Positions 1 to 64,000 of a stretch of DNA of 64,000 nt are shown here, piece after piece (position 1 is the stretch's first letter; the number at the start of each line of letters is the position of its first letter). Source of the DNA: an uncultured bacterium (GTDB lineage: Bacteria > Patescibacteriota > Patescibacteriia > CAIQCM01); assembly GCA_963708045.1 (NCBI GenBank), contig OY970181.1, positions 131,740-195,739 on the forward strand, written 5' to 3'. The position numbers and the translations under genes were made by a program. Under the pieces are notes generated by a model that was not told the origin of the DNA, did not search any database, and was given only the letters and a program-made list of their open reading frames with translations.

Positions 1-1
1 A

Positions 2-193
2 GCGTTAGCACTCTTCGCCGCCCAAAAACCCATTCTAAAACTGATATCCGAGCAAGTAAAATTATCAGAAAACTCAGACGAAGCAATGCAAGGAGCCAAA
101 ACGACATTTAAAGAATTCTTGGATATGCCCGCCGAGGACACCGTGAAAATGTGTATTCTAAAAATTGAAGCAATGGATCTGGCAACTGAATAA
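2..193 (+). CDS. 3' end of a hypothetical protein (partial, runs off window start)
   Basis: Frame open from window edge to TAA at 191-193 (...KMCILKIEAMDLATE*). Absent from ORF track because truncated. No recognisable domain. Confidence 0.3.
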   Translation, partial: ALALFAAQKPILKLISEQVKLSENSDEAMQGAKTTFKEFLDMPAEDTVKMCILKIEAMDLATE

Positions 194-250
194 ATCAAAA
201 ACTGAGGCCGACAATCTTCTCCATCAAATTATCAGAGCAACAATAAAATC

Positions 251-358
251 TGTCATTGCGAGGAGGAAGCGATAGCGAACGACGCGGCAATCTCATTGCA
301 GTATCACCTTGATTGCTGACTTAGATGGAGATTGCCGCGCTACCGCTCGCAATGACGC
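251..358. repeat. Family-A palindromic intergenic repeat, diverged copy (GTCATTGCGAGG...CGCTCGCAATGAC)
   Basis: Imperfect about 100-nt palindrome with the same terminal words as the other family-A copies. Nested inverted repeat cgcggcaatctc/gagattgccgcg. Confidence 0.5.
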
Positions 359-384
359 GAGTTGATGAGGCTATTTGCCACGTG

Positions 385-1533
385 CTACGCGCCACGTGCC
401 GACTTCACTGCCTCGGCAACGACGCGGGCGACTTTTTTGTCTAAAGGGTCGGGAATGATGCGGTCGGCGGTTGGCGTGCCGACGTAGCCCGCGAGCGCCA
501 TCGCGGCGGCGAGTTTCATTTCCACGGTAATTTTTTTAATTCCTGCGTCCATTACACCGCGAAACAGTCCTGGAAAAACCAAAAGATTATTAACCTGGTT
601 GGCAAAGTCGGAGCGGCCGGTTGCGACGACGGCGGCGCCGGCGGCTTTGGCGGCGTCGGGCATTATTTCGGGCGTTGGGTTGGCCATCGCAAAAATAATC
701 GGTTTCGCGTTCATTGATTTTATGTGTTCGGCCGTAACCAGTCCGGCTTTAGAAACGCCAATAAAAATATCAGCACTCTTCATTGCCTCGGAAAAATTAC
801 CGCTTTCATTTTTTAGATTTGACCAAGCAAGCATCGCCCGTTTAGCCGGATTTAAATCCGCGCGGTCGTTGGAAATAATTCCCTGTGAGTCGCAAAGAAT
901 TAAATTTTCTGCGCCATAAGCGCGCAAAAGTTTTGCCGAGGCCGTGCCCGCCGCGCCAGCGCCGGAAAAAACAATCCGGCTCTTTTTTAAATCACGACCG
1001 GTGACGGCGCAAGCGTTAATGAGGCCGGCCAAAATTACAATCGCCGTGCCGTGTTGGTCATCGTGAAAAACCGGAATGTCCAATTCCTTAATCAGCCGCT
1101 CTTCTACTTCAAAACAGCGCGGCGCGGAAATATCTTCCAAATTTATTCCGCCAAAAACCGGCGCGATTCTTTTTACCGTTTCCACAATCTCATCAACGTT
1201 TTGTGTATCAAGCGCAATCGGAAAAGCATCTAGCCCGCCAAATTCTTTAAAGAGTAAACACTTTCCTTCCATTACTGGAATAGAGGCAAGCGGCCCGATA
1301 TTGCCAAGGCCAAGCACGGCGCTCCCATCGGTCACAACCGCGATCGTCCGGCCTTTAATCGTAAGGTCGTAGGCAAGCGCCGGATTTTCCGCAATTTCCA
1401 AACATGGTTTGGCAACGCCGGGCGTGTAAACGGTGGAAAGCATTTCCCGATCGGTCGCCGAAACAACCGGCTTTACCTCCAGTTTGCCTTTATATTTTTT
1501 ATGAAGCTCCATTGATTTTTGTCCGTAGTCCAT
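385..1533 (-). CDS. NAD(P)-dependent malic enzyme (short form, malic + NAD-binding domains)
   Basis: 382 aa. N-terminal YTPGVA...DGSAVLGLGNIG motif and GAGAAG Rossmann motif typical of MaeB/SfcA-type malic enzymes. Confidence 0.85.
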   Translation of the reverse strand: MDYGQKSMELHKKYKGKLEVKPVVSATDREMLSTVYTPGVAKPCLEIAENPALAYDLTIKGRTIAVVTDGSAVLGLGNIGPLASIPVMEGKCLLFKEFGGLDAFPIALDTQNVDEIVETVKRIAPVFGGINLEDISAPRCFEVEERLIKELDIPVFHDDQHGTAIVILAGLINACAVTGRDLKKSRIVFSGAGAAGTASAKLLRAYGAENLILCDSQGIISNDRADLNPAKRAMLAWSNLKNESGNFSEAMKSADIFIGVSKAGLVTAEHIKSMNAKPIIFAMANPTPEIMPDAAKAAGAAVVATGRSDFANQVNNLLVFPGLFRGVMDAGIKKITVEMKLAAAMALAGYVGTPTADRIIPDPLDKKVARVVAEAVKSARGA

Positions 1534-1536
1534 ATG

Positions 1537-1570
1537 TCAACTTTTAACTATTAACTGTTAACTTTTAGGT
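1537..1570. repeat. Family-B repeat unit (AACTTTTAACTATTAACTGTTAACTTTTA)
   Basis: Matches the AACTTTTAACTGTTAACTTTTAAC word seen at six other loci. Lies just upstream of the malic enzyme start. Confidence 0.5.
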
Positions 1571-1657
1571 ACCTTAAATATTATCTCTAATCTTCATAAA
1601 ACACCACTTGACGCGGGGAATTTTATTAAGTAAGACAATTAGGAAAGGAGGCGCTAG

Positions 1658-2101
1658 ATGACGCCGTACATTCGCACACAAATTCCACCAAGCCTCATGG
1701 AGCTCTTCCAAAACATCAAACGAATCCTTGCGGCGCTTCCCGACTTAAACCTCGGAACCAAAAGCGACGGTGAACAGATTTTTCTGGACTGCCATATGGT
1801 CGCGAGGGCAATCGGACGGACATTCTGTCTCAAGGTTGTAGACGGACGATACGCCAACACGTCGCACTCGTGGATTGAGTTCTTCACATCAAATCCTCCT
1901 GCGGCCTGGGTCATTGATACATATCCGATCCTGACTTTTCCTGGCCCACTCCTGCTCATGGCTGAAAGTCCGATTATGCCAGGACAGAAGCTTTATCGGA
2001 GAACAAGAAACTTCGGACGACAGTTGTCATTCTCCTCGCCCGAATTCCGGCGGTCGGTGAATTTAATTGTTGCCGAAATCCGCAGGATCATCCGGTCGTG
2101 A
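1658..2101 (+). CDS. hypothetical protein
   Basis: 147-aa ORF preceded by strong SD (GGAAAGGAGG) 7 nt upstream. Followed by a hairpin terminator. Confidence 0.5.
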   Translation: MTPYIRTQIPPSLMELFQNIKRILAALPDLNLGTKSDGEQIFLDCHMVARAIGRTFCLKVVDGRYANTSHSWIEFFTSNPPAAWVIDTYPILTFPGPLLLMAESPIMPGQKLYRRTRNFGRQLSFSSPEFRRSVNLIVAEIRRIIRS

Positions 2102-2126
2102 CCAACCCTTCCGCGCAAATAACGAC

Positions 2127-2163
2127 GAAGCGGCTTGACGCAATCAAGCCGCTTTCTGTTTAT
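2127..2163 (+). terminator. Rho-independent terminator
   Basis: Perfect 12-bp stem GAAGCGGCTTGA / TCAAGCCGCTTT with CGCAA loop, then T-rich tract. Confidence 0.6.
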
Positions 2164-2282
2164 AAAATTGCAATTAGTTCGGCGGTATCTTGACCAATAG
2201 TATTTTTTGGAGTATAAAAGAATGTTTTGCACCTTAACTTATTGTAGTCAATGAATTGAAACAGCATACCGGGAGGTACGCA

Positions 2283-2999
2283 ATGAAAATTTCGGTCGTA
2301 ATTCCCGCACACAACGAACGTCACTTTATTGTTCGCGCAGTTGAATCGCTCGTAGCACAGACTTTGCCGAGAAACGAATTTGAGATCATCGTCGTAGACA
2401 ATTGTTCAACCGACGATACAGCCAACTTGGCACGCGATGCCGGCGCCGACCTTGTTGTCGCTGAGCCGATCAAAGGAACTAATTCTGCGCGAGCGCGCGG
2501 TCTGAGCGTTGCGCAAGCGCCGATTGTCGCGTTTCTGGACGCCGACTGTTCTGCGCCACCGGACTGGCTAGAGCGAATTTTGCTGGCGTTTAAAACGCAG
2601 CCGCACATCGTTGCGCTCGGCGGCACTTATGATCTGGATTTTGACTCGCAAGCAATGCGCTGCTTTTTCGTTTTTTTCCAACGCTGGCTAATTCCCCTGT
2701 TTATTCACGGCCTAACAGTGTTGTTCAGAAAATCGGCCGCGTTTTTGAAAGGCGGAAACTGGGCAGCGCGGCGAGAAATCCTAAGCTGTGCTGGCATTGA
2801 TACCAGTATTGCCTTTTGGGGAGATGACACCGATACCGCTTGTCGTTTGGCTAAATACGGAACCGTCCGCTGGGACGCGTCGCTTGCCGTTCGCTCATCC
2901 GCGCGTAGATTTAGAAAAGAAGGCACCTTTAGAACCCAACTAAACTACGCCAAAAACTGGTTTTCCGTGTATTTTCTTGGAAGACCCGCAAGGTACTAA
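2283..2999 (+). CDS. family 2 glycosyltransferase
   Basis: MKISVVIPAHNE...DNCSTDDT...D(x)D motif typical of GT2. Start moved to second ATG (2283), the usual GT2 N-terminus. Confidence 0.75.
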   Translation: MKISVVIPAHNERHFIVRAVESLVAQTLPRNEFEIIVVDNCSTDDTANLARDAGADLVVAEPIKGTNSARARGLSVAQAPIVAFLDADCSAPPDWLERILLAFKTQPHIVALGGTYDLDFDSQAMRCFFVFFQRWLIPLFIHGLTVLFRKSAAFLKGGNWAARREILSCAGIDTSIAFWGDDTDTACRLAKYGTVRWDASLAVRSSARRFRKEGTFRTQLNYAKNWFSVYFLGRPARY

Positions 3000-3010
3000 A
3001 ACCTGCCACC

Positions 3011-3056
3011 CTGGACCTATCTCACAGCGCTTGAGACAGGTCCAGTATTATTTTTT
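3011..3056 (+). terminator. Rho-independent terminator
   Basis: CTGGACCT...AGGTCCAG 8-bp stem followed by TATTATTTTTT. Confidence 0.5.
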
Positions 3057-3066
3057 GCCCAGCCAC

Positions 3067-3095
3067 TTGACGCTATAAATGAAATTCTGTATTAT
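3067..3095 (+). promoter_or_regulatory. sigma70-like promoter for rpsP (TTGACG - 17 nt - TATTAT)
   Basis: -35 TTGACG at 3067-3072, 17-nt spacer, -10 TATTAT at 3090-3095. Lies 18 nt upstream of the rpsP ATG. Confidence 0.5.
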
Positions 3096-3112
3096 TATCC
3101 TCATAAAACACT

Positions 3113-3403
3113 ATGCTTAGCATTAGATTAACCCGCGTCGGAAAAACCAAAGAGCCTTCATACCGGCTTATTGTTTTAGATAAACGAAAAGACCCATGGG
3201 GCGACTACCTGGAAAACCTCGGCACCGTGAATCGCCGTGGCAAAGAAAAATCATACAAATTGAACGCCGACCGCATTAAATACTGGATTTCCAAAGGCGC
3301 TCAGCCCACTAACCCAGTTTGGAATATGTTGGTTGACCAAAAAATCGTTGTTGGTTCCAAACGCAAGGCGCACACGGGACATAAGGTTGAAGCGGCGAAA
3401 TAA
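3113..3403 (+). CDS. rpsP: 30S ribosomal protein S16
   Basis: MLSIRLTRVGKTKEPSYRLIVLDKRK...: canonical S16 N-terminus. 96 aa. Confidence 0.9.
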   Translation: MLSIRLTRVGKTKEPSYRLIVLDKRKDPWGDYLENLGTVNRRGKEKSYKLNADRIKYWISKGAQPTNPVWNMLVDQKIVVGSKRKAHTGHKVEAAK

Positions 3404-3432
3404 CTTTTAACTGTTAACTTTTAACTTTTTTA
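3404..3432. repeat. Family-B repeat unit
   Basis: AACTTTTAACTGTTAACTTTTAACTTTTTT immediately 3' of rpsP. Confidence 0.5.
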
Positions 3433-3460
3433 AAAACCTCCGTTCTGCGGAGGTTTTTGT
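3433..3460 (+). terminator. Rho-independent terminator after rpsP
   Basis: AAACCTCCG ttctg CGGAGGTTT followed by TTTG. Confidence 0.6.
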
Positions 3461-3466
3461 GTAATT

Positions 3467-3582
3467 CGTTCCCGAGCATACGAAGGGTTGCAAAGTCACT
3501 AAACAAGCTATGAGATTCCTCGCCGAGCTGAGCTCGGCCGAGCCCTAAACAAAACGACCGCACGGGCTCGGAATGACGGCGG
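3467..3582. repeat. Family-A palindromic repeat (reverse orientation)
   Basis: Contains ...cctcgccgagctgagctcggccgagcc...gggctcggaatgacggcg. Reverse complement matches the copy at 55316-55440. Confidence 0.6.
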
Positions 3583-3874
3583 GGCGCGCCGGGCTCTTGC
3601 TTTAAAAAAGATGGTTTGCTATATTTGCATCCTCGGCCAAAATCTCTCTCTGAGAGAGAAGGAAGCAACCTGCCGAGATAAAAGGAGGGAGCAAAAGAGA
3701 TAATCTAATTTTAACAACGGATTGTTTGGCGGCGGTCACATTACCCCTCAAAACACTTGAGAAGGAAACGAGCGTAAGGCACGAGGGAAAAAAACCGTAA
3801 GCGCCAGCGCGTGGCTGTCAGTTGTACCAACAACTTTCAGCCGCGCGTATCTATAAAACCGAGTCTGTTCTTTT

Positions 3875-3947
3875 TCGGGGGTAGTTCAATTGGTAGAGCA
3901 CCACTTTTGATAAGTGGCCGTTGTGGGTTCAAGTCCCACCTCCCGAA
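3875..3947 (+). tRNA. tRNA, identity ambiguous (class-I fold; anticodon loop UUUGAUA gives UGA by canonical fold, but the U1-A72 pair is Gln-like)
   Basis: 73-nt cloverleaf: acceptor TCGGGGG/CTCCCGA, D-arm GTTC-AATTGGTA-GAGC, anticodon stem CCACT/AGTGG, T-arm GTGGG-TTCAAGT-CCCAC. Confidence 0.6.
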
Positions 3948-4090
3948 CAATTCTATGTTAGATTTTCCGCCTGTGGCTGAATGACATGGCGCTGGCCAAA
4001 ATTTCAACAATCTTGCTAGGCTTGTTGAGACTAACGCCAGAAAATGCAGGTTCAACTCCTGTCGGGCGGACTAGTTAGTACCTTCTTATA

Positions 4091-4208
4091 GAAGCCGTAG
4101 CTCAATGGTGGAGCAACACGTTTCTGGAGGCGTATGCTTCCAAGGTCAGTAACCAAAAGTTATTGATCTGATTCGTGAAGGTTGTAGGTTCAACTCCTAT
4201 CGGCTTCG
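4091..4208 (+). tRNA. tRNA with about 45-nt insertion in anticodon loop (candidate anticodon UCU, Arg)
   Basis: Perfect 7-bp acceptor GAAGCCG/CGGCTTC, D-arm GCTC-AATGGTG-GAGC, T-arm GTAGG-TTCAACT-CCTAT. Anticodon stem ACACG...CGTGA encloses a 52-nt loop that begins TTTCTGG and holds two internal hairpins. Confidence 0.6.
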
Positions 4209-4234
4209 CAAAACATGACGATTGTTTATTCGTC

Positions 4235-4307
4235 GTCCCCATAGCTCAGATGGAAGAGCATGACCTTGGTAAGGTCAGGGTCACAGGTTCGATTCCTGTT
4301 GGGGACT
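4235..4307 (+). tRNA. tRNA-Thr (GGU)
   Basis: Acceptor GTCCCCA/TGGGGAC, anticodon arm TGACC-TTGGTAA-GGTCA, T-loop TTCGATT. Confidence 0.8.
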
Positions 4308-4328
4308 CAGAACGGTTGGTTCTTTTTA

Positions 4329-4461
4329 GAGGCAGTAGCTCAATTTGGTAGAGCGCCGGAATGTCACATTAAACCAAACTTTTGTAACGTTGGTCACGAG
4401 ATAGTGGGTTCAAGGTTTGTTTTAATGCCGGAGGTTACAGGTCCGACTCCTGTCTGCTTCA
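4329..4461 (+). tRNA. tRNA with about 59-nt insertion in anticodon loop (candidate anticodon GUC, Asp)
   Basis: Acceptor GAGGCAG/CTGCTTC (one G-U pair), D-arm GCTC-AATTTGGTA-GAGC, T-arm ACAGG-TCCGACT-CCTGT. Anticodon stem CCGG(A)...(G)CCGG encloses a 66-nt loop that begins ATGTCAC, close to the E. coli tRNA-Asp loop CTGTCAC. Confidence 0.55.
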
Positions 4462-4643
4462 CAATTTCTCCGCTGTTTGGGAACGCCCAAACTTTTCGCA
4501 ACCCAGGTCTGCTACACGCAACCTGGGTTTTGTGATTTAACGCCCATTGATATATTTCTAAAAATTTGCTATACTAATAGTAACCAGTGCTGGCAGTAGT
4601 CGAACCGGAACTGGTCAAGTACTTGTCATTAACTATAGCTGCT

Positions 4644-4970
4644 ATGGAAATGGAAATGGACCAGCAGTTCGTAGAGTATGTGGTCAAGGGGATCGTTAAT
4701 AACCCTAATGACGTCAGGACAGAAAGAACGGTAGACGAGCGCGGAGTGCTCATCACCCTCTTCATCAATCCGGCGGATATGGGTTATGTGATCGGTCGCC
4801 AAGGCCAGACCGCGCGTTCAATTAGGACACTTCTCCGCATCGTCGGAGCAAAGACCAACGCTCGCGTCAATCTCAAAATCTACGAACCCGAGGAATCCCG
4901 CCGCGCTCATATGTCGGCCGCTGCCGAAGCACCGAGCGAGGACGAGAATCCAATGGATTTAAAAATCTAG
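4644..4970 (+). CDS. khpA: KH-domain RNA-binding protein (KhpA/YlqC-like)
   Basis: ...FVEYVVKGIVNNPNDV...MGYVIGRQGQTARSIRTLL...KI matches the KhpA KH fold. ORF track starts at 4587; start moved to the internal Met cluster. Exact start uncertain. Confidence 0.65.
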   Translation: MEMEMDQQFVEYVVKGIVNNPNDVRTERTVDERGVLITLFINPADMGYVIGRQGQTARSIRTLLRIVGAKTNARVNLKIYEPEESRRAHMSAAAEAPSEDENPMDLKI

Positions 4971-4971
4971 T

Positions 4972-5012
4972 ATAAAAAATCCTCTCCGCCTCTGGCGGAG
5001 AGGATTTTTTTA
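4972..5012. terminator. bidirectional Rho-independent terminator
   Basis: Perfect 11-bp palindrome TCCTCTCCGCC-tctg-GGCGGAGAGGA flanked by an A-run (left) and a T-run (right). Lies between the convergent khpA and pilin genes. Confidence 0.7.
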
Positions 5013-5013
5013 A

Positions 5014-5880
5014 TTAAAATTTATTCGTGGCTAAAACGGTTGGATGTTTTTTAATGCCCTCTACATAAAGTCTATGTATCTGCGCCGCGGACAAAGCATC
5101 ATTAAATATCCGCGGCTCATCTATAAATCCGCCAAAAGAAAAACCAGCATTCCCTCCCCATGCACCGCCATAAGGATAAAGCGTACCAATAGCCAAAGGT
5201 ATACTGTTATCTGTTGTTGCCCACGAAGAGATGTTGTGTGTGGCTGTAAGTTTGAGCGAGCCGTCTATGTATATAGAGACAGTTTTTGCAGAATCAACGG
5301 TTGCGGCAACAAATGTCCACTTACCGCTTGGCACAGTGGCGTTTGTAGCGGGTGTATTATAACCCGACACCCCTCCCAGCCCAACATATATTTTTCTGTC
5401 CGCGCCATAACTTAAAGTATAATTATACCCACCATTTCCGTTCCACGGTTTGCTTATTAAAACAGCACCGTTATTTTCTGCGACATCGGGCTTAATCCAA
5501 ATACCTAATGACATATTCCCGCCGCGATATTTAAAACCCGAATAATCATAAGCCTGCACATAATCATTTGATCCATCAAGATAAATTGAATAACCGCTAC
5601 CGCTTGGCGTATCGGTTGACCAAGTTGGACCGTTTAAGAGACTGCCAGTGTGTCCGCTACCCGAAGCATCACTCGCCACTCCTCCCGAGCCTTCGTTAAA
5701 TAACCATATGCCAGCAGGCTCGCCAGCCGTGCGATCAAGATGCGATGCAAACGCCATTCCCGCTGCAATTTTCGCCTTATCCCGAGCGGTTACTAAGGAC
5801 ACCACGGCGATTGATGAAAGAAGACCGACGATGGCAATAACGACGAGAAGTTCAATTAAGGTAAAAGCAGAGCGACGCAT
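5014..5880 (-). CDS. type IV pilin-like protein with C-terminal LamG/concanavalin-A-like domain
   Basis: N-terminal MRRSAFTLIELLVVIAIVGLL prepilin methylation motif with Glu5 and a hydrophobic helix. C-terminal ...IDEPRIFNDALSAAQI... laminin-G-like jellyroll signature. Confidence 0.75.
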   Translation of the reverse strand: MRRSAFTLIELLVVIAIVGLLSSIAVVSLVTARDKAKIAAGMAFASHLDRTAGEPAGIWLFNEGSGGVASDASGSGHTGSLLNGPTWSTDTPSGSGYSIYLDGSNDYVQAYDYSGFKYRGGNMSLGIWIKPDVAENNGAVLISKPWNGNGGYNYTLSYGADRKIYVGLGGVSGYNTPATNATVPSGKWTFVAATVDSAKTVSIYIDGSLKLTATHNISSWATTDNSIPLAIGTLYPYGGAWGGNAGFSFGGFIDEPRIFNDALSAAQIHRLYVEGIKKHPTVLATNKF

Positions 5881-5921
5881 GAATGAATATCTAATTTCTA
5901 ATACTTAATATCTAATCCGAT

Positions 5922-6767
5922 CTATGGAAAAGAGATCTGTCTATTTGTTGACGATGAAATGAGAATTTTGGGGTGCGACAAAACGCTGGCGGCATAATCT
6001 TTTTGTATCGCTTGCGCGGTTAGTGCTTTGGCATAGATCCGGACATTATCAAAATTACCCCAAAAATAATTTGTTGCCACATAACGACCGATCTCCGGCG
6101 CCCCCGTCCCCAAGAACGGACTTGACGGAGAATCGTTCGCGACGAGCGCGCCATCACGGTAAATGCTGCGCTTGTTAGTTGATCGGTTGTAAGTACAAGC
6201 CCAATGATGCCAATTCGTGTCCGTATAGGCAACCGTGTCCAGATCGTTTGAGTAAAAGGCGCAGGTAAAAGCATTCGTCTGCCTGAAACCGACGACCATC
6301 ATAGTGCTGGCACCTACACTTCCCAGCGAAAAGGCGATATCCAATCTATTTATTGCGTTGCGTTTCGCCCAAAAGGAAACCGTGAACGAGTTTGAGGCAA
6401 ACTCGGTGATCGTTCGCGCGGTGGAGGCATATTGGCTTGCGCCGTTCAGGCTAAGTGAACACCCTTTCCCCGATGGCGAATCAGACGACCATTGCGGAGA
6501 ACCGACGGGGGTTCCAATATTTCCACCCCCCGAAGAATCAGCGACGGTTGTGGCGGGAATGCCGACGCCTGTGCAATCGTCAAAATCCCACTGGCCTAAA
6601 ATTTCATCTCCAGCTCCATCAAGAACACTTCTTTCAAAAGATTGCCCGGCCGCAATTTTTGCTTTATCCCGCGCACTGCCAAGCGACACCACCGCGATTG
6701 ACGAAAGAAGGCCGACGATGGCAATGACGACGAGAAGTTCAATTAAGGTGAAGGCGCGACGGGTCAT
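5922..6767 (-). CDS. type IV pilin-like protein with LamG-like domain
   Basis: MTRRAFTLIELLVVIAIVGLLSSIAVVSLGSARDKAKIAAG...FDNVRIYAKALTAQAI. Paralog of 5014-5880. Confidence 0.75.
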   Translation of the reverse strand: MTRRAFTLIELLVVIAIVGLLSSIAVVSLGSARDKAKIAAGQSFERSVLDGAGDEILGQWDFDDCTGVGIPATTVADSSGGGNIGTPVGSPQWSSDSPSGKGCSLSLNGASQYASTARTITEFASNSFTVSFWAKRNAINRLDIAFSLGSVGASTMMVVGFRQTNAFTCAFYSNDLDTVAYTDTNWHHWACTYNRSTNKRSIYRDGALVANDSPSSPFLGTGAPEIGRYVATNYFWGNFDNVRIYAKALTAQAIQKDYAASVLSHPKILISSSTNRQISFP

Positions 6768-6790
6768 TTGTTTAAATATCTAATGTCTAA

Positions 6791-6892
6791 TCCGCCGTCA
6801 TTCCGAGCCTGTCTAGTAGATTTGTCCAAGGCGAGGAATCTCGTAGCCAATTTAAAGACTTTGAGATCCCTCGCTCGCGCTCGGGATGACGC
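6791..6892. repeat. Family-A palindromic repeat
   Basis: GCCGTCATTCCGAGC...GCTCGGGATGACGCC, preceded by the ATCTAATGTCTAATCCG word. Sits in the 5' region of pilin gene 5922-6767. Confidence 0.6.
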
Positions 6893-6946
6893 CTAACAAT
6901 AGACGCTGGCGGGATGCGACGAATATGCTAATATTATATCACGATT

Positions 6947-7609
6947 ATGAAGATAGACTTTGTTTCAATTTTTCCGGAAATGTTTGGGACTTATTTTAAT
7001 GAGTCCATTATGAAACGCGCGGCGGAAAAGCGTCTGATTAAAGTTAAGGCGCACGATTTGCGTAAGTGGGCATCGGGCAAGCACCACAAAGTAGACGATC
7101 GCCCATTTGGTGGCGGCCCCGGAATGGTGATGATGGCGGAGCCGTTTGCGAAAGCGGTTAAAGAGCTAAAAGTTAAAAGTTTAAAGTTAAAAGTTCGTGT
7201 TATCCTAATGTCTGCTTCGGGAAAAACCTTCACTCATAAAGATGCAGTACGGCTTGCCAAGTACAAACACTTAATCTTCCTCTGCCCGCGCTACGAAGGC
7301 GTGGATGCGCGCGTGGAAAAATTTGTTGATGAAAAAATTTCTATTGGCGACTATGTTTTAACCGGCGGCGAACTCCCCGCCATGGTCGTGGCTGACGCAG
7401 TCGTGCGTCATATTCCCGGCGTCCTTGGCAAAGCCGAATCGCTCACCGAAGAATCGCATACAATAGAAGGTGTTACTGAATATCCGCAATACACGCGGCC
7501 GGAAGTTTTTGGCAAACAAAGAGTGCCTGCGGTTTTGCTTTCAGGCGATCATGCGAAGATAGCCGCGTGGAGAAAGAAAAAGATGGGGCAACGAATACCT
7601 AATATCTAA
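6947..7609 (+). CDS. trmD: tRNA (guanine37-N1)-methyltransferase
   Basis: IDFVSIFPEMF, DDRPFGGGPGMVM and SIGDYVLTGGELPAMV are hallmark TrmD (SPOUT) motifs. Confidence 0.9.
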   Translation: MKIDFVSIFPEMFGTYFNESIMKRAAEKRLIKVKAHDLRKWASGKHHKVDDRPFGGGPGMVMMAEPFAKAVKELKVKSLKLKVRVILMSASGKTFTHKDAVRLAKYKHLIFLCPRYEGVDARVEKFVDEKISIGDYVLTGGELPAMVVADAVVRHIPGVLGKAESLTEESHTIEGVTEYPQYTRPEVFGKQRVPAVLLSGDHAKIAAWRKKKMGQRIPNI

Positions 7610-7629
7610 TGTCTAATATCTAATCCGTT

Positions 7630-7745
7630 GGCGTCATCCCGAAGAGCGGGAGCGATGAGGGAACTCAACGTCTCAAATCCACCTCTGCGGTTCCTCGCTC
7701 TAGACAAAACGACCATACGAGCTCGGAATGACGGCAAAAAAAACT
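7630..7745. repeat. Family-A palindromic repeat
   Basis: GGCGTCATCCCGAAGAGCGG...GAGCTCGGAATGACGGC, preceded by CCTAATATCTAATGTCTAATATCTAATCCG. Confidence 0.6.
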
Positions 7746-7777
7746 TCCCCAATAATATTGGGGAAGTTTTTAATAAT

Positions 7778-8287
7778 TTATAAATTCGGATTTGCGATAA
7801 TGTCTTCGCTAACGGATGGAGCTGAACATTTTGCGCGGCTGGCTCGATAAATTTTAATCGCGTCTTCTTGCATCTTGTTCCATTCTAAGCGCGCAGCCGT
7901 CAACTTATCACTCCACGCTTTTACGGCCGAGCCGCGCGTTTTAGAAAGCTCTTTTTTCTTTTCTTTTTTTAAATCTTTGTCCGAAGAATTTACATTGCGC
8001 AAATTTGTGAGTGCATCTTTTACCGCTGTCTTATAACCAGAACGCGATTCGCTTGATAATGAAACATATTTATCACGACCATCTTTTAATGACGCCCGAT
8101 AGGTTGCCAAAGCCGACTTTAGACATAATTTATTTTTTGCATCCGCATTTTTGTCACCAAACACAAAAGCACTAATTTTGTTCTTAATTTGCGCGAGTGG
8201 ATTCACCGACTTGGCGGCGGCCATTGTTCCCACTGAAATAAGAACGACGATCGCGATTAAACCGATTATTTTGTATGTTTTTTTCAT
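7778..8287 (-). CDS. hypothetical Lys-rich secreted/membrane-anchored protein
   Basis: MKKTYKIIGLIAIVVLISVGTMAAAKS signal/anchor. Start moved to the Met preceding the hydrophobic segment. Confidence 0.45.
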   Translation of the reverse strand: MKKTYKIIGLIAIVVLISVGTMAAAKSVNPLAQIKNKISAFVFGDKNADAKNKLCLKSALATYRASLKDGRDKYVSLSSESRSGYKTAVKDALTNLRNVNSSDKDLKKEKKKELSKTRGSAVKAWSDKLTAARLEWNKMQEDAIKIYRASRAKCSAPSVSEDIIANPNL

Positions 8288-8675
8288 AAAATCAGCTATT
8301 TTTACCATCCTAAATGATAGTAACACCAAACGCCTGTTTTTTCAATTTATCCACAGTACCTCCCCACCCCTTATGGCTATTGACGGATTATTCTAAATCG
8401 TTTATTATTGCCACATACTAATCACAACTTCTTTTCGCTTGTTTTTAGAAGAAAAAAGAGTTGAACCTAAAATCGCTTGGTTCCACTCTTTTTTCTTCCT
8501 GAAACGTTTTGGGAAGGGACATTGACAACTCAATCGTGAACCAAAAATTTCTTTCTTTGAAAGAAGAGAGAGATCCCCGGATAATAAACATTCAAAAACA
8601 ATATAGTCATTAAACACATAAGTCTGATGACTCTGGTTGAGTCCACTTCTCCTTAGGGAGATAGGGATTTCTTCT

Positions 8676-10179
<1,504 letters not shown>

Positions 10180-10289
10180 ACAACATTTCTTCACTAGAAG
10201 AATTTGTTGCAGGTCGGTCGTTCGACTGTTAGGTACCTACAGTCGAATGCATATTATCCGAATTCACGATTGAGTTTTCAGTGTCATTT

Positions 10290-10334
10290 AAAAGACACTC
10301 CGCCTAACTGCGGAGTGTCTTTGTATTTGTTTTC
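10290..10334 (+). terminator. Rho-independent terminator downstream of 16S rRNA
   Basis: AAGACACTCCGC-ctaact-GCGGAGTGTCTT 12-bp stem followed by TGTATTTGTTTT. Confidence 0.6.
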
Positions 10335-10420
10335 ATCCCCTTATCTTGACAGAGTAACTCCTGATTGCTAAGGTCGTATATAAATTCGGTCTTTTGTTTC
10401 TTTCAACAACCGAGGGATAA

Positions 10421-10894
10421 ATGCACATAAAAACGCCGAGATATTTAGGGGAACAACTACGTTCTGACCGCAAACGCCAAGGAATGACGCAAGGCGAGTT
10501 GGCCGACGAATTGAATGCGAAACCCAATCGCCCGCAGAATCCTTTTACCCACCAACCCTATAATTTCAATAGGAGCTGGGTGGCCAAGCTTGAATCAGGC
10601 ACACTAGTTCGCGAACTTAATGTGGGGGTGCGGCGGTATCTTGCCGAAGTACTAAATGCAAACGAAGTCCTTTACGTACAACTTCCCACGCATGCAACTT
10701 CAGAATCGCAGAAGGTTATCACCGACGATGACAATGTCTTACCCCTGATCAAACTCATCGCCGCTCAGCCCAAACTAGCCCACCTTTCCTTCAAGAAATT
10801 TTGCGAGCTACGCTATGCGGACAACGTCTGCTCAAGAAGCGGGATATCAATTTTCAATCCGTTTGAGACCGAGACTGATCCACTGAGCAAGTAA
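10421..10894 (+). CDS. XRE-family helix-turn-helix transcriptional regulator
   Basis: N-terminal LRSDRKRQGMTQGELADELNA...VAKLESG is a Cro/C1-type HTH. C-terminal domain unknown. Confidence 0.55.
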   Translation: MHIKTPRYLGEQLRSDRKRQGMTQGELADELNAKPNRPQNPFTHQPYNFNRSWVAKLESGTLVRELNVGVRRYLAEVLNANEVLYVQLPTHATSESQKVITDDDNVLPLIKLIAAQPKLAHLSFKKFCELRYADNVCSRSGISIFNPFETETDPLSK

Positions 10895-11087
10895 ATTGGG
10901 CTCCCAAACTGACCGTCGTTAGATCCACCAGAAATGGTGGATCTTGCTTTATTCATCACGACCCGCCAGCTCCTGAGCACAAGTAATGGACGACGGGTTG
11001 GGTTTTTGGCGTCTTTATATTTACCATATTCCCCTCACTCCACTCCCTCTCCCCTTTTGGGGCGAGGGAGGACGAGGCGAGTCATTT

Positions 11088-11984
11088 TTATAGATGCGAT
11101 TTTTTACGACGAACGATAAATAATTTTGCTGCGGACAAAAGACCGATAAAGGGTAAGAAAACAAGCAGGCTTCTCATTGGCCACTTGGCGTAAGGATCGG
11201 TTGGTAGTTGCGGCGATAACTTTTCAACTCTAATATTACCGGCATTGTCCACGGCCTTAACCCAAACATGGTTTGATAATTTTTGATCTTTAAGTCGATA
11301 TGGGCTCGTCGCAGTAAGCCACGCGTCGGCCTTGGTTACTCCGTCACGCGTCTCTTGAACTTCGTAATAATCAATGCCCGAATCTTTGTCTTGAGTGCTA
11401 AAAACTAAAAAATATGCGCCATTAAAAAGATCCGGCGATGAAGAAATAACGGGTTTAAATTCTTCTGGCGTAACAGAATCCGCTTTTGTTGAATCGGGCA
11501 ACTGGTTTACGTCCGAACCAAAAGATATAAAAGACCATTCCGCAACTTTGGTTTTGGCCACAGTTGCTTTTCCATCGCTTAGAAGCGCGACCGGTTGTTC
11601 AAGCGTTACCTTTCCCGAGCCTGTTGCTTTTGGCAAAAAAACGATTGAAAAAATCTGACCGCGACTACCTTTAAACCCACCTGGAACAATGCCGGCAAAA
11701 TCAATGCGGTTATTTTCAATCTTTGGTATTTTAGCCCAGAAATTAACAAGTGAGTTGCTGTCATTCAGAAACTTAGCTTCTAGTAAATCATCCGGCCACA
11801 CGACAGCGCCGGAAACAGCGTTTAAAACATTGCCGTCAGCATTAAGTTCAAACGACAAAGTAAACGGACGGCCTTTTTCTATTCTGTCTCTTGTCTGAAA
11901 AGAAAAAGACGCTGCTCTAACCGCAGAGAGTGGTAAGAGCAGGGCAGAACAAACGATTACAATAATGTAAAATATTTTTTTCAT
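11088..11984 (-). CDS. hypothetical secreted protein with C-terminal membrane anchor
   Basis: Signal peptide MKKIFYIIVIVCSALLLPLSAVRA. C-terminal hydrophobic helix followed by RRKKSHL. Confidence 0.5.
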   Translation of the reverse strand: MKKIFYIIVIVCSALLLPLSAVRAASFSFQTRDRIEKGRPFTLSFELNADGNVLNAVSGAVVWPDDLLEAKFLNDSNSLVNFWAKIPKIENNRIDFAGIVPGGFKGSRGQIFSIVFLPKATGSGKVTLEQPVALLSDGKATVAKTKVAEWSFISFGSDVNQLPDSTKADSVTPEEFKPVISSSPDLFNGAYFLVFSTQDKDSGIDYYEVQETRDGVTKADAWLTATSPYRLKDQKLSNHVWVKAVDNAGNIRVEKLSPQLPTDPYAKWPMRSLLVFLPFIGLLSAAKLFIVRRKKSHL

Positions 11985-11987
11985 AAA

Positions 11988-13103
11988 TTAGCCTGTCCAA
12001 TAAAAGGCCATAATACTTAAATCTAATAAATCAACTTTGCCGTCGGCGTTAAGATCGGGCCCAGTTGGCGGGTTTGGGCGTCCGTACCAAAACGCAATAA
12101 CCGAGAAGTCAACCAAATTAATCCGCAGGTCGGCATTAAAATCGCCTTTGTCTTTAAGAATGGCTGACGGTTTTGTAACAATACTTTTATCGCTTACTTT
12201 GAATGTATGTGGATCGCTTAGAACACTAATGTCACCGCCGGAAAGAGCTTTGGTCTGCACAGTGTGATCACCCTTTAAAAGCGCATCGGTAGCCATCTTG
12301 TAAAGATAAACGCCGTCGGCGCTTGCTTTAACTTTAGTAACGAACGGATTATCAGAATTAACCGTGATTTCCACTTCGGCGCTCACTGCGGCTTGGCCAA
12401 AAATAATAATATTTTCTCCTTGCTTAACCTCGGACTTGTCCGTGCTCACGGTCGGCGGCAAAAAAATGCCACTAATCTGCGTCATTGACCCGGCGGTTGT
12501 ATAAATAGGAAAAGTGAATAATGTTGAACGCGCCCCTTGTTTGTCTTCGCCGTAAACGGAAAAAGTGTAATTACCCGACGAAAGACCGGTATATGTAATT
12601 GAAAATTTTGCATCCGACCCGGCAATGGTTGTTGCGGCTAATATTCCATCCTTAAGTAAACTAACTTTGCTTAGCGGATAGGCGCGGCCAGAAACAATCA
12701 CGCCGGTCGTAACGATTGTTAAAGGATACGTTGCGCTACCGCCTCCGCCACCACCGCCGCCTCCCCCTCCTCCACCACCACTGCTTGCAACACAACTTAA
12801 GGTATCAAAAGTACAATCGGCTTTGCAGGCCAACGTGCCGCCGCCGCCAAAACCGCGCGAACCGCAGGTCGCACCGAACAAATCAGTTCCATCACACTGT
12901 TCGTTAATTTCTTTTATTCCATTACCACAAAGATTAAGAATTTGAATTTGAAAATTTGCCGAACCAGCCGCTTTTGTTGTGAGCGGCTGAACTAAAAACA
13001 ATACCGCGCCAAAAACTAGCGCCGCCACGGTTGTGGCGGCAAACATTTTCGTAAACCCCTTTTGTAATCTAGTTTGCTCGTTCATTAAACTAAATGACGA
13101 CAC
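11988..13103 (-). CDS. secreted protein with Cys-rich N-domain, poly-Gly linker and C-terminal dockerin-like repeats
   Basis: TM/signal near N-terminus, G14 tract, and two D-x-N-x-D-G-x-V-D-L-L-D-like segments (DFNADLRINLVDFSVIAFW; DLNADGKVDLLDLSIMAFYW). Confidence 0.5.
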   Translation of the reverse strand: MSSFSLMNEQTRLQKGFTKMFAATTVAALVFGAVLFLVQPLTTKAAGSANFQIQILNLCGNGIKEINEQCDGTDLFGATCGSRGFGGGGTLACKADCTFDTLSCVASSGGGGGGGGGGGGGGSATYPLTIVTTGVIVSGRAYPLSKVSLLKDGILAATTIAGSDAKFSITYTGLSSGNYTFSVYGEDKQGARSTLFTFPIYTTAGSMTQISGIFLPPTVSTDKSEVKQGENIIIFGQAAVSAEVEITVNSDNPFVTKVKASADGVYLYKMATDALLKGDHTVQTKALSGGDISVLSDPHTFKVSDKSIVTKPSAILKDKGDFNADLRINLVDFSVIAFWYGRPNPPTGPDLNADGKVDLLDLSIMAFYWTG

Positions 13104-13107
13104 CGAT

Positions 13108-16100
13108 TTAATTAGCTGTAATTGAAAGCACCATATTAACGGAATAGCTACCCACTGGCTGTTCAGCCGGAATTTTCTGGCTAATAGCTACGTCCCTGAG
13201 TGTCCAGTCGCCAACATTATTTGCGGCAGCGGATGCCGAAAGTAAAGTAATATTATTGGTCACGCCTTCACTAAATGCCGCCGCCCCACCCTTAGAAATA
13301 TTTGCCGTCGTGCAACCACTGCACCCACCAACAGCCAAAGTCGCGACCGAAGGATCAATCGTCATCTGGCCACCGAGCGAATCAGTATCCCCGCCGTCGG
13401 CACACCCCGCACTCGTTGAATCGTTGAAATCATAATTTACTGTTCCACCATTCCAATAGTCCGTTGGCGCTTGCGCCGCAAGCGTTAATGTCCAACCGCC
13501 GGCAACACCAGTGTTGTTTACATAGATCTGCTCTGATGATGAACCAAAACTGCCGGTAACATTTTGACAAGAAAAATTAAAATTTGTTGAGCTCATCGCC
13601 ATACTCGGATTAGCGACCGGCGCATAGCTTGCATTAACAATGTCGGCGGTTAAAGAGCCGCCCGACGGATTTAATTCGTCATTGTCCGCGTTCATCGCTG
13701 ACTCAATATTCGCCCAGGATGTTTCAGCATTATGAACGTGCCAAAATGTGAAGCTAACCGTTTGACCCGGAGCGACCGAAGACCAGGTTTTTTCAAATCC
13801 GGTCTGGTCGGCTGTCTGAGTTCCGTGAGAAGCCGTTATTTGAATTGGCCACTCAGCATAAGGAGCGGTTGTCCTACCCAAAAACGCCTCGACGGCAAAT
13901 ATTTGGTAATCGGGGAGATTGTTCTTATCCCAAATCATTCCCATATTGATGAATGTCACCTTATCGTAAGCCGTTTGCCAAAATTTTGACCAGCCAGAAG
14001 GAGAAACCCTTTGCTCCATGATGACGTCGTTAGAAGGGTCGTTGGCAAATCTACCAGCATCATTTGCTGCCCTGTCTGTTCCGTGCCACTGTTCACGTTC
14101 CCAGACCATCGGATATTTATGAGTAGAGCTGCCACCATTATAAAAATCATATGTATTCTTTATATATCTTTTGCCAGAATAATAATTCTGTGTTCTTGTC
14201 GCTGTGATACCATTGTCCAACTGCTGAGCCCAACCTCCAACAACTCCACTAACTGCCGTATTATCGGAGTGCTGAACAATCGTAAAACCGGTATTGCTTT
14301 CGGCCGTTATCCAACTAGCATTTTCATTCGGACTCCACTTTATATCATGTTGATATGGATTAGCTGAGCCCGAAGTATCAGCTCTTATTATGTCATCAAC
14401 ATGAACAGCGACTCTTTCCATACAGTCGGTAGACTGGTCGGCTCCTCCGCCAACTGGGTGAGCCCGAGATTCGGCTTGTAAACCAGCTTGCTCACATTCA
14501 TTTATTGAAGAACAAGCTAAATTGTTATCGGTTGTTGAAGTTGGTTTTGGATAAATAAATGTAGATAAATACTGATTAGCAATATACAAACCATTTGAAC
14601 CCCAGCGCTGGCCCATGTCAAACGTTTGAGTCCAGTTATATCTTGTCGCAAAAAGGTCGGTATCGGTATCAAAAGCGATATCAACATCCGTTGAAACCGT
14701 TCCTGTAGTAGCCATCTGCGGGAGTGAAGCGAATTGAATGTAAAGCGTATGCGAGGAAGTCTCCCACCACCATGCGTTGACGCCAGTGGACTGAGCCGAC
14801 CCCGGAGAGACAGATGCCCCGTTTACGGTTATAGCAAAATTAGTCGGAGAAGAAGTGATCGGATGAATTGGAACCGCCACGGCAATATTCGTACCTGTTC
14901 CGCTTTTCATTCCAAACCCGAAATCGCTTATGGTTGTATGCCAGTGGTCAGTTGACCAGATAGAATTAAAATCCGTATAATTAGCCGGGTTTTGAACCGC
15001 GTCCATTGAAGTTCTTTTAACAGTCATCACAATAGTAAAGGTACTTGCGCTGCTCGTATAATCTATAGAAGGAAAACCAGCGTTATTATCCAACTGCACA
15101 ACAACACTAAAGGAACCGTTATAAGTCTTTGGGTCATCACAACCCATACAAATATTGGAACCGGGATAAATAACCCCTTCAAAACGACTATTGCCGGCGT
15201 TCCATGTCATCGGAGTAGAAAATCCTTGCCCAGCGATCGTGGTGACTTGGGCGCGGGCGTAAGGATAATTAGCATAGGTCAAACCGCCGGTTAGTGTGCC
15301 GTAAACTGGAACCGCCCCCGCCCATCCGTCGGTCGTTTTGCCCAAAGAACTGGCGATGCCGGGTACCACGGGAGCCGGATTTAGAGCAACGGCAAAAGCA
15401 TGCTTGACTGTGGTACCGGTCGTTGAGCAGGTCGTATCAATATTTCCGGTCGCACCCGAACCAGTCCACGTCATACTATCAATCGTCCTTGCAAAATCGG
15501 AAGCAGTTATCCAGTAATCGTTATGCTCAACCCAATCAGTGGTAGGAACTGATGGTTTTGTAAAGTTACGAGTTGTATTACTTGAATAGAAGCTAGCGAA
15601 ATTTAAAAGCACCGAACCAGCGGCCGATACGTTCATACTGGCCGCCCTAACCGTTGTATTACTGGTAATATATTCGGTATTTGAATAAGTATCTATGGGG
15701 TTTGCGGTGTTAAAACCCCCACGGAAAGTTGCAACGGTTATGGCCGTACTTCCAGAAGAAGCAAAACTCCAAGTGTAAGAAGCCCCTTCTCCCGAAGCCA
15801 ATTTCCAATAAAGCATTTGATGATAGGTTGTAGAATACTGGTGCTGGGCCAACAAAGTCCACCCGGTTGGAACCGAATCAACCGCTCCGTTATTGTTGCG
15901 CATAATCAAAGTAAACATGATATCGTTGTTCGCCGTATTGGTCGGTTTGTTAACCACGGCGTTGAACGGGGTGGTTTGGGATGCGGCATTATAGTGAGCA
16001 ACGTTTATAAAAGAGGTTGCCGCCATAGCCTCATGAATTCTTAATTCTTCCGGCAAGTTGCGCAAAGAAGAAAAATTATCAACAACGTTCGGATCATTTT

Positions 16101-16251
16101 CATTTTGAGCAAGCCATAATTTATCAACGATGTTACGTGTGTTAATGTAGGAATCTATCGCCGAAGAAAACAAATAATAAGGAACATTGGAAAAAATGAC
16201 CCCGAAAATGACCAGCGACACCACTAAAAATTTAAGAATTCTTGTTTTCAT
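13108..16251 (-). CDS. large S/T/N-rich cell-surface protein with WxL-like C-terminal domain
   Basis: Signal peptide. C-terminal about 190 aa are homologous to the whole of ORF 18474-19154 and carry two W-T-L motifs (GGWTLTLAAQAP; GDWTLRDVAISQ). Confidence 0.6.
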   Translation of the reverse strand: MKTRILKFLVVSLVIFGVIFSNVPYYLFSSAIDSYINTRNIVDKLWLAQNENDPNVVDNFSSLRNLPEELRIHEAMAATSFINVAHYNAASQTTPFNAVVNKPTNTANNDIMFTLIMRNNNGAVDSVPTGWTLLAQHQYSTTYHQMLYWKLASGEGASYTWSFASSGSTAITVATFRGGFNTANPIDTYSNTEYITSNTTVRAASMNVSAAGSVLLNFASFYSSNTTRNFTKPSVPTTDWVEHNDYWITASDFARTIDSMTWTGSGATGNIDTTCSTTGTTVKHAFAVALNPAPVVPGIASSLGKTTDGWAGAVPVYGTLTGGLTYANYPYARAQVTTIAGQGFSTPMTWNAGNSRFEGVIYPGSNICMGCDDPKTYNGSFSVVVQLDNNAGFPSIDYTSSASTFTIVMTVKRTSMDAVQNPANYTDFNSIWSTDHWHTTISDFGFGMKSGTGTNIAVAVPIHPITSSPTNFAITVNGASVSPGSAQSTGVNAWWWETSSHTLYIQFASLPQMATTGTVSTDVDIAFDTDTDLFATRYNWTQTFDMGQRWGSNGLYIANQYLSTFIYPKPTSTTDNNLACSSINECEQAGLQAESRAHPVGGGADQSTDCMERVAVHVDDIIRADTSGSANPYQHDIKWSPNENASWITAESNTGFTIVQHSDNTAVSGVVGGWAQQLDNGITATRTQNYYSGKRYIKNTYDFYNGGSSTHKYPMVWEREQWHGTDRAANDAGRFANDPSNDVIMEQRVSPSGWSKFWQTAYDKVTFINMGMIWDKNNLPDYQIFAVEAFLGRTTAPYAEWPIQITASHGTQTADQTGFEKTWSSVAPGQTVSFTFWHVHNAETSWANIESAMNADNDELNPSGGSLTADIVNASYAPVANPSMAMSSTNFNFSCQNVTGSFGSSSEQIYVNNTGVAGGWTLTLAAQAPTDYWNGGTVNYDFNDSTSAGCADGGDTDSLGGQMTIDPSVATLAVGGCSGCTTANISKGGAAAFSEGVTNNITLLSASAAANNVGDWTLRDVAISQKIPAEQPVGSYSVNMVLSITAN

Positions 16252-16270
16252 TTCTTGTTTTCACGCTTAA

Positions 16271-17254
16271 TTATTTTTCGCGATATTCGCTTATATAATC
16301 AAGAGCCTGTTTAGATATTTTTTTCATTACTTCTTCTGCTCGTTCTTGGCTATAACCTTTGACCATAACCGTCAAAATATACGGCCTTTTTGGCAAGTAA
16401 ACAATGCCCGAGTCTAAATATATTCCCTTGTCAGTATCAATTCCGATTTTATGCGAGAATAAAATATCATTTAGCATCCCACTTTTGATATATTGGCCGA
16501 ATTCGGTTTCCGAAAGATATCCCAATAATTTTTGCGAGTTTTCTTCCGACAAATATGTTGAATTATAAAGCGCTCTAAATATAGCAGAATATCTTTTTGT
16601 ACCAATTTCTCCGGTATTGGAAATAAAATCCTTGAGTCCAATGTGTGTGTAAACATCTTCAATATCTTTAACTTCAAGATTTCTGGTCAAAATAAAATTT
16701 GCCGTATTGTCGGACTCCGTCAAATCTAACTTAACTAGATCTTCAATGGTAAACGTTGAGCCAATTGGTTCTTTGTATAAATTCCCAAACTTTTCATCTT
16801 TGTCGTTGGCTGTCAGCACTAAGCGATTATCCCATTTCCACTCCCCGCGTTCTATTTTTTTTGTGACTGCCATAGTCACGGGCACTTTAAGGAGACTAGC
16901 CGGCCAAAATTTCATATCATTATTGATTGAAATATTGGCGCCGGTATTCAGATATTCAAAATAAACAGACACTCCATCTTTTCCCTCTAACTTGTTTAGT
17001 TCGTCCCTGAGCGGTTGGATATTGATTATAAGATCATCTTGATTGATAAGTTTCCGGGCGGGATTAAGCAATTTATATTCCCCAACGATATCCGCGACGC
17101 GACCATTTTTTCCGACGACACTTAAAAAAACAGGCGCTAGGAGCGAGGTAATTAAAACCGCCGCAAGCGTTGATATATAAACCCATTTTACGTCTACGTT
17201 TTTTCTATTTTGAATTTTTTGCTTCCAATTCATATTTTTGTTAGCGACTGACAA
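16271..17254 (-). CDS. serine hydrolase of the class-A beta-lactamase / penicillin-binding fold
   Basis: N-terminal TM, then SxxK (ASLLK), SDN (ESDNTAN) and KxG-like (HKIG) motifs. Confidence 0.55.
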   Translation of the reverse strand: MSVANKNMNWKQKIQNRKNVDVKWVYISTLAAVLITSLLAPVFLSVVGKNGRVADIVGEYKLLNPARKLINQDDLIINIQPLRDELNKLEGKDGVSVYFEYLNTGANISINNDMKFWPASLLKVPVTMAVTKKIERGEWKWDNRLVLTANDKDEKFGNLYKEPIGSTFTIEDLVKLDLTESDNTANFILTRNLEVKDIEDVYTHIGLKDFISNTGEIGTKRYSAIFRALYNSTYLSEENSQKLLGYLSETEFGQYIKSGMLNDILFSHKIGIDTDKGIYLDSGIVYLPKRPYILTVMVKGYSQERAEEVMKKISKQALDYISEYREK

Positions 17255-17323
17255 AAAGCAAAAACCCGAAAAAAATCCGGGTTTTTGCGGAACAAAAAAG
17301 TTGAGAAAAATTTCTTAAGACCA

Positions 17324-18463
17324 CTATCGCAAAGGCGGAGTTTTAATTTTTTCACCAGGTTTGACAACATAGGGAGGTTTTAATCCGTTCACCTTAGCAA
17401 GCAGTTTCCAAGAAATAGCGAATCGCTTTGCCAGGGAATTAATATCATCTCCTGCCCCAACCACCTGCTCTACCCATTTTTCCTGAATCCATTTTTTATT
17501 GCGACGATTTTTAACGCAGAGAATGACGACGGCAACCAAAAGCAAGACGACCGCGATTTCTGTTGCCAGGCCGCCCGGGGTTGGCGCGCTCCAAAACCAA
17601 ATTGTCGGGCCAGTAAGCGTTGTTAAATCTTTGCCGCTTTGCACACCAACGCTAGCTTCTGAATTTTTGTCGTAGTCAACAACAAAAGCCGAGCGATACC
17701 ATCCACCAAAGAATGGTTTTTTTATCTCAAAGTTCCAATCAGACGTTTCGCCGCGCATTATTGGAAACTGACCGCCGTACTGTTTATACGGCAAGCCGAA
17801 AAAATACGAAACAGCGACTTTGATATTGGCGTCAATGGAAACATTGCCAGTGTTCTTAACTTGCGGATGAAGGACAGGAACGCCTTTTTCTAAAGTTAAT
17901 GTAAAGCCAGCCAATTCAAGCTTGCGAACAATTTCGCCTGGGATTGTAACGGCCACGCGCAAACCCGTTCGTACCGAAAGAAGCGCACCAACTTGTCCCG
18001 CTTGTTTTACTTTTTTCTCTTGAATATTTATACAACCATCGTGCTCGCCAACCGCCGCGCTTTTGGGCGCGCTGATTGTAAAAGGCACGACTTCGCTCGT
18101 ACCCGGCTCTAGCATTACTTCGCTCTTTGCCAAATTGATCCAGGCGCCAATGTCCAGTTTGTCTTCGGAAAATTGCTTACAAGCAAAAGCGCCGCCGGTT
18201 GAAGGCGTAGAGTCGGTCGCATAAACCATTAAGGTCTTTGTTTCGGCCGAATTATTAACAACAACCACTCCTTCGCTAACCTTAGCGCCCGGTTCCAGAG
18301 TTTGGATAAAAATTGATTCGGTTCGCGGATTATCAGTCCGCGGATATGCCGGACGCCCGCCAAAACCACCATATTCAATGGCTTTGGCCGCGGACAACGG
18401 AATCACGACTGACGATAAAAATACAACGACTGTAATTAGTCTTGCGATTCCTAAAAATTTCAT
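17324..18463 (-). CDS. cell-surface protein (DUF916/DUF3324-like architecture) with TM anchor and C-terminal LysM motif
   Basis: Signal peptide, large ectodomain, TM helix EIAVVLLLVAVVILCV, then GAGDDINSLAKRFAISWKLLAKVNGL...VKPGEKIKTP, which matches the LysM consensus. Confidence 0.5.
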   Translation of the reverse strand: MKFLGIARLITVVVFLSSVVIPLSAAKAIEYGGFGGRPAYPRTDNPRTESIFIQTLEPGAKVSEGVVVVNNSAETKTLMVYATDSTPSTGGAFACKQFSEDKLDIGAWINLAKSEVMLEPGTSEVVPFTISAPKSAAVGEHDGCINIQEKKVKQAGQVGALLSVRTGLRVAVTIPGEIVRKLELAGFTLTLEKGVPVLHPQVKNTGNVSIDANIKVAVSYFFGLPYKQYGGQFPIMRGETSDWNFEIKKPFFGGWYRSAFVVDYDKNSEASVGVQSGKDLTTLTGPTIWFWSAPTPGGLATEIAVVLLLVAVVILCVKNRRNKKWIQEKWVEQVVGAGDDINSLAKRFAISWKLLAKVNGLKPPYVVKPGEKIKTPPLR

Positions 18464-18473
18464 AGATATAACT

Positions 18474-19154
18474 TTAGCTGGCGGTGACGGAAAGAGTCAA
18501 GTTGAGATTGTAATCGCTAGCCGCCGGCTGTTCAGCGGGAATAGTTTGGCTAACCGTGACGCCAGAAAGCTTCCAGTCGCCAATATCATTAGAAGCCGCG
18601 GCGCCAGAGAGAATAGTGATACTATTCGTGGTTGTTTCAACAAAAGCCGAGGCCGATCCTTTGGTCACGCTCGTTATCGCACAAGAAGCACATTGACCAA
18701 CCGCCAACGTACCAACCGAAGGATCAATGCTCATCTGTCCTTTGAGGGTGTCGGTATCGGCGCCATCGGTACAACCAGCACCCGTCGGATCGTTAAAATC
18801 AAAATCAGTGCCGGCGCTATCCCAAAAAGCCGTTGGTGCCGAAGCAGCCAAAGTCACCGACCAACCACTGTCGGCGGCATCTGGATTTTTTACGTAAATC
18901 TGCTGAGTTGTAGTTCCCAAAGTTCCGGTTGAGCTTTGGCAAGAAAAACTAAACGTTTTCGCGGCCATCGCGACCGACGGACTCGCAACCGGCGCATAAG
19001 CGGCGTCAACAATATCAACCGACAAACTGCCGGCATTAATTGTCTGCGTAAAACTTGAGGTGGCGGAAGCTAAAACGTTTGCCCCGCTACCCAAGGCATT
19101 GGCCGCGACAAAGACGGCGACAAGGGCGATCTTTGCCCAATTATCTTTTTTCAT
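18474..19154 (-). CDS. WxL-like domain surface protein
   Basis: Signal peptide. Full-length homology to the C-terminus of 13108-16251. WxL-type motifs SGWSVTL and GDWKLSGVTV. Confidence 0.55.
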   Translation of the reverse strand: MKKDNWAKIALVAVFVAANALGSGANVLASATSSFTQTINAGSLSVDIVDAAYAPVASPSVAMAAKTFSFSCQSSTGTLGTTTQQIYVKNPDAADSGWSVTLAASAPTAFWDSAGTDFDFNDPTGAGCTDGADTDTLKGQMSIDPSVGTLAVGQCASCAITSVTKGSASAFVETTTNSITILSGAAASNDIGDWKLSGVTVSQTIPAEQPAASDYNLNLTLSVTAS

Positions 19155-19279
19155 AAAAATTTTGTTAATGTGAATATGTGATTATAGTTAGATAATATTA
19201 TACAACAGTATCACAAAACATTAAAAAAATATGGGGATAGATTTTTTAAAGCTTTTATGAAAACAAAAATGCACCATCT

Positions 19280-19849
19280 TTAATTTTGCCAACTTGCTCC
19301 GCCCGGCGTCCAAACCGCCCAGCGATAAGCGCCACGAATTGTGGCACCCCACGGCGCAGGATCGGCAAAAGGATCGGTAAGCGACAGCGTTCCTTCTGGC
19401 GTACAGGCGGCAACTATTTTATAATCAATGCCATCAGATTTGTACGCGTAACAACTCCACGATGGCGCACTGGTGCATTCGCCACGAGCCGATGTTGGAT
19501 TAACTTTATTTTCATTTGGATCGTGCGGAAGAACAGCCAAATAAGTTGGCGCCAGATCGGGAATCCAACCACCCGAACCAGTGTCACTTTTTGCCGTCCA
19601 GTTTCCTCCTTCGTTGCATATTCCCCAAAAAGCCGAGCCCGTCAATGGGTACCCAGCATGATCCGCATAATATAACTCCAATGCCTTAGCAATTTGTATA
19701 AGATTAGCCTTGCGCTGAGTATTTCGCGCGTTCATTCTTACCGAACTCAAAGACACAACCGCAATCATAGAAAGCAGTCCAATAATCGCGATCACGACAA
19801 GGAGTTCAACTAGAGTAAAGGCGCGACGGGGCATGACGGATAACATCAA
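19280..19849 (-). CDS. type IV pilin-like protein
   Basis: MPRRAFTLVELLVVIAIIGLLSMIAVVSL prepilin N-terminus. About 185 aa. Confidence 0.75.
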   Translation of the reverse strand: MMLSVMPRRAFTLVELLVVIAIIGLLSMIAVVSLSSVRMNARNTQRKANLIQIAKALELYYADHAGYPLTGSAFWGICNEGGNWTAKSDTGSGGWIPDLAPTYLAVLPHDPNENKVNPTSARGECTSAPSWSCYAYKSDGIDYKIVAACTPEGTLSLTDPFADPAPWGATIRGAYRWAVWTPGGASWQN

Positions 19850-19853
19850 ATGA

Positions 19854-20654
19854 CTAATGTTGCGTGTCTAATGTCGACGACGAAGCAAGAATTTGCGAAT
19901 ACGAAGACGATTCTTCGGCGTAGATTTTTTTAATTTCAGAAGCAGTTAGTGAGCGGTTAAAGATTCTAACGCTATCTATAAGGCCGCTAAAAAATGTAGC
20001 TCCGGCATATATTCCTATGCCGGCGCCAGAATAATTGGCATTATTCAGAGCGGACACAGTCCCCGACCCTGCTAAACCTCCGTCCAAATATACTGAATAA
20101 GAAGTTCCACTTTGGTCAATGACCAGCTGGTGCCAAGCATTTGTGCTTACGCTCCTAGAAACCGTCCCCACCGAAAGATTAATGTCCGGGTACCACGAAA
20201 TCGCGATATTGCTCACGCGTATCAGCGTCGACCTGTACGAAAATATAGGACGAGTTGCGGCGTCTGCGGGCTTGAACCAAAGAGAATACACGAGCGACGA
20301 CGCGGTTGTGTTCACATACGGTATGCTCACATAAGCCGTTGAACCATTGAACGACAGCGAACAGCCCTTGCCGCTCGGAGTATCGGTTGACCACACTGCT
20401 GCTCCGCCGACCAAGGTTCCATTCAACCCATTCCCACTGGTATCATTTGCCGTCGTACCGGAACATTCATCAAAATCCCATTGCGCGAAAATATCATCAC
20501 CTACAACGTGTTGAACCGATTGCTCATAAGAGATACCTTTCGCAAGCCGCGCCTTTTCCCTAGCCGTTGTTAGCGAAACAACCGCGATTGAAGAGAGTAG
20601 CCCAATAATCGCGATCACAACAAGAAGTTCAATTAGGGTAAAAGCACGTTTCAT
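19854..20654 (-). CDS. type IV pilin-like protein with LamG-like domain
   Basis: MKRAFTLIELLVVIAIIGLLSSIAVVSLTTAREKARLA...IDSVRIFNRSLTASEIKKIY. Confidence 0.75.
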   Translation of the reverse strand: MKRAFTLIELLVVIAIIGLLSSIAVVSLTTAREKARLAKGISYEQSVQHVVGDDIFAQWDFDECSGTTANDTSGNGLNGTLVGGAAVWSTDTPSGKGCSLSFNGSTAYVSIPYVNTTASSLVYSLWFKPADAATRPIFSYRSTLIRVSNIAISWYPDINLSVGTVSRSVSTNAWHQLVIDQSGTSYSVYLDGGLAGSGTVSALNNANYSGAGIGIYAGATFFSGLIDSVRIFNRSLTASEIKKIYAEESSSYSQILASSSTLDTQH

Positions 20655-20672
20655 TAACTTTTTTAAAAAAAA

Positions 20673-21491
20673 TTATTTATTAACCGCTGTTAACTTGCCC
20701 GGAAGTTCGGCCAAATACATTTGCCTAACATCCATTGCAGTCAATGCGTTACCAAAAAAATGAACAGAGTCAATAAACCCGACAAGCCCTTGGCTAAGAT
20801 AGCCTATCGCCACAAACCCACTAGCATTTAAATCGTTGGCACTTAAGGCGCTTATATCCGCGGAACCGCGCAGTTTGCTATCCAAATAAACATTCATTAT
20901 GTTAGCGCTTCTGTCTATAGACAATGCCAAAAAATGCCATACGCCATCATTATATTTTCCAGATGCATAAGCAACAATGCCCGTATTATGCAATACGCAG
21001 TCCACTGTACCAGATGATATACTTCCAATTTCACACATCATTCCATTGGCGTTACCGGCGTCGGATTTTCGCAACATTACTCCACGATCAGTTTGTGAAG
21101 TTTTAAACCAAAAAGTTCTGGTCGCGTTGCCGGTGCGGACATCCAAACTGTCGTTATCTGAAATTCTGACATAGCCCGTGGCGGTTGAAGCAAGCGACGT
21201 TCCACTTCCGCTCGGAGTATCCGTTGACCAAGTTGGTCCACCAACCAAAGTGCCGCTGTTCCCGTAATTAGAAGAATCAACAGTGGCCGTGCCCGACCCT
21301 TCGTCCAAGTCCCATTGCCCAACCAATGAATCCCCCTCGGCGCGATCAATTTGCGCAGCAAATTGTTTTGCCGCCGCAAGCCGCGCCTTTTCCCTAGCCG
21401 TTGTTAGCGAAACAACCGCGATTGTTGAAAGCAATCCGATAACTGCGATTACGACAAGGAGTTCAATTAGGGTAAAGGCGCGACGGTTCAT
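20673..21491 (-). CDS. type IV pilin-like protein with LamG-like domain
   Basis: MNRRAFTLIELLVVIAVIGLLSTIAVVSLTTAREKARLAAA...IDSVHFFGNALTAMDVRQMY. Confidence 0.75.
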   Translation of the reverse strand: MNRRAFTLIELLVVIAVIGLLSTIAVVSLTTAREKARLAAAKQFAAQIDRAEGDSLVGQWDLDEGSGTATVDSSNYGNSGTLVGGPTWSTDTPSGSGTSLASTATGYVRISDNDSLDVRTGNATRTFWFKTSQTDRGVMLRKSDAGNANGMMCEIGSISSGTVDCVLHNTGIVAYASGKYNDGVWHFLALSIDRSANIMNVYLDSKLRGSADISALSANDLNASGFVAIGYLSQGLVGFIDSVHFFGNALTAMDVRQMYLAELPGKLTAVNK

Positions 21492-21630
21492 ATTGATACA
21501 GTATCATTTTTGTTATGGTATATAAAATTGGCGCTCTTCGATTTTAATAGAGTTATTTGAAGAGATTCAGCGTAAAATCACAATCAAATTTTTAGTGTCT
21601 AAAAATTTTTTTAAAACTAACTGTAATATA

Positions 21631-22089
21631 TTACGTCCCGTTCGGGGAAATACAATAATTATAAACCGCACCGCCTGAGCAACCAGAATAATCATAGGCG
21701 TTTCCGGTTGCTTTTTCCATATTTGCACATAGAATATAGCGCGTTTTATTATCTATATTCTGGTATAAATAATCACCAATTTGGTTATGTTGAGTCGGGT
21801 CTAACGGAGTACGAGCCAAAAACGATACAATGTCCGACTGAAAACCCGCCCCGAGACCGCCCGCGGGGTTGGAAATGAACGTGCACCAGCCGGCGGAGTT
21901 GCGGGGCAAATAACTGTTGACATCGGCAAATAACTCAATCGCCTGCGAAATTTGCCGCAGGTCGGCCATTCGCTTGGCATCGCGAGCTTTTACTCGCGAA
22001 GCACTCAAAGATACGACCGCGATTGTTGAAAGCAGTCCGATAATCGCGATTACGACCAGAAGTTCAATTAGGGTAAAAGCCTGTTTCAT
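21631..22089 (-). CDS. type IV pilin-like protein (small)
   Basis: MKQAFTLIELLVVIAIIGLLSTIAVVSL. 152 aa. Confidence 0.75.
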   Translation of the reverse strand: MKQAFTLIELLVVIAIIGLLSTIAVVSLSASRVKARDAKRMADLRQISQAIELFADVNSYLPRNSAGWCTFISNPAGGLGAGFQSDIVSFLARTPLDPTQHNQIGDYLYQNIDNKTRYILCANMEKATGNAYDYSGCSGGAVYNYCISPNGT

Positions 22090-22205
22090 TTTATAAATAT
22101 TAAATACACCAGTCGTGCAGATTGATTTTATTATATCACTATCCCCGCAATAAAACTCAAAAAAATCTCCTCATTTTGTTGAGGTTTCGCCTCGACAAAA
22201 ATCTG

Positions 22206-22760
22206 TTAATTTCCCTGATGATCAACGTAGAGCATTGGACTCCTCGCGGGCGGGACGGTCGGACTAAACGGGTCGCAAAAATAATAACTGCCGTCTAAAT
22301 AAACATTATCCCTATAACCGCGCGATGCGCATCGGTCCGGATCAGATGTGTTTTCCAAATTAGCGATCAAATCATACTTACTACCGGATGCATTACTATA
22401 GTAAGCATAAGTAAAATTTCCTTGAAATGTCGGATCCGTAATATTCTTATTTATCGGGTCAGCGGGCAGAACAGTAATATAGGTTTGAAGCATTGTTTGC
22501 AAACTTAACCACCGCGCATTAGAGCAGGTGTCCAAATCGGTCGTGGCGCTGCAGGCCCAAGGAGATGCTACAACGGGAAAATGACCATTGTCGTCATAAT
22601 AAAGATCCAGAGCGAGTTTTATTTGCCGTAAATCAGACTTCCTTTTCACATCACGTGCCGCTATCCTGCTTTTATCCATTACAACAACCGCAATCGTTGA
22701 AAGGAGGCCGATGATCGCGATCACGACTAAGAGTTCAATTAAGGTAAAAGCGCGCTTCAT
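22206..22760 (-). CDS. type IV pilin-like protein (small)
   Basis: MKRAFTLIELLVVIAIIGLLSTIAVVV. 184 aa. Upstream region paralogous to that of 21631-22089. Confidence 0.75.
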   Translation of the reverse strand: MKRAFTLIELLVVIAIIGLLSTIAVVVMDKSRIAARDVKRKSDLRQIKLALDLYYDDNGHFPVVASPWACSATTDLDTCSNARWLSLQTMLQTYITVLPADPINKNITDPTFQGNFTYAYYSNASGSKYDLIANLENTSDPDRCASRGYRDNVYLDGSYYFCDPFSPTVPPARSPMLYVDHQGN

Positions 22761-23077
22761 TTTTATGAATAACTAGGATTAAATTTTTAATTTCTAGTTT
22801 GCAAAATACTCATTCCAGCGAATAATTATTATATCACTATTTCCACCAAAACCGCCGAGACACATCTTTTGTTGAAGGTTTCGCCTCGACCAAAATAGGC
22901 CAACCCCCTATGGAACCGAACATTCCAAAGGGGGTTTCTTTTTTATCACGACAATCTTTTTGCGATCGAGCAAAGATTGTATTAGATATGTCGAGGCGAA
23001 ACCTCGACAGGTAGAATATATTTTTTAAAAATATAAAACCGCCGTTTTGTCCTCGTCCTCGTGGACAATAACGGCGG

Positions 23078-23641
23078 TTATGGGTTTTGTTGCGGCGGCT
23101 TCTTTTTCATCAACTCTTGTTGCATATAATATTGAGTCCATCCGAGGACGCCGGCGCAACAATCAGGGTCACCGAGCGGCGGACGCGAATCAATGACGAT
23201 TCCAAAATATTTGTTTAGGTGTTGAAACGGCTGACCAAGGTCAATGACGTTTTTCCCGTCCGTGCTATTCCAAGCGTGAATGATTGGCGCGGCCGGACCA
23301 ATCATCAACCCCTCAACGTAAAAAATTCCTTCCGCTTGCGCTTTTAGGTAGCTGTTTTCGTAACAATGCCACGACTTTTGGAAGTAAGGCACAGGATTTG
23401 GCAACGGCCGAGGCGAAAATATTCTTGCCTTTGCAATTAACTCGTCGTCCCAGCCAAAGTCCGCGGCGTGTTCAATCATAAACTCGCGCGGACAAGGAAG
23501 ACTCGCCGAAATACGACGGAAAAGCGCTAGGTCTTCGCCCTCAAGCGAACAATATAGTTTTTCAATCCAACCCGGCGTTCGCCAACCCCGACAACTTTCA
23601 ATCCAACTACGGCCATAAAACTTATTTTCAAAGAGCTTCAT
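23078..23641 (-). CDS. hypothetical protein
   Basis: 187-aa ORF. No recognisable motif. Terminator-like hairpin AACCGCCGTT...AACGGCGGTT downstream. Confidence 0.45.
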   Translation of the reverse strand: MKLFENKFYGRSWIESCRGWRTPGWIEKLYCSLEGEDLALFRRISASLPCPREFMIEHAADFGWDDELIAKARIFSPRPLPNPVPYFQKSWHCYENSYLKAQAEGIFYVEGLMIGPAAPIIHAWNSTDGKNVIDLGQPFQHLNKYFGIVIDSRPPLGDPDCCAGVLGWTQYYMQQELMKKKPPQQNP

Positions 23642-23644
23642 CGT

Positions 23645-24586
23645 TCACCTCCTTTCTCGTCCAGATCTAAATATTCTTAGCATTTTTAGCATTTTTTGTC
23701 TACCTGCGCTACCCCCTGTACTAGACGGGTACATCGGTAACAAGTGCTCGTGCTTGTAGATGAAATTGATCGGTGACATATACCCCAGGGTTTGGTGCGG
23801 CCGACGGAAGTTGTATTCGATCAGCCACTCAGTGAGCCGTCGGTTGAATTCGGCGCAGTCGTCGGTCATGTTCCCGAGCTGAACAAACTCCTCTTGTAGG
23901 GTTCGGTTGAACCGTTCGTTCGTCGCGTTGTCCTTGGGTGTTTTGATCCGCGAATGATATTGGGGAATATTTAGAGCAAGACACGCGTCAGCAAACCGTC
24001 CCTTGAACTCGCTGCCGTTGTCATGCCCAACGTTCTCTATCTTCCCATCAACGAGATGATGGAGGCGATAAAGAAAATCGCGAGAATTTGATGAACTCTT
24101 TGACGTATACATCCGGGCAAAAGCTAGTTTAGAGTGTTTGTCAATGGCGGTGAAGATGAAACGCTTCTTGCTTTTCCAATAAATAACGACGGTATCGAGG
24201 CAGAGTAGAAACCCCGATCGTTTCTTGGTCTTGAGGTCGGTGATCTTCTTGCGTTTAACACTATTCTTTCGTTTTTTGTTGATCCTGGCTTGTTTTATTG
24301 GGTGGTAATAGAGACGGTACTTCTCAATAGTCTTCTGCACCTTCCACTCAGAAATGATCTCGTGATATTCTGTGTTATAGAGAGTGGCGATCTTCGCTTT
24401 TCCATAGCGGATATGCGTCCTCTTCAACGAAATGATTCGTTCAGCTTGGAGCGGGGTAATGGCCCGCTCTTTGCGTTTCTTGGGGGTACGATCAAGTTCT
24501 TCAAGGGTGCGGAGGTTGGCATCGTTAAAGCGTTTCTTCCATTTCCAAAAGGTCTTGGGGGCGATGCCAAAATGACGAGCCGTCAA
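23645..24586 (-). CDS. IS481-family DDE transposase (integrase core domain), main reading frame
   Basis: DTVVIYW...FTAIDKHSKLAFARMY...GHDNGSEFKG...NERFNRTLQEE...RRPHQTLGYMSP are rve-domain D-D-E blocks. N-terminal HTH partly in another frame. Confidence 0.75.
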   Translation of the reverse strand: MTARHFGIAPKTFWKWKKRFNDANLRTLEELDRTPKKRKERAITPLQAERIISLKRTHIRYGKAKIATLYNTEYHEIISEWKVQKTIEKYRLYYHPIKQARINKKRKNSVKRKKITDLKTKKRSGFLLCLDTVVIYWKSKKRFIFTAIDKHSKLAFARMYTSKSSSNSRDFLYRLHHLVDGKIENVGHDNGSEFKGRFADACLALNIPQYHSRIKTPKDNATNERFNRTLQEEFVQLGNMTDDCAEFNRRLTEWLIEYNFRRPHQTLGYMSPINFIYKHEHLLPMYPSSTGGSAGRQKMLKMLRIFRSGRERR

Positions 24587-24830
24587 AAGAGCGTTGCCGC
24601 CGTGCTCCTCGTGCCAAAGGAACCAATCTAGTCAACGTCTAGCGGGAACGGAGATGCCGATCAGGTCGGCGACGGCGCGAAGGCGCGCCCGACGCGATTT
24701 AGTTAAAACGATACCGGGTTTGAAATACCCGCCGGTGTGGAACCAACGAAGCGTATGATTGCTCATAGAAAGATGAGTTAGATGGGTAACAGTCTCATTT
24801 TAACCCCATTCGAGGAGTGTTACCGATGTA
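23730..24830 (-). mobile_element. IS481-family insertion sequence (about 1.1 kb) bounded by 13-bp inverted repeats TACATCGGTAACA
   Basis: Left IR 23730-23742 and right IR 24818-24830 are exact reverse complements. Encloses a DDE (rve) transposase. Lies 145 bp from tRNA-Ile. Confidence 0.7.
24632..24766 (-). pseudogene. N-terminal HTH segment of the IS481 transposase in a different frame (frameshift)
   Basis: MSNHTLRWFHTGGYFKPGIVLTKSRRARLRAVADLIGISVPARR*, then in the adjacent frame LDWFLWHEEHGGNALLTARHFGIAPK runs into the main ORF. Single-base frame change near 24600-24635. Confidence 0.5.
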
Positions 24831-24974
24831 TCTCATCTTCTCCACCCCCAACTGGCCATCTTGCGGCACTTGAAAGAAAATACTTTATTTGATATAAACT
24901 ATAGCAAAGGGGCGCGTCTGTCCCTTGTTGAATTTCCGGCGCAAGGCGCGTGATTCATAAAATTGAACTTTTGG

Positions 24975-25051
24975 TGGGCGCATAGCTCAGTTGGTTAGAG
25001 CGTTACACTGATAATGTAAAGGTCCCTGGTTCGAATCCAGGTGCGCCCACC
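24975..25051 (+). tRNA. tRNA-Ile (GAU), CCA encoded
   Basis: GGGCGCA acceptor, anticodon arm TTACA-CTGATAA-TGTAA, T-arm CCTGG-TTCGAAT-CCAGG, then CCA. Flanked by a ttttggtg/caccaaaa processing stem. Confidence 0.9.
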
Positions 25052-25173
25052 AAAAGTTTAAAAAATCTTATTAAAAATACCACCTTATATAAAGTGGTAT
25101 TTTTAATTTTAAAAACTTGATAATCATTAACTTTTGTGATAAAAAATACTTAACAAAGACTTGGGAGGGATCA

Positions 25174-25425
25174 ATGAAGATAAAAGTTTATACGGCTAAC
25201 GGCTTGCGTCGCGCCCTGGCTAGAGCAATTTTAAAAGCGGCTATTCACTGTCTGCGCTACGCGCCCGATTCAGATGCCGCCACAAAACATGTTTGGGCAA
25301 CGTACCGGTTCTTTCTCGCCACCTTTCCCGTGGAAACAGACTTTGCGACTTTTTCAAAAATGGTCGCGTCACACGTTGCCGAAGCAAATCAACGTTTTGG
25401 CACAAGCGGTTGCGTCACTTGTTAG
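25174..25425 (+). CDS. small hypothetical protein
   Basis: MKIKVYTANGLRRALARAILKA... preceded by GGGAGGG SD 6 nt upstream. ORF track starts earlier at 25117. Confidence 0.4.
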   Translation: MKIKVYTANGLRRALARAILKAAIHCLRYAPDSDAATKHVWATYRFFLATFPVETDFATFSKMVASHVAEANQRFGTSGCVTC

Positions 25426-25545
25426 TCCGCAACCCTCCGACCGCCAGGCTTCATGCCCGGCGGTCAAATTTTTAAAAAGGGGCGATGGCCTAAGCCACCG
25501 CCCCGAGAGAACCTCTTTAGATTACAAAACGCCAACCAAACACTA

Positions 25546-27774
25546 TCAGTAACCGGGTACGCTAATGAATGTTGCTGCCGTGAATCTAACCGCTGCCTGC
25601 CAATCCCCTCCTCCAACCACCAAATTAATCCGGTCAGGCGTCATACCACTATTGACCATGACCGAGAGATATTCACTGCCACTACTATTACAAGAGATTG
25701 GATAGTACGCCATCTCTGTTCCTGCGGTGATCTCCAGATAAGGTTGATTATAGCAAGTGATTGACGAGGTGGCGTAGTCAAACCATACCATCAACCATGC
25801 ACGGGTAAGAAACACGACTTGCAGACTATCAAGCAATTCCGTTCCAGTCACCGAAGAAGCTTGCATCCGCGGATCTTTCGGACGAGCGCCGATCAGACTT
25901 GGACAACCGTAAGTGCCAGGTGTTGCATCGCAGATCGTGTATGAACCGAAACAATTTCCGCCTGAACACGTGCCGTTGTTATTGCACGCCGAATTGCAGG
26001 CACCGCAACTGGCCGGATCGGTCATTAAGCTCTTACAACCGTTTGTGCAAGCGGTTTGCGTCGGATCTGCACAGATACAACTTGTCGTTGTCCCAGAAGT
26101 GATGCAGTTGCTACCGGCCGGGCAGGCGTTCCCGCACGACCCACAATTGCTATTACTGCTCTTTGTGTCCGTGCAGACACCGCAATCGGTGAGGCCACCG
26201 ATACACTTGCAGCTGCCAGAAACGCAGGCTTGGTCTCCTCGGCACGGCTTGCCACAGCCGCCACAGTTGGCGGTATCAACTTTCGTATCGTGGCATTGAT
26301 TATCGTTGCACTTTGTTGTTCCACCTTCGCAGACAATTCCACAAAGGCTGTTTGAGCAGATTGTCCCGTTTGGACACGGTTTGTTGCAGCCGCCGCAGTG
26401 GGCGGTGCTATTTTTAGTGTCCGCGCAGACGCCGCAATCAGTGAGGCCACCGATGCACTCGCAACTGCCGGAAACACAAGCTTGATCTGTGCGACATATC
26501 TTGCCACAAACGCCACAGTTGGCGCTTTCGGCTTGCAGGTTGTGACACTGCTCATCGCTACACTTCGTCGTTCCGGGTCCACAAACGGTTTGACACGAGA
26601 TACCGGACATTGGGTGATTTGGGTCGTAGACACAGGTCTTTCCCGGAGCGCACGTTTTTCCGCACTCCCCGCAGTTTGCGGGGTCGTGAAGGTAGTCCAC
26701 GCACGCATTTCCGCACAGCATCCTTGCAATCGGACATTGACATGTGCCGGCCGTGCATGATTGCGCGGCGAGACAAGCGTTTCCGCAAGTCCCACAATGC
26801 GTGTTGCTAGTCTGCGTATTAACGCAGGCGCCGCCACAGTCAACGAGGCCGTTTGCGCAGCCGCAAACGCCTGCGACACAATCTTCGTCCGCGCGGCAAG
26901 AGGTACTACACCCCCCGCAAAAACGCGGATCGTTTTTTGTGTCACGATAATTGCCATCGCAGAGAATTATGCCGTCGCCTGGAAGCGACTCGCAAACCCC
27001 CGCCGAGCAGTATTCGTTTAGAGCGCAAGTGCGGCCACAGGAGCCGCAGTGCGCCGGATTAAAGCGCACATCAATGCACGCTTCCGAACAAAGCAACAAA
27101 CTTCCCGGACAAGACGGCGCGTCGGGTAAAATAGATACATCGATAGAGGCATCTACGGCCACGAACTGAGCATCGGGAGGAGCGACGATTTGCGCGTCAG
27201 GAACTAAAATTGCGACTTCGGGTGCCGTGTCTTTTGGTTGAATAATGCCGACCTCGGTTTGGGAAATCAGCACCGTGTCACGAGACAAAACAACATCGGC
27301 AATTGCCGACGCGCCGTCGGTAACGACATCAATCACTATTTTTACGTCTTCCGACAACACCGCGTCGCGAGCAAGTGGTGTTTCTCTTCCCGCTTCAGGC
27401 ATCATTGCGACCGGTGAGTCACTCACGATGCCGGCGTCTTTTGTTGCTGCATCATTTTGAGCCACGGAAGCGTCGGGGATGATAGCCGCGTCGGTGTTGC
27501 AAGACAAACCGCTTAGACTGAAAATCCCGTTCACGCAGGTATACCTCGTGCAGTTGATGACGAAGGTTGCGCCCGAACCATAGGTGCTCGTTGAACCATT
27601 ATTAACGTTGGTCAAAACACAAACTTTGGCATCGGATAGCGCGTCTTTTGGCACAACCGGTGTTGCGACGGCCGCGTCAGTTAGCTTTGCTTTTCCACTA
27701 CCTCCGCACGCCCCGCCCAAGATTAGGCAAGCCGCGCTACTAACGAAAAACGAACAGATAATTCTTTGCCTCAT
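25546..27774 (-). CDS. secreted cysteine-rich repeat (lipo)protein
   Basis: Signal with lipobox-like LILGGAC. At least 10 tandem about 40-aa repeats of pattern C-x-G-G-L-T-D-C-G-V-C-x-D-T-K-x-x-x-x-H/N-C-G-x-C-G-x-x-C. SD GAAAGAGG before the 27774 ATG. Confidence 0.6.
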   Translation of the reverse strand: MRQRIICSFFVSSAACLILGGACGGSGKAKLTDAAVATPVVPKDALSDAKVCVLTNVNNGSTSTYGSGATFVINCTRYTCVNGIFSLSGLSCNTDAAIIPDASVAQNDAATKDAGIVSDSPVAMMPEAGRETPLARDAVLSEDVKIVIDVVTDGASAIADVVLSRDTVLISQTEVGIIQPKDTAPEVAILVPDAQIVAPPDAQFVAVDASIDVSILPDAPSCPGSLLLCSEACIDVRFNPAHCGSCGRTCALNEYCSAGVCESLPGDGIILCDGNYRDTKNDPRFCGGCSTSCRADEDCVAGVCGCANGLVDCGGACVNTQTSNTHCGTCGNACLAAQSCTAGTCQCPIARMLCGNACVDYLHDPANCGECGKTCAPGKTCVYDPNHPMSGISCQTVCGPGTTKCSDEQCHNLQAESANCGVCGKICRTDQACVSGSCECIGGLTDCGVCADTKNSTAHCGGCNKPCPNGTICSNSLCGIVCEGGTTKCNDNQCHDTKVDTANCGGCGKPCRGDQACVSGSCKCIGGLTDCGVCTDTKSSNSNCGSCGNACPAGSNCITSGTTTSCICADPTQTACTNGCKSLMTDPASCGACNSACNNNGTCSGGNCFGSYTICDATPGTYGCPSLIGARPKDPRMQASSVTGTELLDSLQVVFLTRAWLMVWFDYATSSITCYNQPYLEITAGTEMAYYPISCNSSGSEYLSVMVNSGMTPDRINLVVGGGDWQAAVRFTAATFISVPGY

Positions 27775-27957
27775 GCTACTACCTCTTTCTTTGTCAGAGA
27801 ACATTTATTTGGCTATTTTTAGCCAAATCAAAAACACGTCTTTCACGGCTTAAACATAGACCCGCACCTTAAGGATGTCAAGCAACCAAAAAAGAAATTT
27901 AAAATTCTTAACTATTATTAGCAACTGTGTTAAGGTAGCGGCCGAGAGGAGAAAACC

Positions 27958-28434
27958 ATGCCCACAATTGCAATTATGCGTCATGGGGTGGCTTTAGACC
28001 TCCCCTACCGCGGCCTAACTTCTGGAAGCTGCCGACAAACAATCGCGCTTACGGAAGCGATTGCAGAAATTTTTAACCAAGAGCCGCTCATTATTTGCGC
28101 TGAGGAACGCGAGGCAAAAGAAACTGCCAACCTCGTCGCCGTAATGTTTAAGACGACCTTTGTCGTCAACCGCGCTCTTTCAGAAAATGGCCGCCCCGAG
28201 GAAATGGACGAACTTATCTGTTCATTACTTAAGAAGACGCGGCTGGTTATTATCGTCACGCACCGAAAACGGACAACCCCGTTTTTAAAATCGCTGATGA
28301 AAATATCCGGGAAACCATTGCACAAGAAGCCGACCTTTGTGCCAAAGCTCTTTGAAATTGTTCCTAGGATCATCTTGGTTAATACCGAGACAATGGAAAC
28401 AAATACCATCCGCGCCAAAAGGCACGGCAAATAA
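27958..28434 (+). CDS. histidine phosphatase family protein (SixA-like)
   Basis: IAIMRHGVA matches the RHG catalytic motif of the phosphoglycerate-mutase/SixA superfamily. 158 aa. Confidence 0.5.
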   Translation: MPTIAIMRHGVALDLPYRGLTSGSCRQTIALTEAIAEIFNQEPLIICAEEREAKETANLVAVMFKTTFVVNRALSENGRPEEMDELICSLLKKTRLVIIVTHRKRTTPFLKSLMKISGKPLHKKPTFVPKLFEIVPRIILVNTETMETNTIRAKRHGK

Positions 28435-28476
28435 ACACTTTGCAGTTTTACAACTTGACCGAGTCAGGAGAACACA

Positions 28477-28941
28477 ATGAAACGTCTAGCATTCATTCCC
28501 CTGCCAAAAATATTGACGCAGCCAAAAGATCTTCTTGATATAGGTGCAGCACTGAGCGGACTTTTCACCAATCAGGAAGACATTCTCTTGCTTCGTCCGC
28601 CGGACGCCGATACATTTAGAGCGGCACAAACAATCCTCGCCGGTATTTCTAGCACGGCCGCGATTCAGCCAGACCAACTTTGCTCTACTTCGGCGCTTCT
28701 AAATCAAACTCCGGACGATTTTGCATCTATCTGGAAGGTAGCGCGGGCGTCAAAAAGAAAATTAGTTGTTGTTCTGGCGTCGCCCGAGTATATCCATAGT
28801 TTTTTCGGCTGGCGCCTTTCGCGAAATCTCCGTCGGAACGGCGCCTTATTGCCCCTACCCCTGCCGATCACTGCTGAACGCGTTCTTGTCTTTACGCGAT
28901 CAACACGACGTTTCTCGTTCCTTGAGAAAAAGACAAGGTGA
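28477..28941 (+). CDS. hypothetical protein
   Basis: 154-aa ORF in a coding-dense stretch. No motif recognised. Confidence 0.4.
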   Translation: MKRLAFIPLPKILTQPKDLLDIGAALSGLFTNQEDILLLRPPDADTFRAAQTILAGISSTAAIQPDQLCSTSALLNQTPDDFASIWKVARASKRKLVVVLASPEYIHSFFGWRLSRNLRRNGALLPLPLPITAERVLVFTRSTRRFSFLEKKTR

Positions 28942-29036
28942 TCAAACCACCAACGCCACACCTAACCAGCCGTCCTGATAACAATCGGGACGGTTTTGCT
29001 TATATACAAAAAAGCCACCTATTAGGGTGACTGTTT

Positions 29037-29111
29037 TGGTGCCGAGGGCGAGAGTCGGACTCGCCACGCCAGCCTCTTCAGGGCTGCGCTCTACCGCTGA
29101 GCTACCTCGGC
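29037..29111 (-). tRNA. tRNA-Phe (GAA), CCA encoded
   Basis: Reverse complement GCCGAGG-TA-GCTCAGCGGTAGAGC-G-CAGCC-CTGAAGA-GGCTG-GCGTG-GCGAG-TCCGACT-CTCGC-CCTCGGC-A-CCA. Confidence 0.85.
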
Positions 29112-29118
29112 AAATTAG

Positions 29119-29586
29119 TTATTGGTTACGATTGCGAGCTAAAATATTACCAAATTGTCGTTTTAAGATCAAGACCATAATAAACCCGCCATTTAGATCA
29201 TTGGCCAGGTCTTTCATTGTGTCGGCGTTAGACGGTTGGCGCAGAATTGACGGAAAAATTATATCAAAAGCAAATTCATAAAACTCCCAAACAATACCAA
29301 CCAAAGCCACGCACCCAATAACGCACAAAATAAAAAAGTACCAAGGAAGCGGCGATAATTTTTTAGTTTTTATCGCGTCAGCAATAAACGTAATAATCGC
29401 AAAGGCAACACACGCGCCACCAATTAGGTGAAGTGGAATGTCTATCCAGTCCCAACCGCTATTCAGGTAAAAACCAGAGTAGGAAAAAATTAAATGCAAA
29501 CACCCAAGCATAAAGCCTGGGAACAAAGCTTTCACAAAAACCGGAAACGCCGGTACTCTGCTAATTTTTTTAGAACTTTTTTGCAT
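29119..29586 (-). CDS. hypothetical integral membrane protein
   Basis: Four predicted hydrophobic helices. 155 aa. Confidence 0.5.
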   Translation of the reverse strand: MQKSSKKISRVPAFPVFVKALFPGFMLGCLHLIFSYSGFYLNSGWDWIDIPLHLIGGACVAFAIITFIADAIKTKKLSPLPWYFFILCVIGCVALVGIVWEFYEFAFDIIFPSILRQPSNADTMKDLANDLNGGFIMVLILKRQFGNILARNRNQ

Positions 29587-29683
29587 TAAATCAATTATAC
29601 CACAGACTATTGATATTTAAACCAAAAAATGATAAGTTTTGGTAGAGACAAAAGCGCCAAGGTTTTACAAATTTCTTCCGCGT

Positions 29684-29755
29684 CGGGCTGTAGCGAAGTG
29701 GTATCGCGCCTGTTTTGGGAACAGGAGGCCGTGGGTTCGACCCCCACCAGCCCGA
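29684..29755 (+). tRNA. tRNA-Pro (UGG)
   Basis: CGGGCTG acceptor, anticodon arm CCTGT-TTTGGGA-ACAGG with G37, T-arm GTGGG-TTCGACC-CCCAC. Flanked by a 10-bp processing stem atttcttccg/cggaagaaat. Confidence 0.85.
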
Positions 29756-29778
29756 TACGGAAGAAATTTTTAATAAAT

Positions 29779-30072
29779 ATGACAAATACAATAATTTCAA
29801 TATTATTTTTCGCCGTCGGAATTGCTGGCGCCGTTTTGCTGATTGGCGCATTTTATTTAGCTCAGGTAAATCGTTGGAAAGCCGACGACTTTGCTTACGA
29901 CGCGGCTAATTTTTTTGGCAGTTTGCTTTTGGTCATTTACGCGACCTGGATAATGTCCTGGCCGTTTCTTATTTTAAATACTGTTTGGATGATTGTTTCG
30001 CTTTTTGATATGATCCGCGACATTAAGCGAGATCATCCAAAAAAGAATTTAGAGCCTGGCAATAAGATTTAA
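29779..30072 (+). CDS. small hypothetical membrane protein
   Basis: Internal Met of ORF 29629-30072 placed after the tRNA. Three hydrophobic helices (IISILFFAVGIAGAVLLIGAFYL...). Confidence 0.4.
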   Translation: MTNTIISILFFAVGIAGAVLLIGAFYLAQVNRWKADDFAYDAANFFGSLLLVIYATWIMSWPFLILNTVWMIVSLFDMIRDIKRDHPKKNLEPGNKI

Positions 30073-30138
30073 AAAAGCGACTAATTTGTCGAAGGTTTCG
30101 CCTCGATGGTCGAGGCGAAACCTCAACAAAAAACACCG

Positions 30139-30609
30139 ATGATTACTTTTCATAATCCAACTGACGGCGAGCAAACTTTCAATCAGATGATTGACGGCAT
30201 TGTTTCGTTCGCGAGCGAAGAGTCTAAAGACGGCTATTCGCTGATGGTTGGGACGGACTCCGAAATGTCCGACGAAACTTCGTTTATCACCGCTGTTGTT
30301 ATTCATCGCCACGGCAAAGGTGGCCGATACTACTGGGCAAAGATGATAAAGCCACGGTTTCCAACGCTCCGCGATCGCATTTGGCAAGAAGCGATTTTTT
30401 CCATTTCCATTGCCAAGTCTATTGTTGAAGAACTCGCCAAGCGGGAAATAGAAAATAATAATGTTCAAATTCACGTTGACATTGGCGAACACGGACCAAC
30501 GAGAATGTTGATTCAAGAAATCACCGGCTATGTCCGCGGCAATGGTTTTGCCGTTTACATTAAACCCGAATCTTGCGCCGCTTCGTCCGTGGCCGATCGC
30601 CTTACTTAG
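30139..30609 (+). CDS. RNase-H-like fold protein of the YkuK/DUF458 type (tentative)
   Basis: LMVGTDSE...FITAVVIHRHGKGGRYYW resembles DUF458. First ATG of the ORF (30106) lies inside a hairpin motif, so start moved to 30139. Confidence 0.4.
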   Translation: MITFHNPTDGEQTFNQMIDGIVSFASEESKDGYSLMVGTDSEMSDETSFITAVVIHRHGKGGRYYWAKMIKPRFPTLRDRIWQEAIFSISIAKSIVEELAKREIENNNVQIHVDIGEHGPTRMLIQEITGYVRGNGFAVYIKPESCAASSVADRLT

Positions 30610-30636
30610 GGTTTAGGGGTTAGGGTCTAGGGTTTA
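30606..30636. repeat. telomere-like G-rich microsatellite (TTAGGG/TTTAGGG variants, about 4.5 units)
   Basis: ttagggtttaggggttagggtctagggtttag, overlapping the stop codon of 30139-30609. Confidence 0.6.
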
Positions 30637-30739
30637 GTGACGCCGATCCCAAAACCTCTTCTGGTCTTGGCAAAAAGAAATATAAATAGTAATATCTCTT
30701 CTTAGTTATTTGAATATTAAACAAGTTCGTATCTAGCGA

Positions 30740-30811
30740 GCGGGTATAGTATAGCGGCTATTACACGAGTTTTCCAAACTCGTTATGAGAGTTCGACTCT
30801 CTCTACCCGCT
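30740..30811 (+). tRNA. tRNA-Gly (UCC)
   Basis: GCGGGTA acceptor, anticodon arm CGAGT-TTTCCAA-ACTCG, T-arm GAGAG-TTCGACT-CTCTC, discriminator U. Confidence 0.8.
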
Positions 30812-30835
30812 CATTGGATATGAGTTTTTAATTAA

Positions 30836-31798
30836 ATGTTGATCCAGGATAAAATCTACGGCGATTTTAAGATAACCGATCCGATTATTGTAGAATTGAT
30901 GGGGACGGCGGCTTTTGAACGACTCAAGGGCGTTTGCCAATTCGGCATTCCAGATAAATATTGCAGCAACAAGGGATATTCCCGCTTTGATCATTCTGTT
31001 GGTGTATATATTTTGTTAAACCGATATGGTGCATCCGAGGAAGAACAAGTTGCCGGCCTCTTGCACGATATCTCACATACTGCTTTTTCACATTTAATTG
31101 ATTGGGTTGTTGAAGGGGGCAATAAACAAAAAGAAGATTTCCAAGACAAGGCGCATTTATCTGTTTTAAAACAACCTGAAATATCTAGTATTTTAAAACG
31201 CTGCGGTTATACGGCCGAAGGCATCGCTAATCATCACCGTTTTAAACTTCTTGAAAGCGAGATACCCAACCTTTGCGCCGATAGAATTGACTATACCCTG
31301 CGTCAATTTACCCGCACGATGGTTGAAGCGTGTTTGCCAAAAATTATTATTTTTCAAAAGGAATTTATTTTTTCTGACGAACAAAGTGCCTTGATTTTCG
31401 CCGACAATTACCTAAGACTGCAGGTTACGGAATGGGCTGGTTACGAAGCGTGCACCAGGATCATATTACTTTCGGGAATATTAAAAAAAGCCATAAAAAG
31501 CGAGGATCTGTCAATCAATGACTTCTGGCAAACGGATGATTTTATCATTAACAAAATAATTAGAACCAATAAGAAAGAGTACTTAGATATTTTAAAATTA
31601 TTAGAAAAAAAAGACTTGCGTTACTTACCTAAAGGAACAGAAACCGTGGTGCAAAAATTTCGTCACGTTGACCCAAAAATTTTGATTGACGACAAAACAC
31701 TTCGCCTAAGTGAGCTGAACAACGATTTTAAGATGCGTCTAGAAAAAGCAAAAGGAGACAACTCGCTAGGTGTGCTGCCCGGAGTTTATAATATATAA
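30836..31798 (+). CDS. HD-domain phosphohydrolase
   Basis: H...HD motif (FDHSVGV...LLHDISHTAFSH...DRIDYTLRQ). Confidence 0.65.
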   Translation: MLIQDKIYGDFKITDPIIVELMGTAAFERLKGVCQFGIPDKYCSNKGYSRFDHSVGVYILLNRYGASEEEQVAGLLHDISHTAFSHLIDWVVEGGNKQKEDFQDKAHLSVLKQPEISSILKRCGYTAEGIANHHRFKLLESEIPNLCADRIDYTLRQFTRTMVEACLPKIIIFQKEFIFSDEQSALIFADNYLRLQVTEWAGYEACTRIILLSGILKKAIKSEDLSINDFWQTDDFIINKIIRTNKKEYLDILKLLEKKDLRYLPKGTETVVQKFRHVDPKILIDDKTLRLSELNNDFKMRLEKAKGDNSLGVLPGVYNI

Positions 31799-31853
31799 AT
31801 TCTATTTAAATCAATAAAGTATCTTCCCCCGATGGTCATCGGGGGCGTGATTT

Positions 31854-32696
31854 TTAAAACATCTTCCTATAAAACTTCGCCGCGTCTTCTGGTGCGACGG
31901 GGTTAATGTTAAAACCCATTCCAATTTCAATCGGTCCCAAATGCGCGCCGCGCGGCGTAACTTTTATATAAAAATGCTGATCCTTGTCCATAACTCGCTC
32001 GTGCATATAAAAATTATATGGCACGTCAAGTTTTTTTATGCCGAGTAAAATTCCTTTTAGAGCGATAGCTATTGATTTGCGCTCGTTTAAAGTTAGATTG
32101 GAAACGTTGTCCAAATGACGGCGCGGATAAATTCGTGCTTCATAAGCGTATTGCGAAGCAAACGGCGCAAAAACAAAAACATTTTTATCGGAATAAATTT
32201 TGCGCGGGCTTTTCTCTTCTTTTATAATAATATCGCAATAAGGACATCGCCCAGTTTTAGCTTCATAGATATGTTCCCAGTGCATCTTATCCTGAAGGTG
32301 CGGCGGAATAAATTCCATTCCAATAACTTGCGAATGTTCGTGAGTTTTTGACGCTCCCGCCTCGGCGCCGTGATTTTTAAAAACCATCACTTGCTTAATG
32401 CGCTTGTCCTTTTTCATTTCTTTTAAGCGTTCGCCGTAAATCCCGATTAGCGTTGATATTTCGCTTACCGAAAGATCGGCAAGCAAGGCATCGTGTTTTG
32501 GCGTATCTATTACAACCTCTTGCCGTCCATAAACTTTTGGATACGACGGCGAAAAAGCCGGATACTTGTTCGGCAGAACGCGTGTCTTAAGTCTGCAAAA
32601 AGGGCACGATATTTTCTTTCCAAATCGTTTTGCGCGCACCGGCGCAATCAGCGCGTATTTATCTTGCAAATAATCTTTCCTAAGTTCGGGGGTCAT
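31854..32696 (-). CDS. galactose-1-phosphate uridylyltransferase-like (GalT / HIT branch) nucleotidyltransferase
   Basis: CPFC zinc-site motif near N-terminus and HxHxQ-type active-site block (KTHEHSQV). 280 aa. Confidence 0.55.
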   Translation of the reverse strand: MTPELRKDYLQDKYALIAPVRAKRFGKKISCPFCRLKTRVLPNKYPAFSPSYPKVYGRQEVVIDTPKHDALLADLSVSEISTLIGIYGERLKEMKKDKRIKQVMVFKNHGAEAGASKTHEHSQVIGMEFIPPHLQDKMHWEHIYEAKTGRCPYCDIIIKEEKSPRKIYSDKNVFVFAPFASQYAYEARIYPRRHLDNVSNLTLNERKSIAIALKGILLGIKKLDVPYNFYMHERVMDKDQHFYIKVTPRGAHLGPIEIGMGFNINPVAPEDAAKFYRKMF

Positions 32697-32762
32697 ATAT
32701 TTATAGTATACTCTATTCCCAACAACTCATCTTGTCTGTTTATTTATAAGCAGACAAGATTA

Positions 32763-33539
32763 CTACCCTGCTCGCAGCGGCTTTCCCAACTTCCAAAGCG
32801 TTTCAAAAAACTGCGCATAACTTTCCGCGATTATTTTACTAGAAATCGTTACGCGCGAAACCGGTTCGCCAAAAATGTTAAAGCCGACTGAATTTGGCCA
32901 AACATTGGTGTTAACGAGACCAGTAAACAAACCTGGCAGTAAACGAAATTCAAACGCTTGACGAAGACCGTGCGTTTTTTTAAGCGTTTCGCTTTGACCC
33001 TCGCTACCGATATAACGAACGCCGATCTTTTTCTTTTGACGCAACCGGTCGTATTCCCCTATGCGCATTCCCATTGTTTCAATAAATTTATCGCCCGAGC
33101 CACCAATCACTAGTAAGGTTGTGCCGGGTGCCGCGCGATCTAGCAAATCAAATTCGTGAGCCACATACGAATCAACACCTTGGAATACTTCAAACTGCTG
33201 TTCCTGCGGGAGCACGATCATGGATCTTAACTTTTCGGCAACCTCGTCCGCTAACCGTTTTTGCTGTTCTATGAGACGAGAAAGGACACTTGGGTTTTTG
33301 GCGCTAAATTTTTTCCGCCCGTTTCTTATGACATGCTGAGCCAACCCTTTTTCTTCTAACTTTTCTAACGCCCGATATACGTACTGCCCGTGCAAAGCCG
33401 TTTTTACGATAATTTTTGAACTTCCCACTTCGCCCAATTCAAGCATTGCCACATATACCATTGCCTCGTTTGGAGTTAAACCCAGACGTTCTAAGTCAGC
33501 TATCACTTTAGCGTTATCAAGATTTTTTGATGAATTCAT
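32763..33539 (-). CDS. TrmB-family transcriptional regulator
   Basis: N-terminal LGLTPNEAMVYVAMLELGEVGSSKI winged-helix is typical of TrmB. C-terminal sugar-binding-like domain. Confidence 0.5.
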   Translation of the reverse strand: MNSSKNLDNAKVIADLERLGLTPNEAMVYVAMLELGEVGSSKIIVKTALHGQYVYRALEKLEEKGLAQHVIRNGRKKFSAKNPSVLSRLIEQQKRLADEVAEKLRSMIVLPQEQQFEVFQGVDSYVAHEFDLLDRAAPGTTLLVIGGSGDKFIETMGMRIGEYDRLRQKKKIGVRYIGSEGQSETLKKTHGLRQAFEFRLLPGLFTGLVNTNVWPNSVGFNIFGEPVSRVTISSKIIAESYAQFFETLWKLGKPLRAG

Positions 33540-33732
33540 AATTTTCCCAATGTTTATATGTATATAATATCATACTTTTTATCATCATACAATCTTGACA
33601 AAAGTGCATAAGTCTGATAAAGTACTATCAGAAAACGATGAGCAAGGGTTTGGAGAGAGACCTAAGCTCAATGAAACAAGGAAGTCTGGCGACTCTCTCT
33701 ATGTGAAGGAGTCGCTCTTTTAAAAACAATTT

Positions 33733-34284
33733 TTGAGAGGGATGAACATGACCACCGTTAGTGAATTATTCATACAAATGATTGCGGCTCAATGCAAGAG
33801 AACTGAAACGATATTTAAGATGGTCGTTGACTACACCAAACCTTTTAGTAATTGCCACTACCTTACAGAGTTTGGCGGCTATGATTGCGTTGATATGGAA
33901 AGATTCTGGCTTGCCAGTACTGGTAAATCAGAAAGGGTTGAGATCGAGATGCAGTATGTAACCATTCTGCGCACCGTCACCACAGAGGAGGTGCTTAACG
34001 AGATGGAAAAGTGCGGCCTTCGCCCGGCAAACTTTAGAGAGTTGATGACTTTTGATGAAGTCAATCCATATGCTGTATCACACCCAGAATACGATCCAAT
34101 TGTCGCTCTTGGCGTGTCACAAGATGACGTAAAAAACGACAACTACACCTGTATTTGCAGGGATGAGGATGGTTGTCACCATATCAAATCGTATTACAGA
34201 GGATTCGGCCGACGGCGTAATGAATGGAACGGTAAATATGTTAGGTTCCTTGCCGTCCGAAAGGAAAGCGAAAAAGCTGTCTAG
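33733..34284 (+). CDS. hypothetical protein
   Basis: 183-aa ORF. GAGAGGG SD. Start may be the third ATG (33748). GGAGGTCTGA...TCAGACCTCC hairpin downstream. Confidence 0.45.
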   Translation: MRGMNMTTVSELFIQMIAAQCKRTETIFKMVVDYTKPFSNCHYLTEFGGYDCVDMERFWLASTGKSERVEIEMQYVTILRTVTTEEVLNEMEKCGLRPANFRELMTFDEVNPYAVSHPEYDPIVALGVSQDDVKNDNYTCICRDEDGCHHIKSYYRGFGRRRNEWNGKYVRFLAVRKESEKAV

Positions 34285-34544
34285 ATCGCGACAACGAGTA
34301 GTGACGTTCGTACATCATAAATCGGAGGTCTGACCGCACATCAGACCTCCCCCAACTTGAGACGATCATAATTACAATCTTTTCTCAATCGTAAAAAGAT
34401 TGTAACGGTTGGTCGGATGAAGAAGGGGAAAAAATTACTTCCAACCCCAACTAAATTTCGCTCGGCAGAAACCTACCTTCTATTGGTTTGTGAGAGGAGA
34501 AAAACACTTCAATATCGCACAGTAATATATTTTAAAATGATTAA

Positions 34545-34775
34545 CAACTTGCCCTCCCCTTAGGGTAAGGGGAGGTAGGAGGGGTTACGAACGCCGCATC
34601 AATGTTTGTGCGGTATAAAATATAGTTTTCAAAACTCCATTGGTATTTTTAAAACATCATCGTCATAGACATATTCAGAACTCTCCCTACCCTCCCTTTT
34701 ACCAAAGGGAGGGCTAAGATGCTTTGATGCTAAATGAAACTTTATCTAAAATACGAGGCCAGGAGATTTCTCATC
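34545..34775. repeat. Family-C composite hairpin repeat element
   Basis: Shares ggtaaggggaggtaggaggggttacgaacgccgcatcaat... and ctctccctaccctcccttttaccaaagggaggg blocks with 52370-52935 (opposite orientation) and 61478-61760. Confidence 0.55.
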
Positions 34776-35267
34776 CTACCCTCTCCCATTTTTGGGCGAG
34801 GGTGTTAAGACGGCCGCTGCATATGCGATCGCGAGGGCGTCGGCGGCGTCGTCGGGCTTGGGTATCTTGTCCAATTTAAAAATAATTTTTACCATCTGCT
34901 GCATTTGTTTTTTGTCGGCACTGCCGTAGCCGGTTAAGGATTGTTTCACTTGTCCCGGACCGACCTCAACAACTTTAGCGCCGGACTCGGAACACAAAAG
35001 TAAAATAACCCCGCGTGCCTCCCCGACCGCGGTCGCGGTTTTTACATTTTTTTGGAAAAAAAGTTTTTCCACACCAATAACTTCAGGTTTGTATTCACGG
35101 ATGATCTTGCCCAGGTCGGTTTTAATCATCTGCAAGCGCAAACCATGATCGTCAGTTTTGGGTGTTTCAATGCAGCCGTATGCTACGGCTTGTATTTTGC
35201 TGCTAAGTTTTTCGACAACCCCATAGCCAACGCGGCCAATGCCGGGGTCGATGCCGAGAATTACCAT
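34776..35267 (-). CDS. ruvC: crossover junction endodeoxyribonuclease RuvC
   Basis: MVILGIDPGIGRVGYGVV... matches RuvC catalytic N-terminus. 163 aa. Confidence 0.85.
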   Translation of the reverse strand: MVILGIDPGIGRVGYGVVEKLSSKIQAVAYGCIETPKTDDHGLRLQMIKTDLGKIIREYKPEVIGVEKLFFQKNVKTATAVGEARGVILLLCSESGAKVVEVGPGQVKQSLTGYGSADKKQMQQMVKIIFKLDKIPKPDDAADALAIAYAAAVLTPSPKNGRG

Positions 35268-35300
35268 AACTTTTAACTATTAACTGTTAACTTTTAACTT
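35268..35300. repeat. Family-B repeat, left arm of inverted pair flanking the four-helix-bundle gene
   Basis: aacttttaactattaactgttaacttttaactt. Reverse complement of the arm at 35657-35691. Confidence 0.6.
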
Positions 35301-35642
35301 GCCGATTACGGCGTTCAATATTCTTTGGACTTCGTGCAATACTTCAAATGATTTTTCGTATTGATCTTTATTACCATATATCTCAATCGCCAAAAGCATT
35401 TGCGTTTCTAATTCCGCCGAGGATCCATACGCAATATATAGAAACTGAATGTATTCTTTTAAATTATGTCTTTGTTTTCCTTCGGCGATATTTGAAGGAA
35501 TTGAAACAGCCGCTCGTCTCATTTGGGAAGACAATCCGTATGTTTCTTGCTTGGGAAAGCTATCGGTTATCCGATAAATTTCTTTTGCCAAATCCATTGA
35601 TTTAGACCAAAAAGTTAGCTCCCGAAATGACTTTACATACAT
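35280..35642 (-). CDS. four-helix-bundle protein (23S rRNA intervening-sequence protein family)
   Basis: ...LSSQMRRAAVSIPSNIAEG...YIAYGSSAELETQ... is the signature of the TIGR02436 / S23-like four-helix-bundle family. 120 aa. Confidence 0.7.
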   Translation of the reverse strand: MYVKSFRELTFWSKSMDLAKEIYRITDSFPKQETYGLSSQMRRAAVSIPSNIAEGKQRHNLKEYIQFLYIAYGSSAELETQMLLAIEIYGNKDQYEKSFEVLHEVQRILNAVIGKLKVNS

Positions 35643-35656
35643 ACGAAGCCGGCAAC

Positions 35657-35691
35657 AAAAGTTAAAAGTTAAAAGTTAACAGTTAAAAGTT
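35657..35691. repeat. Family-B repeat, right arm of inverted pair
   Basis: aaaagttaaaagttaaaagttaacagttaaaagtt. Confidence 0.6.
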
Positions 35692-35695
35692 CGGC

Positions 35696-36400
35696 TTACT
35701 CCGCATTCGTATAAACTTCGTTCACATCCTCGAGCTCATCAAGCGCTTCCAAAAGCGCGTCGAGATTCCCCTGTTCCGCATCGGGAACGGGGATGCGGTC
35801 TTTGGGGATCCATTGCCAGCCGGCGAATTCTACTTCTTCGGCTATGTTGTTTTTTACTTTTTCTAAATTATCCAAGTGTGTGTAGACCGTATAGCCATCG
35901 TCTTCATAAATAACATCGTCAGCACCAGCGTCAATTGCTTTTAATTCAAACTCATCATTTTGCGCTTTTCCAAATCGCAAAACTCCACGATGCTGAAACA
36001 TCCATTGAACACTGCCGGCGCCGGCGAGCGAGCCGGTGTGAACGGCGAGCGCGTGTTTTGTTTCGGCAACGGCCTTGTTCCTATTTGATGCCAAGCATTC
36101 AATAAGAATGGCGACGCCGCCCGGACCATAGGCTTCATAAAGCAAAGTTTCCAACTGTTCCGCTTCCGCGCCCGCACCAACCGCTTTGGCAATGGCGCGA
36201 TCAATGGCGTCTTTGGTAACCCCGGCTTGTTTGGCCGTATCCATTACTAAACGCAATTTAAAATTCATCGCGGGATCCCCGCCGCCGTTTTTTGCCGCCG
36301 TTGAGATTAGCTTTAACATTTTACTGCCGACAATCGCTTTGGCACGATCGGCCGATCCTTTGGCGCGTTTTACTTTTGCCCAATGGCTATGCTTTGACAT
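35696..36400 (-). CDS. yebC: YebC/PmpR-family DNA-binding regulator
   Basis: MSKHSHWAKVKRAKG...NGGGDPAMNFKLR... is the canonical YebC N-terminus. Start moved to the MSKHSHW Met. Confidence 0.85.
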   Translation of the reverse strand: MSKHSHWAKVKRAKGSADRAKAIVGSKMLKLISTAAKNGGGDPAMNFKLRLVMDTAKQAGVTKDAIDRAIAKAVGAGAEAEQLETLLYEAYGPGGVAILIECLASNRNKAVAETKHALAVHTGSLAGAGSVQWMFQHRGVLRFGKAQNDEFELKAIDAGADDVIYEDDGYTVYTHLDNLEKVKNNIAEEVEFAGWQWIPKDRIPVPDAEQGNLDALLEALDELEDVNEVYTNAE

Positions 36401-36474
36401 ATTGACTTTCAAACATATATAGAGTATTATTGTCTTATCACGATGAGGGGGCACACCTAAGGCTCGTCCGAAGG

Positions 36475-36993
36475 TTACTCCCCCTCTTTTTGATTTCTGG
36501 CCAACTTGTTGGCCAGATTATTTATATATACAAAATAAGTCCTAAATTTCCTGAGCAATGCTGAATACTTATTAGGATTAGGAATTATTATGTGAAGCAG
36601 TTTTTTACAATCTTCTAAATATTCAATCAAGCAATGGAAGTCTCCGTCACCAGAAATAATAATTGACTTATCATAATTTTCATACTCAATCATTGCGTGT
36701 AATACCAGTTCAGCATCAACATTTCCCTTTATAAAAACCTTACCGTCTTTTTTGTATTCCAGGGTTGGTTTAAAAACAACTATATAACCGGCCTTCTGAA
36801 GCAAAGTATAAAGCGATTCGTTTCCACGAACATAACCAATAAAAACAAAGGCTTTGTCTATTTTGTATTTATCTTTTAAGTAAACGAAAAATCTTTGGAA
36901 ATCCAACGTCCAGCCGCAACCCTTTATACCAAGGTTAAGGTTCTGACTATCAATAAAGGCGTAGATTTTTTGTTTAGGCATTATTTGATCCAT
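36475..36993 (-). CDS. NYN-domain (LabA-like) protein
   Basis: AFIDSQNL...GNVDAELVLHAM...IISGDGDF matches the PIN-like NYN domain. Confidence 0.55.
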   Translation of the reverse strand: MDQIMPKQKIYAFIDSQNLNLGIKGCGWTLDFQRFFVYLKDKYKIDKAFVFIGYVRGNESLYTLLQKAGYIVVFKPTLEYKKDGKVFIKGNVDAELVLHAMIEYENYDKSIIISGDGDFHCLIEYLEDCKKLLHIIIPNPNKYSALLRKFRTYFVYINNLANKLARNQKEGE

Positions 36994-37075
36994 ACCTGCA
37001 TCTTCCCAAAAAACACTATTTTAATCAAACGCAAATCCCCGCCATATGGCGGGGAGGGTTGTGTCACTAAAAATG

Positions 37076-37882
37076 TTAATTTCCCATCGCGACCTGATTT
37101 TTTCTTTTTTCTTCGGCGTATAATTTATGTACTTGCATAGCGGTGAGTGCCCCCGCATAAACGTGAATTTCATCCATAAAAGCATTGGCGGCATAAGAAA
37201 CAATTCCACCTATTTTAAGATCAACGCTGTTATTCCAACTATTTCCAACCGTCGTCGCGGTTCCTGCAAAATGCCCGTCAATGTAAAGGTTGCGCGTATT
37301 AGCACCGTTAACTGTTCCGACAATTTGATGCCACTTTCCTAAATCATCTCCGCGCTTAGAGACAAAAGGAGTGTTAGAGACACTGGAAGCGGCCAACAAA
37401 AACCCATTATTATTAAAACCATATGCCGAAGAAAGACCAAATACTGCACTATCGCCTTTAAGTATATAAACGGAAGGGGTGGAGACATTCTGATAAACCC
37501 AAAAAGATACCGTGAAATTATCCGCGAGATCCAAACTGCTTGAATCGGGAACGCTTATATATTTTCCAACGGCATTAAAATTTAAAGAGCACCCTGATCC
37601 GGAGGGCGTGCTTGTTGACCATATTGGAGAACCAACAAAAGTACCGTTATTATTATTACCCGACGAATCACTTACGGTTGTGCCCGAGCATTCGTCAAAA
37701 TTCCAGTATCCAGCAGTCTGATCACCGACGGCGCGATCAACACTAGCGGCAAACTGTTTGCCAGATGCAACCCTCGCCTTTTCGCGCGCACCGCCGAGCG
37801 ACACCACCGCGATACTAGAAAGCAGACCAATCACGGCAATGACGACAAGAAGTTCAATTAAAGTGAAGGCGCGATGGGACAT
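37076..37882 (-). CDS. type IV pilin-like protein with LamG-like domain
   Basis: MSHRAFTLIELLVVIAVIGLLSSIAVVSLGGAREKARVASGKQFA...DEIHVYAGALTAMQVHKLYAEE. Confidence 0.75.
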   Translation of the reverse strand: MSHRAFTLIELLVVIAVIGLLSSIAVVSLGGAREKARVASGKQFAASVDRAVGDQTAGYWNFDECSGTTVSDSSGNNNNGTFVGSPIWSTSTPSGSGCSLNFNAVGKYISVPDSSSLDLADNFTVSFWVYQNVSTPSVYILKGDSAVFGLSSAYGFNNNGFLLAASSVSNTPFVSKRGDDLGKWHQIVGTVNGANTRNLYIDGHFAGTATTVGNSWNNSVDLKIGGIVSYAANAFMDEIHVYAGALTAMQVHKLYAEEKRKNQVAMGN

Positions 37883-37892
37883 GACGGAATAT

Positions 37893-38732
37893 CTAATGAC
37901 TAATCCGGCTAGTGAGCGACGATTTGTTTATTGTTTCCAGTGCGATTTTATTTTCATCACTTTCTTCAGCGTACAATTTATGAACCTGCATGGCGGTTAA
38001 CGCTCCGGAATACACATGAATCTCATCCAAAAGGGCGTTTGCGGAATATAGCGTGTTCCCGCCAATTAAAAGATCAATGCTATTATTCCAACTCGTCCCC
38101 GCTCCCGTCGCCGTGCCGGCAAAATGACCGTCTAAATAAAAACTTCGTACATTTGAACCATTGACAGTACCGACAAATTGATGCCAAACACCCGTATCAC
38201 TTCCGCGCCTAGGTGCATAAGGATCAAGACTGACATTGTATGTAGCCAACATAAAACCATTACCACCAAAACCATACGCTGGAGCAAGCCCACCCAATGA
38301 GTCACTGCCCTTAAGCATAAATATGGATGTATTCACATTGTTCTGGTAAACCCAAAAAGATATTGTGAAGTTGTTGGAGAGATCCAAACTACTTGAATCA
38401 GGAATGTTTATATAATTAGCGGCGGCAGTAAAATTCAAAGAACAACCCGAGCCGGAGGGTGTATTTGTTGACCATGTTGGAGAGCCGACGAAAGTGCCGT
38501 TATTATTACCCGACGAATCGTTTGCGGTCGTGCCCGAGCATTCGTCAAAATTCCAATACCCAACGGTCTGGTCACCGACTGCACGGTCAACTGTGGTGGC
38601 AAACTGTTTACCAGACGCAACCCTCGCCTTTTCGCGCGCACCACCAAGCGACACCACCGCGATACTAGAAAGCAGACCAATCACGGCAATGACGACAAGA
38701 AGTTCAATTAGGGTAAAGGCACGACGGTTCAT
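37893..38732 (-). CDS. type IV pilin-like protein with LamG-like domain (tandem paralog)
   Basis: MNRRAFTLIELLVVIAVIGLLSSIAVVSLGGAREKARVASGKQFA...DEIHVYSGALTAMQVHKLYAEE. Start moved to MNRRAF. Confidence 0.75.
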   Translation of the reverse strand: MNRRAFTLIELLVVIAVIGLLSSIAVVSLGGAREKARVASGKQFATTVDRAVGDQTVGYWNFDECSGTTANDSSGNNNGTFVGSPTWSTNTPSGSGCSLNFTAAANYINIPDSSSLDLSNNFTISFWVYQNNVNTSIFMLKGSDSLGGLAPAYGFGGNGFMLATYNVSLDPYAPRRGSDTGVWHQFVGTVNGSNVRSFYLDGHFAGTATGAGTSWNNSIDLLIGGNTLYSANALLDEIHVYSGALTAMQVHKLYAEESDENKIALETINKSSLTSRISH

Positions 38733-39205
38733 GGATATAAAATATAATAATTTGGCCAAACATTGTGACAACTAGAAGAACAACTCATTTTGTCTGGGTC
38801 ATTTGTTCCTTCAATAGTCATCGCTAAACAATATTGTTCGTTGCTATTTTTTTGATAAACATAGACTGGCCAATTTCCACAGGTTACGGTTCGCGATCCG
38901 CGCTTTTCAAAATCAGGATCTTGGGGCAAAGGGTTAAGATATGGAGCAAGCGCCGCCGCAAGATAGCCGGTAGATACCCAACACGCCCAATCACTAGCAC
39001 AGGCGCCGACGCTTCCTGGATAGGCACTATTGTCGGCGTAATACATTTCTAAAGCCTTCGTTAACGCTCTCATATCTGTCTTTCTTCTAACGTCACGGGC
39101 TTTTGCTCTCGTGCTACTTAACGAGACTACCGCGATTGTGGAAAGCAAACCAATAATCGCAACGACGACAAGAAGTTCAATTAAAGTGAAGGCACGGCGT
39201 TTCAT
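38729..39205 (-). CDS. type IV pilin-like protein (small)
   Basis: MKRRAFTLIELLVVVAIIGLLSTIAVVSL. Start moved to MKRRAF. Overlaps the next gene by 4 nt. Confidence 0.7.
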   Translation of the reverse strand: MKRRAFTLIELLVVVAIIGLLSTIAVVSLSSTRAKARDVRRKTDMRALTKALEMYYADNSAYPGSVGACASDWACWVSTGYLAAALAPYLNPLPQDPDFEKRGSRTVTCGNWPVYVYQKNSNEQYCLAMTIEGTNDPDKMSCSSSCHNVWPNYYILYP

Positions 39206-39207
39206 AA

Positions 39208-39747
39208 TTACCAGCTTCGTGCGTCGGGAGTAGAAACCTGCCAAGCCCAAGTTAGTCTCACCGGATCAACGAATGGATCAGTCGCACTCATTATACCTTC
39301 GGGAGTACAGTGGGCTAATAATTTATAATCTGTCCCGTTTGACCTGTAATAATAACAATTAGAACTCGGCGACGTTAGACAGCCGGCGTTTGCACTACTG
39401 GTATTTCCCTTGCCGCTATTTGGGTCATGCGGCAGTTGCGCCATATAAGAAGAAAAATTTGGTATCCACGCGCCAGCACCAGAGTCGGGATATGAATTAA
39501 CGCTTGCACAATTACCAAACCATGAAAGCACACCCGTAACTGGTGGCACCAGTGTAGGCGGATATCCATTATTATCGGCATAATATAATTCTAACGCTTT
39601 TGAAACTTGTACTAGGTTTGCCTTACGCTGAGCGTTCCTTGAATTCATTCTTGTCGCACTTAAAGACACCACCGCGATCGTACCAAGGAGGCCGATAATA
39701 GCGATGACGACAAGAAGCTCAATTAAAGTGAAAGCGCGATGGGACAT
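39208..39747 (-). CDS. type IV pilin-like protein (small)
   Basis: MSHRAFTLIELLVVIAIIGLLGTIAVVSL. Paralog of 19280-19849. Confidence 0.75.
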   Translation of the reverse strand: MSHRAFTLIELLVVIAIIGLLGTIAVVSLSATRMNSRNAQRKANLVQVSKALELYYADNNGYPPTLVPPVTGVLSWFGNCASVNSYPDSGAGAWIPNFSSYMAQLPHDPNSGKGNTSSANAGCLTSPSSNCYYYRSNGTDYKLLAHCTPEGIMSATDPFVDPVRLTWAWQVSTPDARSW

Positions 39748-39849
39748 GACGGAATATCTAATGTCTAATTTCTAATCCGACTAGTGAGTGATAATTTGTT
39801 TATTGTTTTTAGTGCGATTTTATTTTCACCACTTTCTTTAACGAATGTG

Positions 39850-40341
39850 TTAATTTAAATTCACTATACATTCAATAAAGTTAGCGTTCACTGTGCGAAC
39901 CGTTCCCATTCCACAAGTTGCCGGGGGGGTAAGTAAATAATCTATGGCAGGTTGACCACCGTAAGATGCTGATGGAGAGCCGTTGTAAATATAACCGCCA
40001 TAGCCGCGTGAATTTTTATCATCAGGATCGGTGGGTTTGTTTATGAAAGGAGTAAAGAAAGCATCCACTGTTCCGCTTACAGGATATATAGAAAAACCGC
40101 CCGTGCATGAGGAACTTATACATTTCCAAAAATTACCGCCCGTATCTGGATACGCGCCATTGGCATCAAACCCTAGGTTAAAAGCAGTCACTAGTTGTTT
40201 TACATCGGCAATTCGTTTGGCGTTTAGAGATCGGCTTCGCGCTGTACTCAAACTCATCACCGCAATCGTGCCAAGGAGGCCGATAATCGCGATGACGACC
40301 AGAAGTTCAATTAAGGTGAAAGCGCGATGAGTGTTAAGCAT
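39850..40341 (-). CDS. type IV pilin-like protein (small)
   Basis: MLNTHRAFTLIELLVVIAIIGLLGTIAVMSL. Confidence 0.7.
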   Translation of the reverse strand: MLNTHRAFTLIELLVVIAIIGLLGTIAVMSLSTARSRSLNAKRIADVKQLVTAFNLGFDANGAYPDTGGNFWKCISSSCTGGFSIYPVSGTVDAFFTPFINKPTDPDDKNSRGYGGYIYNGSPSASYGGQPAIDYLLTPPATCGMGTVRTVNANFIECIVNLN

Positions 40342-40478
40342 GGGGCTTGTGGCAAATGGCTTGTAGAAAATTACGAATACATTATACCACTATAACAAAA
40401 ACTCCCCCGTTTTATTGAGGGAGTTTTTGGTTTAGCTATTTAGCCATTTGCCACAAGCTGCAAACCCCATTATCCGTC

Positions 40479-40769
40479 TTACCGATTCGGAAAAGGTTCC
40501 AGAGCAAAAATGGATTTAGCCTCAGTGTCGTTTAAAACATTTTTCTTGTTCAAAAGATTGACGAGAAGTTTAACTTTTTCGTCTTCTTTGCGCATCATCA
40601 CAACCATATCGCCTTTCATATCCAAAAGCTTGTCATCAAGATAATCCTTGGTGACCATGATAGATTTAATCTGCGTAATTTCGCCTTTTATAGAGGCCAG
40701 ATCTTGATCCACTCGGTTTGAAAACTCACCAATGGCTTCAAGAATTTCATTTTTAGAAGCGTCTTCCAT
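40479..40769 (-). CDS. hypothetical coiled-coil protein
   Basis: 96-aa ORF flanked by a directly repeated terminator-like module (40395-40460 and 40815-40890). Confidence 0.35.
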   Translation of the reverse strand: MEDASKNEILEAIGEFSNRVDQDLASIKGEITQIKSIMVTKDYLDDKLLDMKGDMVVMMRKEDEKVKLLVNLLNKKNVLNDTEAKSIFALEPFPNR

Positions 40770-40911
40770 ATACAGATAACATATACCTCTTTCCGGCCAA
40801 GTTCAAGGATATGCAAAAACTCCCCCGTTTTATTGAGGGAGTTTTTGTTTCTATTTGCTATTTAGCCATTTGCCACGAGCCACGTGCTACGTGCCACAAG
40901 CCACGCGCCAA

Positions 40912-43900
40912 CTAATCGCGCGGGACGTTGTAGCCGGTACCGGCAGGAATCAAGCGGCCGATGATGACGTTTTCCTTGAGGCCGTCCAACGGATCAAGCT
41001 TGCCCGTAAGCGAAGCGTTGATGAGCACTTTGGCGGTTTCTTGGAAGGACGCAGCTGAGAGCCAAGAACGAGTGGAAAGCGAGATTTTGGTAATACCCAT
41101 AAACATCACACTACCCTCGGCAATCTTGCCCTTAGCCTTTTTGACGGTTGCGTTCGCGTCGTCAAATTCGGCGCGTTCCACAACTTCGCCCGGAAGCAAA
41201 TCCGTGTCGCCCGACTCGGTCACAGTAATGCGGCCGAACATCTGGCGAATAATTGTTTCAATATGTTTGTCGTTAAGGCGCTGTCCTTGTGACGAGTAAA
41301 TCGTCTGAATGTCCTTAAGGAGATAACGCTGAACGGCGTCGCGGCCTTTAAAGGTAAAGAGTTCGTGCAAGTCTAAGTCGCCTTCGGTAAGTTGGTCGCC
41401 AGGCGTAACCATATCGCCATCTTTAACATAGAGAACATAACCTGGCGGAATGATAAATTCTTTTGAACCATTTACCTCGCGAACAATCTTCACTGTTTTT
41501 TCGCCGACTTCCACAATGCCGCCGTTTTCACAAGTCAGTTCGGTGCCATTTTTCTTAATGACAATCACTTGCCCCGGAATAACTTCGGCTTTGGTTTTTA
41601 CTTCCACCTTATCGCCCTTGCCGATCTTCACAATTTCTTCGGCATTCTCTTTATATGTAATGCGGATAATTTTTTGACCTGGGAAGGTTTCCAAAACTTT
41701 CTTGCCGCTTGCTGATTCAATAACTTTGCGTTCAACTTCTTCAAGCGTCACCTTGCCGGCAACATCGGTCGTAATCGCCCGGCGCTTTGGCGCGCGCGCT
41801 TCAAATAATTCTTCAACGCGCGGCAAACCCTGGGTAATGTCCAAGCCGGCGACGCCGCCAGAGTGGAAAGTACGCATCGTAAGCTGGGTGCCAGGTTCGC
41901 CAATGGACTGCGCGGCGATAATACCAACCGCCGTACCAAACTTAACTGGATTGTTGGAAGCAAGGTCAAGTCCGTAACATTTCTGACAAACGCCTTTGGA
42001 CATTCGGCAAGTAAGGACGGAGCGAATTTTGACTTCGGTAACGCCAGCCTTGCCAATCTCGCGTGACAATTCGTCGGTAACATATTCGCCCTTGGCCACG
42101 ATAACCTTTTTGGTTTTCGGATTAACCACGTCTTCCGCGATATTGCGGGAAAGAACGCGAGCGGCCAAAGTCTGTCCCATTGCTTCGGATTCTTTTCCAA
42201 TAACCAAGTAACCGTCTTCGTCGCCGCAGTCTTCCATTCGAACAATCGTGTCTTGAGCCACGTCAACCAAGCGGCGCGTAAGATAACCGGCGTTCGCCGT
42301 ACGAAGGGCGGTGTCGGCCAAACCTTTACGCGAACCGTGCGTACTAATAAAGTACTCAAGCACGTCAATACCTTCTTTAAATGATTTTTTGACCGGGAGT
42401 TCAATAATTTCACCGGCTGGGTTGGACACTGGACCTTTCATACCAACCATCTGTGTGAGCTGTGACCAAGAACCGCGAGCGCCGGACTCTACCATTGAGA
42501 AGACCGGACCCGACTTGTTCATCTGTTCCTTGGAAAGCTTAACAATCTTGTCCTTAACATCCATCCACACTTCAACAATTTTACTGTGGCGTTCGGAAAC
42601 GGTGAGCAAACCTTCGTTGTACTGTTCTTCAATTTCTTGTACGCGCTTGTCGCCAGCATTAATTTCTTCGGCTTTGCCTTTAAGGTCAGGCAGGTAATCC
42701 ATACCCCAAGAAAAGCCGGACTTGGTGATGTACTTAAAGCCGATTGTTTTAAGATCGTCCAAAAATTTCGCCGTGCGATCTAGGCCTTCGTTAACAATGG
42801 AGCGCTTTACGATCTCACCAATCTTTTTGGCGTCAAGGTGATCGTTTACAAAGCCGATTGTTTCTGGGAGCACGCGGTTAAGAATAACGCGTCCAACCGA
42901 AGTCTGAACAATTTCCATTGTCTTCCCCGTGCCGCGGCGGATGCGGCAAGGTTCTTGCAATTTAACTTTACCCATTTCAAACGCTTGAATCGCTTCGCCT
43001 TCCGAACCAAAAGCCTTCATCTTTTCCGGAACTGGCGCGCTCGCGGTCATATAATAACAACCCCAAACAATGTCGCGGTTAGGCGTACAAATTGGCGAAC
43101 CGTGCGCGGGCTTGAGTAAGTTTTTGGTAGACAACATTAATTCGCGCGCTTCGGTTTTTGCTTCTTCAGTCAAGGGCACGTGAACAGCCATTTGGTCGCC
43201 GTCAAAGTCGGCGTTAAAGGCAGTACAAACGAGCGGATGAATTTGGATCGCCTTACCTTCGATAAGCACCGGCTGGAAAGCCTGAATACCGAGGCGGTGC
43301 AAGGTTGGAGCGCGGTTAAGAAGCACGAGCGCGTCCTTGGTTATTTCTTCAAGAAAGTCCCAAACTTCGGCGTGGTTGGCTTCAATAAAACGGTTGGCCG
43401 AGCGGATGTTGTGAACAAAGCCGCGGTTGATAAGCTTGGAGATAACGAACGGTTTAAAAAGTTCCAAGGCCATTCGTTTTGGAATACCGCATTGGTGCAA
43501 AAGCAAATTAGGACCGACAACGATAACTGAGCGGCCAGAGTAGTCAATGCGTTTGCCAAGCAAGTTTTGGCGGAAGCGTCCTTGCTTTCCTTTAAGCACA
43601 TCGGCAAGCGACTTAAGCTGACGCTTGTGGCCGCTTGAAGCAACGACGGTTTTGGATTGACGCGCCGAGTTGTCAATAAAGGCGTCAACCGCTTCCTGAA
43701 GCATGCGCTTTTCATTTCTGGTAATGACTTCGGGCGCATTTAATTCCAACAAACGCTTTAAGCGGTTGTTGCGGTTAATAACGCGGCGATAGAGATCGTT
43801 CAAGTCGGAAGTGGCAAAACGTCCGCCATCAAGCGGCACCATTGGGCGAAGGTCGGGCGGGATGATCGGAATGTTTACCATAATCATCCACTCGGGACGA

Positions 43901-44808
43901 ATCTTGTTGACCTTCATTGAGTGCAAGAGCTTCATTCGGCGCACCATGCGTTCAACTTTGGCGCCGGTTGATTCGCTGATCTGCACTTTAAGCGCTTCAA
44001 TCGTTTTTTCCAAATCAATTTTCCGCAACAGTTCGCGAATCGCTTCGGCACCGATCCCCGCTTCAAAAAGATGACCGTATTTAAGCGAGAATTCGTGATA
44101 CGTTGCTTCGGAAATAATGTTAAGCGGGAAAATTTCTTTAAGGTCGCTTTCGGCGATTTTGAAATCTTCTTCAAGTTCGCCAAGTTTGCGATCTTTGTTT
44201 TTGAGCGCTTCATCCAAGCGCGAAGTTTTTTTGCTGGCCTTTTCGCCTTCAATATTTTCCGAATTTATTCGCGTAAGGGCTTGCTCGTATTCGTTTTCAA
44301 TTTGTTTTTTCTTGCCCTTGTATTCGTTCTTGATTTGCTCCAAGGTTTCCTCTTTTAATTTTTCATCAACTTTGGTGATGATAAAGGAAGCAAAGTAGAT
44401 GATCTTTTCCAAATTGATCACGGAAAGATCAAGCACGAGACCGATTTTTGAGGGCACGCCACGGAGGTACCAAATGTGCGACACCGGCGCGACAAGTTCA
44501 ATGTGTCCCATTCGTTCGCGGCGAACGAGCGAAGTGGTTACTTCCACGCCGCACTTGTCGCAGACGATTCCCTTGTAGCGAATCTTTTTATATTTTCCGC
44601 AGTAGCACTCCCAGTCTTTGGACGGCCCGAAAATTTCTTCGGCAAAGAGACCACTCTTTTCCGGTTTTTGCGTGCGGTAGTTGATGGTTTCGGGTTTAGT
44701 GACTTCGCCGTGCGACCAAGCGCGAATGACTTCGGGTGAAGCCAAGCGCAAACGAATGGAGTCAAAGTCGGCGATTTTTAGTTGTTCACGATTTTCAAAA
44801 GGATTCAT
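40912..44808 (-). CDS. rpoC: DNA-directed RNA polymerase subunit beta'
   Basis: 1298 aa. NADFDGDQMAVH catalytic motif, zinc-binding CxxC...C blocks near N-terminus, trigger-loop regions. Confidence 0.95.
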   Translation of the reverse strand: MNPFENREQLKIADFDSIRLRLASPEVIRAWSHGEVTKPETINYRTQKPEKSGLFAEEIFGPSKDWECYCGKYKKIRYKGIVCDKCGVEVTTSLVRRERMGHIELVAPVSHIWYLRGVPSKIGLVLDLSVINLEKIIYFASFIITKVDEKLKEETLEQIKNEYKGKKKQIENEYEQALTRINSENIEGEKASKKTSRLDEALKNKDRKLGELEEDFKIAESDLKEIFPLNIISEATYHEFSLKYGHLFEAGIGAEAIRELLRKIDLEKTIEALKVQISESTGAKVERMVRRMKLLHSMKVNKIRPEWMIMVNIPIIPPDLRPMVPLDGGRFATSDLNDLYRRVINRNNRLKRLLELNAPEVITRNEKRMLQEAVDAFIDNSARQSKTVVASSGHKRQLKSLADVLKGKQGRFRQNLLGKRIDYSGRSVIVVGPNLLLHQCGIPKRMALELFKPFVISKLINRGFVHNIRSANRFIEANHAEVWDFLEEITKDALVLLNRAPTLHRLGIQAFQPVLIEGKAIQIHPLVCTAFNADFDGDQMAVHVPLTEEAKTEARELMLSTKNLLKPAHGSPICTPNRDIVWGCYYMTASAPVPEKMKAFGSEGEAIQAFEMGKVKLQEPCRIRRGTGKTMEIVQTSVGRVILNRVLPETIGFVNDHLDAKKIGEIVKRSIVNEGLDRTAKFLDDLKTIGFKYITKSGFSWGMDYLPDLKGKAEEINAGDKRVQEIEEQYNEGLLTVSERHSKIVEVWMDVKDKIVKLSKEQMNKSGPVFSMVESGARGSWSQLTQMVGMKGPVSNPAGEIIELPVKKSFKEGIDVLEYFISTHGSRKGLADTALRTANAGYLTRRLVDVAQDTIVRMEDCGDEDGYLVIGKESEAMGQTLAARVLSRNIAEDVVNPKTKKVIVAKGEYVTDELSREIGKAGVTEVKIRSVLTCRMSKGVCQKCYGLDLASNNPVKFGTAVGIIAAQSIGEPGTQLTMRTFHSGGVAGLDITQGLPRVEELFEARAPKRRAITTDVAGKVTLEEVERKVIESASGKKVLETFPGQKIIRITYKENAEEIVKIGKGDKVEVKTKAEVIPGQVIVIKKNGTELTCENGGIVEVGEKTVKIVREVNGSKEFIIPPGYVLYVKDGDMVTPGDQLTEGDLDLHELFTFKGRDAVQRYLLKDIQTIYSSQGQRLNDKHIETIIRQMFGRITVTESGDTDLLPGEVVERAEFDDANATVKKAKGKIAEGSVMFMGITKISLSTRSWLSAASFQETAKVLINASLTGKLDPLDGLKENVIIGRLIPAGTGYNVPRD

Positions 44809-44816
44809 AATTAACG

Positions 44817-44846
44817 AGGGTTTAGGGTTTAGTGTTTAGGGTTTAG
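44817..44846. repeat. telomere-like (TTTAGGG)n microsatellite filling the rpoB-rpoC spacer
   Basis: gggtttagggtttagtgtttagggtttag. Overlaps the rpoB stop codon. Confidence 0.6.
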
Positions 44847-47800
44847 TTATGACGACCCTCATTTTCTGGTGGCGCGACCTTTTCTTTTGTGGACATATCC
44901 ACGCGAACATTGTTTTTGAGAAGTTCCACGTCCAAGCCCAATCCTTTAAGTTCACGAATAAGGACGTTGAATGATTCTGGAACGTTTAATTTTTTGATCG
45001 GCTCGCCTTTGATAATTGATTCGTAGGCTTTGGAGCGGCCGGCGACATCGTCGGATTTGATGGTAAGAATTTCCTGAAGGGTGTGTGCCGCGCCGTATGC
45101 CTCCAAGGCCCAGACTTCCATTTCGCCGAAACGCTGACCTCCGAATTGCGCCTTACCGCCCAAAGGCTGTTGCGTGATAAGCGAGTACGGACCAATGGAG
45201 CGCTGGTGGATTTTATCTTCCACCATGTGGTCAAGTTTGAGAATGTAGTTGTAACCAACCGTCGCTTTGTTGTCGTACGGTTCGCCAGTGCGGCCGTCAA
45301 AGAGACCAATCTGACCGTCTCGTGGGAAGCCGGCGGCTTCAAGTTCGTTTTTAATGTTGGTTTCGTTGCAGCCGTCCAAAACCGCCGAAGCCACGTTATA
45401 ACCCAAAGCGTTGGCCGCGAGACCCAAGTGCGTTTCCAAAATCTGTCCAAGGTTCATACGCGAGACAACGCCAAGCGGCGACAAGATAATGTCAATCGGC
45501 GTGCCGTCGGCAAGGAATGGCATATCCTGAATCGGCACGATGCGCGAGATAACACCTTTGTTACCGTGACGGCCGGCGACTTTGTCGCCGACTTGAATTT
45601 TGCGGAGGTCGGCAACGGCCACCTGAATAGACTGAATAACGCCCGGCGGCAATTTGTCGCCCGCGTCGCGCGAGAAAACTTTTATGTCAACAACTTTGCC
45701 GTGCTTGCCTTGTTCCAGGTAAAGCGATGAGTCGCGCACGTCGCGAGCTTTTTCACCAAAGATGGCGCGTAAAAGTTTTTCTTCGGCCGAAAGTTCGGTT
45801 TCACCCTTGGGCGTAATTTTTCCAACCAGGATGTCGCCGGAAGTAACTTCGGCGCCAATGCGGATGATTCCTTGTTCGTCCAAATTTTTTAATTTTTCTT
45901 CGGACACGTTCGGGATGTCGGAAGTAATTTGTTCCGGTCCGAGTTTGGTGTCGCGAACTTCCACCGTCCAGTTTTCAATATGAATGGAAGTAAAGCGGTC
46001 GTCTTCTACCATTCGCTCGGAAACGATAACCGCGTCTTCGTAGTTGTAACCGTCCCAAGAAAGATAAGCAACGAGAACGTTTTGTCCGAGCGCGAGTTCG
46101 CCCTGGTCAACGGCGCCGCCGTCAATTAGACCCGAACCAACCTTAACCTTGTCGCCGCGATTTACCGATGGGCGCTGGTTAAGACAAGTTGACGAGTTCG
46201 TGCGCATAAACTTGTTTACGCGGTAGGTCTTAAGTCCGCCTTCACTGTCCTTGACCGTCACGTGCGCGCCATCTATTTCAACAACTTCGCCGTCAACGTC
46301 AGATACAACCACTTGGCCGGAGTCGCGCGCGGCGCGGCCTTCAACACCCGTGCCGATAATCGGCGCGTCGGGCTTAATGGTTGGAACGGCTTGGCGTTGC
46401 ATGTTCGTACCCATAAGCGCGCGGTTGCCGTCGTCGTGTTCCAAGAAAGGAATAAGCGAGGTCGCAATAGAAACAATTTGTTTTGAGGAAACGTCCATAT
46501 ACTGGACTTCGGAAACATCGGCCACGCCTGGTTCGCCCAAACGACGCACGGCAACTTTGTCCTGCACAAAATGGCCGTCTTTGTCGGTCGGCGTTGTGGC
46601 TGGAAGGGTGATGGCTTTTTCTTCGGCAAAAGCGTTTAAGTAGACAATCTCGTCCGTGACTTTCATTTTTCCAGTTTTGTCTTTAACGACTTTGCGGTAA
46701 GGAGTTTCAATAAATCCGTATTCATTGACGCGGGCGAATGATGCCAAGTGGCCGACCAAACCAATGTTCGGACCTTCTGGCGTCGCGATCGGACAAATGC
46801 GGCCGTAGTGAGTTGGGTGCACGTCGCGGACGTCAAAGCCGGCGCGTTCGCGCGAAAGTCCGCCTGGACCCATCGCCGAAAGACGGCGCTTGTGTTCAAG
46901 CTCGGCCAGCGGATTGTGCTGATCCATAAACTGCGAAAGCTGGGATGACATAAAGAACTCGCGGATCGCGCCAATCACCGGTCGCGCGTTTACAAGTTTG
47001 CCTGGCGTAAGAAGCGACATATCCATCGTGGACATTCTGTCTTTTACAATGCGCTCCATACGAGCCAAGCCGACGCGGAAACGATTTTGCACCAGCTCGC
47101 CGACCGCGCGGACGCGGCGGTTTCCAAGATGGTCAACATCGTCAGCTTCTTCTTGCGTGATGTTCAAGTGAATAATCTCTTTAATGATGGTAATGACATC
47201 GTCCTTCGTTAGCATGCGCTTGGTTGGATCGTCTAGGTCGGCGTCGGTCCAATTTTTTGCAGCAAAGCGCTGGATAAATTTGTAGCGACCAACTTTACCA
47301 AGGTCGTAGCGCGCGGTGTTCCAGAACATTGAAGAGACAAGCGAGCGCGCGTTGTCCACGGTCGCGAGATCGCCCGGGCGAATGCGCTTGTAAACTTCAA
47401 TCATACCTTCGTCTTCGTTTGTGGAAGGATCCTTGTCAATCGTATTTTGAATGTAACGAATAGAAGGATGAATGTCGGCGCTTTCAAAAGTTTTCAAAAT
47501 TTCTTCGTTCGTGCCAATGCCAAAAGCGCGGAGCAAAGCCGTGACCGGCGCTTTGCGCTTGCGGTCAATTTTGACCCAGATAACATTGGAGGCGTCGGTT
47601 TCCATTTCCAACCACGCGCCGCGGTTAGGAATAATTTTGGCGCCGTAATAATGACGGCCGCGGAAAGGTTCGGTCGTAAAAAAGACACCCGAAGAACGGA
47701 CGAGCTGCGAGACCACCACGCGCTCAATGCCGTTAATCACAAAGGTGCCGCGCTCGGTCATCACCGGCACGTCGCCCAAATAAATTTCTTGTTCCTTAAC

Positions 47801-48115
47801 ATCTTTGGTGCGATTGTTGGTAAGCACTGCTCTCACCCGAAGCGGCGCTTCAAAATTAATATTTTTTTCTTGGGACGTGCGCTCGTCAAACTTTGGCTCG
47901 TCCAAATAATAATCCGTAAACCGGAGCTCTAGGTCGCGGCCGATAAAATCTTTGATCGGACTAATTTCGTCAAAAAGTTCGCGCACACCTTTTTCAAGAA
48001 ACCATTTGTAGGAATCTTTTTGAATTTCTATTAAATTCGGGAGCGGAAGAAATTCGGTGGTGAGTCCGAAATTTCGCCGTTCTTTTTCCGTTGGCTTTTG
48101 GCGTTTGAAGATCAT
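44843..48115 (-). CDS. rpoB: DNA-directed RNA polymerase subunit beta
   Basis: 1090 aa. Conserved blocks ...GRHGNKGV..., ...NMQRQAVP..., and the C-terminal Rpb2 domains. Confidence 0.95.
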
Positions 48116-48493
48116 GGTGGTTTGATCTGTTTAATTATTAGACGCTGGAGATTAGAGGTTTGAAATTAGAGTGAAGAAGTTCGTCGTCCGTCTTCTAACA
48201 TCTAGTCTCAAATCTCTAATCTCAATTTTTTTAGAATACAAAAAACCGCCCACGCCTCCAGCCGTCGTTCAATCGGGCCGTGAAGCATTGGGACAGGGTA
48301 AGATTTTAATTGGGGAGAAGTTTAGGCATGCGCGCGGATCGCAGGCCTTATCTGCCGCTTACGGCAAGCAGTAAAGCAAGCGAGCGTGGTTGTACAGCGG
48401 ATAAAACCGCTCCGGATAGCCCGAGCGGTTCTAAATCTGTATTTCTTGCTTTAAAGCTACCTCCGGACGGAGGTTTTGTCAACACTCTTTACG

Positions 48494-48580
48494 AACTTTT
48501 AACTTTTAACTTTTAACTTTTCAAAAAATGGCTAATTTTATACTTTTTTCTTCACTAAAAGTTAACAGTTAAAAGTTAAC
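48494..48580. repeat. Family-B inverted-repeat pair (AACTTTTAAC x4 ... AAAAGTTAACAGTTAAAAGTTAAC) with about 35-nt spacer
   Basis: Left arm 48494-48521, right arm 48557-48580. Predicted long hairpin upstream of rpoB. Confidence 0.55.
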
Positions 48581-48590
48581 ACCTCAACGG

Positions 48591-48619
48591 TTGACATTTT
48601 ATCCACAACGTGCTATAGT
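48591..48619 (+). promoter_or_regulatory. strong sigma70-like promoter (TTGACA - 17 nt - TATAGT) with no protein gene downstream
   Basis: -35 TTGACA at 48591-48596, 17-nt spacer, -10 TATAGT at 48614-48619. Next about 350 nt lack a convincing ORF and run into a family-A repeat. Confidence 0.45.
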
Positions 48620-48772
48620 ACTTTGTTAATGATTCTCTGAGGAGAGAGTTATCTGACAAACGCTTTAGCCTTTCTTGGGAGAGAAAAGGCTGATTCCAGA
48701 CTCTGGAGAGAGTCAAAAAGGCATTCTTGTTCAGCAGGAGATGCTTCTTTGTTTATTACTCTTATGTAACGG

Positions 48773-48869
48773 CGTCATCCCGAGGATACGAGGGAACTCA
48801 AAGTCTCAAAGAAAACTTAGAGCTTCCTCGCCCTGGACAAAACGTCCTTACGGGCTCGGAATGACGGCG
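48773..48869. repeat. Family-A palindromic repeat
   Basis: GGCGTCATCCCGAGGATACGAGGG...CGGGCTCGGAATGACGGCG. Identical to the copy at 49598-49696. Confidence 0.65.
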
Positions 48870-48975
48870 AGAAAAAGAGATTAGATGTTAGAGATTAGAT
48901 TTTAGAAGACGGAGGACAAACTTCTACATTCAAAGCTCAAATCTCTAAGATCTATTATTCTTTCCAATAAAGTTC

Positions 48976-49293
48976 ATGAGGGTCGTGAATTTCATTGGGA
49001 AGAAACAGAAAGTTCATCACAACATCTGGCTCGTAAAACGAGTCACGCAGTCCAGCGTAACGGGCGGGAGACATACGATGAAGGGGAAAAAGATTGACGC
49101 CATAACCAACTACCTTTTTTTCTTCGGTTTTATAACGACCTTCGTGGCGATCGTATTTGCGATCCACCATCTGGTCACGGACAATCTTGTATCTGAAAAG
49201 ATTACCGTTGCATGCGCTTCTTTGGCTCTTGTGGCGGTAGCTGCCATCTTGCTGTGTTGTTGGATTGAACGATTCATAAAACGAATTTCGTAA
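48976..49293 (+). CDS. possible small membrane protein (alternative to antisense ORF 48955-49332)
   Basis: Two hydrophobic helices (YLFFFGFITTFVAIVFAI; ASLALVAVAAILLCCW). True start possibly the internal Met near 49078. Confidence 0.25.
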   Translation: MRVVNFIGKKQKVHHNIWLVKRVTQSSVTGGRHTMKGKKIDAITNYLFFFGFITTFVAIVFAIHHLVTDNLVSEKITVACASLALVAVAAILLCCWIERFIKRIS

Positions 49294-49597
49294 CACGACA
49301 CAAGTACACAACAACCGGCCTAACGGCCACACATTTGCCTAGTGATGGGCAAGAAAGGCTTCGTCGTGAAGAAAGAGAAGAAAGATACAGCTTTCACAAT
49401 GACCTTGTGGAACAAAATCGTCCTTGCTGCAATCTGCTTGCTGATTCTAATTCCAGTAGTCGCCAGCGTCATCGTTTGGCACTAACAACAACCTCAACGC
49501 GAGCGCACTTTGGTGGATAACAACCACCCCGTGCGCCTCTCAACAGAGCTCACAAAGAAAATATCTTTGCTGGCTCTCTGAGAAACAACCAACACAC

Positions 49598-49696
49598 GGC
49601 GTCATCCCGAGGATACGAGGGAACTCAAAGTCTCAAAGAAAACTTAGAGCTTCCTCGCCCTGGACAAAACGTCCTTACGGGCTCGGAATGACGGCG
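49598..49696. repeat. Family-A palindromic repeat (exact duplicate of 48773-48869)
   Basis: 99-nt identity with the upstream copy, about 825 bp apart, same orientation. Confidence 0.65.
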
Positions 49697-50260
49697 AAAT
49701 ATTTCAGCGTTCGTTTGGGGGAGGAGGGTGTCTGCGATCCCGAAGGGCAATCGTAGCACTGGTGCCAAGGTTAGGAGAATCGGACTTGTCTGATTCGGCC
49801 CAACCAGAAACGCCGCTCTTATGTCGAGCTTGCTCAACAACAACTACTTCCCCAAACGAGCGCCTGAAAATGCATAAGCGTCCTTTGATGGTCTTTGCCA
49901 TACCGATAAAGATGACAAGACAAAGGCAACATGCAAAACAAAACCCATTCTGGCTACGCCAACGCGGCTAATGGTCAAGTCTCCGCACGGACTTGGGCGT
50001 GTCACACGGTGGCGGCGAAGGTGAAACGATTTTCACTTCGCCGCCACCGCTACCGATCTAAGGAATGTTCACGTGAAAATTCTTTTGATCGGTTCAGTAA
50101 CAACTGAATCAAATGCACCTTGAATCAAAACGGACTGATTTGGGGGTTGGAGGGGCCCTATAATTATTGAACATCTTTTTTGTTCGCCATAGGCCAATTT
50201 ACCAACCCCAACATCAGTCCGTTTTTGTATCACAACCCAGAAAACCAGAGGAGATTCCAG

Positions 50261-50752
50261 ATGAGTAAAAAAGTATCCGTTTTAGTGGTCGGCAATAATA
50301 ATTTTTCCAAGATGGTTGAACAGCGATTCAACGTTAGTAGCCGCCTTGGCGTTGCCGATTTACAAATACTTTCAGTCGGAGACGTCGGAGACGCGCACGA
50401 CATTCTCCTACTTGGAGAAGAAATGATTGACGCAATTTTCGTTCAGGGCGACAACCCCTTTGCGATTAGCCTGCTTCGATCAAGTGGCTTTGGTGGACAC
50501 TTTGCCGCATTTGGTGGCGAGTCAATGGACGTTGATGAGGCACACAAATTTGATGTTGTGCTTCACAACGACACGCCAAATGGCATAACGCAGGCAATTT
50601 GCTTGCTACTCCAATATCTCAACCTAACCTCGGATGACGGCATTGAGTTTATGCCCGACGACGAAGTCCAACTGGTTGAAGACGAGGGTTGGAACGTGGA
50701 TTCAAAGGTACTTCGCGCGATCGGCGATTTTGACGCGCAGGCAGCGAGCTAA
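50261..50752 (+). CDS. hypothetical protein
   Basis: MSKKVSVLVVGNNNF... with SD AGGAG 7 nt upstream. No motif recognised. Confidence 0.4.
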   Translation: MSKKVSVLVVGNNNFSKMVEQRFNVSSRLGVADLQILSVGDVGDAHDILLLGEEMIDAIFVQGDNPFAISLLRSSGFGGHFAAFGGESMDVDEAHKFDVVLHNDTPNGITQAICLLLQYLNLTSDDGIEFMPDDEVQLVEDEGWNVDSKVLRAIGDFDAQAAS

Positions 50753-51198
50753 CGCCGAACGCTGGCGCGGAACAGACAACCCTGTCTGTTCCGCGTCTCA
50801 ACTTTATGAGCGAAACCAGATTCCTTATTACTTGCCCATATTCTAAGGTGTAAAATACATAAACGAGGATCAATTTAAAAAATTTTTCTCGTCATCAAAA
50901 GTTAATCGTTAATAATTACACAGCATCACATTAAATCGCGATCGCGATTTAATGTGATGCGAGGGTTTAATCTATTACTGTTAGCTTAGACGACCTTGGT
51001 TGCTTAAAAGATTTTTTAAATTGCTCCTTGTCCGCTGTCCAATAATTTCTTCCAACTTTTACCGATCGGATAAAGTCGGAAGAAAATAAACAGCGACCAG
51101 AAACGAGCAAAAAATTTCGTATACGGACAAAAACATTTTTCGGGAAATGTTTAGTCCAAAGAACCTTCACATCAATTCCCGAATACGGAGACAACATC

Positions 51199-51993
51199 AT
51201 GGAACATTGTAAGTTTTTAGGAATTACTCTTCCAGGCCATTCCTTGCCAATCTGTTCTGGCAAAGCGGATGTACAGCAATTGATCATGCCGCGGAGAGGA
51301 CAATCTGAATCTAAACAGTACAAACCAGAAATGGTCGAGGCAATTTGCAATCATTGCTTGGCGACCATGAAAGATGCTCACTCGTCTAGGGGTAGTTCTT
51401 TAGAGCTGGTCGCTGTATACACCGAGATTGCCCTTGTTGAAAAGTTTCATGCGATCAGTTTGGGGAATGGAGAAGGGATGAATCTTCGCCAAGGATTATG
51501 TTCGCGTAAAGAATGCGCAAACAGTCTGCCACATATCGGCATACAAGCAATCCAATTCCAAGGAGAAGCATTCCCAATCTGCCACAGATGTAAGCACGCA
51601 TCTATGATAGCTGCCATAAAACACACGGACATGCGTCTATTTCCTGGCCCTATCGCTGATGTATTCATCGCTGCAAGAAAAAATCAGCAGCGTCAACAGG
51701 ACAAGTTGGCAAAACGTACAAACCCCAATGCCGCACAAATAGCAGCAGAGGAGAAACTAAGAAAGGAAGAGACCCAACGTCAAGCAGATGAAGCGGCAAG
51801 AAAAGTCGCAGAAGAAAAACGAGAGCAAGAGCTCAAACAGCGAGACGAACGATTTGTGTTTATGTTCGATTGTTTTCCGCGCACATCAGACATTACGCCC
51901 ATCACCCCCGCGCCGACGCCAAAAAAGAAGGGGCCGGCTGATCTCAGGGTTGTCGGCAGCCTAGAGGACAGGCGACGGGGCACGCGTTCCTAG
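51199..51993 (+). CDS. hypothetical Cys/His-rich protein with Lys/Glu-rich coiled-coil tail
   Basis: 264-aa ORF. CxxC/HxxC pairs suggest zinc binding. C-terminal KEETQRQADEAARKVAEEKREQELKQRDER. Confidence 0.35.
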   Translation: MEHCKFLGITLPGHSLPICSGKADVQQLIMPRRGQSESKQYKPEMVEAICNHCLATMKDAHSSRGSSLELVAVYTEIALVEKFHAISLGNGEGMNLRQGLCSRKECANSLPHIGIQAIQFQGEAFPICHRCKHASMIAAIKHTDMRLFPGPIADVFIAARKNQQRQQDKLAKRTNPNAAQIAAEEKLRKEETQRQADEAARKVAEEKREQELKQRDERFVFMFDCFPRTSDITPITPAPTPKKKGPADLRVVGSLEDRRRGTRS

Positions 51994-52369
51994 CCTGAAT
52001 CTCTTCACACGCCTTCGCGCCGGACTTAAGCAAGTTGATAAGCTCAACTCTTAAGTCCGGCGCATCAGATTTAAGTTCATAATCAAAAAACGATTGCGGA
52101 CTTAAAACTGATAAAACAACTATCTTGACAAAACCGTTTTTTGCGACTACAATTTAATTTATGCAAAATTCGCGGCCGAACATCGGCTGCGGTGCGGCAC
52201 TGCCGCCGAATAGAAACATTAAAGCGACGTTTCAACTTAACGTTGAAACAAATCTCTCTCCTCTTCGCTTTTTGACTTCGACTCGGCATTGCATTTCGCC
52301 AATCCGCAGCCTATGTTTCGCCACGAGGCAAAACCCTCCGATGATTATCGGAGGGTTTTGAATTAATAG

Positions 52370-52935
52370 GATAGAGCGAACGAACTCCCCCTACCCCCTC
52401 TTTTGCAAAGAGTGGGCAAAGACTGGTTAAATCTCACAAGGCACCATTATAAAAAGAGGGGGATAAAATCGCGAAAAAATCTTAGTCCTCCCTTTGGTAA
52501 AAGGGAGGGTAGGGAGAGTTCTTAACGTATCTATGACGATAATGTTTTAAAAATACCGATGGAGTTTTGCAAACGATCTTTAAAACTGTGCAAAAATTGA
52601 TGCGGCGTTCGTAACCCCTCCTACCTCCCCTTACCTCCGACGTTTTGACCTCTTAAAATAATTTGGAGGTCGGAGTCCGATCAACATCGGACCTAAGGGG
52701 AGGAAAAGATTTGTTGTACGTTTTATCAGATTTTTTCTATACCCATAGTTTTAACCTTCTCTTTCGGCTCGAGACTGATCTCCGCCAAAGGCGGATCTAC
52801 CCTCGGGTATGACACCTTTTGCGTAAGGGCAAAAGATCTCATGGCTACGTATTTTAGATGAAATTTCATTCAAACATTAAAGCATCTTTCCCCTCCCTTA
52901 AGGTAAGGGAGGGGAAAGTGGGTTATGAGTGTATG
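52370..52935. repeat. Family-C composite hairpin repeat element
   Basis: gaacgaactccccctaccccctcttttgcaaagagtgggcaaagactgg, cttagtcctccctttggtaaaagggagggtagggagag and revcomp-of-34560 blocks. Confidence 0.55.
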
Positions 52936-53033
52936 GAGGAAGAGTTGTTTCTTATTAAAAATATTCCATCGTGCGACATTGAGGCGTTCTTCCCTCTTTA
53001 TCATAACCGTATTTCCTGCTATATTTCTTAAAT

Positions 53034-55292
53034 ATGTCCCGCAAAAAATCAAACAAACTTGTTCGTTGGCATTGGGAAGTTTCGCCGGAGGTAGAACGCT
53101 CTATTTCCGCGGTTGTGCTGATTGCTTTGGGTGTGCTTTTTGGAATGGCTTATTTTGGTTCGGCCGGCGTGGTTGGGCGCTACTTGGACGCCGGACTGGG
53201 CTTTGTTTTTGGCCTTGATCGCTTTATTGTTTCTATTGTTTTCATTGGCCTTGGCTTAACCCTACTTTTTCGCGGCCACCTGCGTGCCACGGTTTTGCTA
53301 GGCGCATTTTTTTCACTGCTTTCCTTAAACGCCCTTGTCCAAATAATTACTATTCCCGCGGGTGCGACAATGCCGATGAGCGCGGGCGGCGGCGCCCTTG
53401 GACTGTTTTTGGCGAATCCGCTTGTTAAAATGCTTTCTCTTTCCGGCGCGGTGGTTATTTTATGCGCCATCCTTATCGCTGGACTAGTGCTTATTTTTGA
53501 CGCTTCGCTTGCCTCTTTTGGCGAAGCGCTAAAATTTATTACTATTCCTTTTAGAAAACTTTTTGCACCGGCCGCTTCAACTTTACCCAAACAAAAACCA
53601 ACCACGATTAAGGGCATAGACGACTCGCCTGTTGAAGAGCCCGAGGAAAAACCGGAAGAAGACGAGGAGGAAGAGGAACAAGAAGAAGAAAAAGAAAATT
53701 TGAAAACAAAAACCGCCGCCGTCCCCGAGCCGGTCTTTACCGTTGCCCCACTTCCACGCCGCATCCATCGCCGAATTGAAATTCCGCTTGATTTGCTTGA
53801 AACAAAAAGCGGTAAAGCTTCGGCCGGCGACATTCGCGCCAACCAAGAAGTCATTCGTCGGACATTGGAGCAATTTAATATTCCCGTTGAAATGGGCGAC
53901 GTTTCGGTTGGCCCAACCGTCACGCAATATACGCTAAAGCCATCCGAGGGCGTCAAACTTTCTAAAATTATTAATCTTTCAAACGACCTCGCGCTCGCGC
54001 TCGCGGCGCATCCGATTCGTATTGAAGCGCCAATCCCAGGCAAGTCACTCGTCGGCATTGAAGTACCTAACCAAACCGTTGCCATCGTTAAAATCCGCGA
54101 AGGCGTTGAAGCGCCAAATTTCCATTTGGAAAAACATATTTTGCCAATTGTTTTAGGGAAAGACGTGGCTGGCGAACCGTGGGTTGCCGACGTTACCAGA
54201 ATGCCGCATATGCTCGTTGCCGGCGCGACTGGTTCGGGAAAAACTGTTTGTCTGAACACGATTATTGTGTCGCTGCTTTTCCGCCTTGGACCCGACGACC
54301 TAAAGTTTATTATGATTGACCCGAAGCGCGTGGAACTGCCGTGCTACAACGGCATCCCCCACTTGCTCACGCCGGTTATTACCGAAGTTCCCAAAATCGT
54401 TAATTCGCTCAAGTGGTGCATTACGGAAATGGAACGCCGCTTTGATTTGCTTGCCAAACTTGGCCGACGCGACATTGCTTCGTACAACAAAGAGGTTGAT
54501 GAAACGATCAAAAAAAATCCCGAGTCCCCGCTTTCGCGCTTGCCATACATCGTTGTCGTCATTGACGAACTTGCCGACCTGATGGCGACTTCGTCCCAAG
54601 AAGTTGAAGGTTCAATTGTTCGTTTGGCTCAGCTTGCCCGCGCCATTGGCATTCACCTCATCGTTGCAACTCAGCGCCCATCGGTTGACGTTATCACCGG
54701 TTTAATTAAAGCCAACATCACGACGCGCATTGCCTTTGCCGTTGCCACTTCCACCGACTCACGCACGATTATTGACACCTCGGGCGCGGAAAAATTACTC
54801 GGCCGCGGCGACATGCTTTACACCACCGCCGAACTTTCCAAACCAAAACGCATTCAGGGCGCTTATGTAAACGACGAAGAAATTCGCCGCGTGGTTGAAT
54901 ATCTTAAGTCGCACGCCGACGGCGAACCCGAGTACCGCACCGACATTGTTGATCGGCCAAAAGCAATGGGGCCGTCCGGCGAATCTTACGATGATTCCGA
55001 AGACGATCTTTTGCCAGAAGCGCGCGACTTGGTCGTTGCCGCTGGCAAAGCCTCGGCTTCGCTTTTGCAACGCCGACTAAAAGTCGGTTACGCGCGCGCC
55101 GCCCGCTTGCTAGACTTAATGGAAACACAGGGCGTAATCGGTCCAGGCGACGGCGCCAAACCGCGCGCGATTCTTGTAAAACGTTCCACGGCTGGAATCC
55201 CAACACCCGGAGATGAATCCGCCGGATCTGTAACAATTTTCGCGGATGAAATATCAGAACCGAGCGACGATGATGACAAAGAGAATATTTAA
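53034..55292 (+). CDS. ftsK: DNA translocase FtsK/SpoIIIE
   Basis: N-terminal multi-TM domain, acidic linker, Walker A VAGATGSGKTV, Walker B IDELADLM, C-terminal gamma winged helix (LLQRRLKVGYARAARLLDLME). Confidence 0.9.
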   Translation: MSRKKSNKLVRWHWEVSPEVERSISAVVLIALGVLFGMAYFGSAGVVGRYLDAGLGFVFGLDRFIVSIVFIGLGLTLLFRGHLRATVLLGAFFSLLSLNALVQIITIPAGATMPMSAGGGALGLFLANPLVKMLSLSGAVVILCAILIAGLVLIFDASLASFGEALKFITIPFRKLFAPAASTLPKQKPTTIKGIDDSPVEEPEEKPEEDEEEEEQEEEKENLKTKTAAVPEPVFTVAPLPRRIHRRIEIPLDLLETKSGKASAGDIRANQEVIRRTLEQFNIPVEMGDVSVGPTVTQYTLKPSEGVKLSKIINLSNDLALALAAHPIRIEAPIPGKSLVGIEVPNQTVAIVKIREGVEAPNFHLEKHILPIVLGKDVAGEPWVADVTRMPHMLVAGATGSGKTVCLNTIIVSLLFRLGPDDLKFIMIDPKRVELPCYNGIPHLLTPVITEVPKIVNSLKWCITEMERRFDLLAKLGRRDIASYNKEVDETIKKNPESPLSRLPYIVVVIDELADLMATSSQEVEGSIVRLAQLARAIGIHLIVATQRPSVDVITGLIKANITTRIAFAVATSTDSRTIIDTSGAEKLLGRGDMLYTTAELSKPKRIQGAYVNDEEIRRVVEYLKSHADGEPEYRTDIVDRPKAMGPSGESYDDSEDDLLPEARDLVVAAGKASASLLQRRLKVGYARAARLLDLMETQGVIGPGDGAKPRAILVKRSTAGIPTPGDESAGSVTIFADEISEPSDDDDKENI

Positions 55293-55315
55293 CCAAATAC
55301 CTAATATCTACTCAC

Positions 55316-55440
55316 GGCGTCATTCCGAGCCTGTCCGGTCGCTCTGTCCAAGGCTCGGCCGAGCTCAGCTCGGCGAGGAATCACGAAGCTTGCTAGAGAC
55401 TTTGGGTTCCCTCATCGCTTCGGCTCTTCGGGATGACGCC
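55316..55440. repeat. Family-A palindromic repeat, flanked by CCTAATATCTA / TAGATATTAGGT inverted words
   Basis: GGCGTCATTCCGAGCCTGTCC...GGCTCTTCGGGATGACGCC. Outer words aatacctaatatcta (55296-55310) and attaggtattagatattc (55449-55466). Confidence 0.65.
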
Positions 55441-55469
55441 AAAACGGATTAGGTATTAGATATTCATAA

Positions 55470-55859
55470 ATGTCCCACTCCTTCCCGCCACAGCCCATTA
55501 AAAACAACCAACTCTTCGCCTCACACCGAGCGAAGAGTGTTGTTTATATCGTTGGTTTTTTTATTTTGGTCGTGGCGATAATTGTTTGGGAAATAATCCG
55601 CGTGACCGCGCCGCCGCTGCTTATTATCAACAATCCGCCGGACAATCTGTTGTCCAACCAAGCGACGATTGTCGTTTCCGGCCGCGCCGCGCCCAATTCA
55701 ACCGTTGTCATTAACGACGAATTTACCGCGACCGATCTTTCGGGAAACTTTAACGAAACTTTGGACTTGCGCACCGGACTAAATGTCATTACTATTAGTG
55801 CGTCCAAACGCTTTGCCAAACCGAATGTTATATATAGGAGGGTGGTGGTGGCGAAATAA
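55470..55859 (+). CDS. hypothetical membrane-anchored protein
   Basis: N-terminal TM helix VVYIVGFFILVVAIIVW. 129 aa. Confidence 0.45.
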   Translation: MSHSFPPQPIKNNQLFASHRAKSVVYIVGFFILVVAIIVWEIIRVTAPPLLIINNPPDNLLSNQATIVVSGRAAPNSTVVINDEFTATDLSGNFNETLDLRTGLNVITISASKRFAKPNVIYRRVVVAK

Positions 55860-55942
55860 CTTTTAACTGTTAACTTTTAACTTTTCTGGTAAAATCAATG
55901 GTCTAAGAAGTTAAAAGTTAAAAGTTAAAACCTAAAAGTTAA
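55858..55942. repeat. Family-B inverted-repeat pair with about 24-nt spacer
   Basis: Left aacttttaactgttaacttttaactttt, right agttaaaagttaaaagttaaaacctaaaagttaac. Lies between 55470-55859 and recA. Confidence 0.55.
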
Positions 55943-55952
55943 CAAAAAACGT

Positions 55953-57026
55953 ATGGCCAAAAAAGATGTGAATCCTCGCTTTGCCGCCGCGATGGAGGCG
56001 ATGAAGCAAATTAAGGAAAAATTCGGCGAAGGCTCCATAATGAAGTTTGGCGAAGCCGGACATATGAAGGTGGACAGCATTCCCTCGGGTTGCGCGTCCT
56101 TAGACATTGCCCTTGGTTGCGGCGGTTTTCCGCGCGGCCGCGTGGTTGAAGTCTTTGGACCGGAAGCTTCGGGAAAAACCACTCTTGCTCAACACGTGGT
56201 TGCCGAAATTCAGCGCCAAGGCGGCATTGCCGCTTTCGTTGACGCCGAACACGCTCTTGACCCCGAGTATGCCCGCAAAATTGGCGTTAAAGTTGACGAG
56301 CTGCTTATTTCGCAACCAGACAATGGTGAACAAGCTTTGGACATTGTGGAAACACTTGTCCGCTCCAATGCTGTTGACGTGATTGTTGTTGACTCGGTCG
56401 CGGCGCTCGTCCCCAAAGCGGAAATTGAAGGCGATATGGGCGATCAGCATATGGGCTTGCAAGCGCGACTGATGTCACAAGCGCTTCGCAAACTAACGCC
56501 GGTTATTTCTTCATCGCACACCTGCCTTATTTTCATTAACCAAACGCGAATGAAGATCGGCGTCTTCTTTGGCAACCCCGAAACAACGACCGGCGGCAAT
56601 GCCCTAAAGTTTTACGCTTCGGTGCGCATAGAAATTCGCCGCGCCGCGCAACTTAAGAAGGATGAGCGCGTTATCGGCAACCGTGTAAAAGTTAAGATCG
56701 TCAAAAACAAAGTCGCGCCACCTTTCCGCAACACGGAGTTTGATATTATGTACAACGAAGGCATTTCCGTGACCGGCGACCTTGTTGACACAGCCACGCT
56801 TTGGGAAATCGTCAAAAAAAGTGGTAACTCGTATTCCTACGGCGAAGTTAGACTCGGCGTTGGCCGCGAAGCCAGCAAACTTTTCCTAAGAGAACATCCA
56901 GAAGTTTTTGAAGACATTAGAAAAGACCTCTTCGCCGCCGTCGCCGCCAAAGAAGTTGAAAACAACAACGTCGGCGGTTCGTCGGTTGCCGAAGCGCCAG
57001 CGAGCGAAGAAAATAAGGAGGCATAA
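55953..57026 (+). CDS. recA: recombinase RecA
   Basis: [11 protein letters not shown] Walker A, ...[14 protein letters not shown]..., L2 loop region. 357 aa. Confidence 0.95.
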
Positions 57027-57136
57027 CACCCCTCACCCGGCCTTCGGCCACCCTCTCCCACACTTGGGCGAGGGTTTTCCGACCAAACAAAAATCACCCC
57101 GATGACTATCGGGGTGATTTTTGTTTTAGATAATTT

Positions 57137-60100
57137 TTAGTGAACGACGCAAACAATGTCTGGATCTGCGCCGGTTCTATAAAAGGCTCCAGCGGACAAT
57201 CCGCCAGTTATTGCAGCCGCGTTGTTCGCGTAAACAGGAAGACCGATGACCTGCAATTTACTAGTCGGTACCGCTGTTCCAATGCCGACATTACCATTGT
57301 ACAAAATAGTCATTGCTCTTGCGAGCACTCCATCTTCTAAAGGAGTAGTATCAAAGAATAAACTTGCTCCTGTGTGGGTGACTGAATTATCTGTAATAGT
57401 ACTGCCAATTCTGGCGCTATTAACTAAGGTTGTAGCATTGCCAGCACCACTTAGATAGTTTGTGGCTCTAAATAAAATGCCTCCACCATGACCTCCATAA
57501 GGCAAAGTATTGGCCGCGGCTGAAATTGTCAGAATGTCGGAATAACTCGTTCTAACTCCGGTTTCCAAACGATAAACTTCTCCTTTGGTTCCTGGCGTCG
57601 CCGTCCCAATGCCAACGTTGCCGCTTGATCCTGACTGTAACAATACCGATGAGCCGTCAATTTTGACCGGATTAGAATAGCCGGCGGTTACAATTTGCAT
57701 AGCGGCGTTAACCACGGTGCCGTTGTATACCCATTTTATAGAACCGACACCGCCACCGCCCTGGCCGACGTAAATAGCACTATCAGCAGCCGTATCGCCA
57801 ACCACGATTGCCGTATTAGCCGTTAAAGCGCCTAGATCAGAACCAACAACCAGCTTTTCATTCGGCGTCGTCGTCCCAATGCCAACATTACCATCTGACT
57901 GCATTGTCATTACGGTCACATCGGCGAGTTGGGCAGCGCTGTCGGCATTTTTTAAATTTATGTCAAACCTAGTTTTAGGAGCGGTAGCAACACCAGCCGA
58001 ATATCTTCCAATCGTAAAATCAACTATTTCAGGCCATACAAGACCATCTATATTTGGCCTTCCTAATCGTTGAACAATTTGTTGACCAACTGCATATTGT
58101 GTACTTGTTCCCGAAACCGTTTCTAGCTTCGCCCCCGGACTCGACGTCCCAATACCAACATTGCCGTTGGATAATATGGACATAGCGTTTGTCCAAGAAA
58201 TAGTATTTCCAGCCGTTCCACTGGGCGCAACGAGAAAAATTAATCCATCACTAGATTTGATCATCGCCGCATAATTGCTTACTGCGTAGGTTTGAGTATC
58301 ACCGGTACCCTGATAAGCGTTCCAACCCATCCAAGCATCACCATTAGAACGACTTACGCCCATCGTAAGTGGGCGATTTGCCCCTGAACCAAAATACAAC
58401 TCAAAACTTTTTCCTGGAGCCCCCGCCCCTTCAACAATAGATAGTTTACTTCCTGGCGACGTTGTTCCAATACCAACGTTGCCGGTATTGTTACTATATA
58501 TATTGTTTCCTGACGCAGTCCAATAGTTTGTGCCACCAGCAGCCGGCCACGAAGTTTTACAGTTACCGGCAATACACAAACTTGTGCCATTTACTTCGCC
58601 GTTCACATCAAGCAAATAGCTTGGCGTGGCCGTACCAATGCCCAAGCGGCCGATGGAGGTAAGACGCATAACTTCTCCAACCACACCAGCATTTCTCATT
58701 TGAAAGACTAAGTCACCAGCAGTTGATCCTACGGTATGACTGGTAAAAACTGCGGAGATGAAAGATGTTCCTACTATACTACCCGCAGTATCACCGGTGG
58801 AAAAACGCAGAGAGGCGCCATTGTTAACGGTGGCGTTGGGATTAGTAATTCTAATAGCGGGATTAGGAACAGTGGTCGCGGTATAGGTTGTTGCGTCGGA
58901 CGCCGCTACGTCAAGTAAGCTGTTTGGGACGGTTGTCCCAATGCCGACATATCCATTTGTCGCTAATTTCATTATCATCGTTGTACCACGAACAAAGAAC
59001 ATATTGCCGTTGGTCGTGTCTTCGGTGCGTAAGATAAGGTCGTTTGCAAGCGACCCCGTTACATATTGGCCAACACTCGTTGCCAAACCAAGAAAAACTT
59101 TAGCAACGCCGGCATTTTTTATATTTAGCGCTGGCGCGTTTGGCCCATCAATACTCATACCGTCAGCAATCGTGGTTGTATAGACATGGAGTTTGCTGGC
59201 CGGCGCCGAGGTTCCAATGCCGACGTTCGTTCCGTCATCAGCAACCTGCGAATCGCCAAGCGTCGCACCGTCGGGCGTAAACTTTGGCAAATAATTAAGC
59301 GTTCCCGAGCCAGAAATACTGCCACCGCTTCCGCTAGCAAATAAACATACGCGCCCAATATTGCTGGCGGAATAACTACTGGTGGTCCAAGCACCGCTTG
59401 TTGCCAAAGTATATATATAGCCGTCGTGAATAAACGACCCGCTCGGACTTGACCAATATGCTTTACCATCAACCGATCTTCCAGCTGTATAACCAGTTGA
59501 ACAACTGCTGGTGTTGGAATATACAATCGGAGCGCTATTTGACAAACACACACGGCCAGCAGTACCGGTACCGGCGGTGGTCCAGGTACCATCCGTCGCC
59601 AAAGTATACGAATTACCGTCGTGAATAAACGACCCGCTCGGACTTGACCAATACGCTTTACCATCAGTTGGTCTTCCGGCGGTATAACCAGCAGGACAAC
59701 TACTTGTTCCCGAGTAGATGATTGAAATTGGCGCGGAACCACTGCCCGACCCACCGCTTGGATTAGTGCCATTATAAGAGTGTGCCGAATGAGCTGCATA
59801 ACTAACAGTAACAAATTCATCTTGTCCAGCGACGACCGACATCCAATAAACTTGTCCCGAATTTGGATTATCCGGCGACGTAGCGATTCTCCAAGTTATA
59901 CCATCGGTTGATTCAATTATTGCCGGCGCGTTATATGCGGCAACTATCACAAACTTTCCATTTCCATAAGTTACATTATACCCAGAAGCGGCTGTGGCGC
60001 TTGTTCGTGAAGTCCAAGTAATACCATTAGGCGAAGTCATGATTTGCGTGCCCGCGCTAACTGCAACAAAAAGACCATTACCATAAGCAACTGAGATCCA

Positions 60101-61399
60101 ACCAGCAACAGGACTACTTCGCGCTGTCCAAGTAATACCATCTGGTGAAGTCATTACTTGATTAGCCGAACTACCCTGATCCTGTGCAACCGCCACAAAA
60201 GTTCCATTGCCATAGGCAACCGAACTCCAAATATTAGTATTTGCCGGTGCGCGACTGGTCCAAGTAACACCATCGGGCGAAGTCATAACTTGTTCGGCTG
60301 TTGGATAGGCGGCATTACCTTTGCCAACGGTAACAAAAAGACCATTGCCATATGTAACCCCACGCCAAAATTGATTATTCCAAGAACCAGACGTTCTTTT
60401 TGTCCAATTTACACCATCGCTTGAGGTAAGGGCGAGAAAGGCAGACGTGGAATTAACTTGATCTCCAACCGCAACAAAGGTGCTATTGCCAAACGCTATT
60501 GAATACAAACCGCTGTATTGATTTGAGTCGCCGCTAACCGTACGCATAGTCCAACTAACCCCACCAATAGAGGTAGCTATTTTATATCGTTTAGTACCTA
60601 TGGTTGCATTGTCTGTGCCAACGGCGACATATACTCCATTGCCGTATGATACGCTAGTCCATCTATCATCACCATCATTGGTATATGGACCACTGGGAAG
60701 ATCGTCGCCAAATTCCCAATCTCCCCATGTGCTTGAAGTTGAACCACTGCCACCGGTACAATTTGTCCCATCAGCAAGACAGACCTTGACGCCGTTTTGC
60801 GTAATATCACCGCTAGCATTTAGCGTACCCGTGATATCCAATTTATATGCTGGATTAGTGTTACCAATACCGATGTTGCCGATAGTATGACCAGAGTAAT
60901 CACCATCTATTCTCATTCTTTCAACTCCATTTGACGAGAATCTAATTGCAGACCTTCCATCATCGCCCCTAGCAGAACCAGACATAAATATAGAACCTCC
61001 TGTAGCTGAGCCAGGAGCTTCTCCATAAAGCTCAAGCCCTCCACCCGTTCCAAACAAAGTTCCCCAACGTTGATTAATTGCATCAAAAGCAAACCCAGCC
61101 GTACCAGATTTAACTTCTAATTTGTATGTAGGCGTCGTCGTTCCAATACCGACACTCCCGCCAAAAATTCCGCCGCCGCTAAGCCAAAAACTTCCCGTTT
61201 GCGCGGCTGTGTTTTGGTTCCAAATCGGTGGGGCAATATTATTGTTCGGCGGCGATGCTGATGGCTCTGACCAAGTTTGCGCCAAAACTTTACTGCCAAA
61301 AATTCCTAGACCGGCGATTATTAAAAGACAAAATAAGCCGACACCGGCGCGAAAACGGAAATACTTGAATCGCTTTTCCGCTTTTTTAAAATTTACCAT
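57137..61399 (-). CDS. giant (1420 aa) cell-surface protein with Asp-box (BNR) beta-propeller repeats and tail-fibre-like GNVGIGTT repeats
   Basis: N-terminal anchor/signal. Six or seven repeats S-x-D-G-x-T-W-T-x-R...YGNG-x-FVAV. Repeated GNVGIGTTSPGAKL / GNVGIGTATPGTKGEV / GNVGIGTAVPTSKLQV motifs. Internal about 150-bp tandem DNA repeat near 59270-59580. Confidence 0.65.
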   Translation of the reverse strand: MVNFKKAEKRFKYFRFRAGVGLFCLLIIAGLGIFGSKVLAQTWSEPSASPPNNNIAPPIWNQNTAAQTGSFWLSGGGIFGGSVGIGTTTPTYKLEVKSGTAGFAFDAINQRWGTLFGTGGGLELYGEAPGSATGGSIFMSGSARGDDGRSAIRFSSNGVERMRIDGDYSGHTIGNIGIGNTNPAYKLDITGTLNASGDITQNGVKVCLADGTNCTGGSGSTSSTWGDWEFGDDLPSGPYTNDGDDRWTSVSYGNGVYVAVGTDNATIGTKRYKIATSIGGVSWTMRTVSGDSNQYSGLYSIAFGNSTFVAVGDQVNSTSAFLALTSSDGVNWTKRTSGSWNNQFWRGVTYGNGLFVTVGKGNAAYPTAEQVMTSPDGVTWTSRAPANTNIWSSVAYGNGTFVAVAQDQGSSANQVMTSPDGITWTARSSPVAGWISVAYGNGLFVAVSAGTQIMTSPNGITWTSRTSATAASGYNVTYGNGKFVIVAAYNAPAIIESTDGITWRIATSPDNPNSGQVYWMSVVAGQDEFVTVSYAAHSAHSYNGTNPSGGSGSGSAPISIIYSGTSSCPAGYTAGRPTDGKAYWSSPSGSFIHDGNSYTLATDGTWTTAGTGTAGRVCLSNSAPIVYSNTSSCSTGYTAGRSVDGKAYWSSPSGSFIHDGYIYTLATSGAWTTSSYSASNIGRVCLFASGSGGSISGSGTLNYLPKFTPDGATLGDSQVADDGTNVGIGTSAPASKLHVYTTTIADGMSIDGPNAPALNIKNAGVAKVFLGLATSVGQYVTGSLANDLILRTEDTTNGNMFFVRGTTMIMKLATNGYVGIGTTVPNSLLDVAASDATTYTATTVPNPAIRITNPNATVNNGASLRFSTGDTAGSIVGTSFISAVFTSHTVGSTAGDLVFQMRNAGVVGEVMRLTSIGRLGIGTATPSYLLDVNGEVNGTSLCIAGNCKTSWPAAGGTNYWTASGNNIYSNNTGNVGIGTTSPGSKLSIVEGAGAPGKSFELYFGSGANRPLTMGVSRSNGDAWMGWNAYQGTGDTQTYAVSNYAAMIKSSDGLIFLVAPSGTAGNTISWTNAMSILSNGNVGIGTSSPGAKLETVSGTSTQYAVGQQIVQRLGRPNIDGLVWPEIVDFTIGRYSAGVATAPKTRFDINLKNADSAAQLADVTVMTMQSDGNVGIGTTTPNEKLVVGSDLGALTANTAIVVGDTAADSAIYVGQGGGGVGSIKWVYNGTVVNAAMQIVTAGYSNPVKIDGSSVLLQSGSSGNVGIGTATPGTKGEVYRLETGVRTSYSDILTISAAANTLPYGGHGGGILFRATNYLSGAGNATTLVNSARIGSTITDNSVTHTGASLFFDTTPLEDGVLARAMTILYNGNVGIGTAVPTSKLQVIGLPVYANNAAAITGGLSAGAFYRTGADPDIVCVVH

Positions 61400-61477
61400 A
61401 TATTTAAAATGACTAATTTATACCTAGTTTGTATTCTATTATAGAACAAGCGATATTTTATGTAAAACGAGAAGGAG

Positions 61478-61760
61478 TGTACCGAGAAACGAACTCCCCC
61501 TACCCCCTCTTTTGCAAAGAGTGGGCTAAGACTGACTACAGATCATAAGTCTGCGATTATACAAAGAGAGACGATAAAAGGCGCGAAAAATCTTAGTCCT
61601 CCCTTTGGTAAAAGGGAGGGTAGGGAGAGTTCTGTTTTATTACGTTAGAACGAAACGAACTCCCCCTACCCCCTCTTTTGCAAAGAGTGGGCTAAGACTG
61701 GTTACAGATCATAAGCACATCATTGCGCAAAGAGGGGGCGAATATTTTTGTACATTTTAT
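61478..61760. repeat. Family-C composite hairpin repeat element (two tandem units)
   Basis: Two units starting cgaaacgaactccccctaccccctcttttgcaaagagtgggctaagactg at about 61480 and about 61652. Confidence 0.55.
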
Positions 61761-61816
61761 GAAAAGACAGATAATGGTAGTATTAAGCAGGGTTAATTAA
61801 CAAACCTTTTGTATAT

Positions 61817-62404
61817 ATGCACAGGAAATTTCCTTTTGCGCTTATTGTCATCATTATTATTTCTAGTTCTTTTTTAACCAGCTTTGCGATTGTCGCCCAT
61901 CTCTATAGCAAGCCACAGAAGACGAACAAGCTGGGGACCGATTATATGTATGGCTATTCAGCCGGCACCAACGATGCCAAAAAACTACTCGCCGCGAGCG
62001 GAATAATTATTCCTTCAATTTCTCCAGAAATTACTTCTCTTTCGGGAACAATCAAATCTATTAGCGGGGACATGTTAGTAATGACCGTTCTTGGGGACGC
62101 ACCGACCGACTCTCTTAATACTCAAGAATTAAACGAGCGTGTTGTTTTGGTTTCTGAGCAAACAAAAATTATTTCCAGAACCTCAAAAACTACTGCCGAG
62201 ACAGCGGCCGAGTTTAAGGAACTGCAAAAAAGCACAAAAGCGGGGAAGCCACTGCCACCACCAAGTCCTTTTAAAGAAACTGCTGTTAAAATTTCCGCTC
62301 TTAGCGTCGGAACAACGATAACCGTAACCGCGAACGAAAATATTAAAAATGCCAACACGATAAACGCAACGGAAATAACTTTTACGAGCGTTGGGACGAA
62401 ATAA
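61817..62404 (+). CDS. hypothetical secreted protein
   Basis: Signal/anchor FALIVIIIISSSFLTSFAIVA. 195 aa. Terminator hairpin downstream. Confidence 0.45.
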   Translation: MHRKFPFALIVIIIISSSFLTSFAIVAHLYSKPQKTNKLGTDYMYGYSAGTNDAKKLLAASGIIIPSISPEITSLSGTIKSISGDMLVMTVLGDAPTDSLNTQELNERVVLVSEQTKIISRTSKTTAETAAEFKELQKSTKAGKPLPPPSPFKETAVKISALSVGTTITVTANENIKNANTINATEITFTSVGTK

Positions 62405-62470
62405 GTTTTTAAGGTCATAGATCAAAAACCCTCATCCGCCCTTTCGGGCACCTTCCCCCATTTTTGGGGG

Positions 62471-62516
62471 AAGGAATAATAAAATAAAAACCTCCCCGCG
62501 GCAAGCGAGGGAGGTT
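62471..62516. terminator. bidirectional Rho-independent terminator between convergent genes
   Basis: ACCTCCC-cgcggcaagcga-GGGAGGT stem with an A-run on the left and TTTTTTG on the right. Confidence 0.55.
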
Positions 62517-62533
62517 TTTTGTTTGTTTAAAAT

Positions 62534-63097
62534 TTATTCCGTGGTTCGTTCCACGTACTCGCCGGTTTCGGTAGAGACAACGACTTTTTCGCCTTGTTTG
62601 ATAAATATCGGCGCGTTGATTTTTAAACCCGTTTCTAATTCTATTTCTTTGCTCGCGCGGTTAGACGTGTCGCCGCGTACGGCGTCCGATGCTTGCGTCA
62701 CCACGTAAGAAATTTTCTTAGGGAGTTCAATGTTCACCGGATTGCCTTCAAAAAGGACAATCATACAATCCAGTCCTTCTTTTAAATACGACATTCGGTC
62801 GCCGATCATTTCCTTGGGTACCGCAACTTGTTCATAGCTTTTTTGATCCATAAACGTGGAAGTTGTGGCATCCGAGAAAAGATATTGCATCTTCTTTTTT
62901 TCCACGTCCACAACGTCCAATTCTTCACCGGACTTAAAAGTATTTTCTACAACTTTGCCCAAGCGAACATTCTTAAGGCGCGTGCGCACAAAGGCCGAGC
63001 CCTTGCCCGGGTTAACATGCTGAAATTCCACGACCGCATAAAGGTCGTTTTTCCAGCGAATGACTACGTCTTTTGCGATGTCGGCAGTGGTTTTCAT
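62534..63097 (-). CDS. efp: elongation factor P
   Basis: 187 aa. KOW-like N-domain with conserved loop VNPGKGSAF carrying the modifiable Lys. Confidence 0.9.
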   Translation of the reverse strand: MKTTADIAKDVVIRWKNDLYAVVEFQHVNPGKGSAFVRTRLKNVRLGKVVENTFKSGEELDVVDVEKKKMQYLFSDATTSTFMDQKSYEQVAVPKEMIGDRMSYLKEGLDCMIVLFEGNPVNIELPKKISYVVTQASDAVRGDTSNRASKEIELETGLKINAPIFIKQGEKVVVSTETGEYVERTTE

Positions 63098-63101
63098 AAT
63101 T

Positions 63102-63174
63102 AACTTTTAACTGTTAACTTTTAACTGTTAGGCTCCGTCCGTCCTAAAAGTTAAAAGTTAAAAGTTAACAGTTC
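63102..63174. repeat. Family-B inverted-repeat pair with about 16-nt spacer
   Basis: Left aacttttaactgttaacttttaactgtta, right aaaagttaaaagttaaaagttaacagtt. Lies between efp and epmA. Confidence 0.55.
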
Positions 63175-63175
63175 G

Positions 63176-64000
63176 TCAGCTAAATATTTCCGATGCTGGA
63201 AAGAGGAGAACGTCGTCAATATTTTTTGCGCCGGTAAGCAACATCACGAGCCTGTCCACGCCAAGCGCGTTTCCGGCGGCGGATTTTATTTCGCCGAGTG
63301 CGGCGAGCAAATCTTCGTCAAGCGGCGGAACGTCTTTGCCGAGCCCTGCGCGTTCTTTTGTTTCTTCTTCAAAGCGACGGCGTTGCTCTGCCGGATTAAC
63401 CAATTCGGAAAACGCGTTGCATAATTCCATTCCGCCAGCGTACGCTTCAAACCGTTCGGCATAGCGCGGGTCATCTGTTTTTGCCCGAGCGAGCGCCGCC
63501 ATTTGAATTGGATAATCGTAGAGAATTACCGGCTCGTCCTTTCCAAGTTTAGACTCAATTTCGGTTAGAAAAATCTTAAAAAAACAATCGTCAAACGAGT
63601 CGTTCGGCGAAACGGCATATCCGCGTTCGGTTGCCGACGCAGCCATATTATCACGGGTTAATATTTGGTCAAGATTTAGCCCGATTTTAGCAAAAGCATC
63701 TTTTACCGAAAGACGTTTCCATGAACCATGAAACATGAACCATGAACCATTAACCGCTTGTGCGCAATATTTAACTAATCGCTCTGTATCATCCATCATT
63801 TTATTGTAGTCAGCATCAACACGATACCACTCTAGCATTGTAAACTCTGGGTTATGCGTCGCGCGGTCGCCAAAGCGTTTGCCAAACGGTTCTTCGTTTC
63901 TAAAAACTTTTCCCAGTGAAAAAATTTTGTCCATTCCGGCGGCCAACATTTTTTTGCAAGAAAATTCGGGCGAGGTAATTAAATATGCTGGTTGTTTTTT
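63176..64000 (-). CDS. epmA: EF-P lysine34 beta-lysyltransferase (EpmA/PoxA, class-II LysRS paralog), N-terminus beyond window
   Basis: Class-II aaRS motifs: FRNE, EFTMLEWY, GGMELCNAFSEL, GLGVDRLVMLLTG. Frame stays open to the window edge past the first Met at 63949. Confidence 0.75.
   Translation of the reverse strand, partial: KKQPAYLITSPEFSCKKMLAAGMDKIFSLGKVFRNEEPFGKRFGDRATHNPEFTMLEWYRVDADYNKMMDDTERLVKYCAQAVNGSWFMFHGSWKRLSVKDAFAKIGLNLDQILTRDNMAASATERGYAVSPNDSFDDCFFKIFLTEIESKLGKDEPVILYDYPIQMAALARAKTDDPRYAERFEAYAGGMELCNAFSELVNPAEQRRRFEEETKERAGLGKDVPPLDEDLLAALGEIKSAAGNALGVDRLVMLLTGAKNIDDVLLFPASEIFS

Follow-up and report, generated by a model that had tools for sequence, protein, structure and literature searches.

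A gene for a 120-amino-acid four-helix-bundle (4HB) protein, of the family classically associated with the intervening sequences (IVSs) of 23S rRNA, lies between yebC and ruvC in the window, the 64-kb stretch of DNA analyzed here, and is bracketed by inverted arrays of tandem heptamers that reach almost exactly from the yebC stop codon to the ruvC start codon. The favored reading, to which a probability of roughly 0.55 is attached, is that the element is an IVS-type cassette residing outside rRNA, a functional 4HB gene carried between inverted arrays of four to five heptamers. IVS-type 4HB cassettes as such are known; what appears to be new is the link between 4HB genes and heptamer arrays. 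The only precedent found in an incomplete literature search was a single remark on the Coxiella IVS, and an earlier description may exist.

The yebC-4HB-ruvC Locus

Profile matches to all three genes bear out the first-pass annotation, which had placed an IVS-type 4HB gene (35280-35642, minus strand) between yebC (TACO1/YebC family; 35696-36400, minus; Pfam PF20772 and PF01709) and ruvC (34776-35267, minus; PF02075). The 120-residue product matches PF05635 (23S_rRNA_IVP) over the entire profile (positions 1-106 of 106; E = 3.5e-36, 124.1 bits against a cut-off of 33.8) as well as TIGR02436 (E = 4e-36, 123.5 bits; cut-off 24), and these full-length matches above curated cut-offs place it firmly in the family. 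It also matches the solved structure PDB 2GSC (E = 1.5e-23). The motif GxxRxxxSxxxNxxE, described for PF05635 proteins in PMC3936711, reads YGLSSQMRRAAVSIPSNIAEG in the window protein, and its positions are invariant in an alignment of 38 sequences (A1). The two neighbors are normally adjacent, as had been stated: in more distant Patescibacteria (L008, L009, L023, L025) yebC and ruvC abut or overlap.

Read in the direction of transcription, the yebC stop codon TAA (35696-35698) is followed after 4 nt by the 5' arm (35657-35693, minus), which in mRNA sense consists of CG and five units of AACUUUU/AACUGUU (TRF period 7, 5.0 copies). A 14-nt spacer, GUUGCCGGCUUCGU (35643-35656, minus), separates this arm from the 4HB ATG; in the MFE structure, base pairs between the GUUGCCG of this spacer and a CGGCAAG at the 4HB ORF's end lengthen the stem past the heptamers. 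The 3' arm (about 35267-35300, minus), recognized both by TRF (4.9 copies of AAAAGUU-type units in mRNA sense, period 7) and as an inverted repeat, encodes the last residues of the 4HB protein (KLKVNS) together with its stop codon. Its last base immediately precedes the ruvC ATG (35265-35267), and in the fold this codon forms pairs at the foot of the predicted stem. The arms had been described as perfect inverted copies; the two 33-nt segments involved (35268-35300 and 35659-35691) are 94% complementary, and they are tandem heptamer arrays with no unique 33-mer.

The pattern of three successive units, TTAACTN x3, has 25 matches in the window compared with 0 expected from 100 shuffles, and a 28-nt core of the 5' arm is common to the window's other 5'-arm copies. 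With 7-nt units in few copies (3.4-5.4 by TRF), mostly intergenic and beside gene ends, they have the properties of long heptamer repeats. In a comparison across heptamers, TAG is enriched in 5'-arm units (17 of 37, compared with about 16% expected), and 5' arms contain much G (37%) and little C (12%). A universal sequence rule was considered and rejected, the window's own family and that of a second locus (L125) being exceptions. No Rfam family matched any arm or pair at the gathering threshold, and since no T run follows the 3' arms, a reading of the arms as intrinsic terminators was also rejected.

When the complete element is folded, the arms form the closing stem (-127 kcal/mol, z = -6.7), and none of 100 shuffles folded as well. 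A long terminal stem enclosing an ORF, as in an IVS, is thus recovered from the inverted repeat, from the fold and, among orthologues, from RNAalifold.

Conservation among Orthologues

The first-pass annotation had held that its proposal would fall if relatives carried the 4HB gene without flanking repeats. Both arrays are kept in 9/9 distinct orthologous 4HB-ruvC loci. Unit variants are mirrored between the arms, with AACU/AGUU changed to AGCU/AGCU or AGGU/ACCU, and RNAalifold returns a 29-pair closing stem in which six pairs have changes on both sides. This occurs among orthologues whose synonymous sites are saturated (dS at least 1.4) and whose 4HB gene is under strong purifying selection (dN/dS 0.04-0.07). 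Array copy number differs among relatives, and the 14-nt spacer ahead of the 4HB ATG, present in L112, is absent from L110, L113 and L116, where the 5' arm abuts the ATG. Selection on the stem in the sense RNA predicts that arm mismatches should be predominantly G-U, whereas G-U and A-C mismatches are nearly equal in number (48 and 49); the complementarity of the arms could thus also be maintained in the DNA itself, for instance through conversion of one arm by the other. Folding and conservation establish the geometry of the stem, and its role in the RNA is a putative one.

The context of the element in relatives was read in flanks of 20 kb or less. In one related contig a different 4HB gene with different heptamers occupies the same junction after yebC. 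The ORF-less arrays are more labile: they are present, absent or replaced at orthologous junctions of relatives with 83-95% EF-P identity, and so are insertion-like, with fast turnover between close relatives.

Dispersed Arrays in the Window

Three inverted pairs without an ORF are found elsewhere in the window, as had been noted; their spacers, given as 16-35 nt, span 10-35 nt depending on register. Folding of these pairs, a check proposed at the outset, gave z scores from -3.8 to -5.2. The pair at 63100-63175 (minus; TRF, z = -5.2) lies at the junction of epmA (poxA-like) and efp, with a stop codon 2 nt before its 5' arm and the efp ATG 2 nt after its 3' arm. It is absent in L123, and L125 and L126 have single arrays of other types instead; at this junction three relatives have three different A/C-rich arrays ahead of the same ATG. 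The pair at 55856-55942 (plus; z = -3.8) lies between a gene for a 129-aa protein, whose stop codon is contained in the first unit, and recA, whose ATG follows the 3' arm by 10 nt; in L123 this pair is also absent and the spacer is 5 nt. The third pair (48492-48580, plus; z = -4.9) has a terminator-like hairpin (about 48459-48478) on one side and a strong promoter-like site (48591-48619) on the other. Given this location, and the occurrence of others in divergent or convergent spacers, not all copies are intercistronic processing sites. The possibility that ORF-less pairs are deletion derivatives of the cassette was rejected, as their loops are no more similar to the cassette interior than are shuffled controls.

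Single arms likewise occur where they had been reported. A 5'-arm-type array at 3400-3432 (plus; previously 3404-3432), identified by its sequence and its position relative to genes, provides gene 3113-3403 with its stop codon and precedes a G+C hairpin and a T run. This copy and the one at 55856 are identical over 36 nt, and the two genes that they terminate are unrelated, which rules out paralogy as the source of the shared ends. A 3'-arm-type array recognized by sequence pattern at 1537-1570 (minus), AAAAGUU in the sense of gene 385-1533, ends 5 nt ahead of the ATG of that gene. Beyond the earlier observations, which had missed the heptamer nature of the arms, the same heptamer array is found by TRF within the trmD ORF (7157-7195, plus), where it is translated as VKELKVKSLKLKV in a variable linker. 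Further heptamer families exist in the window, at least four others at gene boundaries, and heptamer arrays also lie inside the epmA ORF.

The placement of arrays relative to start codons is precise. The distance from array end to true start codon is 0-10 nt for ruvC, efp, recA and gene 385-1533, and for AGATATT arrays it is exactly 5 nt at five other ATGs. In this genome few ORFs (8 of 71) have a Shine-Dalgarno motif.

Heptamer Arrays at Other 4HB Loci

Bracketing by inverted arrays is typical of the sampled 4HB subfamily. Among 72 other, unrelated 4HB loci, 54 lie between inverted arrays of heptamers or octamers whose sequence is specific to the locus, as compared with 3 of 72 neighboring ORFs used as the control (p = 5e-17), a locus being counted when the upstream flank and the reverse complement of the downstream flank matched with a score of 24 or more. 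The median score was 30 for the 4HB loci and 14 for the neighboring ORFs. The dominant array period is 7, then 8. In sampled loci the median arm is 28 nt long, the stop codon of the upstream gene lies a median of 4 nt outside the 5' arm and the start of the next gene a median of 8 nt outside the 3' arm; on either side, 53 of 66 neighbors are co-directional with the 4HB gene. In a sample of 80 related 4HB loci, no match to rRNA was obtained. The window contains one rRNA gene, an uninterrupted 16S (8670-10177), and the element itself is inserted between yebC and ruvC, not in an rRNA helix.

A similar design is found in other bacteria. In Xanthomonas campestris the gene for a close homologue of XCC0516, the protein of structure 2GSC, separates accB from accC; arrays of the GGGAATC type flank it on either side, and the 3' arm is followed by the accC ATG. 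The GGGAATC family is dispersed about 186 times in the Xanthomonas genome (PMC4692102). In Coxiella the 23S rRNA IVS contains a 4HB-family ORF with tandem heptamers (GACAGAT) before its ATG, and its 28-bp terminal stem is cut mid-stem by RNase III in vitro (PMC4990558).

A Proposed IVS-Type Cassette in an Operon and Its Alternatives

According to the favored reading, the cassette fits precisely into the gap from the yebC stop to the ruvC start and, having no obvious promoter of its own and co-directional neighbors, is most likely transcribed as part of a yebC-ruvC operon. In the transcript the arms would pair into a stem of about 30-45 bp with the 4HB ORF looped out, and at the base of this stem the stop codon of yebC would meet the AUG of ruvC. 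RNase III cuts the homologous intervening sequences of 23S rRNA, and by analogy it probably cuts this stem as well. Cleavage would free a 4HB mRNA and leave ruvC with a short A-rich leader lacking a Shine-Dalgarno motif; prior to cleavage, a ribosome that terminates at yebC may unwind the lower part of the stem, making the start of ruvC accessible. Through cutting and ribosome opening together, the insertion would stay harmless to the operon. The ORF-less pairs and single arms would then be gene-less copies of a repeat of roughly 30 nt at other stop/start junctions, resembling ORF-less IVSs or REP elements. Processing of the hairpins in the manner of rRNA IVS stems had been suggested in the first-pass annotation, and the anatomy fits that suggestion (the z = -6.7 stem, the mirrored changes in orthologues and the Coxiella precedent), with cleavage itself an analogy. 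Several observations weigh against the cassette model. Arrays also occur singly or within ORFs (trmD, epmA), where no stem is possible, no RNase III signature was found within the 64-kb window, and the strong conservation of the 4HB protein leaves it with a role that the model does not explain.

In a second reading 4HB proteins would be partners of the repeats, a tentative proposal considered rather improbable, though the most probable of the alternatives. PF05635 proteins would then be trans-acting partners of dispersed heptamer repeats (STRR, GGGAATC, TAACTGA-like and CPR families) in a relationship similar to that of RAYTs and REPs, each variant recognizing its own family, for example as a pentameric ring reading four to five units in RNA or ssDNA. 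The bracketed gene would be the master copy, which binds, spreads, maintains or regulates hundreds of junction arrays, rRNA IVSs included, and the pairs and single arms found elsewhere would represent either non-autonomous copies of it or its regulon. The layout matches that of a RAYT gene, which stands between inverted REPs, further copies of the repeat being scattered in pairs or alone. Three heptamer families of the clade each bracket a distinct 4HB gene: AACTTTT in the window, TTAGGGN at a locus whose 4HB protein is 63% identical (L005), and AATATCT at L125, where the PF05635 member is very divergent and the arrays share a TAATCCG inner edge with those of the window. The Xanthomonas gene, flanked by its dispersed GGGAATC family, adds a further case. 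The fixed 28-nt core, together with the 36-nt identity of two copies at unrelated gene ends, suggests that arrays were copied and did not arise by slippage in place; in 12 of 14 pairs of related cassettes the flanks are unrelated, and arrays distant from a 4HB gene on the same contig match its heptamer family in 33% of cases as compared with 6% for permuted loci. The PF05635 family forms a homopentameric toroid (Lin 2006, as described in a citing source), and arrays peak at 4-5 units, in a distribution whose low end is censored by the TRF score threshold. Conversely, no nuclease, transposase or nucleic-acid-binding activity is known for 4HB proteins, the most conserved motif (RxxxSxxxNxxEG) does not vary with the heptamer, and co-inheritance of ORF and arms yields the same correlation without any interaction. 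Somewhat less probable again is an extension of MacGregor's proposal for the TAACTGA repeats of Beggiatoaceae (PMC4679880), in which arrays are leaders for Shine-Dalgarno-less initiation, complementary arrays after stop codons are anti-leaders, and the 4HB gene is one more user. The spacing of arrays and AGATATT arrays ahead of starts, the scarcity of Shine-Dalgarno motifs and the three different A/C-rich arrays before the efp ATG all agree with this idea. It leaves unexplained why inverted bracketing is found at 54/72 4HB genes and at 3/72 neighboring ORFs, why pairs lie in non-transcribed or divergent spacers and why arrays lie within ORFs, and L123 has the same genes without any array.

The first-pass annotation had preferred to see the inverted pairs as DNA attachment or recombination sites, empty in most places and loaded at yebC/ruvC by entry of the 4HB cassette. 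Parts of this idea hold, as ORF-less arrays are insertion-like at orthologous junctions, related cassettes are found at unrelated sites, and the post-yebC junction of a closely related contig carries another 4HB gene with other heptamers. As stated, the idea lacks support and is considered unlikely. There is no integrase, transposase or other recombinase in or beside the element; no target-site duplication was found (in 4/4 pairs no direct word longer than 4 nt is common to the flanks); and no remnant of a 4HB gene is present in the loops of empty pairs. No relative has an empty pair at yebC/ruvC, distant relatives having the two genes directly adjoining. The heptamer family goes with related ORFs across unrelated contexts, so the arms travel with the ORF, and the loaded site has persisted while synonymous divergence reached saturation. 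Least probable, and already contradicted by the data, is that the arrays are neutral, slippage-prone simple-sequence repeats whose proximity to 4HB genes is coincidental. Among the long simple-sequence repeats of prokaryotes, heptamer units are the most frequent (Mrazek 2007, as cited in PMC4679880), and copy number differs between relatives, as slippage would have it. The 25 pattern matches set against 0 in shuffles speak against this reading, as do the fixed four-unit structure that copies share, the retention of both arms with mirrored changes despite saturated synonymous sites, and the association of arrays with 4HB genes (p = 5e-17) in the sampled subfamily.

Implications

To our knowledge the very abundant "23S rRNA IVS protein" family, whose structures have been solved, has no known role. 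The element at yebC/ruvC joins this old puzzle to another, the origin and role of dispersed heptamer repeats, which have been described separately in cyanobacteria, Xanthomonas and Beggiatoaceae. Regular bracketing of 4HB genes by the heptamer family of the host, together with exact placement between stop and start codons, yields a concrete and testable model, and Xanthomonas offers a culturable organism in which a protein structure (2GSC) and a repeat census already exist. There are also consequences for annotation, as arrays provide genes with stop codons and C-terminal residues, take the place of Shine-Dalgarno regions and cause breaks in assemblies. As for the "CRISPR association" published for the 4HB family, it most likely reflects the family's placement between operon genes beside repeats.

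Comparison with Known Systems

Several small elements and fold relatives resemble parts of the cassette. MITEs are also small, free of transposase, bounded by inverted repeats and dispersed in intergenic regions; unlike MITEs, the element has inverted arms without a target-site duplication, its arms are tandem arrays, and the loops of ORF-less pairs resemble neither one another nor the cassette. Avd (bAvd), which serves as accessory protein in diversity-generating retroelements (DGRs), has a related four-helix-bundle pentamer fold. The bAvd profiles score below their cut-offs on the window protein (PF22296, E = 1e-5; NF033474, E = 5.6e-5 and 23.4 bits against 80), and the genes profiled nearby (yebC, ruvC and an NYN-domain gene) include none with a reverse-transcriptase domain, so a DGR reading was rejected; a 183-aa ORF at 33733-34284 has no Pfam match. 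An anti-phage defense reading was rejected in turn, no PADLOC family matching the 4HB protein at E <= 0.01. Intercistronic RNase III hairpins, such as those of the phage T7 early region, lambda and rpsO-pnp, offer a functional analogy, being likewise long stems between the cistrons of one transcript. Those hairpins are unique sequences with internal loops and carry no gene in the loop, whereas the stem here is built of dispersed heptamer arrays and encloses one.

The closest likeness is to the 23S rRNA IVSs of Leptospira and of Coxiella burnetii (helix 45), which are excised by RNase III. They share the protein family, the ORF in the loop and complementary termini that form a stem of about 28 bp or more, and in Coxiella tandem heptamers of strain-variable copy number stand directly upstream of the ORF (PMC4990558). 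They differ in that an IVS occupies an rRNA helix and the present element the junction of a protein-coding operon, in that the Coxiella ORF is decaying while the 4HB ORF here is under strong purifying selection, and in that the arms here are also dispersed without the ORF at other gene junctions, with cleavage proposed by analogy. In REP/REPIN-RAYT systems, as here, a single gene stands between inverted short repeats, the repeat is dispersed as pairs and singletons, and each family has its own gene variant; flanking of the gene by inverted copies of a dispersed repeat is seen in the window, at L125 and in Xanthomonas. RAYTs, however, are HUH/Y1 (IS200/IS605-like) transposases, whereas the 4HB protein has no known catalytic motif and in Pfam matches PF05635 and, weakly, bAvd only; REPs are individually palindromic 20-40-mers, and the arms here are tandem heptamers. 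In this last respect the arrays resemble the GGGAATC repeats of Xanthomonas, the STRR or GGGGA(C/T)T repeats of Nostocales and the TAACTGA repeats of Beggiatoaceae, all tandem heptamers in 2-6 or more copies at gene boundaries, often just upstream of starts without a Shine-Dalgarno motif, with about 70 convergent inverted pairs in Xanthomonas (PMC4692102; PMC4679880). Those studies drew no link to 4HB genes; both in the window and in Xanthomonas, the 4HB gene is bracketed by the heptamer family of its own genome.

A four-helix-bundle cassette between yebC and ruvC

The element between yebC and ruvC is an intervening-sequence (IVS)-type four-helix-bundle (4HB) cassette located at an mRNA junction, and its heptamer arms are also dispersed alone. 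All parts lie on the minus strand, in the order yebC (35696-36400), 5' arm (35657-35693), a 14-nt spacer, the 120-aa 4HB ORF (35280-35642), 3' arm (35267-35300), and ruvC (34776-35267). The first-pass annotation had placed a 4HB gene between ruvC and yebC, and Pfam and NCBIfam matches confirm this. [quoted passage not shown] That annotation stands as an observation with corrections, and its interpretation is supported in part. The arms, described as perfect inverted copies, are instead 94% complementary over 33 nt and are built as tandem heptamer arrays, which in mRNA sense comprise five AACUUUU/AACUGUU units (5' arm) and 4.9 AAAAGUU-type units (3' arm). The 5' arm starts 4 nt past the yebC stop, the 3' array encodes the final six residues and stop codon of the 4HB, and the ruvC ATG is immediately 3' of this arm.

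In a computed fold of the loaded element as RNA the arms form the closing stem (-127 kcal/mol, z = -6.7). Pairing of GUUGCCG with CGGCAAG lengthens the predicted stem outside the heptamers, and at its base lie the ruvC AUG and the bases immediately after the yebC stop.

Dispersed copies of the arms

The same heptamer arrays recur in the window, where a three-unit pattern gives 25 matches versus 0 expected. Inverted pairs lacking a 4HB gene, previously reported as empty, were found at 48492-48580 (between terminator-like and promoter-like sites), 55856-55942 (upstream of recA), and 63100-63175 (the epmA/efp junction), as were the reported single arms at 1537-1570 and 3400-3432; a copy within trmD (7157-7195) had been overlooked. 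Folding of the ORF-less pairs, which had been suggested as possible processing sites, predicts stable stems (z = -3.8 to -5.2). At epmA/efp, 2 nt separate the upstream stop from the 5' arm and another 2 nt separate the 3' arm from the next ATG, while at the recA-upstream pair the preceding gene's stop falls within the first unit and the recA ATG lies 10 nt beyond the pair. The 5'-arm copies have in common a fixed 28-nt core, AACTTTTAACTGTTAACTTTTAACTTTT, and those at 3400 and 55856 share 36 nt of identity that takes in the ends of two unrelated genes (last codons and stop), which indicates that the arm is a dispersed repeat whose length is defined and which is internally periodic at 7 nt, rather than a free-running microsatellite.

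Other repeats and features of the window

Several additional heptamer families are present. AATATCT/AGATATT arrays with a conserved TAATCCG edge occur at 5886-5916, 7594-7624, and 39753-39776, with short copies ahead of ATGs at 6767, 37882, and 55470; in the AGATATT orientation the array ends exactly 5 nt ahead of five start codons, and an array in the AATATCT orientation overlaps the stop codon of trmD. The AGAGATT/AATCTCT family forms two ORF-less inverted pairs (48148-48223 and 48873-48963; z = -5.2 and -3.9), one just upstream of rpoB. At 30606-30637, 44817-44846, and 40853-40910 lie further families: a TTAGGGT array that overlaps a stop codon, a CCCTAAA (gene sense) array that fills the rpoB/rpoC junction, and a GCCACGA-type array that comes after the rpoC stop and ahead of a terminator-like hairpin. 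Different in-frame arrays are translated at one loop of EpmA in the window (63719-63755, TTCATGG, giving NGSWFMFHGSW) and in L125, a related contig (2383-2413, CCTACAA, giving YNLQPTTYNLT); this loop has no array in L123, another relative. Unrelated to the heptamers is a dispersed repeat, GAACTCCCCCTACCCCCTCTTTTGCAAA, which with its complement forms inverted pairs spaced 24-86 nt (52382-52521, 61491-61684, and about 34540-34720, just downstream of ruvC). Several long palindromes are centered on CGATCG or CACGTG (50923-50960, 51043-51088, 50052-50093).

Two tRNA genes (4091-4208 and 4329-4461), uncalled by ARAGORN, carry anticodon-loop insertions of 49 and 68 nt that are not heptamer arrays, and upstream of them (about 3950-4070) there may be a third tRNA-like gene with an interruption. 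The 16S rRNA gene (8670-10177) is full-length, uninterrupted, and solitary, with no 23S or 5S rRNA match anywhere in the 64-kb window. Two apparently non-coding stretches may be unannotated RNA genes: 48230-48478, with a terminator-like hairpin at its end, and 48591-48870, which begins at the region's best promoter-like site (TTGACA-17-TATAGT with TG, 11/12). Neither matches an Rfam family at the gathering threshold.

Conservation and turnover among relatives

The window comes from a genome of the Patescibacteria (CPR), to which the MAG 'bacterium nzgw356' (GCA_023246535.1) is the closest public relative, and the next named relatives by EF-P (~60% identity) are Uhrbacteria and Magasanikbacteria. 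As the first-pass annotation had supposed, yebC and ruvC adjoin directly or overlap in more distant Patescibacteria, so the cassette represents an insertion into a tight junction. Both arrays and the 4HB gene (73-90% identical) lie directly upstream of ruvC in all nine distinct orthologous loci recovered, in some of which a TrmB-family gene replaces yebC. The heptamer unit varies by lineage (AACTTTT, AGCTTTT, AGGTTTT), with every variant mirrored in the opposite arm, and 6 of the 29 pairs in the RNAalifold closing stem of the orthologues are altered on both sides. Since synonymous sites are saturated (dS at least 1.4) yet dN/dS is 0.04-0.07 and the arrays are kept, these comparisons show a functional protein, an old insertion, and arms conserved well beyond neutral expectation.

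Arrays elsewhere turn over. The AACTTTT/AAAAGTT pair at the window's epmA/efp junction is replaced by a single AAAACCT-type array in contig L126 (EF-P 95% identical), a single CTAACCC array in L124 and L125 (89%), and a 16-nt spacer without an array in L123 (83%), where the pair upstream of recA is likewise missing and heptamer arrays are nearly absent over 20 kb. L125 encodes a second, very divergent PF05635 gene, absent from the equivalent site in L123; the arrays that bracket it are of the AATATCT family and share their TAATCCG edge with the AATATCT arrays of the window. In nzgw356, yebC is followed by another 4HB gene (63% identical) with an array ahead of it of the TTAGGGN family, also present in the window. 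Thus three heptamer families are seen in the clade, and every one of them brackets a 4HB gene. In L021 (~1555-1650), which belongs to a further Patescibacteria MAG, an inverted pair with units of about 8 nt (ACAGGCCG...) comes after yebC and precedes an oppositely oriented 4HB gene; evidently different cassettes have landed beside yebC more than once.

Four-helix-bundle loci in other genomes

Eighty further metagenomic 4HB loci (45-59% identical to the window protein) were compared. Both inspection by eye and the test show that most carry, ahead of the ATG, an array of tandem heptamers (sometimes octamers), which reappears as its reverse complement at or past the 4HB stop. Units vary between loci (e.g., TAGGGTT, TAGTGGC, CAAGGGT, GACGAGT, and GGGACTG, the STRR unit of cyanobacteria). 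Scores of upstream versus reverse-complemented downstream flanks have a median of 30, against 14 at neighboring ORFs, and reach at least 24 at 54/72 4HB loci versus 3/72 controls (p = 5e-17). Arms have a median length of 28 nt and 4.3 units, and the 3' arm starts within the ORF at 41% of loci. The upstream stop lies a median of 4 nt outside the 5' arm and the next start 8 nt outside the 3' arm, with neighbors co-directional in 53/66 cases on each side. None of the 80 loci is inside an rRNA gene, so that members of the sampled subfamily are, as a rule, located outside rRNA. In 12 of 14 pairs of related cassettes (at least 70% identity, same heptamer family) the flanks are unrelated; over evolutionary time the ORF and its arms are moved or duplicated together.

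Proposed mechanism and alternatives

Anatomy, conservation through mirrored change, generality across the sampled loci, and exact placement at stop/start junctions are observed directly. In the mechanism we propose, the arms would pair within the operon transcript, and the long, near-perfect stem would be a substrate of RNase III, by analogy with rRNA IVSs. The stem would also draw the upstream stop and downstream start together, and a terminating ribosome or the cut could then expose the downstream AUG. Such bridging would explain why gene pairs as tightly coupled as yebC-ruvC, accB-accC, and epmA-efp tolerate an insertion of this kind. Shine-Dalgarno-like motifs precede just 8 of 71 predicted window ORFs, and many starts follow A/T-rich or array sequence; a leader role for the A-rich 3'-type arrays fits this scarcity. 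Weak points are that arm mismatches favor neither G-U nor A-C (48 versus 49), that some inverted pairs lie outside operons, that arrays also occur singly and within ORFs, and that the model assigns no role to the conserved protein.

The 4HB protein might instead be the cognate partner of its own heptamer family, as in REP/RAYT systems; architecture and family-by-family pairing support this idea, which is compatible with RNA processing, but we consider it somewhat unlikely. That the arrays act purely as leaders is unlikely; leader function by itself accounts for less. The earlier proposal that empty hairpins are attachment sites into which the 4HB cassette inserts appears quite improbable, with no recombinase, no target-site duplication, no loaded/empty polymorphism at any one site, and no 4HB remnant in the pair loops. 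Neutral slippage of the arrays likewise accounts for less and is very hard to credit.

Relation to known systems

The repeated association of 4HB genes with heptamer arrays seems not to have been described before, being absent from the accounts cited here and from other literature searched. Arrays of TAACTGA in Beggiatoaceae end just ahead of start codons lacking a Shine-Dalgarno motif (MacGregor; PMC4679880). The 23S IVS of Coxiella burnetii has the same design as the window cassette: ahead of the ATG of its S23p (4HB) ORF stand three or four GACAGAT heptamers in tandem, the number depending on the strain, and its 28-bp terminal stem is cut mid-stem by RNase III in vitro (PMC4990558). In Xanthomonas campestris a close homolog of the crystallized XCC0516 lies between accB and accC, with GGGAATC-type arrays on both sides; one variant unit is mirrored between the arms, and accC starts directly after the 3' arm. 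GGGAATC is a dispersed heptamer family cataloged by Rehm et al., with ~186 arrays, ~70 convergent pairs, and no known function found (PMC4692102). The X. campestris 4HB gene is thus bracketed by that genome's own dispersed heptamer family, and the general 4HB-heptamer association can be tested directly.

Follow-up and report, generated by a model that had tools for sequence, protein, structure and literature searches.

A 1420-aa protein encoded in the window, the whole 64,000-nucleotide stretch of DNA analysed here, is probably a Sec-exported, homotrimeric, phage-tail-fibre-like surface adhesin of a Patescibacteria cell (MAT-like, after the 'mosaic adhesive trimer' fibres of Bdellovibrio). Its gene is the largest of the window, as originally predicted, ahead of rpoC (1298 aa) and rpoB (1090 aa), and no close relative of the protein was found in any collection searched. 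The features of the gene and its product, from the promoter side to the C-terminus, are as follows.

61438..61466, minus strand: sigma-70-like promoter TTTACA-17-TATAAT, about 39 nt upstream of the ATG, with 11 of 12 consensus positions
57137..61399, minus strand: open reading frame, 1420 aa, ATG start, intact
61280..61399, minus strand: putative N-terminal Sec-type signal peptide or membrane anchor, aa 1-40, from the translation
60755..61279, minus strand: N-terminal fibre segment, aa 41-215, from motif and homologue searches
59792..60718, minus strand: beta-propeller, aa 228-536, from the AF2 model, Foldseek and homologues
59531..59731, minus strand: mini-domain copy 1, aa 557-623 (67 aa, 201 nt), with the Cys pair C568...C617
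59339..59530, minus strand: mini-domain copy 2, aa 624-687 (64 aa, 192 nt), aligned to copy 1
57242..59284, minus strand: C-terminal fibre shaft, aa 706-1386, from PHROG, profile and homologue matches
57140..57241, minus strand: C-terminal peptide LPVYANNAAAITGGLSAGAFYRTGADPDIVCVVH, aa 1387-1420 (34 aa), a conserved phage-fibre terminus

GNVGIGT repeats had been noticed in the N- and C-terminal thirds of the protein, and ten such motifs are indeed present, fitting the capping-loop pattern G-x-[VIL]-G-I-G-[TN]-x-x-P-x-x-[KL]-L. The N-terminal part holds two of them (aa 83 and 176), the C-terminal part eight (aa 726, 818, 919, 975, 1081, 1172, 1262, and 1371). A capping-loop motif of the form V-G-G/N-pi-x-x-P-x-x-x-L, together with a trimeric intertwined beta-helix, characterizes the MAT fibres (PMC10769870), and the loops of the present protein probably likewise close trimeric beta-helix fibre modules. 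The C-terminal shaft starts with a typical 'KFTxxGxxLGxSxxxDxGxNVGIGT'; its eight beta-helix modules, each with a capping loop, measure about 56-109 aa, and an internal CIAGNC hairpin lies at aa 942-947. At the DNA level, repeat families D1-D3 and D5-D7 mirror the periodicities of both the propeller and the fibre. The shaft has 1418 homologues at 25-35% identity and matches the PHROG tail-fibre families phrog_18345 (2.3e-22) and phrog_9942 (5.2e-19), and tblastn gave weak matches to cyanophage genes annotated as tail fibres. A profile built on the C-terminal half matched the crystal structures of four MATs, Bd2133 (8OND, 1.3e-28), Bd1334 (8OML, 1.7e-14), Bd2439 (8OL4, 7.7e-11), and Bd3182 (8OJN, 1.3e-9), as well as MyRF (1.4e-5); in a single-sequence search, Bd3182 (8OJN) was matched at the capping loops. 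All 21 Bdellovibrio MATs have a signal peptide followed by a conserved ~130-aa beta-rich N-terminal domain (PMC10769870), but the MAT chains in the PDB are C-terminal parts only, and the likeness therefore covers the shaft and not this domain. Over their full length, residues 706-1420 align collinearly with aa 329-932 of P0187 (29% identity, E 2e-37), a phage tail fibre that is matched by the same PHROG families and whose contig also encodes a large terminase. The PHROG matches, the MAT/MyRF profile matches and this alignment bear out the tail-fibre-like nature that had been proposed. The AF2 monomer model of the shaft was poor (pLDDT 52).

Beyond the last capping loop the chain continues for just 34 residues, and this peptide stands where an S74 chaperone or tip would be placed. 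At least 25 IMG/VR viral ORFs carry a version of it, 63-83% identical, at their extreme C-terminus, and each terminates in ...VCVVH-stop or a near variant; the related IMG/VR ORFs end in ...GLPVYANNAAA...VCVVH. No Pfam or PHROG model includes the peptide, and none of the 19 viral ORFs examined has a propeller. The protein has no match to Peptidase_S74 or Peptidase_G2, nor was an independent adhesive tip domain found. The terminal peptide would most likely serve as a cap at the C-terminus that aids folding or trimerisation.

The middle region is confidently predicted to adopt a beta-propeller fold. The AF2 model (m9a9f1e917f49) has a pLDDT mostly >90 over aa ~244-536, with seven long and six short beta-hairpins, and Foldseek against the PDB returned propellers with probability 1.0, the top TM-score (0.72) belonging to the 7-bladed Ycf48. 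Six complete blades of ~42-50 aa follow the pattern W-x-S-V-x-Y-G-N-G-x-F-V-A-V ... S-x-D-G-x-T-W-T, a seventh is closed by the last hairpin, the N-terminal strand probably joining in, and Gly/Ser linkers lie on both sides. Six [YF]GN[GS]x[FY]VxV motifs are found within aa 252-478, with a degenerate seventh at ~aa 519, and six hairpins carry [ST]x[DNG]GxxW (aa 277, 326, 374, 418, 456, and 497). In its canonical form the Asp-box, which joins strands 3 and 4 of a blade, reads S-x-D-x-G-x-T-W, and the six strand 3-4 hairpins here (S/T-x-D/N/G-G-x-x-W) are one residue shorter. Of the six or seven BNR/Asp-box blades originally predicted, the propeller is borne out, as six blades plus a closing seventh, but the BNR/sialidase assignment is weakly supported.

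Judged by its sequence relatives, the propeller is of the EPTP/DUF6242 type and not of the Pfam BNR/sialidase type. It has 119 homologues at 45-50% identity, and in this family the blades are nearly identical copies of one consensus, RVMTSPDGITWTxRTxxxxNxWxSVTYGNGLFVAV. The best matches of close relatives are 3e-22 to EPTP and 6e-13 to DUF6242; this propeller itself scores 13.7-16.9 bits on Pfam EPTP, under the cutoff of 21. BNR-type, Sialidase and PSII_BNR families are absent among the 25 most often matched of the 70 families that 23 propeller segments hit, and an NCBIfam search of the protein gave no match. Even at E <= 1, the protein does not match the Pfam BNR, BNR_2, Sialidase, or glycoside-hydrolase families, so that domain searches recovered the predicted tail-fibre homology (PHROG) but not the predicted BNR homology. 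The propeller is linked to BNR/sialidase only weakly, through the match to Ycf48 (E 0.023, TM 0.72). BFVD matches are phage and giant-virus propeller proteins of <=39% identity, one of them with an S74 domain. EPTP/DUF6242-type repeats abound in giant Bacteroidota T9SS surface proteins, where they form long tandem arrays, whereas the present protein has a single propeller set in a fibre; the nearest solved structure is again Ycf48. To our knowledge, no ligand of this propeller family has been characterized.

A sialidase identity was rejected, since BNR/Sialidase family matches are lacking and the FRIP motif ([FYW]R[IV]P), which belongs with an Arg triad and a Tyr/Glu nucleophile to the sialidase catalytic signature, occurs nowhere in the 1420 aa. 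The wider proposal that the propeller is a catalytic, sialidase-like glycoside hydrolase, borne on a trimeric stalk and cutting a partner polysaccharide, is also unlikely. EndoNF is laid out as a propeller plus a small domain, and the K1F/K1E endosialidase (endoNF) tailspike is analogous in architecture to the present protein, with propeller, small beta-domain and trimeric stalk in the same order. K1F is an S74-family protein, and its beta-helix stalk is structurally similar to that of the MAT fibre (PMC10769870). The Asp-box-like propeller hairpins, the BNR-like type of Ycf48 and the BNR or xyloglucan hydrolase labels of some BFVD matches point the same way, and endo-neuraminidase NF (3gvk) is among the Foldseek matches, at E 1e-8. 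However, the rmsd of the 3gvk alignment is 27.9 A, which means that there is no real superposition on that enzyme, and Ycf48 is not an enzyme. Near-identical blades are typical of propellers that bind multivalently; in enzymes, by contrast, particular blades carry their own catalytic residues. Compared with endoNF, the protein lacks a sialidase/BNR or glycoside-hydrolase match, FRIP and S74, and its propeller is of the EPTP/DUF6242 type.

Between the propeller and the shaft lie the two Cys-bracketed mini-domains. A near-perfect tandem duplication of about 150 bp had been placed at 59270-59580. The duplication exists and the quoted copies CPAGYTAGR...RVCL are present, but it spans 59339-59731 with a period of about 195-200 bp, and its copies are far from perfect: identity is 76% (nt) and 73% (aa) overall, and 82% (nt) in an ungapped core of 132 nt. 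Tandem Repeats Finder, offered as a check on the duplication, reported nothing even with a minimum score of 30. Over an ungapped core of 138 nt the copies differ at 29 positions (21%), mostly by transitions and at third-codon positions in 16 cases, so the duplication is old, and the third-codon bias indicates purifying selection. This divergence (76-82% nt identity) led to rejection of an actively expanding repeat gene, and the description of the protein as repeat-expanding is not supported. No homologue of the mini-domain was found in 1.84 billion (1.84e9) representative proteins, and AF2, at low confidence, predicts all-beta strands; at ~65 aa, it appears to be a novel, orphan domain.

The first 40 residues include an n-region rich in Lys and Arg, a hydrophobic stretch (AGVGLFCLLIIAGLGIFG) and the site VLA|Q, at which the signal would be cleaved. 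Besides its two capping-loop modules, the segment aa 41-215 holds an SWSEPxxxPPxxN...AQTGxFWLSG-type motif and a CLADGTNC Cys hairpin. The N-terminal region (first ~225 aa) has only nine homologues, none with a name. The best of them, P0241, is 33% identical across 96% of aa 41-215; it is a secreted protein that has the leader and the adjoining motif in common with the 1420-aa protein, differs from it in the C-terminal part and is encoded in a cellular gene context. These similarities suggest a mosaic build, in which the N-terminal module is common to a cellular protein with a different tip.

The P0241 gene adjoins T2SSF and N_methyl pilin genes, and another relative, P0095, which combines propellers and fibre modules with S74, starts with the type IV pilin-like leader GFTLLE. 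Moreover, type IV pili are the sole host-binding device documented for Patescibacteria (PMC12206443). Such points speak for an envelope or pilus accessory, i.e., a structural or spacing element (S-layer-associated, or a type IV pilus-associated adhesin) and not a free-standing recognition fibre. We give this a low probability, lower than that of an enzyme: the leader is of the Sec and not the prepilin type, pilus genes are absent from the immediate flanks, and every homology that could be detected points to fibre or adhesin modules.

The gene lies among housekeeping genes (rpoB, rpoC, ftsK, recA, efp, and an epmA-like gene) and not in the structural module of a phage or prophage; the flanks contain no prophage or phage genes, and no fibre paralogue is present nearby in the window. 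Its GC content is that of the surrounding DNA. The upstream site, by its match to the consensus, is strong and promoter-like. RecA relatives are 64-75% identical and all from Patescibacteria, and on sequence grounds the source cell is an uncultivated ultra-small Patescibacteria (CPR) bacterium. Some of the RecA relative records carry the submitter's label 'uncultured Gammaproteobacteria' or 'bacterium'. No fibre gene is found beside recA in 80 related Patescibacteria genomes, and the fibre gene is therefore accessory at this position. Although this accessory status, the collinearity of the C-terminal half with a phage fibre and the phage-specific C-terminal peptide would suit a tail-fibre gene stranded by prophage degradation or transfer and devoid of a cell function of its own, this is the least probable reading of all, given the flanking rpoBC, ftsK, recA, and efp without phage genes, the native composition, the intact 1420-aa ORF behind a strong promoter-like site, the Sec-type signal and N-terminal module that occur in the cellular secreted P0241 and are missing from the phage fibre P0187, and the purifying selection on the duplicate copies.

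As a surface adhesin, the protein would be held at the cell surface by the signal or anchor and the lineage-specific N-terminal module. Ten intertwined triangular beta-helix modules, each capped by GNVGIGTxxPxxKL, would build a shaft tens of nanometres long, which flexible Gly/Ser linkers would break after the second module. At this point each chain would loop out into a ~7-bladed, internally symmetric propeller and two disulfide-clamped ~65-aa mini-domains; one propeller and two mini-domains per chain would add up, in the trimer, to a collar with three propellers and six mini-domains partway along the fibre. The protein would be likely to adhere to a glycan or protein on the surface of a partner or host cell, by means of the propeller, the mini-domains and possibly the beta-helix clefts. 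By analogy, the suggested role in host or partner recognition is plausible, a partner or host lifestyle being assumed for the organism from its phylum alone.

The MAT fibres of Bdellovibrio bacteriovorus resemble this protein in being cell-encoded and phage-related, with a signal peptide (putative here) and a length of ~1000 aa or more (Caulton et al. 2024, PMC10769870). Both are built of repeated beta-helix modules with the same capping-loop motif, and both are mosaic, with the N-terminal end conserved and distal parts swapped; the protein lacks the S74 chaperone, as does the 'NS74' MAT subgroup. On the other hand, its host belongs to the Patescibacteria, whereas that of the MATs is a Gram-negative predator. 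MATs end in a globular tip, which may be a beta-sandwich, TNF-like or a C-type lectin; here the 34-aa phage-type peptide takes its place, and the candidate binding domains (the propeller and two mini-domains) are inside the shaft after module 2 instead of at the end. MATs and phage fibres usually bind via their tips, while this protein has no distal tip domain. The words 'propeller' and 'Patescibacteria' are both absent from the main text and the supplementary text files of PMC10769870. Phage fibres with capping-loop beta-helix shafts (T5 pb1/K1F endosialidase stalk type) are similar in shaft and terminus. However, phage fibres such as P0187 attach to the virion by their N-terminus and lack a signal peptide, and the gene described here is chromosomal, without phage neighbours. 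Fibre modules alternating with propellers, each with six Asp-box-like motifs, are also found in P0044, P0064, P0096, P0026, and P0046; P0064 is a Parcubacteria protein named 'tail fiber domain-containing protein'.

The fibre gene occupies 57137-61399 on the minus strand as an ORF with an ATG start and 1420 codons for amino acids, and no other ORF in the window is as long, both points as originally predicted; rpoC (1298 aa) and rpoB (1090 aa) come next. Around it lie rpoB, rpoC, ftsK, a gene whose small product is Glucodextran_B-like, the convergent recA, a divergent gene for a hypothetical membrane protein, efp and an epmA-like gene. The GC content of the fibre gene resembles that of the flanking DNA, and a near-consensus sigma-70-type promoter is predicted ~39 nt upstream of the ATG. 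In GTDB species genomes, the 80 best matches to RecA all come from Patescibacteria (CPR; 64-75% identity), Kerfeld-, Uhr-, Magasanik- and Parcubacteria among them, although some of these records carry other submitter labels. None of the 80 has a fibre gene within ~8 kb of recA, the 64-kb window contains no paralogue, and an identical protein is on record from a 1.19-Mb contig, whereas the genome and metagenome contigs scanned with the protein contain no close relative. A prophage origin was rejected because the flanks are housekeeping genes. The fibre gene is a chromosomal, accessory and apparently self-standing transcription unit of a CPR bacterium, outside any prophage. The order of parts in the encoded protein is as follows.

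Parts of the fibre protein, from N- to C-terminus (gene on the minus strand)
aa 1-40: signal or anchor
aa 41-215: N-terminal module, two capping-loop units and a CLADGTNC hairpin
Gly/Ser linker
propeller
Gly/Ser linker
two mini-domains, 59731-59531 and 59530-59339
Gly/Ser linker
complete phage-type shaft: 'KFTxxGxxLGxS...NVGIGT' start, eight units, CIAGNC hairpin
aa 1387-1420 (57140-57241): C-terminal peptide

Regular-expression scans of the translation recovered both of the protein repeat systems that had been claimed. The hairpin motif [ST]x[DNG]GxxW occurs six times at aa 277-497; [YF]GN[GS]x[FY]VxV likewise occurs six times at aa 252-478, and a seventh, degenerate copy is found at ~aa 519. 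The capping-loop motif, G-x-[VIL]-GIG-[TN]-x-x-P-x-x-[KL]-L, which would close each trimeric beta-helix module, occurs ten times, twice in the N-terminal 190 residues and eight times between aa 726 and 1371. A DNA repeat finder gave the same periodicities as the protein motifs.

Searches of the whole protein against Pfam and NCBIfam returned essentially nothing. The tail-fibre reading was nevertheless right, as PHROG tail-fibre families match (2e-22 and 5e-19). The single sequence also matches PDB 8OJN, the fibre Bd3182 of Bdellovibrio, exactly at the GNVGIGT motifs; Bd3182 is one of the mosaic adhesive trimers (MATs). A profile of aa 706-1420 with 24 homologues, run against solved structures, gave the following matches.

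Matches of the shaft profile to solved structures
Bd2133 (8OND): E 1.3e-28
Bd1334 (8OML): E 1.7e-14
Bd2439 (8OL4): E 7.7e-11
Bd3182 (8OJN): E 1.3e-9
MyRF (7DC3): E 1.4e-5

Capping-loop segments form intertwined trimeric beta-helices, the edges of which are closed by capping loops of such a consensus, and the MAT-type beta-helix fold is also found in the T5 L-shaped fibre and the K1F endosialidase (PMC10769870). The shaft has 1418 homologues (E <= 1e-5) at 25-35% identity, and most of these close with either a conserved C-terminal domain or an S74 or Peptidase_G2 chaperone domain; the fibre protein has none of these endings. Residues 706-1420 align over their full length with aa 329-932 of P0187, a relative without a signal peptide, at 29% identity (E 2e-37), and the contig of P0187 bears a large terminase (phrog_6681, 2.4e-165). 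The shaft model was left out of the fold search because the AF2 monomer prediction was poor (pLDDT 52, pTM 0.26).

The fibre protein terminates in the 34 residues LPVYANNAAAITGGLSAGAFYRTGADPDIVCVVH. This peptide and the last capping loop share 63-83% identity with the very C-terminal ends of at least 25 viral ORFs from IMG/VR, which are 250-1027 aa long, otherwise diverse, and nearly all terminate in ...VCVVH-stop. The consensus is GLPVYANNAAA(I/V)xGGLxAGxFYRTGxDPDxVCVVH-stop, always preceded by one capping loop, and neither Pfam nor PHROGs holds a model for it. Conservation of the peptide behind variable upstream parts suggests a structural role for it, as a folding or trimerisation cap, rather than one in receptor specificity.

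The middle of the protein had been described as a sialidase-like propeller of the BNR/Asp-box type. AF2 on aa 222-700 with a 23-sequence alignment gave pLDDT mostly >90 for aa ~244-536, and the model contains seven long and six short beta-hairpins, equivalent to six full four-stranded blades and a closing seventh. Foldseek against the PDB found propellers only, the best being the seven-bladed Ycf48 (TM 0.69-0.72), with six-bladed Kelch domains at ~0.6; Ycf48 was also the sole match of the propeller-region profile to PDB sequences (E 0.023). Most of the 119 sequence relatives (45-50% identity) are giant surface proteins in which numerous propellers follow one another in tandem, and T9SS proteins of Bacteroidota are among them. 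The best Pfam scores of these relatives are 3e-22 for EPTP and 6e-13 for DUF6242, with no BNR among the Pfam matches listed; the propeller of the fibre protein itself scores under the EPTP threshold, and the protein lacks the FRIP motif. 'Asp-box-like propeller' is therefore a fair description of shape and motif, whereas the assignment to a sialidase-like or BNR family is not supported. Among viral structures, the library matches of the propeller are proteins of phages and giant viruses (up to 39% identity, TM 0.81); one of them, from Caudovirales, also has an intramolecular-chaperone (S74) domain. The blades of the propeller family are near-identical copies of one consensus. Such blades are typical of multivalent binding propellers, as in the propeller lectins, and not of enzymes.

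The internal tandem duplication exists, although not with the size, position or near-perfect identity first reported. The copies, of 201 and 192 nt, show 76% DNA identity and 73% protein identity (82% for the DNA of a 132-nt ungapped core), and they were detected by repeat finding and pairwise alignment, Tandem Repeats Finder having reported nothing on 56500-62000. Within a 138-nt ungapped core 29 positions differ, 16 of them at third-codon positions. This pattern, with the 76% DNA identity, argues for an old, selected domain duplication and not a recent expansion; the description of the protein as repeat-expanding is not supported. Hypermutation of the DGR type was rejected, since the mismatches in the full alignment are mostly transitions, of all kinds and not specific to adenine. 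Each copy encodes ~65 aa with two bracketing cysteines (SSC...GRVCL), for which AF2 predicted short beta-strands at low confidence (pLDDT 27-71). An exhaustive HMMER search of 1.84 billion representatives returned only the fibre protein itself, and neither a relaxed local search nor Pfam at E <= 10 gave anything credible. By these searches the mini-domain is an orphan domain without a detectable homologue. The DNA-repeat details were thus wrong in an original prediction that was otherwise largely right.

Homologues of the N-terminal module number only nine. P0241, the best of them, is a secreted cellular protein of 388 aa that has a leader, a SWSEP...AQTGxFWLSG motif and a Cys hairpin in common with the fibre protein and differs in its C-terminal part; its gene is surrounded by cellular genes, including the type IV pilus genes T2SSF and N_methyl pilin. 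In other metagenomic proteins capping-loop modules alternate with propellers of ~six Asp-box-like motifs each, as in P0044 (four propellers), P0064, P0096, P0026 and P0046, and therefore the combination is not unique to the fibre gene. P0064, from Parcubacteria, is named 'tail fiber domain-containing protein' and carries S74. The literature searched contains no description of this propeller-in-shaft architecture. P0095 (MDP1688979.1), outside the window, combines propellers, fibre modules and S74 with a type IV pilin-like leader (…NNGFTLLEAILY…), and because of this leader some members of the architecture may be pilus-borne. The Cys-x(4-6)-Cys hairpins of the fibre protein, CLADGTNC (aa 207-214, ~60758-60781) and CIAGNC (aa 942-947, ~58559-58576), are each preceded by an 'LD(V/I)xGxxNxS' segment, and in the alignment of the shaft family the same motif belongs to the consensus, as 'GGLCIAGDCKTxWS'. 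They presumably form a disulfide-stapled turn between fibre modules.

The fibre protein is probably a new architectural variant of the phage-like trimeric adhesin fibre of the MAT type. On homology with MATs and phage fibres, it would be exported, and its beta-helix modules would join three chains in a shaft tens of nanometres long. Beyond the second module, flexible linkers would let three propellers and six mini-domains loop out of this shaft. Judged from MATs and phage fibres, its most likely function would be to adhere to the surface of a partner. Three rivals rank lower. The first, a depolymerase borne on the fibre as in the endosialidase model, is favoured by the similarity of the K1F stalk to the MAT beta-helix, but the near-identical blades speak against it. 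For a stranded phage gene speaks the viral C-terminal peptide, and against it the housekeeping flanks. A pilus or S-layer accessory is favoured by pilus features in relatives.

According to PMC12206443, little is known of how ultra-small Patescibacteria find and bind hosts, and type IV pili are its proposed candidate. Bdellovibrio recognises prey with fibres of the MAT or phage-tail-fibre kind (PMC10769870), and the fibre gene shows a Patescibacteria genome carrying this kind, in a lineage whose host-binding devices are poorly known; it is therefore a concrete candidate for host recognition. A more specific reading, which we regard as rather unlikely, is that an obligate episymbiont-type Patescibacteria cell has a domesticated phage tail fibre as its organelle of host recognition, in which a mid-shaft collar of three multivalent lectin-like propellers and six copies of the new disulfide-clamped mini-domain would bind and the phage C-terminal peptide would be a chaperone-free trimerisation cap. 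Usual fibres bind by the terminal tip, whereas binding would here lie in the collar. If true, this would provide a pilus-independent candidate for CPR host recognition, and the collar would be a new way of arming a trimeric fibre. Current understanding is not overturned; a known design is extended to a new lineage and a new arrangement. The by-products are the recurring propeller-in-shaft architecture, the conserved phage-fibre C-terminal peptide and the orphan Cys-bracketed domain.

Several minor features were observed elsewhere in the window. Between ftsK and recA, a 129-aa ORF (55470-55859, plus strand) combines a hydrophobic N-terminal segment with a Glucodextran_B-like domain (Pfam E 1e-7) and may encode another small envelope or secreted protein. 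GC departs from ~0.46 window-wide at 16001-18000 (0.395) and at 26001-28000 (0.531), the latter overlapping a 752-aa ORF at 25546-27804. Rfam gave only sub-threshold miRNA-like matches at the fibre locus, because of a long hairpin there (61590-61699, ~108 nt; dG -57 kcal/mol, z -8). In this hairpin an adjacent inverted partial copy pairs with one copy of an 83-nt direct repeat (61486-61568 and 61652-61734, 87% identity) upstream of the fibre promoter. The 49-nt core of the repeat recurs as a third copy ~9 kb away at 52377-52425 (0 expected by chance), and the repeated intergenic element looks like the REP/MITE type.
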